From an uncultured Candidatus Saccharibacteria bacterium (GTDB taxonomy: Bacteria > Patescibacteriota > Minisyncoccia > 2-02-FULL-40-12 > GWA2-44-9), in assembly GCA_964513645.1 (NCBI GenBank), contig CAZENF010000001.1:266022-303837 (forward strand): DNA of 37,816 nucleotides. Reading direction: 5' to 3'. Numbering within the stretch: position 1 is the stretch's first letter; each line of letters opens with the position of its first letter. Of this stretch, positions 1 to 37,816 are shown piece after piece. The position numbers and the translations under genes were made by a program. The notes beneath the pieces are model-generated. The model was given only the letters and a program-made list of their open reading frames with translations. It had not been told where the DNA came from and did not search any database.

Positions 1-315
1 TAGTTCTCTTAAGAGAAATTCCAATTCCTGTTTTTCACCTTTGTCAGTATCTCTCAAGAGAGTAAGCCAAACCTTAGATTCGTTAGCTGATTTTAAGGCG
101 TGAGTAAAAAAATTAATAAAATCACGTTTAGAAGAAGCTGAATTAGCTTCTATATAGTTAGCTATTACGCTTGTTCCGCTTCTCAAGAGTTGTTTACCCA
201 TAATATCACAAGTTGATTCATTCGGCAGTTTATCAATAAACTTTATTAATCTAAGGACCCATTCATATAATCTTCTTTTAAATTCATTTTTAAATTTTAC
301 ACTGTCATTTTGCAT
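1..315 (-). CDS. Four helix bundle protein (TIGR02436/bAvd-like), 3' end runs off the window
   Basis: Not in the ORF track; translated by hand from ATG 315: MQNDSVKFKNEFKRRLYEWVLRLIKFIDKLP...GKQLLRSGTSVIANYIEANSASSKRDFINFFTHALKSANESKVWL. QLLRSGTSxxANYxEA and F...ALKSANE are family motifs. Confidence 0.9.
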   Translation of the reverse strand, partial: MQNDSVKFKNEFKRRLYEWVLRLIKFIDKLPNESTCDIMGKQLLRSGTSVIANYIEANSASSKRDFINFFTHALKSANESKVWLTLLRDTDKGEKQELEFLLREL

Positions 316-335
316 TTTGATTTTTTAATTTTACA
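308..335. repeat. Tandem 7-nt-period repeat over the four-helix-bundle start
   Basis: TTTTGCA TTTTGAT TTTTTAA TTTTACA. Confidence 0.6.
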
Positions 336-1524
336 TTACCCTTGGTTTGGGGACATGGGTTATCCAATGCCCGCCGGCCTTTTTGTACCAACCCTGATAT
401 TTATCTATTTCGGTACTATGGTTCCAGGCACACAAAAACGCATAATCTATAACTTTCTTGGGACTTGTTTTGCCTTCTTCAAAAACAGTCTGGGGCACGA
501 CCGGGATATGGACGCCCGGATATAGCTTGCCTTGTTTTTCCGGTGTGGTGTCGGTCACGAACGGAATTAATTCCGGTCCGATGCCGCAATAGTTGAATAT
601 CGTCGTTGCTTTGGAGGTCGCCGCAAAACCACAGATCGTTTTTTTGTCTTTTTTAACTTTATTCAAAATGTCGAGAAGACCTTTTTTTGACTTTGAAACG
701 TTTTTGGCCAACAATTCAAGCTTTCCTTCAAGACCGGATTCTTTTTTAAGCCATTCATTGACTGCCGGTTTAACTTTATATGTATCTTTATGGCCGACAT
801 ACATCCTCAACTCCCCGCCGTGCGCCCAAATATGTTCGCAGTCGAATACATGATAGCCCAACGGCTTAAGCATGTTGTTTATGAACGAAATGGTGAAATA
901 CCAGACGTGCTCGTCATATATCTGGTCATAGGATGTTTTCTCGACGATATCCAAAAAATACGGGTCCTCAAAAACAAATACCCCCTTTTTGCCGAGAAGC
1001 TTTGTCACCGCTTTTAAATATTCCTCAAAACTTTCGACATGACAGGAAACATTCGCGCCAAAGACCAAAGAAACATCACCCTGAGCCAGTATCTTTTCCG
1101 CAACTTTTTCACTCATAAATTCGGAAATGACTTGATGGCCCTTTTCCCGAGAAACCGCCGCGACATTTCCTGAAGGCTCAACGCCGATAGCCCTTACTCC
1201 GAATTCTTTCCAGGCCTCGAGCATTATCCCGTCATTTGAACCCATTTCAACGACTATACCTTTTTTAGCATACGGCAATAATTTTTCAGCAGTTTCTCTG
1301 AAATGTATCTGCATACCCTTTGAAGTTGAAGAAAAAAAAGCATAATTTGAATGGAACATTTTCGCAGGCGGAACTTTGTTGATGAGGCCGATTGCATGCG
1401 TTTTAGAATCATAGCCAAGTACCATATTATAAAAATACTCGTCCTTAAACTGCTTTTTGGTCAAAAAGGCGTTTGCAATCGGCATTTTCCCGAAATCAAT
1501 CACTGGTTTGAGCTTGATTTGCAT
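331..1524 (-). CDS. NDP-hexose C3-methyltransferase (TcaB9/TylCIII-like SAM methyltransferase)
   Basis: VVEMGSNDG SAM motif, ANVSCH, YDQIYDEH, HGGELR, GFAATSK, DTTPEKQG, AWNH. Confidence 0.88.
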   Translation of the reverse strand: MQIKLKPVIDFGKMPIANAFLTKKQFKDEYFYNMVLGYDSKTHAIGLINKVPPAKMFHSNYAFFSSTSKGMQIHFRETAEKLLPYAKKGIVVEMGSNDGIMLEAWKEFGVRAIGVEPSGNVAAVSREKGHQVISEFMSEKVAEKILAQGDVSLVFGANVSCHVESFEEYLKAVTKLLGKKGVFVFEDPYFLDIVEKTSYDQIYDEHVWYFTISFINNMLKPLGYHVFDCEHIWAHGGELRMYVGHKDTYKVKPAVNEWLKKESGLEGKLELLAKNVSKSKKGLLDILNKVKKDKKTICGFAATSKATTIFNYCGIGPELIPFVTDTTPEKQGKLYPGVHIPVVPQTVFEEGKTSPKKVIDYAFLCAWNHSTEIDKYQGWYKKAGGHWITHVPKPRVM

Positions 1525-1563
1525 CCATTGATATTATCAAAATAGTCTTGTTTTTTCAAACAA

Positions 1564-1590
1564 AAGCCGAAGTAAATTACACTTCGGCTT
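1564..1590 (-). terminator. Intrinsic terminator of the IMPase-like gene
   Basis: AAGCCGAAGT-N7-ACTTCGGCTT stem with T-rich tail on the minus strand, 8 nt past the stop. Confidence 0.8.
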
Positions 1591-1597
1591 AACACAT

Positions 1598-2596
1598 CTA
1601 TACGTTAGGCTGTTCAGGAATTAGAGGCAAACTCCAACGTTCATTAGGACACTGATGATAAAGCTCGGATAGAACATGGGCCACACATTTAGGATAACCA
1701 GTGCCAAAGTTTATTTCACGCTTCAAGCTTCCATTAATTAATCCCAGATAATGATCTACGATCTTACGATTCGGCCCAAGAATAACCGGTGTCTGGCCGT
1801 CAAAAGTATATGGCGCATCATCAAGTGGTCCAGCAACTACCACTTGATTGTCTTCGACTTTTGTTTGCAAAGCACAAGCCCCCATAGCTCTAGCAAAAAC
1901 CGACATCGCTCCAAGTTCATATCCCCGCTGACCAGCACCGCTAATACCCGGCAAATTCGAGTTCCAGTAAAGATCGATGTATCCTCGCAACACCCAAAGC
2001 ATAACCATTGCCGAGGAGTGACTATCAGATATTGTTTCCGGATAAATACCGTATGGAATGAGGAAACGTAAAAATGAATTTGCGCGCCGTGCGATTTCTG
2101 TTGCCACAGCCGGGGCATGAATATTGTATTGGCTTATTGGTTCCATAACTGAAAACTGGCCTGGAATATAAGCCAACTTGTCGTCAGCCAAGAAGATCTC
2201 GCCCACATTATTTGAAAGATCTATCATTCCAGCGCAGACAACAGAAGCAAAAGTTGGATTTGGAATATTTTTCCTTAATGACATAACTGCTGAGACCGGC
2301 AAATGATTTATCACCATTGCTCCGGCGCTTCGAGCGTCACCGGCCGTACCATCAGTCGGATCAACACCCACAATCCATTTAGCATCTCTTGGGCCAACAG
2401 GATTATATCCTTCAGCTTCTAAGATCATATCTGGCTCAAGGCCAGATTTAAGAAACTCTACTGCTTCGGATTCAAAAAGAGTCTGTCTTTTTTCTAAATC
2501 ACTCATCTTACCAGGTTCAGTTGCCCGCCGCCCCATTTCAACTCTCATATCTCTAAGGTCTCTTAATTTGGTTCTTAGCCAAAGGCCTTCACGCAT
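1598..2596 (-). CDS. Divergent inositol monophosphatase/FBPase-superfamily protein
   Basis: WIVGVDPTDGT matches WxxDPxDGT; YELGAMSVFARAMGA resembles WDxAAGxxIxxEAGG; upstream TGTATAAT and AGAGAGGG. Confidence 0.6.
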   Translation of the reverse strand: MREGLWLRTKLRDLRDMRVEMGRRATEPGKMSDLEKRQTLFESEAVEFLKSGLEPDMILEAEGYNPVGPRDAKWIVGVDPTDGTAGDARSAGAMVINHLPVSAVMSLRKNIPNPTFASVVCAGMIDLSNNVGEIFLADDKLAYIPGQFSVMEPISQYNIHAPAVATEIARRANSFLRFLIPYGIYPETISDSHSSAMVMLWVLRGYIDLYWNSNLPGISGAGQRGYELGAMSVFARAMGACALQTKVEDNQVVVAGPLDDAPYTFDGQTPVILGPNRKIVDHYLGLINGSLKREINFGTGYPKCVAHVLSELYHQCPNERWSLPLIPEQPNV

Positions 2597-2661
2597 CTTT
2601 CCCTCTCTTTTTTAAGGATACAAAAGCCTATTTCTAGGTTTTAATATTATACACCGAGTTT

Positions 2662-3618
2662 TTAATTAAGTCCAGAGTGATTAAATTTTGAGATGACCTC
2701 ACCAACACCCTTCTTGAGATTACCGACAGATTTAAAACCAAGTTTGCGGAACTTTGAATCGTCGACATCATAAGATAGCTGGTTCATAACCTCCGAATCG
2801 ACATAATTTACCGCCAACTTCGGTATGTAAGTTTTGATAGTTTTAACCACATCTTCAACTGTAAAATTATCCGTAACGACATTATAAATCTCGCCATCAA
2901 ATATATCTTTCTTTAGCACAAAATTAACCGCCCTTATACAATCGCCGAGATGAAGATATGGTCGCTTCTGCTTCCAAGCCGTCTTCCAAACGGTCAGAGG
3001 CATACCATTGACTGCTTGCCAACTAAATTTATTCACGGCCGTATCATAACGCATACCGATAGAGTGGCCGAAAATGGTGCCGAAACGGCAGATAACAAAT
3101 TTTAATCCTTGCGGCCCAAGTTTTTGAAGGTATTCTTCCGAACGAAGCTTGGCCCAAGCATAAGGACTTTGCGGTTTAAGTTCCTTACAGGTTTCATCAA
3201 CCCGTGTCGCCTGACTGCCATAAACACTGGTTGTGGAAGGAAAGAAAAGTTTAACGTTGTGTCTCAAACAAGCATCAGCCACCCTCATCAGACCAAAAAA
3301 GTTGGTCGCCTCAACTTGTTGAGGAATTTTATGACTTCCTTCGGCATCCGTAATCGCCGCGAGATGAATAACCGTTGAAATACCAGTATCTTTAAGATAT
3401 TTATCGAAATCAGCAGTGATTATATCGTCGTGAATAAAACGATATTTATATTTCTTTTTCGGCAGATCATAAAGAGACGGGAACCGACGAGCTTCTAAAC
3501 TGTCAAAAATTATCACCTCATCAAAAAGGCTTTCGTCTAAGTTACGAATAAGATGGGCACCGATGTGGCCTAAGGCACCGGTAATCAGTATTTTATTGTG
3601 TTTCTTTTTAGTCGGCAT
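2662..3618 (-). CDS. NAD-dependent sugar-nucleotide epimerase/dehydratase (extended SDR)
   Basis: ITGALGHIG, HLAA, STTSVYG, YAWAK (YxxxK). Confidence 0.92.
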   Translation of the reverse strand: MPTKKKHNKILITGALGHIGAHLIRNLDESLFDEVIIFDSLEARRFPSLYDLPKKKYKYRFIHDDIITADFDKYLKDTGISTVIHLAAITDAEGSHKIPQQVEATNFFGLMRVADACLRHNVKLFFPSTTSVYGSQATRVDETCKELKPQSPYAWAKLRSEEYLQKLGPQGLKFVICRFGTIFGHSIGMRYDTAVNKFSWQAVNGMPLTVWKTAWKQKRPYLHLGDCIRAVNFVLKKDIFDGEIYNVVTDNFTVEDVVKTIKTYIPKLAVNYVDSEVMNQLSYDVDDSKFRKLGFKSVGNLKKGVGEVISKFNHSGLN

Positions 3619-3648
3619 AATTCGTAAAAATTAACGTACCATAAAAAC

Positions 3649-4701
3649 TTACTTGCGTCCATTTAAAATCCGGCTGCTTAATTTGTGGACTAAATTTTTA
3701 AGGTCGTGGTTTTTAACGACATATTCACGCAACATGGGATCAGCCGGTATTTTCATGGCTGAAATTATCTTATCAGAGAGCTCGATGTGGTCATGCTCAT
3801 TGAACACCAGCTCTTTTGGCAAGAATGCACGTGACGAATCGTTCGAACTCAAAACCCTCATTCCGGAAGCCATCGCTTCAAGGACAGTCTTATCCAGACT
3901 GCCGGTCTTGGACAGATGGATAAAAACATCATTTGTTCGGTAATATTCTGGCAGTTCGCCGTGACTTTTCTTGCCAACAAAGTTGAAACATTCCTCGAGT
4001 TTTAAGTTCCTTATTTTTATTTTTAGACTTTTTTCATATTCTTTATCTCTTTCCAGAGGCGCCTCGCCTATCATCGTCACCGATACTTTATAATCCTTGT
4101 TCTTCAGAATTTTTACCGCATCAATAAGAGTTTCGTAATTTTTGACAGGAGCGATCCTGCCGACGCTTAACAATTGTAATGACTTTTGTCCACCAGCCGG
4201 TTGATTGCCTTTTGAATTTTGAATTGGCTTAAATAGTTCCGTATCGATACCGTGGCCGGTTATAGCGACCTTAGAAGAATGGAGGCGGAAGCTTTCTTTT
4301 GAAGCGGTGAATATTTCGTCCGCAAATTTTTCGGCCAGACGAAGTTTAGATGTCACGGATTTGTGGGTGTACCAGAGATATATTTTTTTTCTTAACAATT
4401 TCCAGGTCGGGCCTCCCAACACAACCCAGATCGGGTTCATGTGAACCAGGACTGCATCGTATTCTTTCCTAAATTTAAGAACATAAAATTTAAAAGCTAA
4501 GAATTGGGATAATTTTGAGCGTCCTTTGTTTTTGCCCAGACAAATTACTCTTATGTTTTCAGGCAAAGAATGTTTTCCTTCGTTCAGACACAAGACCGTA
4601 ACACGTTCAAATTCTTCGGCAAAAAGCCTAAGCCAGGATATGAAAAATCCGAGTAACTGGTCATTCTCATCTACGGTTTGGGTTACAATTAAGAGTTTCA
4701 T
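3649..4701 (-). CDS. Glycosyltransferase family 4
   Basis: GHGIDT, LLSVGRIAPVKN, GSLDKTVLEAMASG. Confidence 0.92.
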   Translation of the reverse strand: MKLLIVTQTVDENDQLLGFFISWLRLFAEEFERVTVLCLNEGKHSLPENIRVICLGKNKGRSKLSQFLAFKFYVLKFRKEYDAVLVHMNPIWVVLGGPTWKLLRKKIYLWYTHKSVTSKLRLAEKFADEIFTASKESFRLHSSKVAITGHGIDTELFKPIQNSKGNQPAGGQKSLQLLSVGRIAPVKNYETLIDAVKILKNKDYKVSVTMIGEAPLERDKEYEKSLKIKIRNLKLEECFNFVGKKSHGELPEYYRTNDVFIHLSKTGSLDKTVLEAMASGMRVLSSNDSSRAFLPKELVFNEHDHIELSDKIISAMKIPADPMLREYVVKNHDLKNLVHKLSSRILNGRK

Positions 4702-5798
4702 TTCAATAGTTTTTTAAGCTCTTCGGCGTAATTTTTAATTGATGCTTTCTTCTCAAACTGACGGACTATTTCAGGCCCGGAACGACTCAAATCAGCATAC
4801 TTTTGAGGGTCATTTAAGAGCCTTTCGGCCTTATTTGCAATATCATCACTATTCCACGATATTATCTCGCCGCCACGGCCGTTTTTGAGCAAATCAGGGC
4901 ACATTCCGACCGGGGTTGCCAGAACCGGCACCCCGCAAGCCAAAGCCTCTGTAACCACTCTTGGTCCACCTTCGTTATACGATGGCATGACCAAAATTCT
5001 CGACCTGTTGAGTAAATCGGCTATATCGCTCGAATCTTTTGCGTGGCCGTACATTTTAATTTTTAAATTTGAATTTTTTATTTTGGATTCTATGTATTTT
5101 TTCAAAGAACCTTCACCAACTATAATCGCGGAGCAACTTAATTTCTCGACCGCTTCAAGAAACAATTCTACGCCCTTATTCGATTCCAGGCGGGCGATAA
5201 AAATAAGGTCATATTCCTTTGAAGTTTCGAGCGGCTTAAAAGTCTCCAGATCGATATATAGCGAGGAAATGTAGTTTATTTTTTCTTTCGGTACTCCGGC
5301 TTCTTTCAAAAAACCAGGAACCTCGGTCTGGTTGACGGCCCGGACGGCTTTAGCTGTCTTGGTGTCCCATTCGATAAAAACCTTCATCAAACTTCGGTAA
5401 ATTTCTTCCTTGTTGCTACCGGCCTTCGGATGTCCCGGAATATGATGAACTTCAAGAACGTAAGGCACGCCTGTTTTAATCTTAAGCCATTTAGCGCCGA
5501 TTCCGTTATAAAAAGGCGGATACTCGTGAACGGTAAAAAGATCGAATTTTTCCCGCCGATAAATGTTCAAGCCTGTCTTTAATATCCAAAAAGGTTGGAA
5601 AATGAGCGGCCAAGGGCTTGGATGAAGATATACATTATTAAATATTTTTGAATTTTGATCTTTGAATTTTGTATTAGGTTTGGGGCAGATGACATCTATC
5701 CGTTCCCAGTGTTTATGGAATTCTTCGAGAGTATTATAAAACGCGCCGCGCCTGCCTTCGGCCAATGCCCTGTCCCCGGTTATCATTAAAAGTTTCAT
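4698..5798 (-). CDS. Glycosyltransferase family 4
   Basis: FIARLESNKG, PSYNEGGPRVVTEALACGVPV (E-X7-E); ATGA overlap with the next gene. Confidence 0.92.
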   Translation of the reverse strand: MKLLMITGDRALAEGRRGAFYNTLEEFHKHWERIDVICPKPNTKFKDQNSKIFNNVYLHPSPWPLIFQPFWILKTGLNIYRREKFDLFTVHEYPPFYNGIGAKWLKIKTGVPYVLEVHHIPGHPKAGSNKEEIYRSLMKVFIEWDTKTAKAVRAVNQTEVPGFLKEAGVPKEKINYISSLYIDLETFKPLETSKEYDLIFIARLESNKGVELFLEAVEKLSCSAIIVGEGSLKKYIESKIKNSNLKIKMYGHAKDSSDIADLLNRSRILVMPSYNEGGPRVVTEALACGVPVLATPVGMCPDLLKNGRGGEIISWNSDDIANKAERLLNDPQKYADLSRSGPEIVRQFEKKASIKNYAEELKKLLK

Positions 5799-5802
5799 CT
5801 TC

Positions 5803-6960
5803 TTAGGCTTTCATCAGAAGTTCGAAGGTTTTTACTGTCATTTTATCCGAACTATATTTCTCAACGGTTCTTTTGCCTTCGACCGCAAACTCGTCCCTCA
5901 ATTCAGGCGACTGATGCATACCTTTGATGGCTTCGATCAGGTTGAACTCATCATTATATTTTACCAAAAAACCGTTCTTGCCCTGGCGGATAACTTCTTT
6001 GTTGCCGCCGACGGCGCTGGCAATGACCGGCACACCGGCCGCCATTGCTTCCAGGATCTGATGGGAAAAACCTTCATAGCCGCTGTTCAGAACGAACATG
6101 TATGAGGCAGCCAGATAAATTGCCATTTCTTCTTTGGATTTTTTCCCGACAATATAGACCTTTTTATCCAGACCCATATTTCGAACTATTGTTTCAAGAG
6201 CCTGCCGTTCCGGACCGTCACCGATTATGACCAGCCGGATGAACTGGTTTATCTCAAGTACCTTCGGCATCACTTTGATAAGCATCCTAAAACCTTTCCA
6301 TGGAACTAAACGGCCGCTTGAAATGATTATATTGCCGGGAATACCTATTTTTTTACGAGCATCTTCCCTTGAAAGGTCGGAATTTTTAAAATCCACGCCG
6401 TTATAAATAACGTGTATCTTTTCGGGAGGTATCCCCCACTTTTTGACCATGTTGCCCAAGTATTCAGATGGTACGATAATTCCGTCTGCTTTACGGCAAA
6501 CATTTTTCTGGATATTCGAAAGATTTTTGATAAAGCCACGCTTAGCGGTGTCCTGAAAATCATTTATCAGAAGTGACGATTTTTTCTTATTTATCGCGAT
6601 CTCCCAGGCATAATCACCGACTATTTTTACCAAAAATCTTTTTTTACGGAGCCGGGCGGCCGTCAGCGCCGGCCAGCCGGCGCTGACGGCGTTCAATGAC
6701 AAAATAACGTCGGTGTTTTTTGCCTGATCCAGGACTCTGAAAAAATATATCAGATGCCGTAGGCCTTTCGGCCATTTGCGCCAGACCCTGACAACCTTGA
6801 ACGGTAATTCTTTGTCGGAAGGGTGGTTGAATCTGGAAGAATAAGTAATCACCGTAATAGAAGCGTTCTGAGGCGCATTTCTGCCTAAAGTCATAGCATA
6901 AGACGCCGGACCCCCTATGTCCGGGGCAAATATTCCGGTTGTAATTAGAATTCTCGTCAC
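5803..6960 (-). CDS. Glycosyltransferase family 4 (GTG start)
   Basis: FAPDIGGP, IYNGVD, GRLVPWKG, EGFSHQILEAMAAG. Confidence 0.93.
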   Translation of the reverse strand: MTRILITTGIFAPDIGGPASYAMTLGRNAPQNASITVITYSSRFNHPSDKELPFKVVRVWRKWPKGLRHLIYFFRVLDQAKNTDVILSLNAVSAGWPALTAARLRKKRFLVKIVGDYAWEIAINKKKSSLLINDFQDTAKRGFIKNLSNIQKNVCRKADGIIVPSEYLGNMVKKWGIPPEKIHVIYNGVDFKNSDLSREDARKKIGIPGNIIISSGRLVPWKGFRMLIKVMPKVLEINQFIRLVIIGDGPERQALETIVRNMGLDKKVYIVGKKSKEEMAIYLAASYMFVLNSGYEGFSHQILEAMAAGVPVIASAVGGNKEVIRQGKNGFLVKYNDEFNLIEAIKGMHQSPELRDEFAVEGKRTVEKYSSDKMTVKTFELLMKA

Positions 6961-7664
6961 TTGAATAGATTAAATTTTAAGATATGCCACAGAGCGGCAA
7001 GACCGTCTTTCCAGTTGATTTTTTTGCCTTCACCATAGGTCCGGCCTTTATAAGAGATGCCGACCTCATAGACCCGAAGGTGGGCCTGGGCAACTCTGGC
7101 GGTAAGTTCCGGTTCGATACCGAAACGCTCGGCAGTCAGATGGGGCAGGATCTTTTTAAGAGCATCTCGGGTAAAAACTTTATAACATGTTTCCATATCT
7201 GAGACATTCAGGCCGGTAAAAACATTGGACACGAACGTCACAAGCTTGTTGGCCATATAGTGATGGAAGTAAAGGACCCGGCGCGGAAAAGCCGTTACAA
7301 ATCTTGAACCGAAAACCACATCGGCGTCGCCGTCGAGTATCGGCTGAAGAAGTATCGGATATTCCTTGGGGTCATATTCCAGGTCCGCATCCTGGATAAG
7401 TATCACGTCCCCGGACGCCTTCTCAAAGCCCCGCCTGACCGCTGAACCTTTGCCCATATTCCGGTCGGTCAGGATTATCCGGTGCTTGTTTGAATAACGA
7501 CGCAGTATCTCGCGCGAACGATCGGTTGAACCATCATCGACCAATATCAATTCCTTCTCGCATTTCATATCCACAGCGGAAACCGCGGCAATTATATTGT
7601 CGATGGTTTTTTCTTCGTTATATACCGGAATAACGATGCTTAATTTTTTCAGTTCAAATTTCAT
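6957..7664 (-). CDS. Glycosyltransferase family 2 (DPM1-like)
   Basis: LSIVIPVYNEE, VDDGSTD, QDADLEYDP, DMETCYK; start moved to ATG 7664, which overlaps the upstream stop (ATGA). Confidence 0.93.
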   Translation of the reverse strand: MKFELKKLSIVIPVYNEEKTIDNIIAAVSAVDMKCEKELILVDDGSTDRSREILRRYSNKHRIILTDRNMGKGSAVRRGFEKASGDVILIQDADLEYDPKEYPILLQPILDGDADVVFGSRFVTAFPRRVLYFHHYMANKLVTFVSNVFTGLNVSDMETCYKVFTRDALKKILPHLTAERFGIEPELTARVAQAHLRVYEVGISYKGRTYGEGKKINWKDGLAALWHILKFNLFK

Positions 7665-8791
7665 TGCAACTCTTGATATAATTTTCTGAATTTGTCCGCA
7701 ATTATATTCCAATCATATTTTTCCGAAACCATTTGGTAAGCATTCGATATCATTTCCTGTCTTAGCTTATCGTTTTCCACCGCCGTCCGTATCTTGAAAG
7801 CGATGTCTCCAGGCTCAAGCGAACAGTAAAGTCCGGTCTTCCTGTCTTCTAAAAAGTCAGGTATTCCTCCGACCCTGGTTCCGATTACAGGAATTTTGGC
7901 TGCCATCGCTTCAAGAAATGCAGTACCCAGGCCTTCAGACCGTGACGGCCTCGCAAAAACATCTGATATTTTTAAATAGAGCGGCAGCTCATCCGGACGG
8001 GCTGAACCGGCAAAAATAACCCTCTTTTCTAAACCCGATTCCTTGACCCGGGAGACTAAGCCCAACCGCATCGGCCCGTCGCCGACCAGAAGAAGTTTAT
8101 ATTCCCCGCCCAGATTCTTAAGGGCTTCGATCAGAAGATCAACACCGTTCTTGGGTACGAGACGTGACACACTGATGATTATTTTATCATCCGGCATTAT
8201 ACCAATTTCCTTTTCGGCATTGGCCATATCACCGTAACTGAATTCTTTTGAAAAGCTTCCCACATCCACCCCGTTCGGTATGAGGTCCGTCCGGATGTCG
8301 TTATTTATCTTCAGAACATAATTTTTAAGATAATTACTAATTGCTGTCGCGCGGTCAGCTTTTTTTATTATCAATTTTCTAAAAAAACGGATAATAAAAT
8401 TTTGTCCGTCGAGATCTTTGCCTTCCTGAACGGTAAGCAGGAAAGGGATGTCTTTATAAAAAGTTCTCGTCATCCAAGCCGCACCTGCCCCATATGACGC
8501 TTGGTATGAATGAAATGTCAGACAAGTATTTTTAAGCAGCTCACGGGCTTTTAAAAATCCTGTCAGAGGAAATAAAAATTTATCCAATCCGGAGCCGTAG
8601 CCAAGGCGATAGACAGAAAAATTAGCACCTTTCTCGGTCGTAGGAAGTTCTTTTTTATAACGCGGGGTCAGTATTTCAAAAAAAAATTCAGGCAACCTCC
8701 GGTTTATCTCTTCTATTGCAAGTTCGGAACCGCCAATGAACGGCCTGAAAGCCGTTGTAAATACCAATATCCTGTTTGTTCCAATAGCCAT
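7661..8791 (-). CDS. Glycosyltransferase family 4
   Basis: PFIGGSE, IPNGVD, SRLVPKNG, PSRSEGLGTAFLEAMAA. Confidence 0.93.
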   Translation of the reverse strand: MAIGTNRILVFTTAFRPFIGGSELAIEEINRRLPEFFFEILTPRYKKELPTTEKGANFSVYRLGYGSGLDKFLFPLTGFLKARELLKNTCLTFHSYQASYGAGAAWMTRTFYKDIPFLLTVQEGKDLDGQNFIIRFFRKLIIKKADRATAISNYLKNYVLKINNDIRTDLIPNGVDVGSFSKEFSYGDMANAEKEIGIMPDDKIIISVSRLVPKNGVDLLIEALKNLGGEYKLLLVGDGPMRLGLVSRVKESGLEKRVIFAGSARPDELPLYLKISDVFARPSRSEGLGTAFLEAMAAKIPVIGTRVGGIPDFLEDRKTGLYCSLEPGDIAFKIRTAVENDKLRQEMISNAYQMVSEKYDWNIIADKFRKLYQELQ

Positions 8792-8852
8792 AAACCTTGT
8801 TAATACCTCAATTTTATGCTATTATATTGCCACAAATGAGCCCAAATAACAA

Positions 8853-9129
8853 TCCCGTACGAACCAGCATGTTCTACTACACATATATAATTCAAAGCAT
8901 AAAGAATAAGCAGTTTTACACAGGATTTACGTCTGACCTACGGAAGCGCTTTAATGACCATAACGGCGATAAAAATTCATACACGAGAGGTCGAGGTCCT
9001 TTTGAATTAATATATTACGAGGCGTGTAAAAATATCAAAGACGCGACCCAAAGAGAAAAATACCTTAAATCTGGACGAGGCAAGCGTTTCATCAAAGAAA
9101 GATTAAAGCGCTTCCTGGTTCGTACGGGA
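8853..9129. mobile_element. Putative 277-bp mini-element: GIY-YIG gene between 15-bp terminal inverted repeats
   Basis: TCCCGTACGAACCAG (8853-8867) and its exact reverse complement CTGGTTCGTACGGGA (9115-9129); CAA directly outside both ends. Mobility is inferred. Confidence 0.55.
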
Positions 9130-9144
9130 CAAGCTTCAATATGA
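8869..9144 (+). CDS. Small GIY-YIG nuclease family protein (UPF0213-like)
   Basis: YYTYIIQS...FYTGFTSDLRKRFNDHN...YTRGRGPFELIYYE...REKYLKSG; ATG 8869 most likely (8836 possible). Confidence 0.9.
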   Translation: MFYYTYIIQSIKNKQFYTGFTSDLRKRFNDHNGDKNSYTRGRGPFELIYYEACKNIKDATQREKYLKSGRGKRFIKERLKRFLVRTGQASI

Positions 9145-10289
9145 AAATACTCTTTATTATCACTCAGTCGGAAATGGGCGGAGCCCAGCGTTTTTTGTTC
9201 AATTTTTTAAGCAGAATTTCCGGACGGTATGAACTTGCGGTGGCTACCGGTTCCGACGGAGGTGATGAACTGACTGAAAAATTAAGATCTCTCAATATCG
9301 AAACTTTTCGGCTTGAAAAACTCAAACGCGAGATAAGTCCGGTCAGTGATCTCAAAGCTGTTTTCGAAACAAAAGAACTCATCGAAAAATTCAGGCCGGA
9401 TGACGTTTTCCTATTAAGTACCAAAGCAGGATTTGTCGGTTCGTTCGCCGCTAAGATGGCAAAGCGTGCAAATCCAGGACTCCGTGTAATTTACCGTATC
9501 GGCGGCTGGACCTTCAATGACCCTTGGCCGAAATGGAAAAAGAAGCTTTGGATAATACTTGAGAAAAAAAGCGCCGCCTGGAAGAATATTATAATCGTCA
9601 ATAACCGTCACGACCTCGAACAGGCCAAAAAACTCGGCATCAGACCAAAAGATGCTCTGGCGCTTGTTCATAACGGCATTGATCCTTATAAACTTAATTT
9701 ACTGCCCCCGGACGAAGCCCGTCTGAAAATATTTGAAAAGATCTCCCGCAAATCAGGCAAAATATTCCAGGCCGAAACAATTATCGGCACTTTGGCCAAT
9801 CTCTACCCGCCCAAAGGAATAGATGTGCTCATCGAAACCGCGGAATATTTCAGAAAAGAAAATGTTATTTTTGTAGTGATCGGCGGAGGCCCACTTAGAG
9901 ATGAACTTGAAATAAAAATAAAAAATTCCGGTCTGGAGAAAAAATTCTTTATCCTCGGACAAATTCCGGATGGTCACAAACTTTTACCCGCTTTTGATAT
10001 TTTCGTTCTGCCATCAGTCAAAGAAGGTTTTCCTTTTGCGATCCTTGAGGCAATGGCTGCCAAACTGCCTGTAATCGCGACCCGTATCGGTTCGGTGCCT
10101 GAAATGATAGAGTCCGGCAAGAATGGTTTTATCGTTGAACCGGGAAATCCCGCGGCTCTCGCCGGAAAAATAAAAGACCTTATCCGAAACGATCATCTTC
10201 GCAAAGAATTCTCAATTCAAGGCCATCAGACCCTCCTCTTTAACTTCACCGAAGATAAAATGGTCAAAGAGACCGAGGCATTACTCTAA
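9141..10289 (+). CDS. Glycosyltransferase family 4
   Basis: ITQSEMGGAQ, VHNGID, PSVKEGFPFAILEAMAA. Confidence 0.93.
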   Translation: MKILFIITQSEMGGAQRFLFNFLSRISGRYELAVATGSDGGDELTEKLRSLNIETFRLEKLKREISPVSDLKAVFETKELIEKFRPDDVFLLSTKAGFVGSFAAKMAKRANPGLRVIYRIGGWTFNDPWPKWKKKLWIILEKKSAAWKNIIIVNNRHDLEQAKKLGIRPKDALALVHNGIDPYKLNLLPPDEARLKIFEKISRKSGKIFQAETIIGTLANLYPPKGIDVLIETAEYFRKENVIFVVIGGGPLRDELEIKIKNSGLEKKFFILGQIPDGHKLLPAFDIFVLPSVKEGFPFAILEAMAAKLPVIATRIGSVPEMIESGKNGFIVEPGNPAALAGKIKDLIRNDHLRKEFSIQGHQTLLFNFTEDKMVKETEALL

Positions 10290-10391
10290 AAGTGCATAAG
10301 TTACTTTAATTACTGTCTAATAAAATAATATAATAAAAAGATAAACGGCGGTTCTAAAAATTAAAAACCTGTCACAGCAGGCTTAAGCCAC

Positions 10392-10865
10392 ATGAAACAA
10401 AAACTGATGCTCTCTTCGGTTTTAATAGTAGTGGTCGGCATGATTGCAATATGCCTTGGGGTCGGAGGCATAGCTTACACTTATAATAACGTGACCCGGG
10501 AAAAAATAACCACACCCCCGGATTCAGCCCTGCCGAATATCCAGGTCGCCGGACCTTACACTCTCATGGTTCAGGCCGATATTATACGAAAACACACTCT
10601 GCACACGACCAATGATCTGACATATGCCGAAATGCCACAGACCATTCCCCAACTCGATACTGATGGCAAAACCGTTACGAGTAAAGACGGCAAGCCGGTA
10701 ATGATCCCGAACACGGCACGGAATATCTGGGTCACCGCAACAACCCTGACCGCCGCCCTGAACCTTGGTATTATAGCTTATGCCTTATCGGCTTTTGTTG
10801 TTTTTGTGGGGGTAATGATGACCTGGCTCGGGCTTATGTTCTACGCCTTCGCCTCGGAGATTTAA
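10392..10865 (+). CDS. Hypothetical two-TM membrane protein
   Basis: Hydrophobic N- and C-terminal helices around a loop containing ITTPPD, QADIIRKHTL and TYAEM. Confidence 0.75.
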   Translation: MKQKLMLSSVLIVVVGMIAICLGVGGIAYTYNNVTREKITTPPDSALPNIQVAGPYTLMVQADIIRKHTLHTTNDLTYAEMPQTIPQLDTDGKTVTSKDGKPVMIPNTARNIWVTATTLTAALNLGIIAYALSAFVVFVGVMMTWLGLMFYAFASEI

Positions 10866-11378
10866 CTAATATCCTCGCCTTCTCATTTCCTCATCCTGAT
10901 TCAGATCATCGTCAAACTTTTTAATCTTTCTTTTGAGATTATTCATAATATCGTCAACTGTTAACTCCTGGTCAAAATCTACGGAACGATTCAGCCAGAC
11001 CAGCATCCGCTCGGTTGCTTCGAGATAAGACAAAAAACGCTGCGATTTTATCATATCCTCTTCGGCTATTTCCTTGAACTCTTTCCCGATATCATCTTTG
11101 GGCTCGCTCTTTGTCACATCTTTAGCTGAAAAAGTTTCAGCCCTTAGTTCTGATATCTTTCTCCTGACTGTACGTATCAAATATTTGTACGGAGTTTGCG
11201 GGACAATTTCTTTTTCGTCCAAAAGCAGTTCCAGACCCCACAAGGAATTACGGATCTTTTTTTCATCACTCACTCTCGAGGACTGCCTCGCAAAAAGTTC
11301 CATAAGGTCTTCGAGGTCCTTAGGGTTAAAATACTCCGAATTATCTTCATTCCCCGGGTCAGGTTTCTCTTTTGACAT
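10866..11378 (-). CDS. Hypothetical charged helical protein
   Basis: Long ORF; ATG 11378 lies 6 nt after TATAAT. Confidence 0.65.
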   Translation of the reverse strand: MSKEKPDPGNEDNSEYFNPKDLEDLMELFARQSSRVSDEKKIRNSLWGLELLLDEKEIVPQTPYKYLIRTVRRKISELRAETFSAKDVTKSEPKDDIGKEFKEIAEEDMIKSQRFLSYLEATERMLVWLNRSVDFDQELTVDDIMNNLKRKIKKFDDDLNQDEEMRRRGY

Positions 11379-11401
11379 AACAAAATTATATAAACTTATA
11401 T

Positions 11402-11686
11402 TCATATCCGCCAGGATCTGGGGTAACGAACCTTTCCATTCTCATCATACAGCTTAGGCCAGAAATACTTTCCCATAACATATCCCCACCAGGCGCCGGC
11501 CAATATCAAAGCAACTGTTAAAACATGGTGGATAGCAAACCACATATCCCACGACAAGCCGAAACCAAAAGTTTTAAAATCTTTAAGCAATAAGCCGATA
11601 TACCACATTTCAACTACCGTATGTAATATCTGCTGAAGTATCAAACCCAGAACAATAAAACAAAAAATATAAAAGTATTTTTTCAT
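11402..11686 (-). CDS. Small hypothetical membrane protein
   Basis: Two hydrophobic segments; TGtTATAAT 7 nt upstream of the ATG. Confidence 0.75.
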   Translation of the reverse strand: MKKYFYIFCFIVLGLILQQILHTVVEMWYIGLLLKDFKTFGFGLSWDMWFAIHHVLTVALILAGAWWGYVMGKYFWPKLYDENGKVRYPRSWRI

Positions 11687-11701
11687 AATGCTAATTATAA
11701 C

Positions 11702-11722
11702 ATAAAACCGGCCTCAGGCCGG
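11702..11722 (-). terminator. Intrinsic terminator of the DUF1761 gene
   Basis: Minus strand CCGGCC-TGA-GGCCGG-TTTTAT. Confidence 0.6.
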
Positions 11723-11747
11723 CGGACGGTTTTATTCGTAAAAATAT

Positions 11748-12197
11748 TTACATCCAGAGAGAAAGTATAATTCCCATCACTGATAAAGTAACGAGGTAAT
11801 AACCGTTGTTGAGCAGCCAGAGTTTCCATGATTTGCCTTCCCATAGAACCGGTGTAAGCGTTACCGGGCCGACAAAACCAAGCCAATTAAAAAATGCGCC
11901 CATTAATCCGGAGCTGGCTCCGGAAGTACCCAGATAAGTTGAGGCGAATATCAAAGCATGGGCAAGTACCCAGGCCATGACAAGAGAACCGATGAACATT
12001 ATCGAGTAGGCCTTTTTCATGCCGCCGTTGGCTTCCATTGCCCCGCCCTTGGCCTTCATTGTCTCCATCTGCTCATTTGTCCAACTCATCAAAGCTATCC
12101 ATTGTTTACCGAATAAGGGTCCATACCACAAAGCGCCGATAATCATGCTGGCTACGGCCGAAACCAAGACTGCCAAATAATTTATATGAGGTGCCAT
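11748..12197 (-). CDS. DUF1761 membrane protein
   Basis: INYLAVLVSAV...GALWYGPLFGKQW...WEGKSWKLWLLNNGY. Confidence 0.88.
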   Translation of the reverse strand: MAPHINYLAVLVSAVASMIIGALWYGPLFGKQWIALMSWTNEQMETMKAKGGAMEANGGMKKAYSIMFIGSLVMAWVLAHALIFASTYLGTSGASSGLMGAFFNWLGFVGPVTLTPVLWEGKSWKLWLLNNGYYLVTLSVMGIILSLWM

Positions 12198-12248
12198 ATT
12201 ATTTAGGTTTATTTTTAATTATCCTATCATTTATAAGAAGAATCGCAA

Positions 12249-12770
12249 CTAATTATATACCTCGGTCAAAATATTATGTAAAACTTTGAAATATCTTGAA
12301 ACCCCGACCGAAGGAATATCGGTCATCGGTTCATCCGGCCTTCTATCCGCATAATTTACCGTTATCTCACCGTCCTTGAACTCTGTAGATTGGGGGGCTA
12401 TCCTGTCGCCCAATAATATTGCATTACTGCCTGAATAACCGTTACCGCCGCTACCAAAAGCAACGACAAGATAATAGAATAATCCGGAACCGCCTGTATC
12501 CTGGGTCAAAATAAAAGCAACATCATCTTCGCCGTCTTCGTTCATATCTCCACTAACCTCATTGCCAAAGTATTTTGTGGTTATTTTTGTTTTAGAATCT
12601 GAAGCCGCCTGAACCTGTGAAATTCCGTTGTTCAAGGTCACTGAATTGCCGTCTATTCGGTAAGTTATATTTTTAATATCCTTGCCTCTGACAATATAGC
12701 TCGAGCTGAACCAAGTATAGATGCCATATCCGGCTAAGGCCAATATTAAAATAAAAATAAATGCCTTCAT
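12249..12770 (-). CDS. Hypothetical membrane-anchored extracytoplasmic protein
   Basis: N-terminal TM; GDMNEDGEDD (Ca-loop-like), GGSGLFYY, LGDRIAPQ. Confidence 0.75.
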   Translation of the reverse strand: MKAFIFILILALAGYGIYTWFSSSYIVRGKDIKNITYRIDGNSVTLNNGISQVQAASDSKTKITTKYFGNEVSGDMNEDGEDDVAFILTQDTGGSGLFYYLVVAFGSGGNGYSGSNAILLGDRIAPQSTEFKDGEITVNYADRRPDEPMTDIPSVGVSRYFKVLHNILTEVYN

Positions 12771-12772
12771 CT

Positions 12773-13072
12773 CTATTTCTTCTGGTCTAATTTATCAAAA
12801 CCAAATATCTTAATCCCTAAATATACGACCAACGCCACAACAGAAAAATCAACCAGAACGCTTATCATGTCCCCGTATAATATCCGTGCCGAACCAAGGC
12901 CAATGGAGGCGTTTTTAAGACCGTCGGCCATCCCTAAAGGCACTGCCAACAAAGGGTTCACGATATCCGTAACAAAAGCACTAACAACTTTTGACACTGC
13001 CCCGCCCAAAATAAAACCGACGGCTAGCCCGACTACGCCCTGTTCACGTATAAATTTAACAAATCCGTCCAT
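12773..13072 (-). CDS. mscL: Large-conductance mechanosensitive channel, short form
   Basis: FVKFIREQGVVGLAVGFILGGAVSKVVSAFVTDIVNPLL (S1/TM1); YGDMISVLVDF (TM2). Confidence 0.85.
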   Translation of the reverse strand: MDGFVKFIREQGVVGLAVGFILGGAVSKVVSAFVTDIVNPLLAVPLGMADGLKNASIGLGSARILYGDMISVLVDFSVVALVVYLGIKIFGFDKLDQKK

Positions 13073-13091
13073 CGGTTATGTTCAGAGATCC

Positions 13092-13286
13092 TTAGGCTTT
13101 ATTTCCGTAGTGCCATCCCCAGTACGCCAATATGGCGCCGAATACGGTCGGAAAGAAACTGACCCAGACCGGCACTCTTACCATACCGATGGTTACTGGC
13201 CAAACAAACACAATGCGCGTTAAGTGCGCAAGCGAGACTATGAAAAATATAACCGCCGCGACCTTATAATAGTTTTTCTTGTTCAT
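13092..13286 (-). CDS. Small two-TM hypothetical protein
   Basis: Hydrophobic 64 aa; TATAAT 6 nt upstream. Confidence 0.7.
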   Translation of the reverse strand: MNKKNYYKVAAVIFFIVSLAHLTRIVFVWPVTIGMVRVPVWVSFFPTVFGAILAYWGWHYGNKA

Positions 13287-13353
13287 ATTCTAATTATACA
13301 ACAAATCACTGTTTGGCCCCTGTTCAAAACTATTGCCAAACAAAAACCGGCAT

Positions 13354-13578
13354 TTAAGCCGGCAATTTGAGCTTCCAAACGGAAATTATCTCTTCCATTA
13401 TCTTATGTATCTGATAACGAGAATTTTTGAATTCAACTTCCCAGACAACCGATTCACCAAAAGGAATACCAGTTCCACGGATCTCTTTAAGCTCCTTGCG
13501 CTGGAGAGCTTTCAGAAGTTCCGAGAGTTCGGTCGCAGAAATATTGTTAAATATCCTCGAGTGTTCAGAAGTTAGCAC
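13354..13578 (-). CDS. Small hypothetical protein (GTG start)
   Basis: GGGGAGGTG SD upstream; CCGGC/GCCGG hairpin with T-run at the stop. Confidence 0.55.
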   Translation of the reverse strand: MLTSEHSRIFNNISATELSELLKALQRKELKEIRGTGIPFGESVVWEVEFKNSRYQIHKIMEEIISVWKLKLPA

Positions 13579-13638
13579 TTCACCTCCCCAAAGAACTCTT
13601 CATAACCTATAACATAAATTACAATAAGAATCAAGCCC

Positions 13639-13678
13639 AACCAAAAACCGTCCCGCTTTAGCGGGACGGTTTTTGGTT
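13639..13678 (-). terminator. Intrinsic terminator of the VOC gene
   Basis: Perfect 18-bp stem AACCAAAAACCGTCCCGC-TTTA-GCGGGACGGTTTTTGGTT. Confidence 0.85.
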
Positions 13679-14150
13679 ATTTCCCTTGATATGCTCTTTC
13701 GAGTTCCGCAATATCGAATTTTTTCATCTTCATAAAAGCGGCCGTGACTCTTTGCACTTTCTCTTTATCCAGATCTGCTAACATTTTGCTTAGCACTACC
13801 GGCACCACTTGCCAGACAATACCGTACCGGTCGACGACCCAACCGCATTGTATCTCTTTGCCGCCTTCTTTGAATGCATCCCAGTATTTGTCTATCTCTT
13901 CTTGGGTCTCGCAATTTACCACCAGAGAGAAAGGTCCGTTGCCATTAACCACTCCCGGTCCGCCGTTAATAGCTGTAAACTCACGTCCACCGAGAGTAAA
14001 GGACAACATCATTGCTTTGTCTTTTGGCGGAACCTCGGGTCCCATTTTCACAAGACTTGTTATCTTAGAATCTGGGAACAGAGACACATAAAAATTAACC
14101 GCCTCCTCGGCCTTATCCTCGAACCAAATAAAAGGTGTAATATTTTTCAT
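13677..14150 (-). CDS. VOC/PhnB-like protein (3-demethylubiquinone-9 3-methyltransferase domain family)
   Basis: ITPFIWFEDKAEEAVNFY, AINGGP, CETQEEIDKYW, QCGWVVDRYGIVWQVVP. Confidence 0.92.
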   Translation of the reverse strand: MKNITPFIWFEDKAEEAVNFYVSLFPDSKITSLVKMGPEVPPKDKAMMLSFTLGGREFTAINGGPGVVNGNGPFSLVVNCETQEEIDKYWDAFKEGGKEIQCGWVVDRYGIVWQVVPVVLSKMLADLDKEKVQRVTAAFMKMKKFDIAELERAYQGK

Positions 14151-14176
14151 AATAAAAATTATATCACATTCAAATC

Positions 14177-14875
14177 CTATTTATATACTCTGTCCCATAT
14201 TTGAAGTTCGGTCACATAAATAAATTCCGAACCGCCACGGTTGCCCTGGCCAGGTATCCAATTATCTGTCCGGACCAGTGAAGTTTTTACTTCATCCTGA
14301 ATTCCCGGAACATCCATATTAATAAGGTATCCTTTAAGTCTTACCGGGTCATACTTCCTTATCCGCCTCAAAGCATGGTCGATGTTCTTATCGGCTGCGA
14401 CCGTGTGATTGCTCGAAAAATGCTGCGACAAATATGTTAGGCCGATGTCTTCGTTTAATTTCCTGTCATTATATTCAAAAGTTGAGTATGTCCATTGATG
14501 CGAAAAGGTGACTTTTTTCATTACGTTTTTATCGGCAAACTTGCCCCAGACCAGCGCCATGTCATCGGTCAAAACGTCATCAAGTCCGGTAACATTAAAA
14601 TAATTGGGATAATTTTGGCTTACCGCCACCCGCGCCTGGATGTCATATGAAGCGACCGGAATTATTTTAACCGTCCGGCCCTTGCGGTCTTGAACACTGA
14701 ATTCGGGGATATTTATATTCTCCTGAAGGGGCTCGATGTCGGTATCAATCGGGGTTGCAGCGGAAGATGACGAAGCCGGATAAATCGTCAGGTAATAAAG
14801 AGGACTGAAATACCAGACCAAAATAAAAACAACGACTATTCCCGCAATTTTCAGCCGGTAAATTTTTTCTTCCAT
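14177..14875 (-). CDS. Hypothetical membrane-anchored protein
   Basis: N-terminal TM; DMALVWG, SSNH, LKGYL, TSLVRTD. Confidence 0.75.
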   Translation of the reverse strand: MEEKIYRLKIAGIVVVFILVWYFSPLYYLTIYPASSSSAATPIDTDIEPLQENINIPEFSVQDRKGRTVKIIPVASYDIQARVAVSQNYPNYFNVTGLDDVLTDDMALVWGKFADKNVMKKVTFSHQWTYSTFEYNDRKLNEDIGLTYLSQHFSSNHTVAADKNIDHALRRIRKYDPVRLKGYLINMDVPGIQDEVKTSLVRTDNWIPGQGNRGGSEFIYVTELQIWDRVYK

Positions 14876-14930
14876 ATCATCTAATATTTTACACCAAATA
14901 TAACGGCCCCCGCAAAGCGAGGGCTTGAGA

Positions 14931-15791
14931 TCACTTTTTCAAAAAAATCCCGTGATAGGCAAAACCGAATTCGATGAACCAAGGATTACCGGCTGGCTGA
15001 AAGGTCATACCTTCGGCCAATCCGGACAAATTAATTTCGGTTCTTGTTTTGCCATAAACCACATAGATGGTGATCGGCCGCCAACCATTATCAACATCCG
15101 GCGACCAGCCTCCGCCAAGATATCTCCTGACGGAACGGGCACTACCCAAATCGTAGGCCCGATACTGTTCAAGTGCATCGTATCGGTCATAACCGGTTTC
15201 AGTAACCAGGTTATAGTTGCTCCAGCCATAACCAACCATCGCCAAAAAACCCTTATAAATATTCAAATCAGCTTCCGTAATCACACCGGGCTTCCAGGAA
15301 TTTCTTCCATAAATACTGTAATAGACGAGGGATGTTCCATAGCCTCGCTCGGGTACGCCATATTGGTTTATTTCTCTGGTCGAGCCTTCATTTTTTGGCT
15401 CGGCCCCTCCAAAAGAAGCATAAGAAAACATCAAACCGCTACGTAACCTGAAACGCCAGAGAGTAAGTTCGGGCGAAACAGTAAAGTTTAAACTTTCAAA
15501 ACCAGAAGGATTTATTGAATCAAAAGGAATTGTTCTCATAACCTGCTGATTACCATATATCCAAGTATCATCTGGATGAGAAGGCACCTGACGCAAGGCA
15601 AGAGGAACATTGTCTACTTCTTTCATAAAAACTGGAAAAGAAGAGACATCAAAGAACTTAAATTCAAGACCCATTCCAAAATTACTGTTTTTATTTTCGT
15701 TTTGAGAAACTGAATTTTGGCCCTGAGCAGAAACTTTGGGCACAAGTAACAAAGATAGAACCAGGACAAATCCTGTTAAACGCGTTTTCAT
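14931..15791 (-). CDS. Secreted protein with a beta-barrel-like sequence pattern
   Basis: Signal peptide ending VSA-Q, alternating aromatic/Gly strands, terminal WFIEFGFAY; AGGAGG SD; hairpin at ~14906-14924. Confidence 0.6.
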   Translation of the reverse strand: MKTRLTGFVLVLSLLLVPKVSAQGQNSVSQNENKNSNFGMGLEFKFFDVSSFPVFMKEVDNVPLALRQVPSHPDDTWIYGNQQVMRTIPFDSINPSGFESLNFTVSPELTLWRFRLRSGLMFSYASFGGAEPKNEGSTREINQYGVPERGYGTSLVYYSIYGRNSWKPGVITEADLNIYKGFLAMVGYGWSNYNLVTETGYDRYDALEQYRAYDLGSARSVRRYLGGGWSPDVDNGWRPITIYVVYGKTRTEINLSGLAEGMTFQPAGNPWFIEFGFAYHGIFLKK

Positions 15792-15829
15792 GGGCTCCCC
15801 TCCTTTTGTAAAAGAGCCCCGATACCCGC

Positions 15830-15858
15830 GTTATACCCCTACCTTAGATAAATGTCAA
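15830..15858 (-). promoter_or_regulatory. Sigma70-type promoter
   Basis: TTGACA-N17-TATAAC. Confidence 0.7.
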
Positions 15859-15862
15859 CTTA

Positions 15863-16840
15863 TCAGAATATCTCGGTAACGTAAGAACCGTTGAACCATC
15901 CAGCCTGCCCGCCGGGGAGAAGTATCTTAAACCAGCCATTTAGATAGCCCATTTTGCTAAATTCCTGGTTCGGATATGCTTTACCGACGATAGGACTCGT
16001 GGCCAAACCCTGGCTTCTGATATTGAGCCAAACAATTCCGGTTTTAACTCTTAGCGTACTTGCGATCATCATTTTCGAGAACCGGGCGGTAGAAATAACC
16101 TGAACATCCTGCCATTTAAATTTAGCCGCAACAAAATCCTCCAATGTCTTAACCCAGTGAAGCTGCCCGTCAACACCCAGATAATAAACTTTGGTATCGC
16201 CGACTTTTCTGAATAGTAGAACTCCCGAATCGGAGGGAACCGGAGTCGGCGTAACCACAGTCGTAATTATACCCGGACTCGAACTCGGAGACGGCGTCAC
16301 AGACTGGACCGGAGAAGGCACGGGTGTCTGACCGGGCAAGGTCAGCAGATTACCATAGACAGGAAATCCGATACGGTTAAAAGTGTCCGTAGTAGCCAAA
16401 CCAACATCCTTAATCCCGACTCTAACCACGCCGGTCGCGTTCTGGCTCAAGCTACCCCGTAGAATATAAGTTTTGTACTGGCCGTAAGGAATTGTAACCA
16501 CGGAATTAAAAACAATACTATCACCTACCGCTTGAGTAGGATAAGAACCGACGGTCAGACTTGTATTAGCATCAAAAACTCGTATTTCGGCGAAATTACT
16601 AAGCCCGCCCGGAACATCAGTCCCAAGCTGAATACTCCGGAGGAGCAGATCACCTGAAGCGGCGGTTACCCTTATCCAGGCAAGGTCGGCAAGATTGGAA
16701 CTGAAATCAATCGACTTGGCCTGCGGCGTATTTGAATCCAAGGAACCCTGGACCGAAATACCATCAGCCATGACCGGCTCGACCCCGGATAAAGATACCA
16801 GAAATGCGAACGAGGCGAGAGAATAAATATATTTTTTCAT
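15863..16840 (-). CDS. Secreted surface protein: S-layer-like domain, Pro/Ser/Thr linker, C-terminal SH3b-like domain
   Basis: Start moved to ATG 16840 (TGcTATAAT 6 nt upstream); TPVPSP linker; LNIRS...NGWFKI...GWFNGSYV. Confidence 0.75.
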   Translation of the reverse strand: MKKYIYSLASFAFLVSLSGVEPVMADGISVQGSLDSNTPQAKSIDFSSNLADLAWIRVTAASGDLLLRSIQLGTDVPGGLSNFAEIRVFDANTSLTVGSYPTQAVGDSIVFNSVVTIPYGQYKTYILRGSLSQNATGVVRVGIKDVGLATTDTFNRIGFPVYGNLLTLPGQTPVPSPVQSVTPSPSSSPGIITTVVTPTPVPSDSGVLLFRKVGDTKVYYLGVDGQLHWVKTLEDFVAAKFKWQDVQVISTARFSKMMIASTLRVKTGIVWLNIRSQGLATSPIVGKAYPNQEFSKMGYLNGWFKILLPGGQAGWFNGSYVTEIF

Positions 16841-16884
16841 AACAATATTATAGCATCCCGAAGCTAAGACAATCAATTCCACCC

Positions 16885-16917
16885 AACCAAAAACCGCCCA
16901 TAAGGGCGGTTTTGGTT
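16885..16917 (-). terminator. Terminator of the large surface protein gene
   Basis: AACCAAAAACCGCCC-ATAA-GGGCGGTTTTGGTT (one bulge). Confidence 0.8.
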
Positions 16918-16924
16918 CCATCTA

Positions 16925-19900
16925 TTACAGCGACATCGATTGAGACTGGTTGATGGATTGTACAAGGTAATCACTCATCCAATCACCGGTGGTGGTTGAA
17001 TGTTGAACCTGTGAACCATCGGACCAAGTAATCGAAGCCGAACTGGTAGAGAGAGTGCCGGCAATAACCGAAGCAGAGTTCGAGTTGTTGCTTGAAGTCG
17101 TATTCGCGAGTTTAGTCACGATAGACTTCGGCGTTGAACCGGTAGCGACAACATTACCGACAAGTTCATAAACGTGGCCGGTTGAATCAATCGACTCTTC
17201 GTTTGTGAAAGTGAAGGCAACAGCTCCGGTTACACCGCCAGCATTCAGGTCAGCTGAAGCAGTGGCGAATGTACCCAATGAGGATATATCGACACCGTCT
17301 CTTAAGACTTTGAAGATAGCACTTGCGGCATCACCGTTATTACCCAATGTGGTGCTTGCGGTCTCGGTAACAGTCCAGTTAAGTTTGTAGACTCTGACTG
17401 TGTTCGAACCGGACGAAGCGATCTTCGCTTTGAACAACGACTGGTTGCCGGTGGCAAGCAGTGTTGCGGGCAAAGACACGTTGGTCACGACCGGGTAAGC
17501 GGCGACAACAACAATGTTGTTACCGGTATAGGTCGCGGTAGACAGACCGGTAGTTGTAGTCACGGTGCCTGAAGAATTGTGGTACTTCATACCGTCTAAC
17601 TGAACTTTGACCAAACCATCCGTGTCATTAGCACCTACGCCGACATTAGCCAGCTGTGCTTTGACCGTGAAGGTCTTGGTTCCGCCTGATTGTGGCAACG
17701 AGAAGTTCAAACCGGTGAACGACGCGGAACTGGTGCTCGAATTAAGAACAGCAGTGCGAAGCAAGTTGTTTGAACCGTCGTACAGCATCACATTGGCAAC
17801 TCCACCGACTGAAGAAGCAACCGTTGACGAAAGGTCAATGTAAACTTCATCCAAAGTGTAGTTGTCATAGGCCGGTTGCAAAGTGAAGGAGTAAGCCGTC
17901 ACTGTTGAACCACCATTGGCTAAGGTAGCTGACGGAATAGCACCATTAGCTGCGGTCAGGGAACCTGACTGGACAGTCTCTGTCTGGCCTGCAACTCCGT
18001 TTCCGTGGACAGTTGTGCTTGAACCGGTGGTTACACCATCGATATCAAGGTAAGTGTTTCCGTAATTGTTGTTGGAAAGGCCTGAAGCGACATCACCCCA
18101 AACTTCAACTTGGTATTGCTGGTTCTTCGGCAACACGAAGTTGACCGAGTAGCTGTTCGAAGCTGTACCAGAAATGGTTGATTTACCAGGTGAGGTATAG
18201 ATCAAGGAACCGGAATTGTTCCAGACCTTGACATACATGTTGGTTATGTTCGAAGCGGCAAAGCTCGAACCGTTGGTCCAACTAACATTCAAGCTGTTGA
18301 CGTTCAAATCTTCGGATGAAGACTGGGTTAAGGCGTAATGGCCAAGCTTGGTGTTATAGGTCGGTGTGATAACTGTCTGGTTGGCATAACCGCTGTACTT
18401 GGAAACGGTTACTGAACCGGTTCTGATGGTTAAACTGTTACCATCAATTGGACCCGCTGTACAACCAGCAACCGTACCATAAGCACAATCTATATAACCA
18501 AGAGAGGTTAACCTCTGAACGTTACTTGAACTGTTCTCGATACTGGCCATAAGTGTCTGGCCGGAAGCGATATCATTGACTCCATCGTTGTCGTAAACAT
18601 CACCTCTGATTTCCAATACACGCGGCGTAGCCGGGTCAACAATGAATGAAGAACCGAAGCTGTACTGCGTGTAGAAAGGAGAAGTATTATCTTCCTCCAA
18701 AAGGTCAGAAGTCGAACCGATCTGGACACCATCCAAGAAGATGGCACCGTTTCGGATTTTACCGACACTGCCTGACGATGAGTCGACGGCGAATCTCATT
18801 GATTCAACTTTCATCTTCTCACCATAAGCTTTGATGTCGTAGCGGGCTAAGACAACACCTGAAGCACCTTTGACAACATCACCTGAAGGAGAATCTGTTC
18901 TCTTGGTGATAACCAAAGTGCCTGAAGTGATTGACTGTTTGCCTGCGCTATCCGGGAATGAACCGGTTGTAACAGTAGTAAGGATATTTTGTCCGTACTG
19001 GCTGTCAACTGTCGAAACATCCGGAGCCTGACGTACCGACAAGGTGAAGTCTCGGCTTGAGCCATTAACGACATCAAGCAAAACCTTCACGGTGCGGGAG
19101 CCAGTCTGAAGCTGGATTCCACCGCCAAGGTCAAAGAATACATATCCGTTCACATCGGGCATCGAAACAGCCGAACCGACCTGGACTCCATCTACGAAGA
19201 GACGGAAGTTCTTAAGGTCACCCGACTGGACTGAACCGATAACACGGACTTGGAAGCTCTTCAACCAGATAAAGCGGGTACCGACAGTCAAAGTATCCTG
19301 CCATCCGACAACATCGGAACCAGGATTCAAGCTGGTATTAGCAGCCACCATAGGTGATGCCGGATTTGCCAAAGCAGCAGTGGCTAATGTCGCATTTGCA
19401 GCAGTGGATAAATTACCGGAAACACTGACCGCATTGCCATTAACACTCGCTAACTGGACACCAACTGTTTCACCAGTATTCGATGAAAGGTCAGCGCGCA
19501 CTGAAATGACCTTTGAACCCATGACCTGAAACAAACCCATCGAGCTCGTGTCATTAAAGCTGATCTGCCCGTTTGTAACTGTAGCAGCATCAGTTAGACG
19601 CTTGTTGCCGTCATACAGGTAGACATTCTTCAAATCAGTATCAGCCGAAACACCGAGACGGTTCAACACAAGGTTGTTAACCGTACCGTTTCCGCTGAAC
19701 ATGAAATGGGCCAAGTCTGCCGCAGCCTGCCCTTGGACAAAAGTACCTGAAGCCGGATTGTCGGAAGCTAAGCTAACCGTGAATGAACCGCCGGTCTGGG
19801 TGGTCTGGCTTCCTGAACGAGAGTAATTGGGAACCTGTTTGACTGACGAATAGTCAGCACCTTTGGCATACCAATTAAATTCGTTGTTGTTGATACAGAA

Positions 19901-20341
19901 AACTTTGCTGAAGAAGTTCGGGTCGTCAGAAACGGCTTGTGAACCGCTGGTATTTACCCAGTGGAGCGTACCCGTATCCTCGCCGGTAACTTCGACACCA
20001 TAGACCTTCTGGTCGTTGGTTTCACAATTCCGGAATAAACCGGAAGTCATGAATGCATCTCTTGTTGCTGGGGTAACACCATGAACTGCAGCAAATCCGC
20101 CAAGATGGCCATAAAAGCCGAAGATAGCAGGGTTCAAGAATAATCTCTTGTATCCCGCATCATTGACTATATAGACGTCCGGATCAGATGAGCCGGCAGC
20201 ACTGATGGTCCAGCCCTCTTTCAAACCGTAGTCTGAAGGAGCGACAGCCGCAGCTACGCTTGCTATCGAAAGCACAGTCGTAACGGCTGTAAGAACGGCC
20301 GCAGTTTTCACCAAGGCTGTTCCTTTGAATAATTTACTCAT
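16925..20341 (-). CDS. Large secreted S-layer-like/major surface protein (1138 aa)
   Basis: Signal peptide; Ser/Thr/Gly/Asn-rich; about six tandem beta domains (NVYLYDG, NFRLFVDG, NGAIFLDG, NMYVKV, NVMLYDG, FKVLRDG). Confidence 0.8.
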   Translation of the reverse strand: MSKLFKGTALVKTAAVLTAVTTVLSIASVAAAVAPSDYGLKEGWTISAAGSSDPDVYIVNDAGYKRLFLNPAIFGFYGHLGGFAAVHGVTPATRDAFMTSGLFRNCETNDQKVYGVEVTGEDTGTLHWVNTSGSQAVSDDPNFFSKVFCINNNEFNWYAKGADYSSVKQVPNYSRSGSQTTQTGGSFTVSLASDNPASGTFVQGQAAADLAHFMFSGNGTVNNLVLNRLGVSADTDLKNVYLYDGNKRLTDAATVTNGQISFNDTSSMGLFQVMGSKVISVRADLSSNTGETVGVQLASVNGNAVSVSGNLSTAANATLATAALANPASPMVAANTSLNPGSDVVGWQDTLTVGTRFIWLKSFQVRVIGSVQSGDLKNFRLFVDGVQVGSAVSMPDVNGYVFFDLGGGIQLQTGSRTVKVLLDVVNGSSRDFTLSVRQAPDVSTVDSQYGQNILTTVTTGSFPDSAGKQSITSGTLVITKRTDSPSGDVVKGASGVVLARYDIKAYGEKMKVESMRFAVDSSSGSVGKIRNGAIFLDGVQIGSTSDLLEEDNTSPFYTQYSFGSSFIVDPATPRVLEIRGDVYDNDGVNDIASGQTLMASIENSSSNVQRLTSLGYIDCAYGTVAGCTAGPIDGNSLTIRTGSVTVSKYSGYANQTVITPTYNTKLGHYALTQSSSEDLNVNSLNVSWTNGSSFAASNITNMYVKVWNNSGSLIYTSPGKSTISGTASNSYSVNFVLPKNQQYQVEVWGDVASGLSNNNYGNTYLDIDGVTTGSSTTVHGNGVAGQTETVQSGSLTAANGAIPSATLANGGSTVTAYSFTLQPAYDNYTLDEVYIDLSSTVASSVGGVANVMLYDGSNNLLRTAVLNSSTSSASFTGLNFSLPQSGGTKTFTVKAQLANVGVGANDTDGLVKVQLDGMKYHNSSGTVTTTTGLSTATYTGNNIVVVAAYPVVTNVSLPATLLATGNQSLFKAKIASSGSNTVRVYKLNWTVTETASTTLGNNGDAASAIFKVLRDGVDISSLGTFATASADLNAGGVTGAVAFTFTNEESIDSTGHVYELVGNVVATGSTPKSIVTKLANTTSSNNSNSASVIAGTLSTSSASITWSDGSQVQHSTTTGDWMSDYLVQSINQSQSMSL

Positions 20342-20850
20342 TTGTTTTTTTATTTAATTTCTGCCCTGAAATTGTTTTATCAATTACGGTATCGAGCCGA
20401 TTGATAATATCGCCATTTCCAGAACATAAATTTTACCAATTAAGATTTTTATAAATCGCTGACAATCTTTTGTAACTTGAATCTTGTATAAGCTGCGCCG
20501 CATTGAGCGTTCCGGTCCTAATAAATGTTTCGACCATAATAGGTCCGAAATAGCAGCTCATCGACACCAAGACTCGTTCAACCTAAATTCAATTTGAATC
20601 TGATAACTTTTTCTTACTAACTCAAAAACATCATTTTTTGAATTTCTGTATTTTTAATTTTCAACGTCCGTTCCTTAGCTATCAGCTTCTGAAAATTTAG
20701 TGACTTTCAGAAGTTGAGAGCCAAGACAGCAATAATGCAAAAAGACCAAAATCTGGCTTTTAACTTTGTCTGTATGACTTGAAATTCATGTTTTTCAAGC
20801 TATATCTCGAACAATCTTTGAAAAGCTGAATATATAAGGAAAATATAGCT
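20342..20850 (-). promoter_or_regulatory. Putative ~510-nt structured 5' leader
   Basis: No ORF of 60 aa or more; several stems (e.g. 20359-20424, 20674-20725); consensus promoter just upstream. Confidence 0.55.
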
Positions 20851-20855
20851 TAGTA

Positions 20856-20884
20856 ATGGTATGCTTTTTTGTTAAAAAAGTCAA
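20856..20884 (-). promoter_or_regulatory. Sigma70-type promoter for the surface protein gene
   Basis: TTGACT-N17-TACCAT. Confidence 0.6.
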
Positions 20885-21197
20885 CCAAACAAGTATATAT
20901 CAAGCCGAACATGGGGCTTGGGTTTCCCAATTAATCACACTCTTCTTTAGTAATTATAGTCCATTTGGCGAAGTCAACAATAGTAAAATGTGGATATCTG
21001 GGGGATTTTTAAAGACCCCGCCGACTGGCTATTTAGATCAACCTGGCCGATTCATATATCGGGCATTAAATACCTCCCAACTATCCCAGGCATGAGCTCG
21101 TTCTATGGACCATGTCTTTAACGAGACATATATCGGCTTAACATATCAATTTTAAGGTAGTGGGAATGGTGAATGAATTGAATCGATATAAAGTTAG

Positions 21198-21374
21198 TGT
21201 CACCTATTAAACAAAGTATCATTACATCCTGGTGAGATTAAAAAGGTAACTTAATTATATATTATGCTTTAAATAGTTTAGTGACGTCACCAAAGGATAT
21301 TAGTGACATTATTATTTTAGTGACAATCAAATGGTGTCACTAATTAAAGAACGCTGTCACCAAAATGTCACCTA
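21198..21374. repeat. Array of eight 9-bp YGTCACYWA boxes in both orientations
   Basis: Plus strand at 21198, 21285, 21335, 21355, 21366; minus strand at 21278, 21300, 21317. Confidence 0.85.
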
Positions 21375-21382
21375 AAACAAAA

Positions 21383-21482
21383 ATCCCTCTGATTTGCTGC
21401 GATATAAAATTCTTAAATTGAAGTATTAAAAATGGAGGGATAATTTTAATATTTCCGAATTACCGCAGCAAGTCAGAAGGAT
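21383..21482. repeat. 100-bp imperfect inverted repeat
   Basis: ATCCCTCTGATTTGCTGCG / CGCAGCAAGTCAGAAGGAT (17/19) plus inner AATTC/GAATT and TATTAAAA/TTTTAATA. Confidence 0.8.
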
Positions 21483-21492
21483 CTTAAGAAAA

Positions 21493-22095
21493 CTATTCAG
21501 AAGCATAGTAATATACGGCTTTGTTGTCAACTCTCTTTTTGACAAAGCCCTCCCGGAGAAGATCGGTTAAATTTCTCTTGACTGTTCTTCCGGACATGGA
21601 GCTGAATTCATAGACAATATCTTTTGTTCTTGTGTTGGGAAAAGACTTTATATAATCCAGGATTTTTTTCTTACTTTCGTTAAGTTTTACTGCCAGTTGA
21701 GGTTTATTTGCCTGTACGAAAATTTCTTTATTCGACTGTTTATTTTTCTTAACTCCGTCTTGAATTCTGGCCGATTTAAGGATGTCCAACTTGAGACTTA
21801 AAAGTTCAGCTTCAAGTCTAAGCAGAGAGGTATTTTTGAAAATATTAAGATACTCGAGCTCTTTGAAAATATCGAGGATCGCATCGATTGAAGCTGAGCA
21901 TTTCTGAATTGCTACCTGATGTTGCGTAGATATTTCGTTTCCTTCAGAGCAAAAAAATAGGATAAAATCCGAGATGAAATAATTCAGCTTCTCGTTGAAT
22001 TTGGCGTAAAAAAACTTATTCTGAACTTTACCGTTCGATTCCGCAAGACAGATGACGATGCGGCTGAAAAATTTGAGTCTGTCATCTTTTATCAT
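21493..22095 (-). CDS. Helical N-domain plus C-terminal winged-helix DNA-binding protein
   Basis: LNESKKKILDYIK...TKDIVYEFSSMSGRTVKRNLTDLLREGFVKKRVDNKAVYY (DeoR/ArsR-like wHTH pattern). Confidence 0.8.
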   Translation of the reverse strand: MIKDDRLKFFSRIVICLAESNGKVQNKFFYAKFNEKLNYFISDFILFFCSEGNEISTQHQVAIQKCSASIDAILDIFKELEYLNIFKNTSLLRLEAELLSLKLDILKSARIQDGVKKNKQSNKEIFVQANKPQLAVKLNESKKKILDYIKSFPNTRTKDIVYEFSSMSGRTVKRNLTDLLREGFVKKRVDNKAVYYYASE

Positions 22096-22178
22096 CGGGG
22101 TTTAAAATATTTTATATTTCAGAGTAGCAGATAGGAAACCTTACCGCCAGAGAAAATTGTAGACAACTGTGCCTAAAT

Positions 22179-23165
22179 TTAATTCCAAATTGTCTTGGCC
22201 CGATCCCAAAGTTCAGGATGACCATGAAGTTTCATCCAATACCACCACTCTGCGCCCCAGAGATAGAAAGTATCGAAGCCGGTCTGTTGTGAGAAGTTCA
22301 ACATCTCATTAAATTTATCCAAGCCCATCCGCGAAAGCAGAACATCAATTGAGGTATCGACTATCGGCTGAAGAAGCCATGGCTCGCCTGAAAGTTCGAT
22401 AACTATCACGGATTTAGAACCGTAAAGAAGTTTCATTAAGTTGAGTTTGAAAGTAAAGAACGCTGGAATTATCGGATACCTTATAGGCCCGATACCATGG
22501 CGCCACCAGACATAAAGATACATGCTCGTGCCAAAAACATCTCCGCTCGGATAAGCTTTGTACCATGTTCCAAATTCTCCACTGTCAGTTATTAATATTT
22601 TTCTCGCGGGGTCGAGACTTCTGACCAGATTTATTTCTTTATTCAAAAAATCCTGATCCAGGGCGCCACAGGCCTGTTGGCTGAAAAATCCAAGATAAGG
22701 TTCATTCTCGACCTGCCAATAAGTAATGTTGCCGTAGTCTTTATATCTTAGGACGACGGTTCTTATATATTCGAGAATTTTCTCTTGTTTTTTGTTGGTC
22801 GGAAGGTTTTTGGCCCATTCTGGATCGTGACATTCTGGCCAGCCGGGGAGACGGCGTCCAAGGGCCATTATCACAGTGGCGCCAGCTTTTTTGGCCTCGT
22901 TCATCTGAAAATCAAGTTCGGTAAAATTGAACTTCCCATCCCGGGGTTCGGTCAGCGGCCAATGCGCCGAGAAGCGGAAATTCCTGACCTTGAGGTCATT
23001 TAAAATAGCCAGATATGTTTCTTTCCAATCGAGTTTAAGTTCATCCGAATGAAAGCGACTGAATGATACCCCATATGTGAATTTATCCGGTTTCGGACGG
23101 TTAAAGGAAAGGAACAGAAATATTACAACAAGAATAACTATTCCTATCAGAAATATTTTTTTCAT
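22179..23165 (-). CDS. Membrane-anchored clan GH-A glycoside hydrolase (GH42/GH5-like)
   Basis: N-terminal TM; WQVENEP acid/base, IELSGEPW, YLWGAEWWY. Confidence 0.75.
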   Translation of the reverse strand: MKKIFLIGIVILVVIFLFLSFNRPKPDKFTYGVSFSRFHSDELKLDWKETYLAILNDLKVRNFRFSAHWPLTEPRDGKFNFTELDFQMNEAKKAGATVIMALGRRLPGWPECHDPEWAKNLPTNKKQEKILEYIRTVVLRYKDYGNITYWQVENEPYLGFFSQQACGALDQDFLNKEINLVRSLDPARKILITDSGEFGTWYKAYPSGDVFGTSMYLYVWWRHGIGPIRYPIIPAFFTFKLNLMKLLYGSKSVIVIELSGEPWLLQPIVDTSIDVLLSRMGLDKFNEMLNFSQQTGFDTFYLWGAEWWYWMKLHGHPELWDRAKTIWN

Positions 23166-24034
23166 TATTTAAAAAGGAATATCAGACCAACGATAACACA
23201 GATTATGCCCAACACTTTGTAGGTCAGAATTTCCCTAGTTACCGTTTCACCGATACCAGATATATGCTTCTTTAAGGTCAGGGCCATCAGAAAAACGAAC
23301 ATGAACTGAAATCCCAATAAAGCGTTAACAATCGAAACATTGCCTAAGTCTATTGAGATATAGAGAATAATGAAACCGATTGCAGTCATTATTTTGTTAA
23401 CAACAAAAAGTATTTTTGAACCTCTCCGCGACCCGTGGAAAGATGATTTTACATCCAGTCTCATCCTGGGAAAGAGGAGAGATATTACTGCCGTCCCAGC
23501 AAATCCGACTCTTGTCCAAAAAAGACCATTAATAAAATCGGCCGAACTGAAGGACAGTTTAAGAAGGACGTAATATAGGCCTAAGAGAACACCGGATGCC
23601 ACCGCCGGCAATAAAATATGTTTAGCCGCCTTGCCAAGCAAAAAAATTCCGATAACAAGGAACAAAAAAGCCACAAAATTAAACAGGGGCAGGTTGGTTT
23701 TGAGGATCAATACCGAAAAAATATACGTGAATAAAGCAGCAATGGTTCCAGTCTGGGTAGAAGCAACTGAAACGTCGCTTTTAAGAACGGCCTCGTAAAG
23801 AAGTAGGATACCTAAAAATACACTTACCCCAGAAAGAAAAGCTATAAAAAAATAATGAAAACCCTGCCAGGAAACACCGAAAGGAATAAGAAACAGGGCA
23901 CTGGAACTTAAAATCGCCACGCCAAAGGCATAAGCATTTCGGTTTTGGATCTTAACAGAAAGAAGATGCTTGTCTATGATAAAAGAAAATGCACTGATGA
24001 GATAGGCAAAGAGTGCTAAATATATCCAAAGCAT
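23165..24034 (-). CDS. EamA/DMT-family transporter
   Basis: About 10 TMs in two repeats; IIDKHLL, GNVSIVNAL. Confidence 0.8.
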   Translation of the reverse strand: MLWIYLALFAYLISAFSFIIDKHLLSVKIQNRNAYAFGVAILSSSALFLIPFGVSWQGFHYFFIAFLSGVSVFLGILLLYEAVLKSDVSVASTQTGTIAALFTYIFSVLILKTNLPLFNFVAFLFLVIGIFLLGKAAKHILLPAVASGVLLGLYYVLLKLSFSSADFINGLFWTRVGFAGTAVISLLFPRMRLDVKSSFHGSRRGSKILFVVNKIMTAIGFIILYISIDLGNVSIVNALLGFQFMFVFLMALTLKKHISGIGETVTREILTYKVLGIICVIVGLIFLFK

Positions 24035-24039
24035 ATAAT

Positions 24040-25323
24040 TTAATCTTCGGTCAAAGAGTTGTCTTTACAAATTTTAGCATATTCGTAGGCCGATGGGCGA
24101 ATGGTCCGCTTTAAAGTTGCCCGGTCAACTTCAACAAGGCCAAATTTAGGACCATATCCTTTAGCCCACTCGAAATTATCGAGAAGAGACCAATATAGAT
24201 ATCCGCGGACATCGACACCGTCTTTGACAGCATTAAATATCCATTTTAAATGTTCGCGGATATATTTTGTCCTTAATTCATCCGGTCCGGCCGTGCCATT
24301 CTCGGTTATATAAACCGGTTTTTTAAATTTTTTAAGTTTGTGGAGGACGTGATATATCCCTTGAGGATATATTTCCCAGCCCATATCATCCATCCACCAA
24401 TCCTGTTTAGGAACGGTTTTATAGCTTCCAGGTACCTTCCGATCCAAATGATAATAATTCAGACCCATAAAATCATAATAGGGGAAAGCTTCGGTCCAAA
24501 AATGTAAATTACGGTAATGGTCATATATCCCACCCCATAGTTTCTGCCAAAAGATATTTCCAGAAGGATTATAAGAAGCATTCTCAACCAAGCCCACTTC
24601 TACATTATGCGACATTATCCTTGGATCTGGGGAGGTACCCAGAGCTCCGGTATTTTTATTATTTAAATTAACAGGGGAGTCAGTGCCGATGTTTTTTATG
24701 GTTTTATATGCCGACACATGGGACCGGATGATGTTCCGGTTGGCTCTCCTCCATTCAATGAGACTCCTGTGTTGAGGTGGCCATTGTCCCTTAAGGTAAG
24801 ATGCACTTGAGTAGACAGTTGTTGCTTCATTAAAAGTTATCCACAGTTTTACCTCCGGCAAGTTATCCACAACATACTTTGCATATCGTGTAAAGTAATC
24901 CGGGCTATTAAGGTTTATAAAGCTTCCTTTTTTGGCGAACCAGACAGGGTTTGTGAAATGCCAGAGAGTTATCATTGGTTCAATTCCCCTGTCGCATAAT
25001 TCCTTGACAATTCTTTTATAATGTTGTATTGCTTGAGAATCGAACTTCCCCTCCTCAGGCTCGATCCGTGACCATTCAATGGAGAACCGGTGAACGTTCT
25101 GGTTGAGGAATTTCGCGATATCGAAATCTTCTCGGTAACGGTTATAACTGTCACAGGCCCGGCCAGAAATAAAATCAGCCGGGTCTTTGCCTTCATGCCT
25201 AAGCCCTTCGAGACGTATAGCCGATGACTCCCACTCGCTCCAATCATTCTGGTTATCCCCTTCTATCTGGTGAGCAGAGGTCGCACTGCCCCATTTAAAG
25301 TTTTCGGGAAATTTAAACTCCAT
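24040..25323 (-). CDS. Glycoside hydrolase family 1 (beta-glucosidase)
   Basis: WGSATSAHQIEG, RFSIEWSRI, TFNE, ITENG, WSLLDNFEW. Confidence 0.95.
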   Translation of the reverse strand: MEFKFPENFKWGSATSAHQIEGDNQNDWSEWESSAIRLEGLRHEGKDPADFISGRACDSYNRYREDFDIAKFLNQNVHRFSIEWSRIEPEEGKFDSQAIQHYKRIVKELCDRGIEPMITLWHFTNPVWFAKKGSFINLNSPDYFTRYAKYVVDNLPEVKLWITFNEATTVYSSASYLKGQWPPQHRSLIEWRRANRNIIRSHVSAYKTIKNIGTDSPVNLNNKNTGALGTSPDPRIMSHNVEVGLVENASYNPSGNIFWQKLWGGIYDHYRNLHFWTEAFPYYDFMGLNYYHLDRKVPGSYKTVPKQDWWMDDMGWEIYPQGIYHVLHKLKKFKKPVYITENGTAGPDELRTKYIREHLKWIFNAVKDGVDVRGYLYWSLLDNFEWAKGYGPKFGLVEVDRATLKRTIRPSAYEYAKICKDNSLTED

Positions 25324-25350
25324 TTCTTTATTGTAATATTTTTAAAGAAA

Positions 25351-25380
25351 TAAAAAAATGAGCGGTTGCTCATTTTTTTA
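25351..25380 (-). terminator. Terminator after FKBP
   Basis: TAAAAAAATGAGC-GGTT-GCTCATTTTTTTA. Confidence 0.75.
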
Positions 25381-25397
25381 TTTCTAATTTTAGCAAA

Positions 25398-25937
25398 TTA
25401 TTGCCCGATAGGAGCATCCGCCACATCCACAAGTTCTATATCGAACATCAGGGTCGAATTGGCGGGAATAACGCCATTACCGACTTCTTTGTTGCCATAC
25501 CCGAGCGCCGGAGGAATTATAAGTTTTCTTTTACCTCCGACTTTCATTCCCACCAGACCCAAATCCCAGCCCTTAATAACCATGCCGCCGCCGAGAATGA
25601 ATGAAAACGGCTGGCCTCGGTCATAAGAACTGTCGAATTTCTTACCGTCTGCGAGAGTACCGGTATAATTGGCGGATACGACGTTGCCGTCTTTGGCTTC
25701 GCGTCCCGTACCCACTGTCACATCTTGATATTCAAGACCTCCCGGAAGCTTTACCCAGTTTCCGGACTGTTCGTTTTCCATTTTTGGAGAAGCTGAAGGA
25801 GTCGGCGTCGGACTTTCGTTAGAAACAATGCTCGAAAGATCGTTATCCGATGTTCCGTTCATTTTTTGAACAAAAAACCAGCCGGCTATGGCCACCAGCA
25901 TTATTACCACAACATATATGAATGTTTTTTTGACCAT
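25398..25937 (-). CDS. Membrane-anchored FKBP-type peptidyl-prolyl isomerase
   Basis: YTGTLADGKKFDSS, VIKGWDLG, IPPALGYG, IPANSTLMFDIEL. Confidence 0.95.
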   Translation of the reverse strand: MVKKTFIYVVVIMLVAIAGWFFVQKMNGTSDNDLSSIVSNESPTPTPSASPKMENEQSGNWVKLPGGLEYQDVTVGTGREAKDGNVVSANYTGTLADGKKFDSSYDRGQPFSFILGGGMVIKGWDLGLVGMKVGGKRKLIIPPALGYGNKEVGNGVIPANSTLMFDIELVDVADAPIGQ

Positions 25938-25939
25938 AC

Positions 25940-26932
25940 TTATTGTTTGTTAATTTTTTTAAAAGGCGGATACATTTCCGGATCGATGGGTCTCTCAAAA
26001 CATGTCCTGCCTTGGGAATGCCACCAGACATTGAGTTCCTGCTGATAAGCCGCGGCCTTATCATTCATACCGGCTACCGGCGCAGGCTGAGCTCTGGGAG
26101 CGGTCTGATTGTATGCGTTTTCATCCGAAACCGTGCTGAACACACCGCAAAGCTGAAACTTTAAGCCGCCTAACTGTTTATACTCATATTCTGAACCGGT
26201 TTCGGGGTCTCGGGGCAGAACAAAACCGCTGATGGGATCAACCAGGTCATCAAGCTTTGAGGGCAAGGATTCTTTTTTCTGCCAGTAGTTAATTATCTGG
26301 CTCTGAATCAATTGGAGGTCCGAAATCCTCTGTTCATCGAGACGGATTAGCCGCTGATTTTGCGGGCTGCCGGCGATAAAGAAACCTGCGACAACACTTA
26401 TCGCTATCACGCCGATTATCAGCCAGTCAAAAAATTTGATCCACTTGAATTCCTTGCCCTTGTCCTTAAGTTCCGACAAGTAGTGGGTAAAAATAGAACC
26501 GGCGATGAAAAGAATGGCAAAAACTTTAAGCACAAACCTCTGGGACAATTCCCCTGCCAGAAAACTTCTCAAAAGAGTAACCAAATCGCCGATCATTATT
26601 AACGCTGCGGCGAACAAAGTAAGGTAAATCAGCCATTTCCTTATTTTGAGTTCCCGCTTCTCGGGATATCTTTCGATGTCTTTTCTTAAAAACTTTGAAA
26701 CCCATAAAAAAACTGGAAAAACTATTATCACGGTTGCCAGATAGCTCCGGATAGTGTCAAAATATCCCGACCTGGCGTACATATCGGAAACAATATCTGG
26801 AATATATATGTTAATGTATTGAAAGATAAGAACGCCGAAACTTACCGCAGATGCGATAAGGGTGATTATCCCGAGAAGGTACATAAACACGTCCCGCGGA
26901 AGGTTCTTTGATTTGTCCGTAGAGTTAGCCAT
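25940..26932 (-). CDS. DUF5671-type membrane protein
   Basis: PRDVFMYL, IRKWLIYLTLF, GSPQNQR..RLDEQRISDL, DPETG..YEY, FQLC. Confidence 0.75.
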   Translation of the reverse strand: MANSTDKSKNLPRDVFMYLLGIITLIASAVSFGVLIFQYINIYIPDIVSDMYARSGYFDTIRSYLATVIIVFPVFLWVSKFLRKDIERYPEKRELKIRKWLIYLTLFAAALIMIGDLVTLLRSFLAGELSQRFVLKVFAILFIAGSIFTHYLSELKDKGKEFKWIKFFDWLIIGVIAISVVAGFFIAGSPQNQRLIRLDEQRISDLQLIQSQIINYWQKKESLPSKLDDLVDPISGFVLPRDPETGSEYEYKQLGGLKFQLCGVFSTVSDENAYNQTAPRAQPAPVAGMNDKAAAYQQELNVWWHSQGRTCFERPIDPEMYPPFKKINKQ

Positions 26933-26935
26933 CTT

Positions 26936-27715
26936 TTATTTCTTCAACTCTTCGTCGAGGATAGCTTTGAAAGTGGCGTAAGGCTGGGCTCCGACGACCA
27001 TCCGGCCATTTATGAAAAAGGTTGGAGTACCTGAAACACCGGCAGCAGAACCATCGCTGACATCTTTCTGTACTTCATCCTTGTATTTTCCGGAGTCGAA
27101 ACACTGATTGAACTGCTGGGCGTTCAAACCGATAGCGGCCGCCCATCTTTTGATGTCGTTGTTGGTATAAGTAACCGTTCCTTGACCGAGTTTTTCTTCC
27201 TCACCGAATAATTTATCGTGAAATTCCCAGAACTTACCCTGTTCATGAGCACACTCACCGGCCTCCGCCGACGCTTCCGCCATGGGGTGAAGCTGGGACA
27301 AAGGATAATCGCGGTAAACGAAAAGTATCTTTCCCGTGTCTATATAATCTCTCTTAAGATCCTTGAATGTCTGGGTCCAGAAAAGCCGACAGAAAGGACA
27401 CTGGAAATCGCTGAAATCTATCATTACAACTTTGGCGCTTTTGTTTCCTATCGCAGGGTCGTTATCAGCAGAAACATTGGCCTTGACCGAACCCGGAGCC
27501 TGTCCTTGAGGATCCTGTTGGATCTGAGCCGTCTGGCCTTTAACGGAAAGATGGTTGGTGTACAAAACCGAGCCGGATATCATAAGTCCAGATGCAAGTA
27601 TCGATAGGGCTAAAAAATTCTTGCTGAAAAATTTAAGCCAAGCTTTCTTGGTTTGAGTCTCGGATGAAACCGATGTTTCAGTGGCAATTATGTTTTCGTT
27701 GTTTTGTTCTTCCAT
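26936..27715 (-). CDS. DsbA-family thiol-disulfide oxidoreductase
   Basis: FSDFQCPFC, YRDYPL, GVSGTPTFFING, GAQP. Confidence 0.93.
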   Translation of the reverse strand: MEEQNNENIIATETSVSSETQTKKAWLKFFSKNFLALSILASGLMISGSVLYTNHLSVKGQTAQIQQDPQGQAPGSVKANVSADNDPAIGNKSAKVVMIDFSDFQCPFCRLFWTQTFKDLKRDYIDTGKILFVYRDYPLSQLHPMAEASAEAGECAHEQGKFWEFHDKLFGEEEKLGQGTVTYTNNDIKRWAAAIGLNAQQFNQCFDSGKYKDEVQKDVSDGSAAGVSGTPTFFINGRMVVGAQPYATFKAILDEELKK

Positions 27716-27725
27716 GTTTTTATAA

Positions 27726-28034
27726 TTATTTTCTTGTTATTAATGCGTCATTCAAAACCTTCTCAATAGCTTCGATCTCCGGTTCTGAAAAGTGTTGGCT
27801 GAATACATGTTTGGGGTCGCCCGCTTCAAGCTCTTGATCTATCTCTTTAACCTCCTGCGGACTTACTCCTACTGGGTCTCCATATTGTTCGGCGTCTTCA
27901 ACATAAGGTTTTACCATTTCTTCAAACAAAGCGGTTTTTTTAGGATTAAAACCGTGCTCGTTAACGAGGCGGTTTTTTGCTATTTCAACCTCATTTTTTG
28001 TTATGACAGGCTTGGTATTAAAAATTGATCCCAT
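27726..28034 (-). CDS. Hypothetical protein
   Basis: 102-aa ORF co-oriented and tightly packed with its neighbours. Confidence 0.65.
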   Translation of the reverse strand: MGSIFNTKPVITKNEVEIAKNRLVNEHGFNPKKTALFEEMVKPYVEDAEQYGDPVGVSPQEVKEIDQELEAGDPKHVFSQHFSEPEIEAIEKVLNDALITRK

Positions 28035-28076
28035 AATCGTCTATTTAAACGTCCATTAATTCTAACATGAGCAAAG

Positions 28077-28706
28077 TTATCTGTTCAAGCTTGACTTATC
28101 GTCATTTTGATACCGCATATTAAAATCTTCTGCTTTCTTAGACCTGAATGAATATATCATGCCCGCAAAACTTGAGACAATTATAAAAGCGGTCGAGAAA
28201 AGCCAGGCCGCGATGCAATAAAGACCTAACTTCGATACACGTTTCTCAACTTCTCTTAGAGAGCGTCCGGCCAGAATAAATCCGGAGTTGTTTCCCGAGA
28301 AATAGTTTACAACCGCGGCCACTCGGACACCAGCTTTCGGTTCCCAGGTCACCCGGTCCTGGGTGTTTTTTTGAGTATATTCCAGAACACCCTTCGGCAG
28401 TTCAGGTACCTGCCCGTCGAGCTGGCCGGATGTACCTAAAACTTTACCATTCGCGTCATAAGCAATGAGAAAAGTTGCCAGACTTGTTCTGATATCCACC
28501 CGGGGCAGGTTTGCCAGAAGATTGGCCGCCTGGGCTCCGTTCTTGAGAAAAACTGATGCGTCCTCTGAAAGCTGTATCTGTGGGTCATTCGCCGACTGAC
28601 GCAGACTTTGCTGGACCGAAACATATGTCAAGCCGATAAACACGGTCACCAGAACAAGCAGAATGACATCCGTGTATATTATTTTCCAAAATTTGGGCGA
28701 ATACAT
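28077..28706 (-). CDS. Two-TM protein resembling a stand-alone sensor domain
   Basis: TM - QQSLRQSANDPQIQ...TWEP..GVRVA...AGRSLREVE - TM; no kinase domain; start uncertain. Confidence 0.7.
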   Translation of the reverse strand: MYSPKFWKIIYTDVILLVLVTVFIGLTYVSVQQSLRQSANDPQIQLSEDASVFLKNGAQAANLLANLPRVDIRTSLATFLIAYDANGKVLGTSGQLDGQVPELPKGVLEYTQKNTQDRVTWEPKAGVRVAAVVNYFSGNNSGFILAGRSLREVEKRVSKLGLYCIAAWLFSTAFIIVSSFAGMIYSFRSKKAEDFNMRYQNDDKSSLNR

Positions 28707-28746
28707 GATTAGCAATCATAGCACAGATGTTTATTATTAAAAGGGT

Positions 28747-28775
28747 TTGATATCGAAAACCACGAGTGCTATTAT
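28747..28775 (+). promoter_or_regulatory. Sigma70-type promoter
   Basis: TTGATA-N17-TATTAT with extended TG. Confidence 0.55.
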
Positions 28776-28804
28776 TCCTATGGCACTTTAAGACGGGTGG
28801 ACAC

Positions 28805-29113
28805 ATGGACCTTAGAGGCCGTATTGATTCCTGTCGGACGCGGGATGAAATAGCCGAGTTCTTGGCAGAAGAAAAGCCGTCCCGGGCCGAATTGGTCCGA
28901 ATTCTGAACGAGAACTTGCGGGAAAAATATCTTGAACTCTGCCAATTAGGAGAACAAACAGTTATCGACGCATACCGGAAGAAAAATGACCCTTATCTTC
29001 AGGACAAATACGTGGCCGGCAATAAAGAAATATACCGAGATACGGTTAATAATGATAGGCATTTTCAGGAATTTTATTTGCATCTGTGGCTGGTGCTCTA
29101 TACCGACCCGTAA
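28805..29113 (+). CDS. Hypothetical protein
   Basis: ATG 28805 after GGGTGG; promoter upstream, terminator downstream. Confidence 0.6.
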   Translation: MDLRGRIDSCRTRDEIAEFLAEEKPSRAELVRILNENLREKYLELCQLGEQTVIDAYRKKNDPYLQDKYVAGNKEIYRDTVNNDRHFQEFYLHLWLVLYTDP

Positions 29114-29117
29114 AAAC

Positions 29118-29137
29118 AACCCCCTTAAGGGGGGTTT
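29118..29137. terminator. Bidirectional terminator between convergent genes
   Basis: AACCCCC-TTAA-GGGGGGTTT with A/T flanks. Confidence 0.7.
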
Positions 29138-29141
29138 AAAT

Positions 29142-29597
29142 TTAAACGAGCTCTTTTTCCTGTTTCAAACTGCTCAGAAAATTATGAAGTCCGGAAGCCG
29201 GAGGATGAGTTTTATCGAAAACATTATGCTGAAGAAAGCGCTCTATCGCCATAGCATTTCTCGAAAGAAGCGCCTGACGAAGCTTTTCCATAACACTGAA
29301 TTCCGGCATATCAGCACTAATATCCACAGAAAACAGATGATTCTCGATATAATATTTGTCGTGACTAACGATAAAACGGTATTCCTTTTTTTCTCTGTCC
29401 CAGATCAGACCGACTATGTAGTGGAACTTGACCCCGAATTTTACGGAACAGGGAATCTTGGATTCTCCAAAATATGTATCCGTACCGTTGCGGTGCCAGG
29501 TAAAATTATCGATGTTCAACCTGACCTGCTCGAGAAGCTGGACAAGCAAGAGGTTTTCACCTTTGAAAAAGCCGATCGTGTACGGGGGTTTAACCAC
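29142..29597 (-). CDS. Hypothetical protein (GTG start)
   Basis: AAGGAGG 7 nt upstream; own promoter and terminator. Confidence 0.6.
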   Translation of the reverse strand: MVKPPYTIGFFKGENLLLVQLLEQVRLNIDNFTWHRNGTDTYFGESKIPCSVKFGVKFHYIVGLIWDREKKEYRFIVSHDKYYIENHLFSVDISADMPEFSVMEKLRQALLSRNAMAIERFLQHNVFDKTHPPASGLHNFLSSLKQEKELV

Positions 29598-29638
29598 TCG
29601 TCTCCCTCCTTGAGACCAACCTTGTTAAGGAATTATGG

Positions 29639-29666
29639 ATTATACACCTTTAAATCTTTGTGTCAA
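29639..29666 (-). promoter_or_regulatory. Sigma70-type promoter
   Basis: TTGACA-N16-TATAAT. Confidence 0.7.
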
Positions 29667-29673
29667 TAAAATA

Positions 29674-29689
29674 CCCCGGTTAACCGGGG
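29674..29689 (-). terminator. Terminator of the arginine kinase gene
   Basis: CCCCGG-TTAA-CCGGGG followed by TATTTTATT on the minus strand. Confidence 0.75.
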
Positions 29690-29718
29690 CTTTGCGAAAC
29701 GAACCCTACGCGAACGAA

Positions 29719-30738
29719 TTAAGACTTTTTCTCGAGTTCGAGAAGTTTCTTAACTCCGTTGAACATCAGACGGACTATCTCGACTTCCGAGATACCCAGA
29801 CGCTGTTTGTTCGAAATATCGTAAACTCCGCCTTCCGATTCGGAGTGCTCGCCGTGAACCCCACGGACCGACAGACCGAGTTGAGCACAGACCTCTTTGA
29901 ATTCTGGTTTCTGGCTGAATTTGGGCAGCTTCACGTGAACGCTCGCCCGCATCGCCGTACCAAGATTGGTCGGACAGCTTGAAAGATATCCGAACCGGTC
30001 GGAGTACGCGAATTTTACCTTCTTCTCGATGGTATTGATCGCCTTGGAAAGGCGGGCAAAAACCTCGCGAACGTTGCCGCCCGGCTGCATCGAAATGATG
30101 CGAAGATGGTCTTCTTCGTTGACCCAGACCAGGAACTGTTTGTTTGCCGAATGAAAGATTCCTCTGCCCTCGGGCCAGTTGCGATTCGAACCGGCGCTCT
30201 CGAGGAACCTGTCCCCTTTTTTGAAAAGGAAATGGTCCTTGACCAGTTGAAGCCTGTCTGGCTCCGACATATTGGCTAAGGAATAATACTTCCCTACAAG
30301 TTCACCTTTGAGAGTTTTAAGAGCGCTTACAGCTCTCCTCTCGACTTCAAGGCGTTCTGGCCTTGATATTGCGGGAGCAAAAGCATAACCCTTCAAATTT
30401 CTGCCAACCCGAATGCGGGTTGAAACAATTGAGTCACCGGAGGGATCCAGGTCTCCCAAGTCAGAAAGTTCATCCGCATCAAGATTCTTTTGATGTTTTG
30501 AAGTGACTGAAAAACCGTGGTAATCCTCGATAACTCTGTCAAAGAGAGGGCTGAACTTGGAATACGATTCCTGGTCTCCGGCATAAACGCCGACGCTGGA
30601 ATCGGGATTCTCTGTCCCTGAACGGATAACATCTGCAATGCCAAAATTATTGGATGTTCTAACATCCGCCAGTGCCAGACGAAGTTCCGGCGTCAGATAT
30701 TTTTGCAGAAGTGAAACTTTTTCCATAGTTTTTTCCAT
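29719..30738 (-). CDS. Arginine kinase (eukaryote-type phosphagen kinase)
   Basis: N-domain SLLQKYLT...SGTENPDSSVGVYAGD; STRIRVGRN, GDRFL, WVNEEDH, CPTNLGT, RGVHGEHSE, YDISNKQRLG. Confidence 0.92.
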   Translation of the reverse strand: MEKTMEKVSLLQKYLTPELRLALADVRTSNNFGIADVIRSGTENPDSSVGVYAGDQESYSKFSPLFDRVIEDYHGFSVTSKHQKNLDADELSDLGDLDPSGDSIVSTRIRVGRNLKGYAFAPAISRPERLEVERRAVSALKTLKGELVGKYYSLANMSEPDRLQLVKDHFLFKKGDRFLESAGSNRNWPEGRGIFHSANKQFLVWVNEEDHLRIISMQPGGNVREVFARLSKAINTIEKKVKFAYSDRFGYLSSCPTNLGTAMRASVHVKLPKFSQKPEFKEVCAQLGLSVRGVHGEHSESEGGVYDISNKQRLGISEVEIVRLMFNGVKKLLELEKKS

Positions 30739-30780
30739 CCGTTGTTCTCTCCTTTAATTCGACCGAATGTTCATTCTACA

Positions 30781-30809
30781 GTTATACTTGCATTTGTAAA
30801 TCTTGACAA
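30781..30809 (-). promoter_or_regulatory. Sigma70-type promoter of the arginine kinase gene
   Basis: TTGTCA-N17-TATAAC. Confidence 0.55.
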
Positions 30810-30834
30810 AATTAATTAATATTGAATTATAAAA

Positions 30835-30848
30835 AGGCCTGAAGGCCT
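30835..30848 (-). terminator. Terminator of the YHYH gene
   Basis: AGGCC-TTCA-GGCCT-TTTT on the minus strand. Confidence 0.6.
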
Positions 30849-30874
30849 ATATAGAAGTCGGCTGTAAGTGAGTT

Positions 30875-32131
30875 TTATTGCGGCGGCCCGCCGGCCGGTA
30901 CGCAAGCCGGAGACGACATTCCAGGTGGAATTTGGCAGGTTCCAGAAATAGTATCGCCGTATGGTGAAACAAAACTGCAGCTTGAATTAGTAGATTTACC
31001 CTGACAGGCGGTTATCGCCTCTTGTGGCGGCGTCCCGCTAACCGAACCTTGCTGCACCTGTCCTGCCGTTCCTCCGGAAGGCGCTCCGGAACCTGTTCCC
31101 GAAGTCGGGCCGTTAACTGTTGACTTCCCACGGAAACAACTGACCGAATACGGAAAATCTATCGTCATAACATAGTGATAGGTCATAACTTTTTTCCCGT
31201 CGAGAACTATCTCACTGGTCAGACCGTGGCATTCATCCAAATCATCCGTGGTCAGATATTTTCCGCCCGAAAGTGCCGGACCGGTTATCGGAAATCCGTC
31301 AAAAGCATAACCGATGACCTGCGATACAGGCGGATCTTTAAAACATCTCGACAGGCCGTGATAATGATACTCACCCGAAACCTGGGGATGGCCGTCGCAG
31401 GAATCCTGAACTTCTCTGGCAACCGCATCGCGAAGCAAAGCATCGAAAGCATCAAAAAGCATCACTCCGCTGGTCATTATTCCCACTTCGCCTCCGATAC
31501 AAGCCGGACTTGGAAGAATTTGCGGCGCGGCGGGGAACTTGAACGACAAGCTTTGGGTTTTTATAGAATTAGGATTACGATCGAACTGATATGCCGGGTC
31601 ATCCGATGATATCGGAAATATTCCGGTATGATGCGTCGCCGGCAGGTCATTAGTCGTAATTACTCTGTAACCGCCGGACAAAGACATGTTTATGCTCGCA
31701 TTCGACCAGGCAACATCACCTTGGGCCGAGATTTTTTTATTAATATTCCAAGTGTTGCCGGATATCCAACTGCCTGCCGCCTGCGCTCCGCCGCCATCGG
31801 TTCTGGGATTACAAAGATAGACATAGCCCTTTTTTGGCCCAGTGGTTACATATTTATTATCGCCTAAAGGCAAAATCCCGTCGGCATATTTAGTTCCGCC
31901 AAGTCCAACCAAAGAGTCACTCGTCGTAACAGTGGCAGTTGCGGCACTTGAAGCCGAAGGCGCGGAAGGTTTGGCTGAATTTGTCGAACCACTGTTATCC
32001 GAAGGAAAAGTATAACTCTGTTCATTTGCGGTCGGAGTCGGAGAAGAACCTGGCGACAAATTGGCCGGAGCATGCGACAGACCGACCAAGGCCAGTATTG
32101 AGATGATAAAATTTCTAAAAAAGCTAAGCAT
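30875..32131 (-). CDS. Secreted YHYH-domain protein
   Basis: DSCDGHP...GEYHYHG, GYAFDGFPI, LDECHG, YHY, FPY; Cys-rich tail; start moved to ATG 32131. Confidence 0.85.
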   Translation of the reverse strand: MLSFFRNFIISILALVGLSHAPANLSPGSSPTPTANEQSYTFPSDNSGSTNSAKPSAPSASSAATATVTTSDSLVGLGGTKYADGILPLGDNKYVTTGPKKGYVYLCNPRTDGGGAQAAGSWISGNTWNINKKISAQGDVAWSNASINMSLSGGYRVITTNDLPATHHTGIFPISSDDPAYQFDRNPNSIKTQSLSFKFPAAPQILPSPACIGGEVGIMTSGVMLFDAFDALLRDAVAREVQDSCDGHPQVSGEYHYHGLSRCFKDPPVSQVIGYAFDGFPITGPALSGGKYLTTDDLDECHGLTSEIVLDGKKVMTYHYVMTIDFPYSVSCFRGKSTVNGPTSGTGSGAPSGGTAGQVQQGSVSGTPPQEAITACQGKSTNSSCSFVSPYGDTISGTCQIPPGMSSPACVPAGGPPQ

Positions 32132-32141
32132 AAAAAATCGA

Positions 32142-32936
32142 TTAAGAAAGTAGAACTCCTCCGTCAACTACGATTTGAGAACCGGTAATATAGCTTGAGA
32201 GTTCCGAAGCCAGGAAAAGAGCAACTTTGCCGATATCATCCGGCTCACCCATTCTTTTCATCGGTATTCTCTCAATGAATTTTTTCTGGATCGCTTCTAT
32301 CTCGGGTGTTTTAGGCGCTCCGGCTCCGGCTCCAGGTGTATTTATCCCGCCGGGCGCGATCGCGTTGACTTGGATATTGTAAGGCGCAAGTTCAAGCGCG
32401 GTATTTTTGGTAAAACCCCAAAGACCGTGCTTAGAAGCATCGTAGACCGCCAGGCCGACAGCCGAAGGGTGAAGAGCATCAATTGAACTTATGTTTATTA
32501 TCTTGCCGCCCCGGTTTTGTTTTATCATAATTTCTCCGACTATCTTGGTAAAAAGAAAAACACTTTTTAAATTAACGGATAATATTTTCTCAAAAATAGA
32601 AATATCCATTTTAAGGATCGGAACAACAGGATAAATACCGGCATTATTGACCAAAATATCAATTCCGTCGCATTTTTTTGAAGTAAACTCAACAACCTTG
32701 TTCACATCGCCCTCATCAGCGACATTGGCTTTGATAAATTCGCAATTAAAACCTATGCCCTTCAATTCTTTAACCGCATTCCGGCCGGCGTCCTCGTTCA
32801 TATCCGCCACAACAACATTCGCTCCGGCTTCAGCCAGGCGATAAGCAATGCCAAAACCTATCCCCATTGCCCCACCGGTAACAATGGCGGTTTTATTTTT
32901 CAGATCTATCATTCTGTTCAAAGGAGATAGTTCCAT
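32142..32936 (-). CDS. Classical short-chain dehydrogenase/reductase
   Basis: TGGAMGIG, NNAG, YDASK, VNAIAPG, ITGSQIVVDGG. Confidence 0.95.
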   Translation of the reverse strand: MELSPLNRMIDLKNKTAIVTGGAMGIGFGIAYRLAEAGANVVVADMNEDAGRNAVKELKGIGFNCEFIKANVADEGDVNKVVEFTSKKCDGIDILVNNAGIYPVVPILKMDISIFEKILSVNLKSVFLFTKIVGEIMIKQNRGGKIINISSIDALHPSAVGLAVYDASKHGLWGFTKNTALELAPYNIQVNAIAPGGINTPGAGAGAPKTPEIEAIQKKFIERIPMKRMGEPDDIGKVALFLASELSSYITGSQIVVDGGVLLS

Positions 32937-32998
32937 CGGTTTAATTTTAGCATAATTAGTTTTTAGTAAAAAGTTTAAGCAAATCCCCTTAAAAAGCG

Positions 32999-33787
32999 TT
33001 AAATGCCGACAGTCTTTTGAACTATCGTTCGGATGGCTTTAGTTTGAGGGCCGTTCAAACCTAAACTCGACGCTCCGGACACACTCTTGTTGAAAAATTT
33101 TGAATAAAAAACACAGGCCGCAAGGTATGTTCCCATTGCCGAAGGATGCTTCCCGTCCGCTTGATAAAGTTCTATTTCCGGATGCGACGAACGCGTTTCC
33201 CGCCAGGCGTCTCCGACCGGGGCAACTATCGCCGAGAATTTTTGGCCAAGAACCTCATAGTGCCTCGATAATGCAGTTTGCATATCTTCGTAGCTGCAAA
33301 CTTGCGGTTCAGCCGAACAATTATCCTGGTCGCCCGATTTATAGCCCCAAGTCTCGTAAAAAACTACCTTCGCAGCTGGTAGGGCGCCGTGGATATAATT
33401 AACCAGATACTCGGCATAAGGCACGACTTCCGAATTAAATTCTCGGTCGCTAAAACTCGGCAGCTGACTTTGGTCTTGAAGGACAACGAAATCCCATTGT
33501 TTAGCTTTAATTTTGTCGAGAGTTGCTTGGTTCTTTGAGTGATTGGCTAAACTAAAACCGCCCGGCGCGACCGAATCATATTCGACGATATCGCCTTTTG
33601 ATCTCGCTAAATCTGAAACCATCTTCGGCAGATCATTCACATAAGTAAAGCTATTGCCGATGAACAGAACGCTTATCTTGTTGCCGGTCAAAGCCGCTGG
33701 CTTGGTCATAAAGTAAAACACCGAAGCCAAGACCAAAAGCCCGACCAACACTATGACCGGCAGATATGTATGAAGTTTAGAGTTCAT
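32999..33787 (-). CDS. Membrane-anchored SGNH/GDSL hydrolase-like protein
   Basis: FIGNSFT, WDFVVLQDQS, DGKHPS. Confidence 0.85.
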   Translation of the reverse strand: MNSKLHTYLPVIVLVGLLVLASVFYFMTKPAALTGNKISVLFIGNSFTYVNDLPKMVSDLARSKGDIVEYDSVAPGGFSLANHSKNQATLDKIKAKQWDFVVLQDQSQLPSFSDREFNSEVVPYAEYLVNYIHGALPAAKVVFYETWGYKSGDQDNCSAEPQVCSYEDMQTALSRHYEVLGQKFSAIVAPVGDAWRETRSSHPEIELYQADGKHPSAMGTYLAACVFYSKFFNKSVSGASSLGLNGPQTKAIRTIVQKTVGI

Positions 33788-33805
33788 TCCTGGGCTTTTA
33801 TAACT

Positions 33806-34255
33806 TCAGTCTTTTTTATCGAGCTGATTTAGAATCTTTAAGATAAGTTCGTTTTGATTTTCCAAGTGTTGAAGGATGGTTTCGATCTCTCTTTCGGATT
33901 TGGTGTTTACCTCAAAATCAGCCCTGGCTCTGGCTTCAGAGTGGCGGCTTTGGAGATTCTGACCGATCATTATCAAAGGCATCAGAAATATCTGAATCAT
34001 ATTCGAAATAAAGAGCCAAAGCACAAATGCCGGAAACGGGTCAAAGCGAAGCTTAGTCGCCGCAAGAGTATTCCAGCTTAACCATGAAACCGTCCAAACA
34101 AGTATCATGATAAAAAAGCCCATTGTTCCAACATGTTCCGTTATCCAAATAGCAAATTCTTCTAACTTGCTTAAACTTTCTCTGTGCTGAACATTAACAT
34201 TCTTCACCGCACTCCCCTGATTCTTTAATTGTTCAAGTTTTAATGGTTGATGCAT
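33806..34255 (-). CDS. DUF1003 membrane protein
   Basis: VGTMGFF, FDPFP, PLIMIGQN...DFEVN..SEREI. Confidence 0.88.
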   Translation of the reverse strand: MHQPLKLEQLKNQGSAVKNVNVQHRESLSKLEEFAIWITEHVGTMGFFIMILVWTVSWLSWNTLAATKLRFDPFPAFVLWLFISNMIQIFLMPLIMIGQNLQSRHSEARARADFEVNTKSEREIETILQHLENQNELILKILNQLDKKD

Positions 34256-34316
34256 ATTTATTTAATTTTAGAATTTATTTAGAGAAAAGCAATTAGGAAT
34301 TAGATCTGACAACATT

Positions 34317-34985
34317 TTAGTTTTCCAGCCAATTTATAAATACCTGCTTAATATGATTCATATGGTTCGTACCGATTCTGGAGCCAGTTAAGTGGATAAT
34401 ACTGAATGCCGGAATCTGATTAATAGTAGAGCTAATCACCATACGTTCAGTTCTTGCTCCATGTGGTCTGGAATAAATAATGGTTTCGTTCTCAATCTGT
34501 AGAAATGTTTTTATTTTTTCATGAGTTTTTATACCGATAATAAAAATCTTCTTGGGTTTCACAATTTGAATTATCTCTTTTATTTCAACAAAGCACATCT
34601 TCTCAATTTCTAAGCTTTTAGGGTAGCTCTCCCAAGTGAAGATATTTTTTGCACGAAAGAATATGATGGGCAAGATCACTGACTTTTCCAAATATTTTAT
34701 CCCAATCGGTCCGAAAAAATTACGAACACGCTCACTCATTCGATATTTTGCTTCTATAAATTCATTTTTGGTGACTGAAAAATCTTTGGATTCGAATCTA
34801 GATCGATCTTTATTTATAAAGTCGGATTCATTTCCACCAGGCTGATAGGTCAGAATCATGAGATCGGGATTTGATATTACAGTGGAATAAAAAACCTTTA
34901 TTCCTGGACTCCATTCTGGGTATTTTACCCTCCAAATATTATAGATCTTGGACGTTAGTTGTTCTGACCACATTGTTATGTTCAC
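34317..34985 (-). CDS. AT-rich hypothetical protein, possibly uracil-DNA glycosylase superfamily (GTG start)
   Basis: LTYQPGG, IIFFRA, IVKPKKIFIIG and IIHLTG occur in the order of UDG motifs, but the match is degenerate. Confidence 0.45.
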   Translation of the reverse strand: MNITMWSEQLTSKIYNIWRVKYPEWSPGIKVFYSTVISNPDLMILTYQPGGNESDFINKDRSRFESKDFSVTKNEFIEAKYRMSERVRNFFGPIGIKYLEKSVILPIIFFRAKNIFTWESYPKSLEIEKMCFVEIKEIIQIVKPKKIFIIGIKTHEKIKTFLQIENETIIYSRPHGARTERMVISSTINQIPAFSIIHLTGSRIGTNHMNHIKQVFINWLEN

Positions 34986-35037
34986 AATATTTATATTTGA
35001 GTTGAAAAAGACATCAAGTATCCTAAGTCAAACAAAA

Positions 35038-35997
35038 TTAACGTTTGGAAATGGAGTTCAGGATTTTTTTAACTTTATTCAAGGTGTCTTCGTCGTGAAT
35101 TGATAAGGCCAGAGTATTTCGGTTTAATTTTTTCAGCCGGGTTAATTTATTTTTTAATTCTTTGTCAGATAAGATGTCGTATTTGCTCAAAAATAAATAT
35201 TCTTTTTTCGAAGCCAGTTGTTTGGAATACTTCTTGAGCTCGTTTTTAACTATCTTATAATCCCGAGCTGGGTTATCTGATTCGGCCGAGACCAGATGAA
35301 ATAATATTTTTGTCCGCTCAATATGCTGGAGAAATTTAATCCCGAGTCCTTTGCCTTCGGACGCCCCTTCGATAAGCCCAGGGATATCGGCCAGGATAAG
35401 GTCATAATAAACGCCGAGGTTCGGTTCAAGGGTCGTAAAGGCGTAATTGGCAACTTTGCTTTTGGCAGCAGTTAATTCATTAAGCAAACTCGACTTGCCG
35501 GCATTGGGCAGTCCGATGAGGCCAATATCCGCGATGAGTTTGAGAGTTAACCGGACAGTGAATCCCTGACCGGGCGTGCCGGGTCCGAATTGTTTCGGCC
35601 GGGTATTGGTCGAGGATCGGTAATGATAATTGCCCTTGCCGCCATATCCGCCCTTGGCGCTTAAGATGCGTTCGCCGGTTTTGACTATTTCCTTAACCTC
35701 GCCCGAATCGAGATTGGTGATGACCGTTCCAACCGGAACCTGGAGAATGATATCTTTGCCGTCAGTGCCGTCAACAAAATCCCCACTGCCGTTTCCGCCA
35801 TCGTCGCTCTTAATTTCTTTCCGGTGGCGAAATTGATATAGCGCGCTTAGGTTCGAAATGCCCTCAAAATATATATCTCCGCCCTTGCCGCCGTTACCGC
35901 CGACAGGACCGAGCATCATTTTGTTGCGGTTAAAAGCCGCGGCTCCCTTGCCGCCATTGCCTGCTTTTAATTTGATTGTAACATCGTCGATGAGCAT
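35038..35997 (-). CDS. obgE: Obg family GTPase CgtA/ObgE
   Basis: MLIDDV..KAGNGGKG Gly-rich Obg fold; GLPNAGKS, YAFTT, DIPG; start moved to ATG 35997. Confidence 0.96.
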   Translation of the reverse strand: MLIDDVTIKLKAGNGGKGAAAFNRNKMMLGPVGGNGGKGGDIYFEGISNLSALYQFRHRKEIKSDDGGNGSGDFVDGTDGKDIILQVPVGTVITNLDSGEVKEIVKTGERILSAKGGYGGKGNYHYRSSTNTRPKQFGPGTPGQGFTVRLTLKLIADIGLIGLPNAGKSSLLNELTAAKSKVANYAFTTLEPNLGVYYDLILADIPGLIEGASEGKGLGIKFLQHIERTKILFHLVSAESDNPARDYKIVKNELKKYSKQLASKKEYLFLSKYDILSDKELKNKLTRLKKLNRNTLALSIHDEDTLNKVKKILNSISKR

Positions 35998-36016
35998 ATA
36001 AAAAATTCCAAGCTTG

Positions 36017-36166
36017 TGCCCGCCGTCCGGCAGGTTAAAAAATATTCCGGGCTTGCACCCGTCGCTTCGCTCCGGGTACTGCGAGCTCCTTTTACTCAAT
36101 GCTCCTGCTGGTCGCTATTGTGTGGGAGCTCTTGCTGGCATCCCCGGTCTAGAACCACCCAAGAGC
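36017..36166 (-). other. GC-rich multi-stem element upstream of obgE
   Basis: Stems at 36055-36079, 36083-36131 and 36047-36147; alternative stem 36128-36166. Confidence 0.45.
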
Positions 36167-36315
36167 AGTCTTTAAAGGGGTTTTTAGGCTATCTTTAAAA
36201 GGATATTTAATGCGTCTCGGTCGGGGTCAAAATGAGACAGAATTTATAGAAGGTGCTTGGGAAGGATTGGTTTTTGTATTCGGTCTTGATTTAAAACAGT
36301 ATTTGACAAATTTTC

Positions 36316-36603
36316 CTACTCGATCACTTTTTCCCTGTACAAGGTCTTGTATTTGCCTTCGCCTTTTTCTTCACCTACTATTTTAAAACCATAGTTTTCA
36401 TATATCTCCTGAGCTTTGGCTTCTTCGGGATCTTCGGATGTATATAATTTGAGCTTTTTGAAACCTTGCTCTTTCGCTTTATCTATCGTCCATTCTATCA
36501 ACTCTCTGCCTAAGCCCTTCCCTCTTTGATCCGGCCGGACACAATACCAACCAAGCCAGACAACTTTAGTCTGTACCCCATGGTATCCATTGATAGTATT
36601 CAT
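36316..36603 (-). pseudogene. GNAT acetyltransferase, apparently N-terminally truncated
   Basis: WLGWYCVRPDQRGKGLG, LYTS, YENYGF; only 95 aa, with an in-frame stop 12 codons upstream. Confidence 0.55.
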
Positions 36604-36623
36604 GGCAATGCTAAGATTAATAC

Positions 36624-37187
36624 ATGGATAAACAGTTTAACCACAGCAAAAAATTCATATTATACACCATAATTATATTGACTTTAATTGCTGCTTTTTT
36701 GTCGGCTCAATTTCTCCTAAATTTCAGATCAATATTTAATAGATATACTGATTCGGTAGCAACCTATAAATCTGGTAATTTAAAAGCTCAGACAATTAAT
36801 CCGAATACACCTCGACCTATTAATATAAATGAAGATTATTTAATTCAGGCCGGTTATTCAGTAATCAAGCAGGAAATACCCTCAGCCGGAAGATATGCCC
36901 CGCCTAATATATACTTTAGAGTAAAAGAAGAATCTACCCCAAGTTTTAAAAGTGATACTACCAATTTAGTGGTGATATTCCAAGCTTTAAATTACATCTC
37001 TGTTCTGCCTAATTATGGAAGTAATATAACCAGTTTCCCTATCTCTGAAGGTCAAGGCCAAGAAGGTATTATGCCCGACGGCAGAACAGCTATCAACTTT
37101 GTTAAAAAAAATGTCTATTTAGTAATTATCGGCCCAATTGCTAAAAAAGTTGAGAAATTGGCTACTATTATTTCTGATAAAATATAA
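36624..37187 (+). CDS. AT-rich hypothetical membrane-anchored protein
   Basis: N-terminal TM; TGcTAAGAT 6 nt upstream of the ATG. Confidence 0.7.
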   Translation: MDKQFNHSKKFILYTIIILTLIAAFLSAQFLLNFRSIFNRYTDSVATYKSGNLKAQTINPNTPRPININEDYLIQAGYSVIKQEIPSAGRYAPPNIYFRVKEESTPSFKSDTTNLVVIFQALNYISVLPNYGSNITSFPISEGQGQEGIMPDGRTAINFVKKNVYLVIIGPIAKKVEKLATIISDKI

Positions 37188-37358
37188 AGATGGTGTAAGT
37201 TTTATATTATCTCGATCCTCTTTTATCTAGGTGGTAAGTATCCATTTATTTTACAGATCTGAAATAGCGGCAGTCTTGCTTCTTTTTCTATTTATTATAA
37301 TTTCTTTCAAATTTATGCTACTACCAGTTTATGGATATAACCCAAGAACAAATAAACG

Positions 37359-37389
37359 AATTTGGGGAGATTGAGGCAATCCCCAAATT
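37359..37389. terminator. Terminator-like hairpin
   Basis: AATTTGGGG(AG)ATTG-AGG-CAATCCCCAAATT. Confidence 0.5.
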
Positions 37390-37480
37390 AAAGGAAGTGG
37401 GGTATGTTTTTGAAAAACTTTAAAATTTTAGTTCAAATTTAGAAAAATAATAAAAAGTATACGCGGATAGCCAAAGTTAA

Positions 37481-37816
37481 ATGAAGAACGAGATTACAAA
37501 AGAAAAATACCTACATAACCTTTTTGATATCGGAGTTATTATCAAGGGCATAGACGGAATACTCCAGGTCGTTGGCGGCGTTTTGTTATTATTTATAAAA
37601 CCAGAGACTATAAATAATATCTTAACCAATCTTATTCAATATGAGATCCTAGAAGACCCTAAAGACAAAATAGCAAATTATATCTTAAGCCTTAGCCATC
37701 TACCATCTGGAGCCCAATTATTCGATGCCCTTTTTCTTTTAACCCACGGCATTGTCAAAGTTTTTATAGTTTTCGGATTGTTAAAAAAGAAGCTCTGGTT
37801 TTACCCAACAGGAATT
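37481..37816 (+). CDS. DUF2127 membrane protein, runs off the window
   Basis: Hand translation: MKNEITKEKYLHNLFDIGVIIKGIDGILQVVGG...EILEDPKDKIANY...LLTHGIVKVFIVFGLLKKKLWFYP. Confidence 0.85.
   Translation, partial: MKNEITKEKYLHNLFDIGVIIKGIDGILQVVGGVLLLFIKPETINNILTNLIQYEILEDPKDKIANYILSLSHLPSGAQLFDALFLLTHGIVKVFIVFGLLKKKLWFYPTGI

Follow-up and report, generated by a model that had tools for sequence, protein, structure and literature searches.

A 277-bp unit of the analysed stretch of DNA (37,816 nucleotides, hereafter the window) is probably the coding member of a family of tiny mobile elements that are bounded by inverted repeats and moved by their own Ssn-related GIY-YIG nuclease. The unit occupies positions 8853–9129 of the forward strand and lies between two divergent GT4 glycosyltransferase genes, one at 7661–8791 on the reverse strand and the other at 9141–10289 on the forward strand. 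Homologous elements are 275–282 bp long. The first-pass annotation of this DNA had proposed either a selfish element of about 277 bp or a REP-like palindrome/nuclease system. The checks that it suggested turned up further inverted pairs with target duplications in the genome, relatives that carry the GT4 gene pair without the cassette, and homologous GIY-YIG genes with covarying flanking inverted repeats, all of which support the selfish element. Both descriptions fit, and the evidence does not fully separate them.

The left terminal inverted repeat, TCCCGTACGAACCAG, spans 15 nt (8853–8867, forward strand) and is followed by a single C and the ATG at 8869. The right terminal repeat, CTGGTTCGTACGGGA (9115–9129, forward strand), is its exact reverse complement and encodes the residues LVRTG. 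The nuclease ORF (8869–9144, forward strand) encodes 91 aa if translation starts at this internal ATG, or 102 aa if it starts at an upstream in-frame ATG (8836–8838), which would add the N-terminal sequence MSPNNNPVRTS; the frame is open from 8797 to 9144. The ORF thus fills the whole element, with the left repeat just before or inside its 5' end and the right repeat forming the last five codons within the element. In the window, it continues for 15 nt beyond the right repeat to a TGA that overlaps the start codon of the downstream GT4 gene (ATGA), which begins at 9141, 11 nt after the end of the element. A CAA trinucleotide directly adjoins the left arm on its outer side (8850–8852) and another the right arm (9130–9132). 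The first-pass annotation had described this arrangement, namely the perfect 15-nt repeat around the gene, the left arm ending 1 nt before the ATG, the five codons near the C-terminus, the CAA outside both ends, the location at the divergence point of two GT4 genes, and the overlap of the stop codon with the next ATG, and all of it was confirmed. Its distrust of the 3-bp duplication was right, since the normal duplication of the family is the 4-bp TGAA. The CAA pair is real but is not the usual duplication, and it could have arisen by chance; with these flanks and an ATG of its own, the window copy is atypical of the family.

A second perfect inverted repeat (8942–8955 and 9102–9115), which like the in-frame ATG at 8836 is absent from the first-pass annotation, abuts the right terminal arm. 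Its arms form an inner helix, the 5' arm of which (8943–8955, forward strand) lies inside the codons for R-K-R-F-N and the 3' arm (9102–9114, forward strand), adjoining the right terminal repeat, inside those for R-L-K-R-F. Just 5' of the ATG at 8836, a consensus scan placed a promoter-like site (8797–8828, forward strand; TTGTTA-17-TATTAT or TTAATA-17-TATATT). Such sites numbered three in the region against 1.3 expected, so this evidence for a promoter is weak. A TATAAT-gccacaa-ATG motif is conserved at the corresponding place in relatives. An Rfam scan of positions 8000–10000 at E ≤ 10 returned no family at threshold and only three sub-threshold chance matches.

The encoded protein matched the Pfam GIY-YIG domain PF01541 over residues 3–70 with 66.8 bits (cut-off 22.6; E 2.2e-18), in agreement with the minimal GIY-YIG nuclease gene named in the first-pass annotation. 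All residues conserved in homologues are retained, and Y6, Y17-x-G, R25/R27, and R62-E63 align with conserved columns of homologues and of NTS-flanked proteins. Catalytic roles were assigned to these residues by comparison with GIY-YIG enzymes in general and with the SsnA mutants Y6A, Y17A, and E64A described in the main text of PMC11893778. SsnA, as presented there, is a 94-aa single-domain GIY-YIG protein cutting only single-stranded DNA beside the NTS hairpin (PMC11893778). The window protein is 36–38% identical to two NTS-flanked homologues (BLASTP, 42 bits), and an HMM of the window family picked out these two proteins (E about 1e-13) from the ORFs of 120 NTS loci. A tblastn search of 80 of these loci, with the window protein as query, gave no match. 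With the HMM and BLASTP serving as a proxy, these similarities are suggestive of kinship with the Ssn family (cd10448). In size, a single domain of 91 aa from the internal ATG compares with about 94 aa for Ssn proteins; since 5 + 277 = 282 nt, typical copies of the window family have 94 codons from the flanking ATG to the flanking TGA. As with ssn genes, a repeat flanks the gene on both sides and is dispersed in the genome, here as one inverted arm (a half-site) per side and as 15 further inverted pairs. The C-terminus ...RFLxxTG, encoded by the right-repeat codons, is conserved in homologues.

By sequence, the best matches of known structure were UPF0213/YhbQ-type proteins (PDB 1zg2, E 8e-9; 1ywl, E 1.6e-3). 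The group I intron GIY-YIG endonuclease family (NCBIfam TIGR01453) reached 23.7 bits, below its cut-off of 56.05, and was rejected. The family of the window protein is large: among 1.84 billion representative proteins, 6,994 clusters (50% identity) matched at E ≤ 0.001 and 768 at E ≤ 1e-10, and the called lengths of relatives ranged from 67 to 655 aa. The window nuclease is the only copy of its subfamily in the genome. Two other GIY-YIG genes of the genome show 31% identity and lack flanking copies of the cassette repeat.

Some 15-nt matches are expected when very many windows are scanned, and the inverted repeat could in principle be a chance match around an ordinary small gene. Against this, 300 first-order Markov shuffles of the window contained on average 0.017 perfect inverted 15-mers no more than 400 nt apart (at least one in 1.3% of the shuffles), the repeat recurs 15 times in the genome, and it is found at the same two positions in homologues from several phyla. 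At 56 of the 88 evaluable homologue loci, some of which are the same record reached by two tools, an inverted repeat with a score of 11 or more linked the 5' edge of the ORF to its 3' end, versus 0/88 for both shifted controls. A chance origin is refuted by these results, and its probability is close to nil.

The repeat sequence differs between lineages, and the terminal arms therefore covary. Among 37 aligned elements, 92.4% of the cells of this helix were paired, and 9 of its 15 pairs had changed on both sides. The exact layout ATGAA/TCCCG...CGGGA/TGAA, where slashes mark the element boundaries, was found at 12 homologue loci. The flank supplies the stop codon in 27 of the 37 aligned elements; an in-frame ATG is present in the left flank of 12/37 and is the sole in-frame start in 8/37. 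A direct repeat was absent from 27 of the 52 homologue loci with recognisable ends, and in Verrucomicrobiota and similar groups the flanks resemble an extension of the inverted repeat, not a duplication. Because the homologues share ancestry, counts across them suggest more independence than there is.

Besides the coding copy, the 0.94-Mb genome contains 15 gene-less elements (MITEs) of 71–117 bp with inverted ends TCCCGTACGAAG... / ...CTTCGTACGGGA. Perfect 4-bp direct repeats flank 12 of them (TGAA in nine, TGGA in three), one has a match at three of four positions, and two have none. Most MITEs coincide exactly with a start codon: after 11/15 MITEs, the frame of the rebuilt ATG stays open for at least 100 codons, versus 7.9% (1,451 of 18,467) of genomic TG[AG]A sites. 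Perfect ends of 15–19 nt are still present in 11 of the 15. One pair of MITEs at unrelated sites is 99% identical, and the remaining pairs are 63–91% identical. At 3 of 15 positions, the window repeat (...GAACCAG) departs from the repeat most common among the MITEs (...GAAGTAG); another nuclease variant, since lost, may therefore have moved the MITEs of this genome.

Relatives provided empty sites. Upstream of a 438-aa gene preceded by a MITE in this genome, eight of the nine relatives' loci start at the same ATGA(A/G) and are element-free in the 150 nt upstream; the ninth was unreadable. The family shows the classical features of IS elements and MITEs: terminal inverted repeats, multiple copies, target duplications (12/15), and empty sites (8/9). 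For the window copy itself, the only candidate duplication is the 3-bp CAA. The divergent GT4 pair is syntenic in 11/11 relatives' loci, and the intergenic nuclease gene is present in 0/11. The gap between the two genes is 349 bp in the window, that is, 72 + 277, and about 40–130 bp in ten of the relatives' loci; in the eleventh it is 519 bp and contains a different small gene. Orthologues of the downstream GT4 gene were found in 28 of the 31 genomes searched. The distribution of the nuclease among relatives is patchy: the nearest homologues (75–77% identity) occur in other genera and families, while the best one in the same genus is 59% identical. The end motif ATCCCGWWHGA is abundant only in relatives with a close nuclease homologue, with 36–118 occurrences per genome in five such relatives (1–5 for the reversed-pattern control) and 3–8 in five relatives without one (control 0–7).

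Four-base duplications together with terminal inverted repeats are typical of DDE transposons. They would suit ordinary MITEs moved by an unrelated transposase, with the GIY-YIG gene as a passenger between two ends, and the search of this genome (100% completeness by marker genes) was limited to four transposase families. No recognised transposase class (DDE, Y1/HUH, serine, tyrosine) was found with these four Pfam families: DDE_Tnp_1 (PF01609), Y1_Tnp (PF01797), rve (PF00665), and the TnpB zinc-ribbon (PF07282) had 0 matches genome-wide, and there are no long repeats, none exceeding about 590 bp. Moreover, the passenger reading does not account for an ORF that fills the element, a right repeat made up of the C-terminal codons that the nuclease conserves across phyla, repeats that covary with the nuclease lineage, or the background level of the motif in the five relatives without a close homologue. 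We consider it very improbable.

A host-serving, domesticated Ssn-type nuclease that acts on dispersed hairpin repeats, for example by limiting or shaping the recombination of incoming single-stranded DNA, and does not currently transpose them, would be a better competitor, although still an unlikely one. In Neisseria meningitidis, SsnA and NTS modulate natural transformation, and Chenal et al. proposed domestication of the IS-like NTS-ssnA-NTS unit (main text of PMC11893778). The atypical flanks of the window copy, its operon-like layout, the conserved promoter-like motif, and the divergence of most MITE copies to 63–91% identity agree with such a role. So does the lack of visible presence/absence variation: among assembled contigs of three DNA runs from one study that span three MITEs (a 16-kb stretch), no skipped form was seen, and the three listed joints are elsewhere than at the MITEs. 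This absence says little, because contigs drop rare variants. The second run very probably carries the cassette too, since 0.93 of the sampled words of window positions 8300–9700 were present in it. On the contrary, the absence of the gene from the same locus in all 11 relatives' loci, with the closest homologues in other families, the target duplications and empty sites of MITEs, and the MITE pair of 99% identity argue against domestication, and the borrowing of start and stop codons from the target marks an insertion rather than a resident gene.

The covarying second conserved helix within the coding sequence (8943–8955 / 9102–9114) is new here. In the 37 aligned elements, 89.4% of its cells were paired and 6 of the 13 pairs had changed on both sides. 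Exact inner pairing of at least 10 nt was found in 32 of 38 elements, versus 0/38 with a control segment. The mean length of the inner helix was 11.9 nt, compared with 5.3 nt after resampling of synonymous codons (p ≤ 0.05 in 33/37 elements). The helix covariation test gave 91% paired cells and a score of 0.337 versus 0.125 for shuffled data (0/500 shuffles as high), and when partner columns were slid by 1–3 positions, 31–46% of the cells were paired. RNAalifold predicted the same two helices and no other notable structure. As read from the alignment, covariation at synonymous sites shows selection on pairing.

Such selection could act on mRNA structure only, with the 5' leader and the early coding segment pairing with the 3' end of the message, controlling translation or stability of the nuclease, and leaving the terminal repeat as a by-product. 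Folded as RNA, the element strand has a predicted energy of −73.5 kcal/mol (z −4.2), and its minimum-energy and centroid structures each contain both helices; the left arm stops 1 nt short of the ATG. However, the element also folds as DNA (z −3.2), covariation is blind to the difference between RNA and single-stranded DNA, and the mismatch cells (13 G-T versus 33 A-C, 13 of the latter at one junction pair) do not favour the sense strand. Gene-less copies at unrelated loci keep the ends and target duplications, and motif abundance follows nuclease presence across genomes. Control at the message level is compatible with mobility but no substitute for it, and as the sole explanation it is quite improbable.

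For the mobile element, the typical copy, ATGAA/TCCCG...CGGGA/TGAA, occupies the start codon of a host gene and has a duplicated TGAA. The upstream flanking ATG can start the nuclease ORF in frame, and the duplicated TGA terminates it. The host ATG is rebuilt from the last A of the element plus TG, and the host gene therefore stays intact and is probably translated by coupling. In single-stranded DNA, the terminal repeats and the adjacent inner helix would pair and draw both ends of the element together. The nuclease may recognise the paired stem, as SsnA does its NTS hairpin, and cut the stem base and the TGAA target with a 4-nt stagger, after which host repair or ligation would finish the move. 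The MITEs share ends and target with the typical coding copies. Whereas the repeats and their covariation, the gene-less copies, the duplications, the empty sites, and the joint occurrence of nuclease and repeats are observed, we infer the cutting by the window nuclease, its single-stranded substrate, the manner in which the ends are rejoined, and the driving of mobility by the nuclease itself. GIY-YIG enzymes hydrolyse DNA and none is known to join strands, which counts against this explanation at the pasting step.

A stronger reading has, as a joint claim, about an even chance of being correct. According to it, the 277-bp unit would be a minimal transposon, autonomous and belonging to a new enzymatic class, and would consist of one ORF that has no start or stop of its own and encodes an Ssn-type GIY-YIG nuclease for single-stranded DNA. 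It would land at A/TGAA of start codons, taking ATG and TGA from the duplicated target while the host ATG is rebuilt. Its folded single strand would be recognised via the terminal repeats and the inner helix laid in synonymous codon positions, and the MITEs of this genome, possibly also the NTS/SRM hairpins of Proteobacteria, would be its non-coding derivatives.

The Ssn nucleases with NTS/SRM hairpin repeats, as described in the main text of PMC11893778, are the closest published system. There, ssn genes are flanked by NTS/SRM repeats, and the IS-like layout was noted (Chenal et al., Nat Commun 2025; PMC11893778). Both systems combine a single-domain GIY-YIG protein of about 94 aa with a genome-dispersed repeat on both sides of its gene, and a TCCCG...CGGGA core, a short match only, is common to the window family and the NTS motif printed in that text. 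In one NTS-flanked homologue (L205), the repeat ends 1–2 bases before the ATG, and its inverted copy extends over the TGA and the codons just before it. Unlike an ssn gene with a complete hairpin per flank, the window element has one arm (a half-site) per flank, and a stem can therefore form only when one end of the element pairs with the other. The window family also differs in that its gene-less copies are 71–117-bp MITEs with 4-bp target duplications on start codons, its ORF borrows both start and stop from the target, its coding sequence contains a second covarying helix, and its host genome is Patescibacteria-like. The words 'Patescibacteria', 'MITE', and 'Correia' are absent from the main text of PMC11893778, in which no report of target duplications, start-codon targeting, or MITEs was found. 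At one NTS locus (L130), where two inverted NTS copies are separated by 443 bp, no GIY-YIG ORF was present. A 91-aa GIY-YIG protein of Neisseria lactamica, the only small one found in that genome, was rejected as an Ssn reference, since its 3.2-kb locus lacks a dRS3-type repeat and its identity is only 30% over 46 residues.

In REP/REPIN systems with RAYT (Y1, IS200/IS605-like), inverted copies of a short genome-dispersed repeat lie on both sides of a single-copy gene, and the substrates are thought to be single-stranded hairpins. The window gene is likewise single-copy and flanked by inverted copies of a dispersed short repeat, but its product is a GIY-YIG hydrolase and not an HUH/Y1 enzyme (PF01797 has 0 matches in the genome), and the family has target duplications, which IS200/IS605 elements are not known to make. 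Correia/NEMIS, RUP, and Rickettsia palindromic elements are small, have terminal inverted repeats, target duplications, and many copies, and sit beside or inside genes without destroying them. In contrast to such bacterial MITEs, the coding partner here is only 277 bp long and encodes a nuclease instead of a DDE transposase, and the target is a start codon rebuilt by the element. GIY-YIG homing endonucleases of the I-TevI type, free-standing or intron-borne, are selfish genes spreading by DNA cutting. They share the catalytic domain with the window protein, which differs in having no separate DNA-binding domain and no intron, and copies of its family are found at many unrelated sites, not at one homing site. 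UPF0213/YhbQ proteins have the same size and the same single domain, and their similarity to the window protein is no stronger than that of the NTS-flanked proteins (39 bits by phmmer versus 42 bits by BLASTP, on different scoring scales).

No described bacterial transposon is known to use a GIY-YIG-type enzyme, and a literature search outside most subscription journals found no description of a GIY-YIG element in prokaryotes that has terminal repeats, MITEs, or start-codon insertion. If the nuclease moves the elements, they would rank with the smallest known self-mobilising DNA units and would be the first family of bacterial transposons using a GIY-YIG hydrolase. This would link Ssn/NTS, a transformation regulator characterised in 2025, to a widespread class of 'orphan' hairpin repeats and MITEs without a known transposase, and to start-codon-rebuilding insertions in the compact genomes of ultra-small bacteria. 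Each nuclease lineage brings a covarying end sequence with it, and the family therefore amounts to a ready-made collection of single-strand nucleases paired with their sites, a resource of the kind that Chenal et al. seek for ssDNA tools. Genome annotations are affected by such insertions through spurious N-terminal extensions and through gene calls that are fused or split.

The right flank CAAG of the window copy is shared with two relatives (L029 and L019), whose ORFs run about 140 residues further. Pfam found no domain besides GIY-YIG in these extended ORFs. In L029, the extended ORF is followed by another small hairpin element.

The cassette occupies 277 bp of the window (8853–9129, forward strand). 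Its left terminal arm, TCCCGTACGAACCAG (8853–8867), is followed by one base and then by the ATG (8869) of a 91-aa nuclease ORF (8869–9144) with a GIY-YIG domain (PF01541, E 2.2e-18). The right arm (9115–9129) is the exact reverse complement of the left, lies within the ORF near the C-terminus and codes for LVRTG, and the triplet CAA stands directly outside both arms. The unit is located between two divergent GT4 glycosyltransferase genes (7661–8791, reverse strand, and 9141–10289, forward strand), and the TGA of the nuclease ORF overlaps the ATG of the downstream one. All these features had been read by the first-pass annotation and were confirmed. Only 0.017 perfect inverted 15-mers within 400 nt are expected per window (300 Markov shuffles). 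The two CAA triplets could be either a duplication of 3 bp or a coincidence.

The terminal repeat was not confined to the cassette. The window's genome comprises 936,729 bp in five contigs, and its relatives identified by protein search are Patescibacteria. The left arm, with mismatches allowed, was found in this genome mostly as inverted pairs 60–105 bp apart, which delimited 15 gene-less elements (MITEs) of 71–117 bp with the same ends as the cassette, starting with TCCCGTACGAAG, ending with CTTCGTACGGGA and forming at least three sequence subfamilies. Of these, 12 are flanked by a perfect direct repeat of 4 bp (TGAA at nine, TGGA at three); the repeat matches at three of four positions in one and is missing in two. 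In 14 of the 15 elements, an ATG is rebuilt from the last A of the element and the TG of the repeat. From the rebuilt ATG, the frame stays open for 100 codons or more in 11 of the 15, versus 7.9% (1,451/18,467) of the TG[AG]A sites of the genome, and ORFs starting on the last base of an element also appeared in a separate ORF listing. Copies within subfamilies are 63%–91% identical, with one pair at 99%, and perfect ends of 15–19 nt were retained in 11 of the 15. Folded as single-stranded DNA, the gene-less elements pair through their ends (z-scores −4.2 to −6.6). Searches of the genome found no DDE_Tnp_1, Y1_Tnp, rve or TnpB-type genes, and none of its repeats is longer than about 590 bp.

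Copies of the end motif ATCCCGWWHGA were counted in ten relatives that a search for the nuclease protein had already sorted into two groups. In the five relatives whose homologue reaches 64% identity or more, there were 36–118 copies (1–5 for the reversed-pattern control), mostly as inverted pairs and in the same variants as in their own nuclease genes. The five others, in which a homologue is absent or distant, had 3–8 copies (control 0–7) and no pairs. Since the relatives are not independent, this co-occurrence is a consistent pattern rather than a statistical test.

Empty sites in relatives, proposed as a check by the first-pass annotation, were found for both one MITE and the cassette. Behind this MITE lies a gene for a 438-aa protein, whose orthologues start at the same codon, ATGA(A/G), with no element in the 150 nt upstream, in eight of nine relatives' loci; the remaining locus was unreadable. 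These starts are a textbook case of a pre-insertion site. The divergent GT4 pair was present in all 11 relatives' loci, with a spacer of about 40–130 bp in ten and 519 bp in one, and none of the GIY-YIG matches in the relatives' genomes lay at these 11 loci. The spacer in the window is 349 bp, or 72 + 277. The 519-bp spacer, in a same-genus relative, holds a 121-aa gene of the 23S_rRNA_IVP family (L094:1068–1433; PF05635, E 1.8e-16), and so a different small gene was inserted in the same spacer. The closest homologues of the nuclease (75%–77% identity) belong to other genera and families and the best same-genus match reaches 59%; the distribution of the nuclease is therefore patchy.

The homologue set combined 19 loci from relatives with 80 drawn from a collection of species-representative genomes, where they were the best of 203 confirmed loci. 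Of these 99 loci, 88 were evaluable and 11 touched contig ends; at least six represent the same record found via two tools. An inverted repeat with one arm in the 40 nt preceding the ATG and the other in the last codons scored at least 11 in 56 of the 88 loci, versus 0 of 88 in each of two controls that displaced one side by 300 nt (top control score 9). The repeat sequence varies by lineage (...CGTACGAACCAG and ...CGTTAGAGATA in Patescibacteria, ACCCCGTGAGATA in Verrucomicrobiota, ACCCTGTGAAATA in Bacteroidota), and the two arms thus covary; the first-pass annotation had proposed testing homologous GIY-YIG genes for this. The exact reading ATGAA/TCCCG...CGGGA/TGAA was found at 12 loci. We aligned the window copy with 36 distinct loci of at least 57% identity reaching residue 85. 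In 27 of these 37 elements the triplet directly after the last repeat base is a stop (24 TGA, 3 TAA), and 12 carry an ATG in frame within the left flank, which is the sole in-frame start in eight; from this ATG onward, 5 + 277 nt make 94 codons. Where the flank ATG is the only start and the stop lies in the flank, the element lacks both a start and a stop codon of its own. Two loci of a Verrucomicrobiota genome (L081, L082) carry tandem elements, with only TTCA between a right end and the next left end. A homologous nuclease element in L029 is directly followed by a hairpin element (L029:3275–3330) some 50 bp long, whose ends, ACCCCGTTAGAAGT...ACTTCTAATCGGGGA, are related; the nuclease ORF there extends about 140 residues further, and Pfam matched nothing in this extension.

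The window copy belongs to the minority (10 of the 37 aligned elements) with an internal ATG and reading past the repeat. An in-frame ATG that the first-pass annotation had not noted precedes the left arm at 8836; the copy is located 17 nt downstream of the A of this ATG, and 11 nt separate it from the GT4 ATG. In relatives, a TATAAT-like motif is conserved ahead of the counterpart of ATG 8836, and several of them start the GT4 gene at this ATG; a consensus scan gave a weak promoter-like match just upstream of ATG 8836 in the window. Since ATG 8836 shares the reading frame of the nuclease ORF, and this ORF terminates in the ATGA overlap with the GT4 gene, the cassette is embedded in a host translation unit, like typical copies, but at a non-typical site.

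A second perfect inverted repeat (8942–8955 and 9102–9115), likewise absent from the first-pass annotation, whose 3' arm abuts the right terminal arm, forms an inner helix in which 8943–8955 (coding R-K-R-F-N) pairs with 9102–9114 (coding R-L-K-R-F). Exact inner pairing of at least 10 nt was present in 32 of 38 elements versus none of 38 for a control segment. Its length was 11.9 nt against 5.3 nt expected from synonymous-codon resampling (p ≤ 0.05 in 33 of 37). Across both helices, 91% of cells were paired, falling to 31%–46% when partner columns were slid by 1–3 positions; 15 of 28 pairs were changed on both sides, and the covariation score was 0.337 versus 0.125 for shuffled data (0 of 500 shuffles as high). 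A separate RNAalifold run returned the same two helices and nothing else notable. Two separate 5' segments are thus complementary to the final 28 nt at the 3' end of the element. Covarying pairing fits RNA and single-stranded DNA alike and cannot tell them apart; the mismatch types in the aligned helices did not favour the sense strand. With both helices perfect and every conserved nuclease residue retained, the window copy looks functional.

Recurrent ends, duplications, empty sites and family-wide repeats support, at the level of comparative genomics, the interpretation of the cassette as a selfish element offered by the first-pass annotation. The nuclease itself would catalyse the moves, probably on a single-stranded substrate, and movement would include a joining step. 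GIY-YIG enzymes are hydrolases, and we know of no catalyst for such a "paste" step.

Among published systems, Ssn comes closest. SsnA, a single-domain GIY-YIG enzyme of 94 aa, cuts only single-stranded DNA beside its NTS hairpin; such repeats lie on both sides of 42% of the homologues, and the authors likened NTS-ssnA-NTS to an insertion sequence and suggested domestication (Chenal et al. 2025, PMC11893778). The main text of that paper does not contain the words "MITE," "Correia," or "Patescibacteria." A scan with the printed NTS motif yielded 120 loci, among which an HMM of the cassette nuclease family revealed two NTS-flanked GIY-YIG genes, 36%–38% identical to the window protein. Their layout is similar to that of the cassette, with one or two bases separating the repeat from the ATG and an inverted copy that extends over the last codons and the TGA. 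Unlike Ssn as described in that main text, the cassette family has half-sites rather than hairpins as flanks, non-coding copies in the form of MITEs with 4-bp duplications, the start codon as target, borrowed start and stop codons, and the inner helix. A literature search found no account of these five properties; in one preprint, SsnA loci serve only as a benchmark. The best solved structures by sequence were UPF0213 proteins. The exact 28-nt Neisseria NTS consensus occurred in records labelled Dehalococcoidia, Planctomycetota, Latescibacterota and Peribacteria, among many distant groups (L123–L242), often as inverted doublets 85–110 bp apart with a MITE-like look.

The window's genome also contained several other palindromic MITE-like families of 150–210 bp (12, 7, and 5 members; e.g., C1:62807–62972, C3:45997–46185, C2:27551–27745 and C2:73177–73380), with ends unrelated to those of the cassette and no coding partner identified in this genome. 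A low-complexity or masked stretch near C3:122303 gave thousands of trivial inverted 15-mer matches. Three more perfect inverted repeats in the window (6659–6690, 13639–13679 and 25346–25386), each at least 15 nt long and with a short loop, are probably terminator-type hairpins. A second, distantly related GIY-YIG gene of the window's genome (C1:146694–147101, within L003:1–3225; 31% identity) immediately precedes tRNA-Lys(ttt) (L003:1747–1820), and the 5' part of this tRNA is repeated just ahead of the gene, as though insertion of the gene at the tRNA had left a partial duplication.

Follow-up and report, generated by a model that had tools for sequence, protein, structure and literature searches.

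Regulators of the BlaI/MecI type carry an N-terminal winged helix followed by C-terminal dimerisation helices, and the DeoR regulators have their helix-turn-helix (HTH) at the N-terminus, together with a sugar-phosphate-binding DeoRC domain. Rok of Bacillus subtilis, a protein of about 190 aa, has an oligomerisation helix at its N-terminus and, beyond a linker, a winged helix at its C-terminus; it recognises clustered short pentamers and represses comK as well as genes of surface and secreted proteins, acting genome-wide on AT-rich foreign DNA. Arrays of sites are also coated as a nucleoprotein complex by TubR on tubC, AspA on its site and ParB on parS. Most Parcubacteria and related bacteria have not been cultured; surface and DNA-uptake functions are thought to be central to their epibiotic, DNA-scavenging lifestyle. 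Almost nothing was found in the literature on gene control in Parcubacteria, full-text searches gave no description of the protein family or the motif treated here, and a term search of a 2024 perspective on Patescibacteria did not find 'transcription factor', 'transcriptional regulat' or 'regulon'.

The locus described here lies in a window of 37,816 bp (the whole stretch of DNA that was analysed; positions refer to it unless a contig is named) and combines a gene for a 200-aa winged-helix protein, for brevity called the regulator, with a dense array of short boxes. It appears to be the first circuit controlling surface and DNA-uptake genes to be recognised in this uncultured group of ultra-small, Parcubacteria-type bacteria. 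A preliminary description of the same DNA proposed an uncharacterised protein-array system serving partition, origin control or surface-gene regulation. The pairing of protein and array is supported by adjacent arrays, joint variation of box and helix and the same pattern at an unlinked locus, whereas the proposed functions fared differently from one another. That description did not include the array at comM, the conserved hairpin, the arrays in the coding DNA of relatives or the distance of 250-430 bp to the predicted surface-gene promoter.

Results

The motif YGTCACYWA occurs eight times in the window and every match lies within 21198-21374, at 21198, 21285, 21335, 21355 and 21366 on the forward strand and at 21278, 21300 and 21317 on the reverse strand. 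Shuffled windows contained on average 1.32 matches and at most 4, and none of the 100 shuffles reached eight, which sustains the cluster of eight boxes claimed earlier. This unstranded array (21198..21374), with the core TGTCACY recovered in scans of window and genome, is the proposed operator cluster. Seen from the regulator gene, the seven clustering boxes are oriented >>><<><. The palindrome GTGACGTCAC at 21281-21290 is an overlapping inverted pair of boxes inside the array, the tract at 21251-21280 is 90% A+T, and the last box ends 118 bp past the stop codon of the regulator gene (21493-21495); palindrome, AT-rich tract, a gene distance of ~120 bp and the helix SGRTVKRNL had all been described correctly. 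A ninth box had been listed at 20697. The site exists (TTAGTGACT, 20697-20705), but it has one mismatch and stands isolated in the presumed leader of the surface-protein gene, and bare GTCAC is common in the window (50 found vs 36 expected), so that it carries no weight.

Across the whole genome of 936,729 bp (~937 kb) YGTCACYWA is matched 40 times and forms only two clusters, the window array with its eight boxes and a group of four boxes on another contig (C2:201317-201412), and the core TGTCACY gave the same two-cluster pattern. The genome-wide map of motif density that had been suggested thus adds a single further cluster. A box pair at C1:159814-159842 was rejected as an array, as it is contained in a small ORF and seems fortuitous. 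Among 71 boxes from nine loci, the core is preceded by T in 65 and followed by C (53) or T (15) and then by A (52).

Orthologues of the regulator were found in 43 of the 61 related genomes, one per genome, and the gene is single copy in its own genome as well (one match). That homologues should have adjacent arrays, as the preliminary description expected, was borne out: a 7-mer repeated at least five times within 250 bp downstream of the gene was found in 22 of 37 loci and in none of the 34 upstream controls, in a test for which the motif was not specified beforehand. Of 19 orthologue loci, 12 contain five or more GTCAC/GTGAC within 900 bp downstream, as against a maximum of two within 700 bp upstream. 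Within the same family, 33 of 36 genomes have pairs of TGTCACC, the reversed-pattern control giving almost no matches, and the genomes of family f2 have neither the protein (0/8) nor the box pairs (0/8). There are two to three arrays per genome. In relatives some sit early in the next ORF, within its initial 100-300 nt, where LTD or ComEA-like proteins are encoded, and arrays persist within coding DNA in all three reading frames and in both orientations, which indicates that the DNA motif is kept and not a peptide. At two loci (L056, L059) the array lies between the 3' ends of convergent genes for ComM and an M23/LysM peptidase.

No enriched 7-mer was detected within 1.2 kb in 15 of the 37 loci, four of which have an array 2.1-3.4 kb off; no clear array was seen at the regulator locus of G038, G044, G056, G059, G039 and G057, among others. 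The repeated CTGACAC and GGTCAGA of G039 and G042 were rejected as arrays because they belong to hairpins flanking an inserted ORF. Repeats of TGGCGCA in G057, 3 kb off and probably in coding DNA, were left uncounted. The family profile found no regulator in G034, G011, G012, G020 and G014, and G034 (100% complete by marker genes, 50 contigs) has arrays with the homologue undetectable.

The sequence of the boxes differs where the recognition helix differs, as had been anticipated. Boxes of the type TGTCACC accompany the helix S[DEG]RTVKRNL, TGGCACC boxes go with SKRTLIRYI in G054 and SPRTVKRSL in G029, and TGTCCGCC boxes go with NRRSVRRYL in G041, while G050, G047 and G051 have TGTCAT or TTGTCA boxes. 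Within a single genus, G007 and G029 differ in both helix and box. The switch of the box is repeated at the unlinked dksA-like/comM promoter in three of the four testable genomes (G029, G050, G047); G041 has an array beside the regulator gene and none at comM. The lineages in this comparison are few and related, and the joint change could simply follow lineage.

The second array covers the predicted promoter of the dksA-like/comM operon, with a box in the -35/-10 interval, and a conserved, presumed leader precedes the dksA-like gene. Of 20 loci, 19 have a ComM homologue beside an array and 16 a DksA-like gene. According to our own reading, a box falls within the promoter spacer in 9 of 21 loci, and boxes occupy fixed positions around and inside the core promoter. 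No known RNA family was detected at the C2 locus, and no further DNA-binding gene is shared by the two array loci.

The regulator gene (21493..22095, reverse strand) is followed on its own strand by a long stem-loop with a U-run after it (21380..21485), identified by folding energy and conservation. Its dG is -37.9 kcal/mol (z -6.65) and none of 200 shuffles was as stable. In ten relatives the outer stem shows changes on both sides at 6 of 10 pairs, and when orthologous 54-nt segments were folded singly, CCCUCC, located at 21434-21439 in the apical loop, was in the apical loop in 10/10 with stems that differed. Among the 183 CCCTCC sites of the genome this is the only AU-stem hairpin of such a kind. 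It is probably the terminator or a 3' element of the regulator gene, with a conserved loop. The stem-loop matched no Rfam family; no family reached the gathering score anywhere in the window, positions 20300-21520 gave only sub-threshold, chance-level rows (E 1.4-9.7), and no tRNA or tmRNA was found. A role of the CCCUCC loop as anti-Shine-Dalgarno sequence for the surface gene was rejected, as there is no GGAGG ahead of the surface-gene ATG.

A promoter-like module, P1, is predicted from consensus and conservation at 20953..20996 on the reverse strand, consisting of TATCCACA (20989-20996), a -35 element TTGTTG (20975-20980), a 16-nt spacer and a -10 element TATAAT (20953-20958). The composite ATCCACA-N6-11-TTG...-TAnnnT occurs five times in the genome, both array loci being among them, and its reversed control not once. 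Of 37 distinct loci, 23 have a P1-type module on the strand of the regulator gene and downstream of it, and 0/37 have one upstream (tally by hand). A third promoter of the ATCCACA type, at C2:193246, precedes a 134-aa ORF without family and was uninformative. A consensus scan also indicates a promoter-like site P2 on the reverse strand (20856..20884; TTGACT, 17 nt, TACCAT), and 'TTGACTTTT' sites resembling P2 are visible in relatives; the consensus promoter sites of the region (10 found vs 6.7 +/- 3.1 in shuffles) are not above chance in number. The window array lies upstream of predicted P1 at a distance of about 250-430 bp.

Between P1 and the surface gene, positions 20342..20952 (reverse strand) have no ORF of at least 50 aa on the strand and would be transcribed as an untranslated leader of presumably about 500-600 nt. 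The sequencing runs listed for this DNA were three DNA runs of a single study, one of them possibly its source, and no RNA run. The gene that follows (16925..20341, reverse strand), the proposed target, encodes a 1138-aa protein rich in Ser, Thr, Gly and Val with an N-terminal hydrophobic segment, which matches no Pfam or NCBIfam family. A homologue of its N-terminal part (starting at aa 37 and reaching about aa 430-520, or less far in two loci) is encoded downstream of the regulator gene in 17/17 larger loci and in 11 of 15 further loci from three families. The neighbours of the regulator are a glycosidase, an EamA-type transporter, a GH1 enzyme, the surface protein and an SH3_3 protein, and the block of glycosidase, EamA-type transporter, regulator and surface protein shows strong synteny. 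A decayed LTD gene in the 1.15-kb spacer was rejected, since tblastn with five LTD proteins gave a best E of 0.96 in 20201-21600; over the whole genome the same search found nothing at E<=1e-3.

A search of 1.84 billion representatives yielded 526 clusters of regulator homologues at E<=1e-3 and 239 at E<=1e-10; with few exceptions the 526 are 180-230 aa long. Few carry a name in their source, always 'hypothetical protein', and most carry none; Atlas clusters of the family are automatically named 'putative HTH deoR-type'. The AF2 model (mean pLDDT 88.2) comprises an N-terminal four-helix bundle (aa 3-119, 21739..22089, reverse strand; helices 3-22, 27-50, 57-82 and 88-119), predicted to be a homodimerisation domain, a low-confidence, presumably disordered linker (aa 120-139, 21679..21738, reverse strand) and a C-terminal winged HTH (aa 140-198, 21502..21678, reverse strand; H140-151, H157-163, H169-182, E185-190, E193-198), the last also recognised by fold comparison. 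The pLDDT is 49-58 over aa 111-130 and <50 for aa 119-126, and among homologues the linker varies in length and sequence, with a gappy, unconserved alignment. The recognition helix SGRTVKRNL corresponds to aa 168-176 (21568-21594), and R170, V172, K173, R174 and L176 are invariant in 40 aligned sequences. Foldseek matched the winged helix to MecI, BlaI, ArsR and MarR at E of about 0.02. A four-copy prediction placed a two-fold symmetric interface at aa 7-22 and 34-49, with ipSAE values of 0.64, 0.60 and 0.64 (best control 0.01). Among proteins of solved structure, 20 of the 30 pairs and 1 of the 23 single chains attain the 0.64 mark, in a calibration made with two copies, outside which a four-copy run falls. 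According to these models the regulator is probably a dimer through its helical bundle, with flexibly tethered winged helices.

Discussion

On balance, we favour the reading that the 200-aa protein is a sequence-specific regulator of one Parcubacteria-type order, with the TGTCACY boxes as its operators, and that it probably is a dimeric repressor. Its N-terminal four-helix bundles would pair two subunits, the winged helix of each being tethered by ~20 flexible residues, and with paired subunits and flexible linkers one dimer could grip two 7-bp boxes whatever their orientation and over a range of spacings, so that several dimers might coat an array of 6-14 boxes. The window array would control the gene of the 1138-aa surface protein (in other loci, that of the LTD protein) and the C2 array the dksA-like/comM operon. 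A box between -35 and -10, as at C2, is in the classic repressor position. From the two arrays and their targets, a small conserved regulon for envelope and DNA uptake, held down by the regulator, is proposed. As expected of a transcription factor, the sites are enriched at promoters and change with the residues that read the DNA, with G041 at comM, G034 and the arrays in non-promoter positions as exceptions. Regulation of the surface gene, one of the functions named in the preliminary description, fits, as throughout the order the array is found ahead of a conserved promoter-like module and the gene of a giant surface protein. Among the observations that speak against the operator reading, 250-430 bp between array and P1 is far for a simple operator, and arrays inside ORFs or between convergent 3' ends are in non-promoter positions.

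A bolder version, which we regard as possible though doubtful, makes the regulator an order-wide master switch of the DNA-uptake and surface programme of Parcubacteria. As a dimer with an Avd-like bundle it would read single 7-bp boxes through its tethered winged helices, its arrays would lie in the linker-coding DNA of LTD and ComEA-like proteins as well as at the promoters of the surface protein and of dksA-like/comM, and its specificity would have been re-coded repeatedly, with every array of a given genome following suit.

It is unlikely that the arrays are instead centromere-like or chromosome-organising sites that a winged-helix protein coats, with no control of transcription. A DNA-binding gene beside clustered short repeats that point both ways, the small number of arrays per genome and the arrays inside ORFs or between convergent genes would all be in keeping with such sites, and TubR (4asn_A, Z 9.8) and AspA (5k5q) are among the many winged-helix fold matches, although they match no better than generic winged-helix proteins. 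However, no NTPase or motor gene adjoins the regulator in any locus examined, and the only ParA-like gene of the genome (C2:23557-24084) lies beside ParB on C2, which agrees with the earlier remark that no ParA or Rep is visible in the window and leaves a partition function disfavoured. The array is also far from origin and terminus, GC skew being negative on both sides of it, while dnaA and a GC-skew switch are located on C2 at about 150-161 kb and the other switch on C1 at about 50 kb; origin control, the third function put forward, was rejected on these positions. The fixed placement of boxes around and inside the comM core promoter likewise argues against sites without a role in transcription.

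We also give little credence to a roadblock or insulator that ends the transcription unit of the regulator, stopping read-through into the strongly expressed surface unit or shielding it, with promoter control as a secondary matter. The array always lies past the 3' end of the gene, straight after the terminator-like hairpin, and both its place in relatives, early in the next ORF or between convergent genes, and its distance from P1 in the window would suit such a device. This would leave unexplained why an array flanks and enters the core promoter of dksA-like/comM, and it would be a variant of DNA-bound regulation and not a separate system.

Quite improbable is the idea that the boxes are bound by another factor and that the winged-helix gene is a mere conserved neighbour of the surface-gene cluster. 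Since the whole block is strongly syntenic, adjacency alone could be inherited, and G034 has arrays with the regulator gene undetected. The box variant nevertheless tracks the recognition helix, within one genus and at an unlinked locus, the two array loci share no second DNA-binding gene, and protein and box pairs are absent together from the f2 genomes. An iteron-type origin, or what is left of an integrated plasmid or phage replicon, is hardly credible, as the clustered short repeats by an AT-rich tract and the DnaA-box-like TATCCACA about 200 bp from the array are countered by the skew and the location of dnaA and the switches, by the failure to find a Rep or a reverse transcriptase, by a chromosomal locus that is syntenic across the order and by TTATCCACA-like boxes that cluster neither near dnaA nor at the window array.

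Under the favoured reading of a regulator with operator arrays, sequence alone would link an unnamed protein family with one particular DNA word and with a few conserved targets, which would comprise the giant surface protein, LTD and ComEA-like proteins of the surface and the operon that includes ComM. Operator arrays embedded in coding DNA would be unusual in their own right. The natural variants of box and helix could serve as built-in controls of specificity, and the prediction is testable without culturing the organism. If the regulator were indeed a master switch, uncultured Parcubacteria would gain their first defined regulon, and with it would come a natural series of orthogonal protein-operator pairs.

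Comparison with known systems

The systems TubR-tubC, ParR-parC and AspA resemble the locus in having a small DNA-binding gene beside a cluster of short repeats; unlike them, it has no motor gene, a conserved chromosomal setting and a second array on a core promoter. For the helical bundle, the best structural matches are Avd and 23S_rRNA_IVP proteins (PF05635), namely 4dwl_A (Z 13.8, rmsd 1.9, 104 aa), 2rld_A (13.1), 8ub7_B (12.9) and 2gsc_A (12.1), although helical bundles may attain a Z of about 13 by chance, with de novo bundles and talin scoring 12.1-12.4 on the same list. PF05635 genes occur in 45 of the 61 genomes and none lies at the regulator locus, and hhalign of the regulator family alignment against eight PF05635 proteins of relatives gave a probability of 0.2% (E 0.3). 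Avd forms a pentamer, whereas a two-fold dimer is predicted here. No match to RVT_1 or a reverse transcriptase was found in the 100%-complete genome; the diversity-generating retroelement to which the Avd-like fold had pointed was thus rejected for want of a reverse transcriptase and of profile similarity.

With DeoR (PF08220) the regulator shares the motif S-x-R-T-V-K-R-N-L-x-E-L, which resembles the DeoR helix, and 27 of 40 family members have weak HTH_DeoR matches (best E 1.4e-4), though the protein in the window has none at E<=1. The HTH is C-terminal here, DeoRC is absent and the remainder is a four-helix bundle of ~117 aa. Rok is similar in size, in layout and in the kind of target proposed here, and it is not among the 50 matches listed by the fold comparison or among those listed by Foldseek; unlike Rok, the regulator has apparently two to three arrays per genome and a box that contains GC.

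In its winged helix the regulator is like BlaI/MecI: MecI (1okr_A) can be superposed on its last 60 residues with Z 11.9 and rmsd 1.4 A (67 aa), and MarR and ArsR members superpose with Z of about 10. The match to Penicillinase_R (PF03965) is below the cut-off (E 0.03; 15.1 bits, cut-off 22.6). Relative to BlaI/MecI the order of domains is reversed, with the winged helix last, and a long flexible linker separates the domains, which distinguishes the regulator from MarR/ArsR as well. The sites of these families consist of one or two dyads, whereas 6-14 single asymmetric boxes at irregular spacing are found here. What the regulator would have in common with both groups, according to the models, is a winged helix combined with a helical dimerisation part and a proposed repression by occupancy of the promoter.

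Results

Eight YGTCACYWA boxes had been reported in the window (G000:C1:266022-303837 of a 936,729-bp source genome with 42% GC and five contigs), and eight are indeed found, every one of them within 21198-21374. Shuffled versions of the window held 1.32 boxes on average and 4 at most, and eight were reached in none of 100 shuffles. The palindrome at 21281-21290 and the A+T tract at 21251-21280 (90% A+T) were also seen in the sequence as described, while the ninth box proposed at 20697 is isolated, has one mismatch to the motif and was given no weight as evidence. When motif density was mapped across the genome, YGTCACYWA occurred 40 times and formed two clusters only, the window array and four boxes at C2:201317-201412 on another contig; the 7-mer core TGTCACY (109 matches) gave the same two clusters and one pair within an ORF. 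The array lies 118 bp beyond the end of the gene for a 200-aa winged-helix protein (21493-22095, minus strand), here called the regulator.

An orthologue of the regulator, one per genome, was found in 43 of 61 relatives; by family, in 30/36 genomes of f1 (the family of the source genome), 0/8 of f2, 7/8 of f3 and 5/8 of f4. At 12 of 19 orthologue loci at least five GTCAC/GTGAC words lie within 900 bp past the stop codon, and the 700 bp ahead of the gene never contain more than two at these loci; the consensus of 71 boxes is T-GTCAC-C/T-A. Arrays adjacent to homologues, which the preliminary description had named as a check, were also seen in a motif-blind count (any non-trivial 7-mer at least five times within 250 bp), which was positive downstream in 22 of 37 loci versus 0 of 34 upstream. 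Four of the motif-blind negatives have their array 2.1-3.4 kb further on, past inserted genes, and no clear array was found at the remaining negative loci. Two TGTCACC words within 30 bp of each other are present in 33/36 f1, 0/8 f2, 1/8 f3 and 3/8 f4 genomes, with the reversed-pattern control almost empty. A genome typically has two to three array loci, with 4-14 boxes in both orientations, 12 bp as the commonest spacing between same-orientation boxes, and the first boxes mostly pointing away from the regulator gene. In several genomes of f3 and f4 the gene is present with no clear array, and in G038 three DnaA-box-like words in a row stand in place of the usual array. In the f1 genome G034 (100% complete by markers, 50 contigs), 13 TGTCACC pair matches are divided between a ComEA-like gene and the dksA-like/comM locus, and no regulator homologue was detected, family-profile search included; because the regulator-side array is missing as well, the regulator locus may be unassembled.

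Covariation of the box with the recognition helix had likewise been proposed, and the two shift together when the helix is compared with the array following the regulator gene. The main f1 group combines S[DEG]RTVKRNL with TGTCACC, whereas TGGCACC accompanies SKRTLIRYI (G054) and SPRTVKRSL (G029), TGTCCGCC / TGTCCGTC NRRSVRRYL (G041), TGTCAT SRRTLKRKL (G050), TTTGTCA / ATGTCGC SRRTIQRKI (G047), TTGTCAY SKRTVRRHL (G051) and GGTGTCAC SRRTVQRAV (G021 and G035); G007 and G029, from one genus, differ in both helix and box. In these sequences the box change is genome-wide, as it is seen also at the unlinked dksA-like/comM operon, which is preceded by at least 15 TGGCAC boxes in G029, by TGTCAT(CAT) boxes in G050, and in G047 by the mixture of TGTCAC, TGTCGC and ATGACA that is also found next to the regulator gene of that genome. 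No array was found at comM in G041, and comM itself was not found in G054.

A promoter-like module follows the regulator gene on the same strand and consists of ATCCACA, N8-9, a -35 element, N16-17 and TATAAT (predicted module P1, 20953-20996, minus strand), at 250-430 bp from the array in the source genome. By our own tally, 23 of 37 distinct loci have the module downstream and none has it upstream, and the source genome has only five of the ATCCACA type, both array loci among them. The module is followed by a presumed leader of about 600 nt and the surface gene (16925-20341), encoding a Ser/Thr/Gly/Val-rich protein of 1138 aa. Homology to the N-terminal part of this protein (residue 37 to about residue 430-520, with a shorter stretch in two loci) recurs past the regulator gene in 17/17 larger loci and 11/15 further loci. 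The GC content of the surface gene is 46-50% against about 42% in the genome; roughly the first 420-520 residues are conserved among relatives and the rest varies, and its closest Atlas clusters consist of unnamed proteins from other candidate phyla. Many relatives have a lamin-tail-domain (LTD) protein of 310-330 aa between the regulator and the surface gene, and there the array occupies DNA coding for the Ser/Pro/Thr linker of this protein, with boxes in each of the three reading frames and in either orientation. In G034 the same arrangement is seen for the ComEA-like (HHH_3) protein; no LTD gene or remnant was found in the source genome. Both array loci (window 20989-20996 and C2:201389-201396) carry the DnaA-box-like word (T)TATCCACA 8-9 nt ahead of the -35 element, as do orthologous loci across three families, and the word does not cluster near dnaA. 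Two perfect TTATCCACA words, 26 bp apart, were noted in the GH1 gene at 24040-25323 (about 24837-24872, plus strand).

Downstream of the second array are a zf-dksA_traR gene and a ComM/Mg-chelatase-like gene; of 20 loci, 19 have a ComM homologue next to an array and 16 have a DksA-like gene there. In our own reading of 21 loci, nine have one box abutting ATCCACA and another between -35 and -10 (TTGACC-ggTGTCACCaatcttag-TATACT in the source genome), and a box inside the promoter spacer argues for repression. Additional arrays in some relatives are found where the 3' ends of comM and an M23/LysM peptidase gene face each other, or next to a UPF0102 gene, and simple promoter control does not account for such non-promoter positions. 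Outside the window, about 170 nt between the promoter and the dksA-like start codon (G000:C2:201433-201599; L043 about 2934-3099) open with a motif common to relatives, …AGATCYTT…GCTGG…; this segment could be a conserved leader or a small RNA, and Rfam gave nothing for it at E<=0.1.

Between the stop codon of the regulator gene and the array is a 106-nt stem-loop followed by a U-run (21380-21485, minus strand; -37.9 kcal/mol, z -6.65). Among 10 relatives its outer stem has changes on both sides at 6 of 10 pairs, and the inner segments self-fold in 10/10 orthologues with CCCUCC in the apical loop and differing stems. The hairpin is the sole element of its kind in the source genome and matches no Rfam family, and we interpret it as a conserved-loop structure that would serve the regulator gene as terminator or 3' element. 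In L033/L034 (G018, G033) and L037 (G038), the regulator gene is separated from its array by an opposite-strand ORF of 222-223 aa that has a nearly identical GC-rich hairpin on either side (e.g. TTACCGACTT-cgc-AAGTCGGTAA) and looks like a hairpin-bounded mobile element; similar hairpins occur in G039 and G042. At L002 (G003), a perfect palindrome of about 100 nt, absent from the window, separates the array from the promoter module about 400-500 nt past the regulator stop, and may be a small insertion.

Sequence matches of the regulator are weak and to the winged helix only (HTH_24 E 0.016, Penicillinase_R E 0.03), with weak HTH_DeoR matches in 27 of 40 family members. The AlphaFold2 model, built from 40 homologues (mean pLDDT 88.2), has a four-helix bundle (aa 3-119) joined by a linker of low confidence (about aa 119-139) to a winged helix (aa 140-198). 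The winged helix can be superposed on MecI (Z 11.9, rmsd 1.4 A for 67 aa), and likewise on MarR and ArsR proteins. The top fold match of the bundle is Avd of a Bordetella phage retroelement (Z 13.8), and the 23S_rRNA_IVP family is matched at Z 13.1 and 12.1, scores to be read against the Z of about 13 that bundles reach by chance. Four copies of aa 1-120 were predicted to pair via a two-fold symmetric interface of helices 1 and 2, scoring 0.64, 0.60 and 0.64 versus 0.01 for the best control, with 100% of contacts agreeing between runs and partner pLDDT at least 80; in the calibration, made with two copies and not four, 20 of 30 proteins whose solved structures are pairs attain this mark, as does 1 of 23 whose solved structures are single chains. 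This predicted pairing, the profile-profile probability of 0.2% between the regulator and 23S_rRNA_IVP families and the lack of a reverse transcriptase in the source genome weaken the link to Avd. A 23S_rRNA_IVP gene (PF05635, E 2.7e-18) runs off the window start at 1-273 (minus strand; G000:C1:265998-266294), and 45 of the 61 related genomes have 1-7 copies of the family. The regulator family comprises 526 representative clusters at E<=1e-3, 239 at 1e-10 and 120 at 1e-30, nearly all members being 180-230 aa; the majority have no source name, and the few named homologues are 'hypothetical proteins' from Candidatus Taylorbacteria and Yanofskybacteria (Parcubacteria-type ultra-small bacteria).

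Discussion

The arrays, their linkage to the regulator gene and the way helix and box change in step at two loci can be read from the genomes, and the fold from its model. That helix and box change jointly, as seen in a few related lineages, argues most strongly for the protein reading the boxes. We consider it very probable that the protein binds them. That it controls transcription of these genes is a reading we favour with less confidence, and its being a repressor is a tentative suggestion, slightly on the doubtful side. The distance to P1, the non-promoter arrays, G034, G041 and the array-less f3 and f4 genomes all count against the regulator reading. Of the further functions that had been offered, origin control was rejected and partition is disfavoured: GC skew is negative throughout the window and switches at C2 about 150-160 kb and C1 about 50 kb, dnaA (C2:160965-161447) sits at the C2 switch, and the sole ParB and sole ParA-like genes adjoin each other at C2:22.9-24.1 kb, all away from the array. 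The window neighbours are envelope and sugar genes (GH1, EamA-type transporter, glycosidase, FKBP, DUF5671, DsbA-like, SH3_3 protein).

In transcriptional control by the regulator, dimers would hold two winged helices on flexible linkers, and such tethered dimers would need no more than single asymmetric boxes, irregularly spaced and oriented. Several dimers may coat an array; at the dksA-like/comM promoter the coated array would block RNA polymerase, and the regulator-side array would control the adjoining surface or LTD gene from upstream or act on it as a roadblock.

The portions available to us of the literature on Parcubacteria/Patescibacteria S-layer, competence and lamin tail do not mention the family, motif or regulon, and 'transcription factor', 'transcriptional regulat' and 'regulon' are absent from the available part of a 2024 Patescibacteria perspective. 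The system is of a known kind, a winged-helix regulator with operators. What appears new compared to it is the regulator family itself, the layout of a bundle plus tethered helix, the arrays of many single boxes (some within coding DNA), the repeated re-coding of specificity, and what would be the first candidate regulon for surface and DNA-uptake genes of Parcubacteria-type bacteria.
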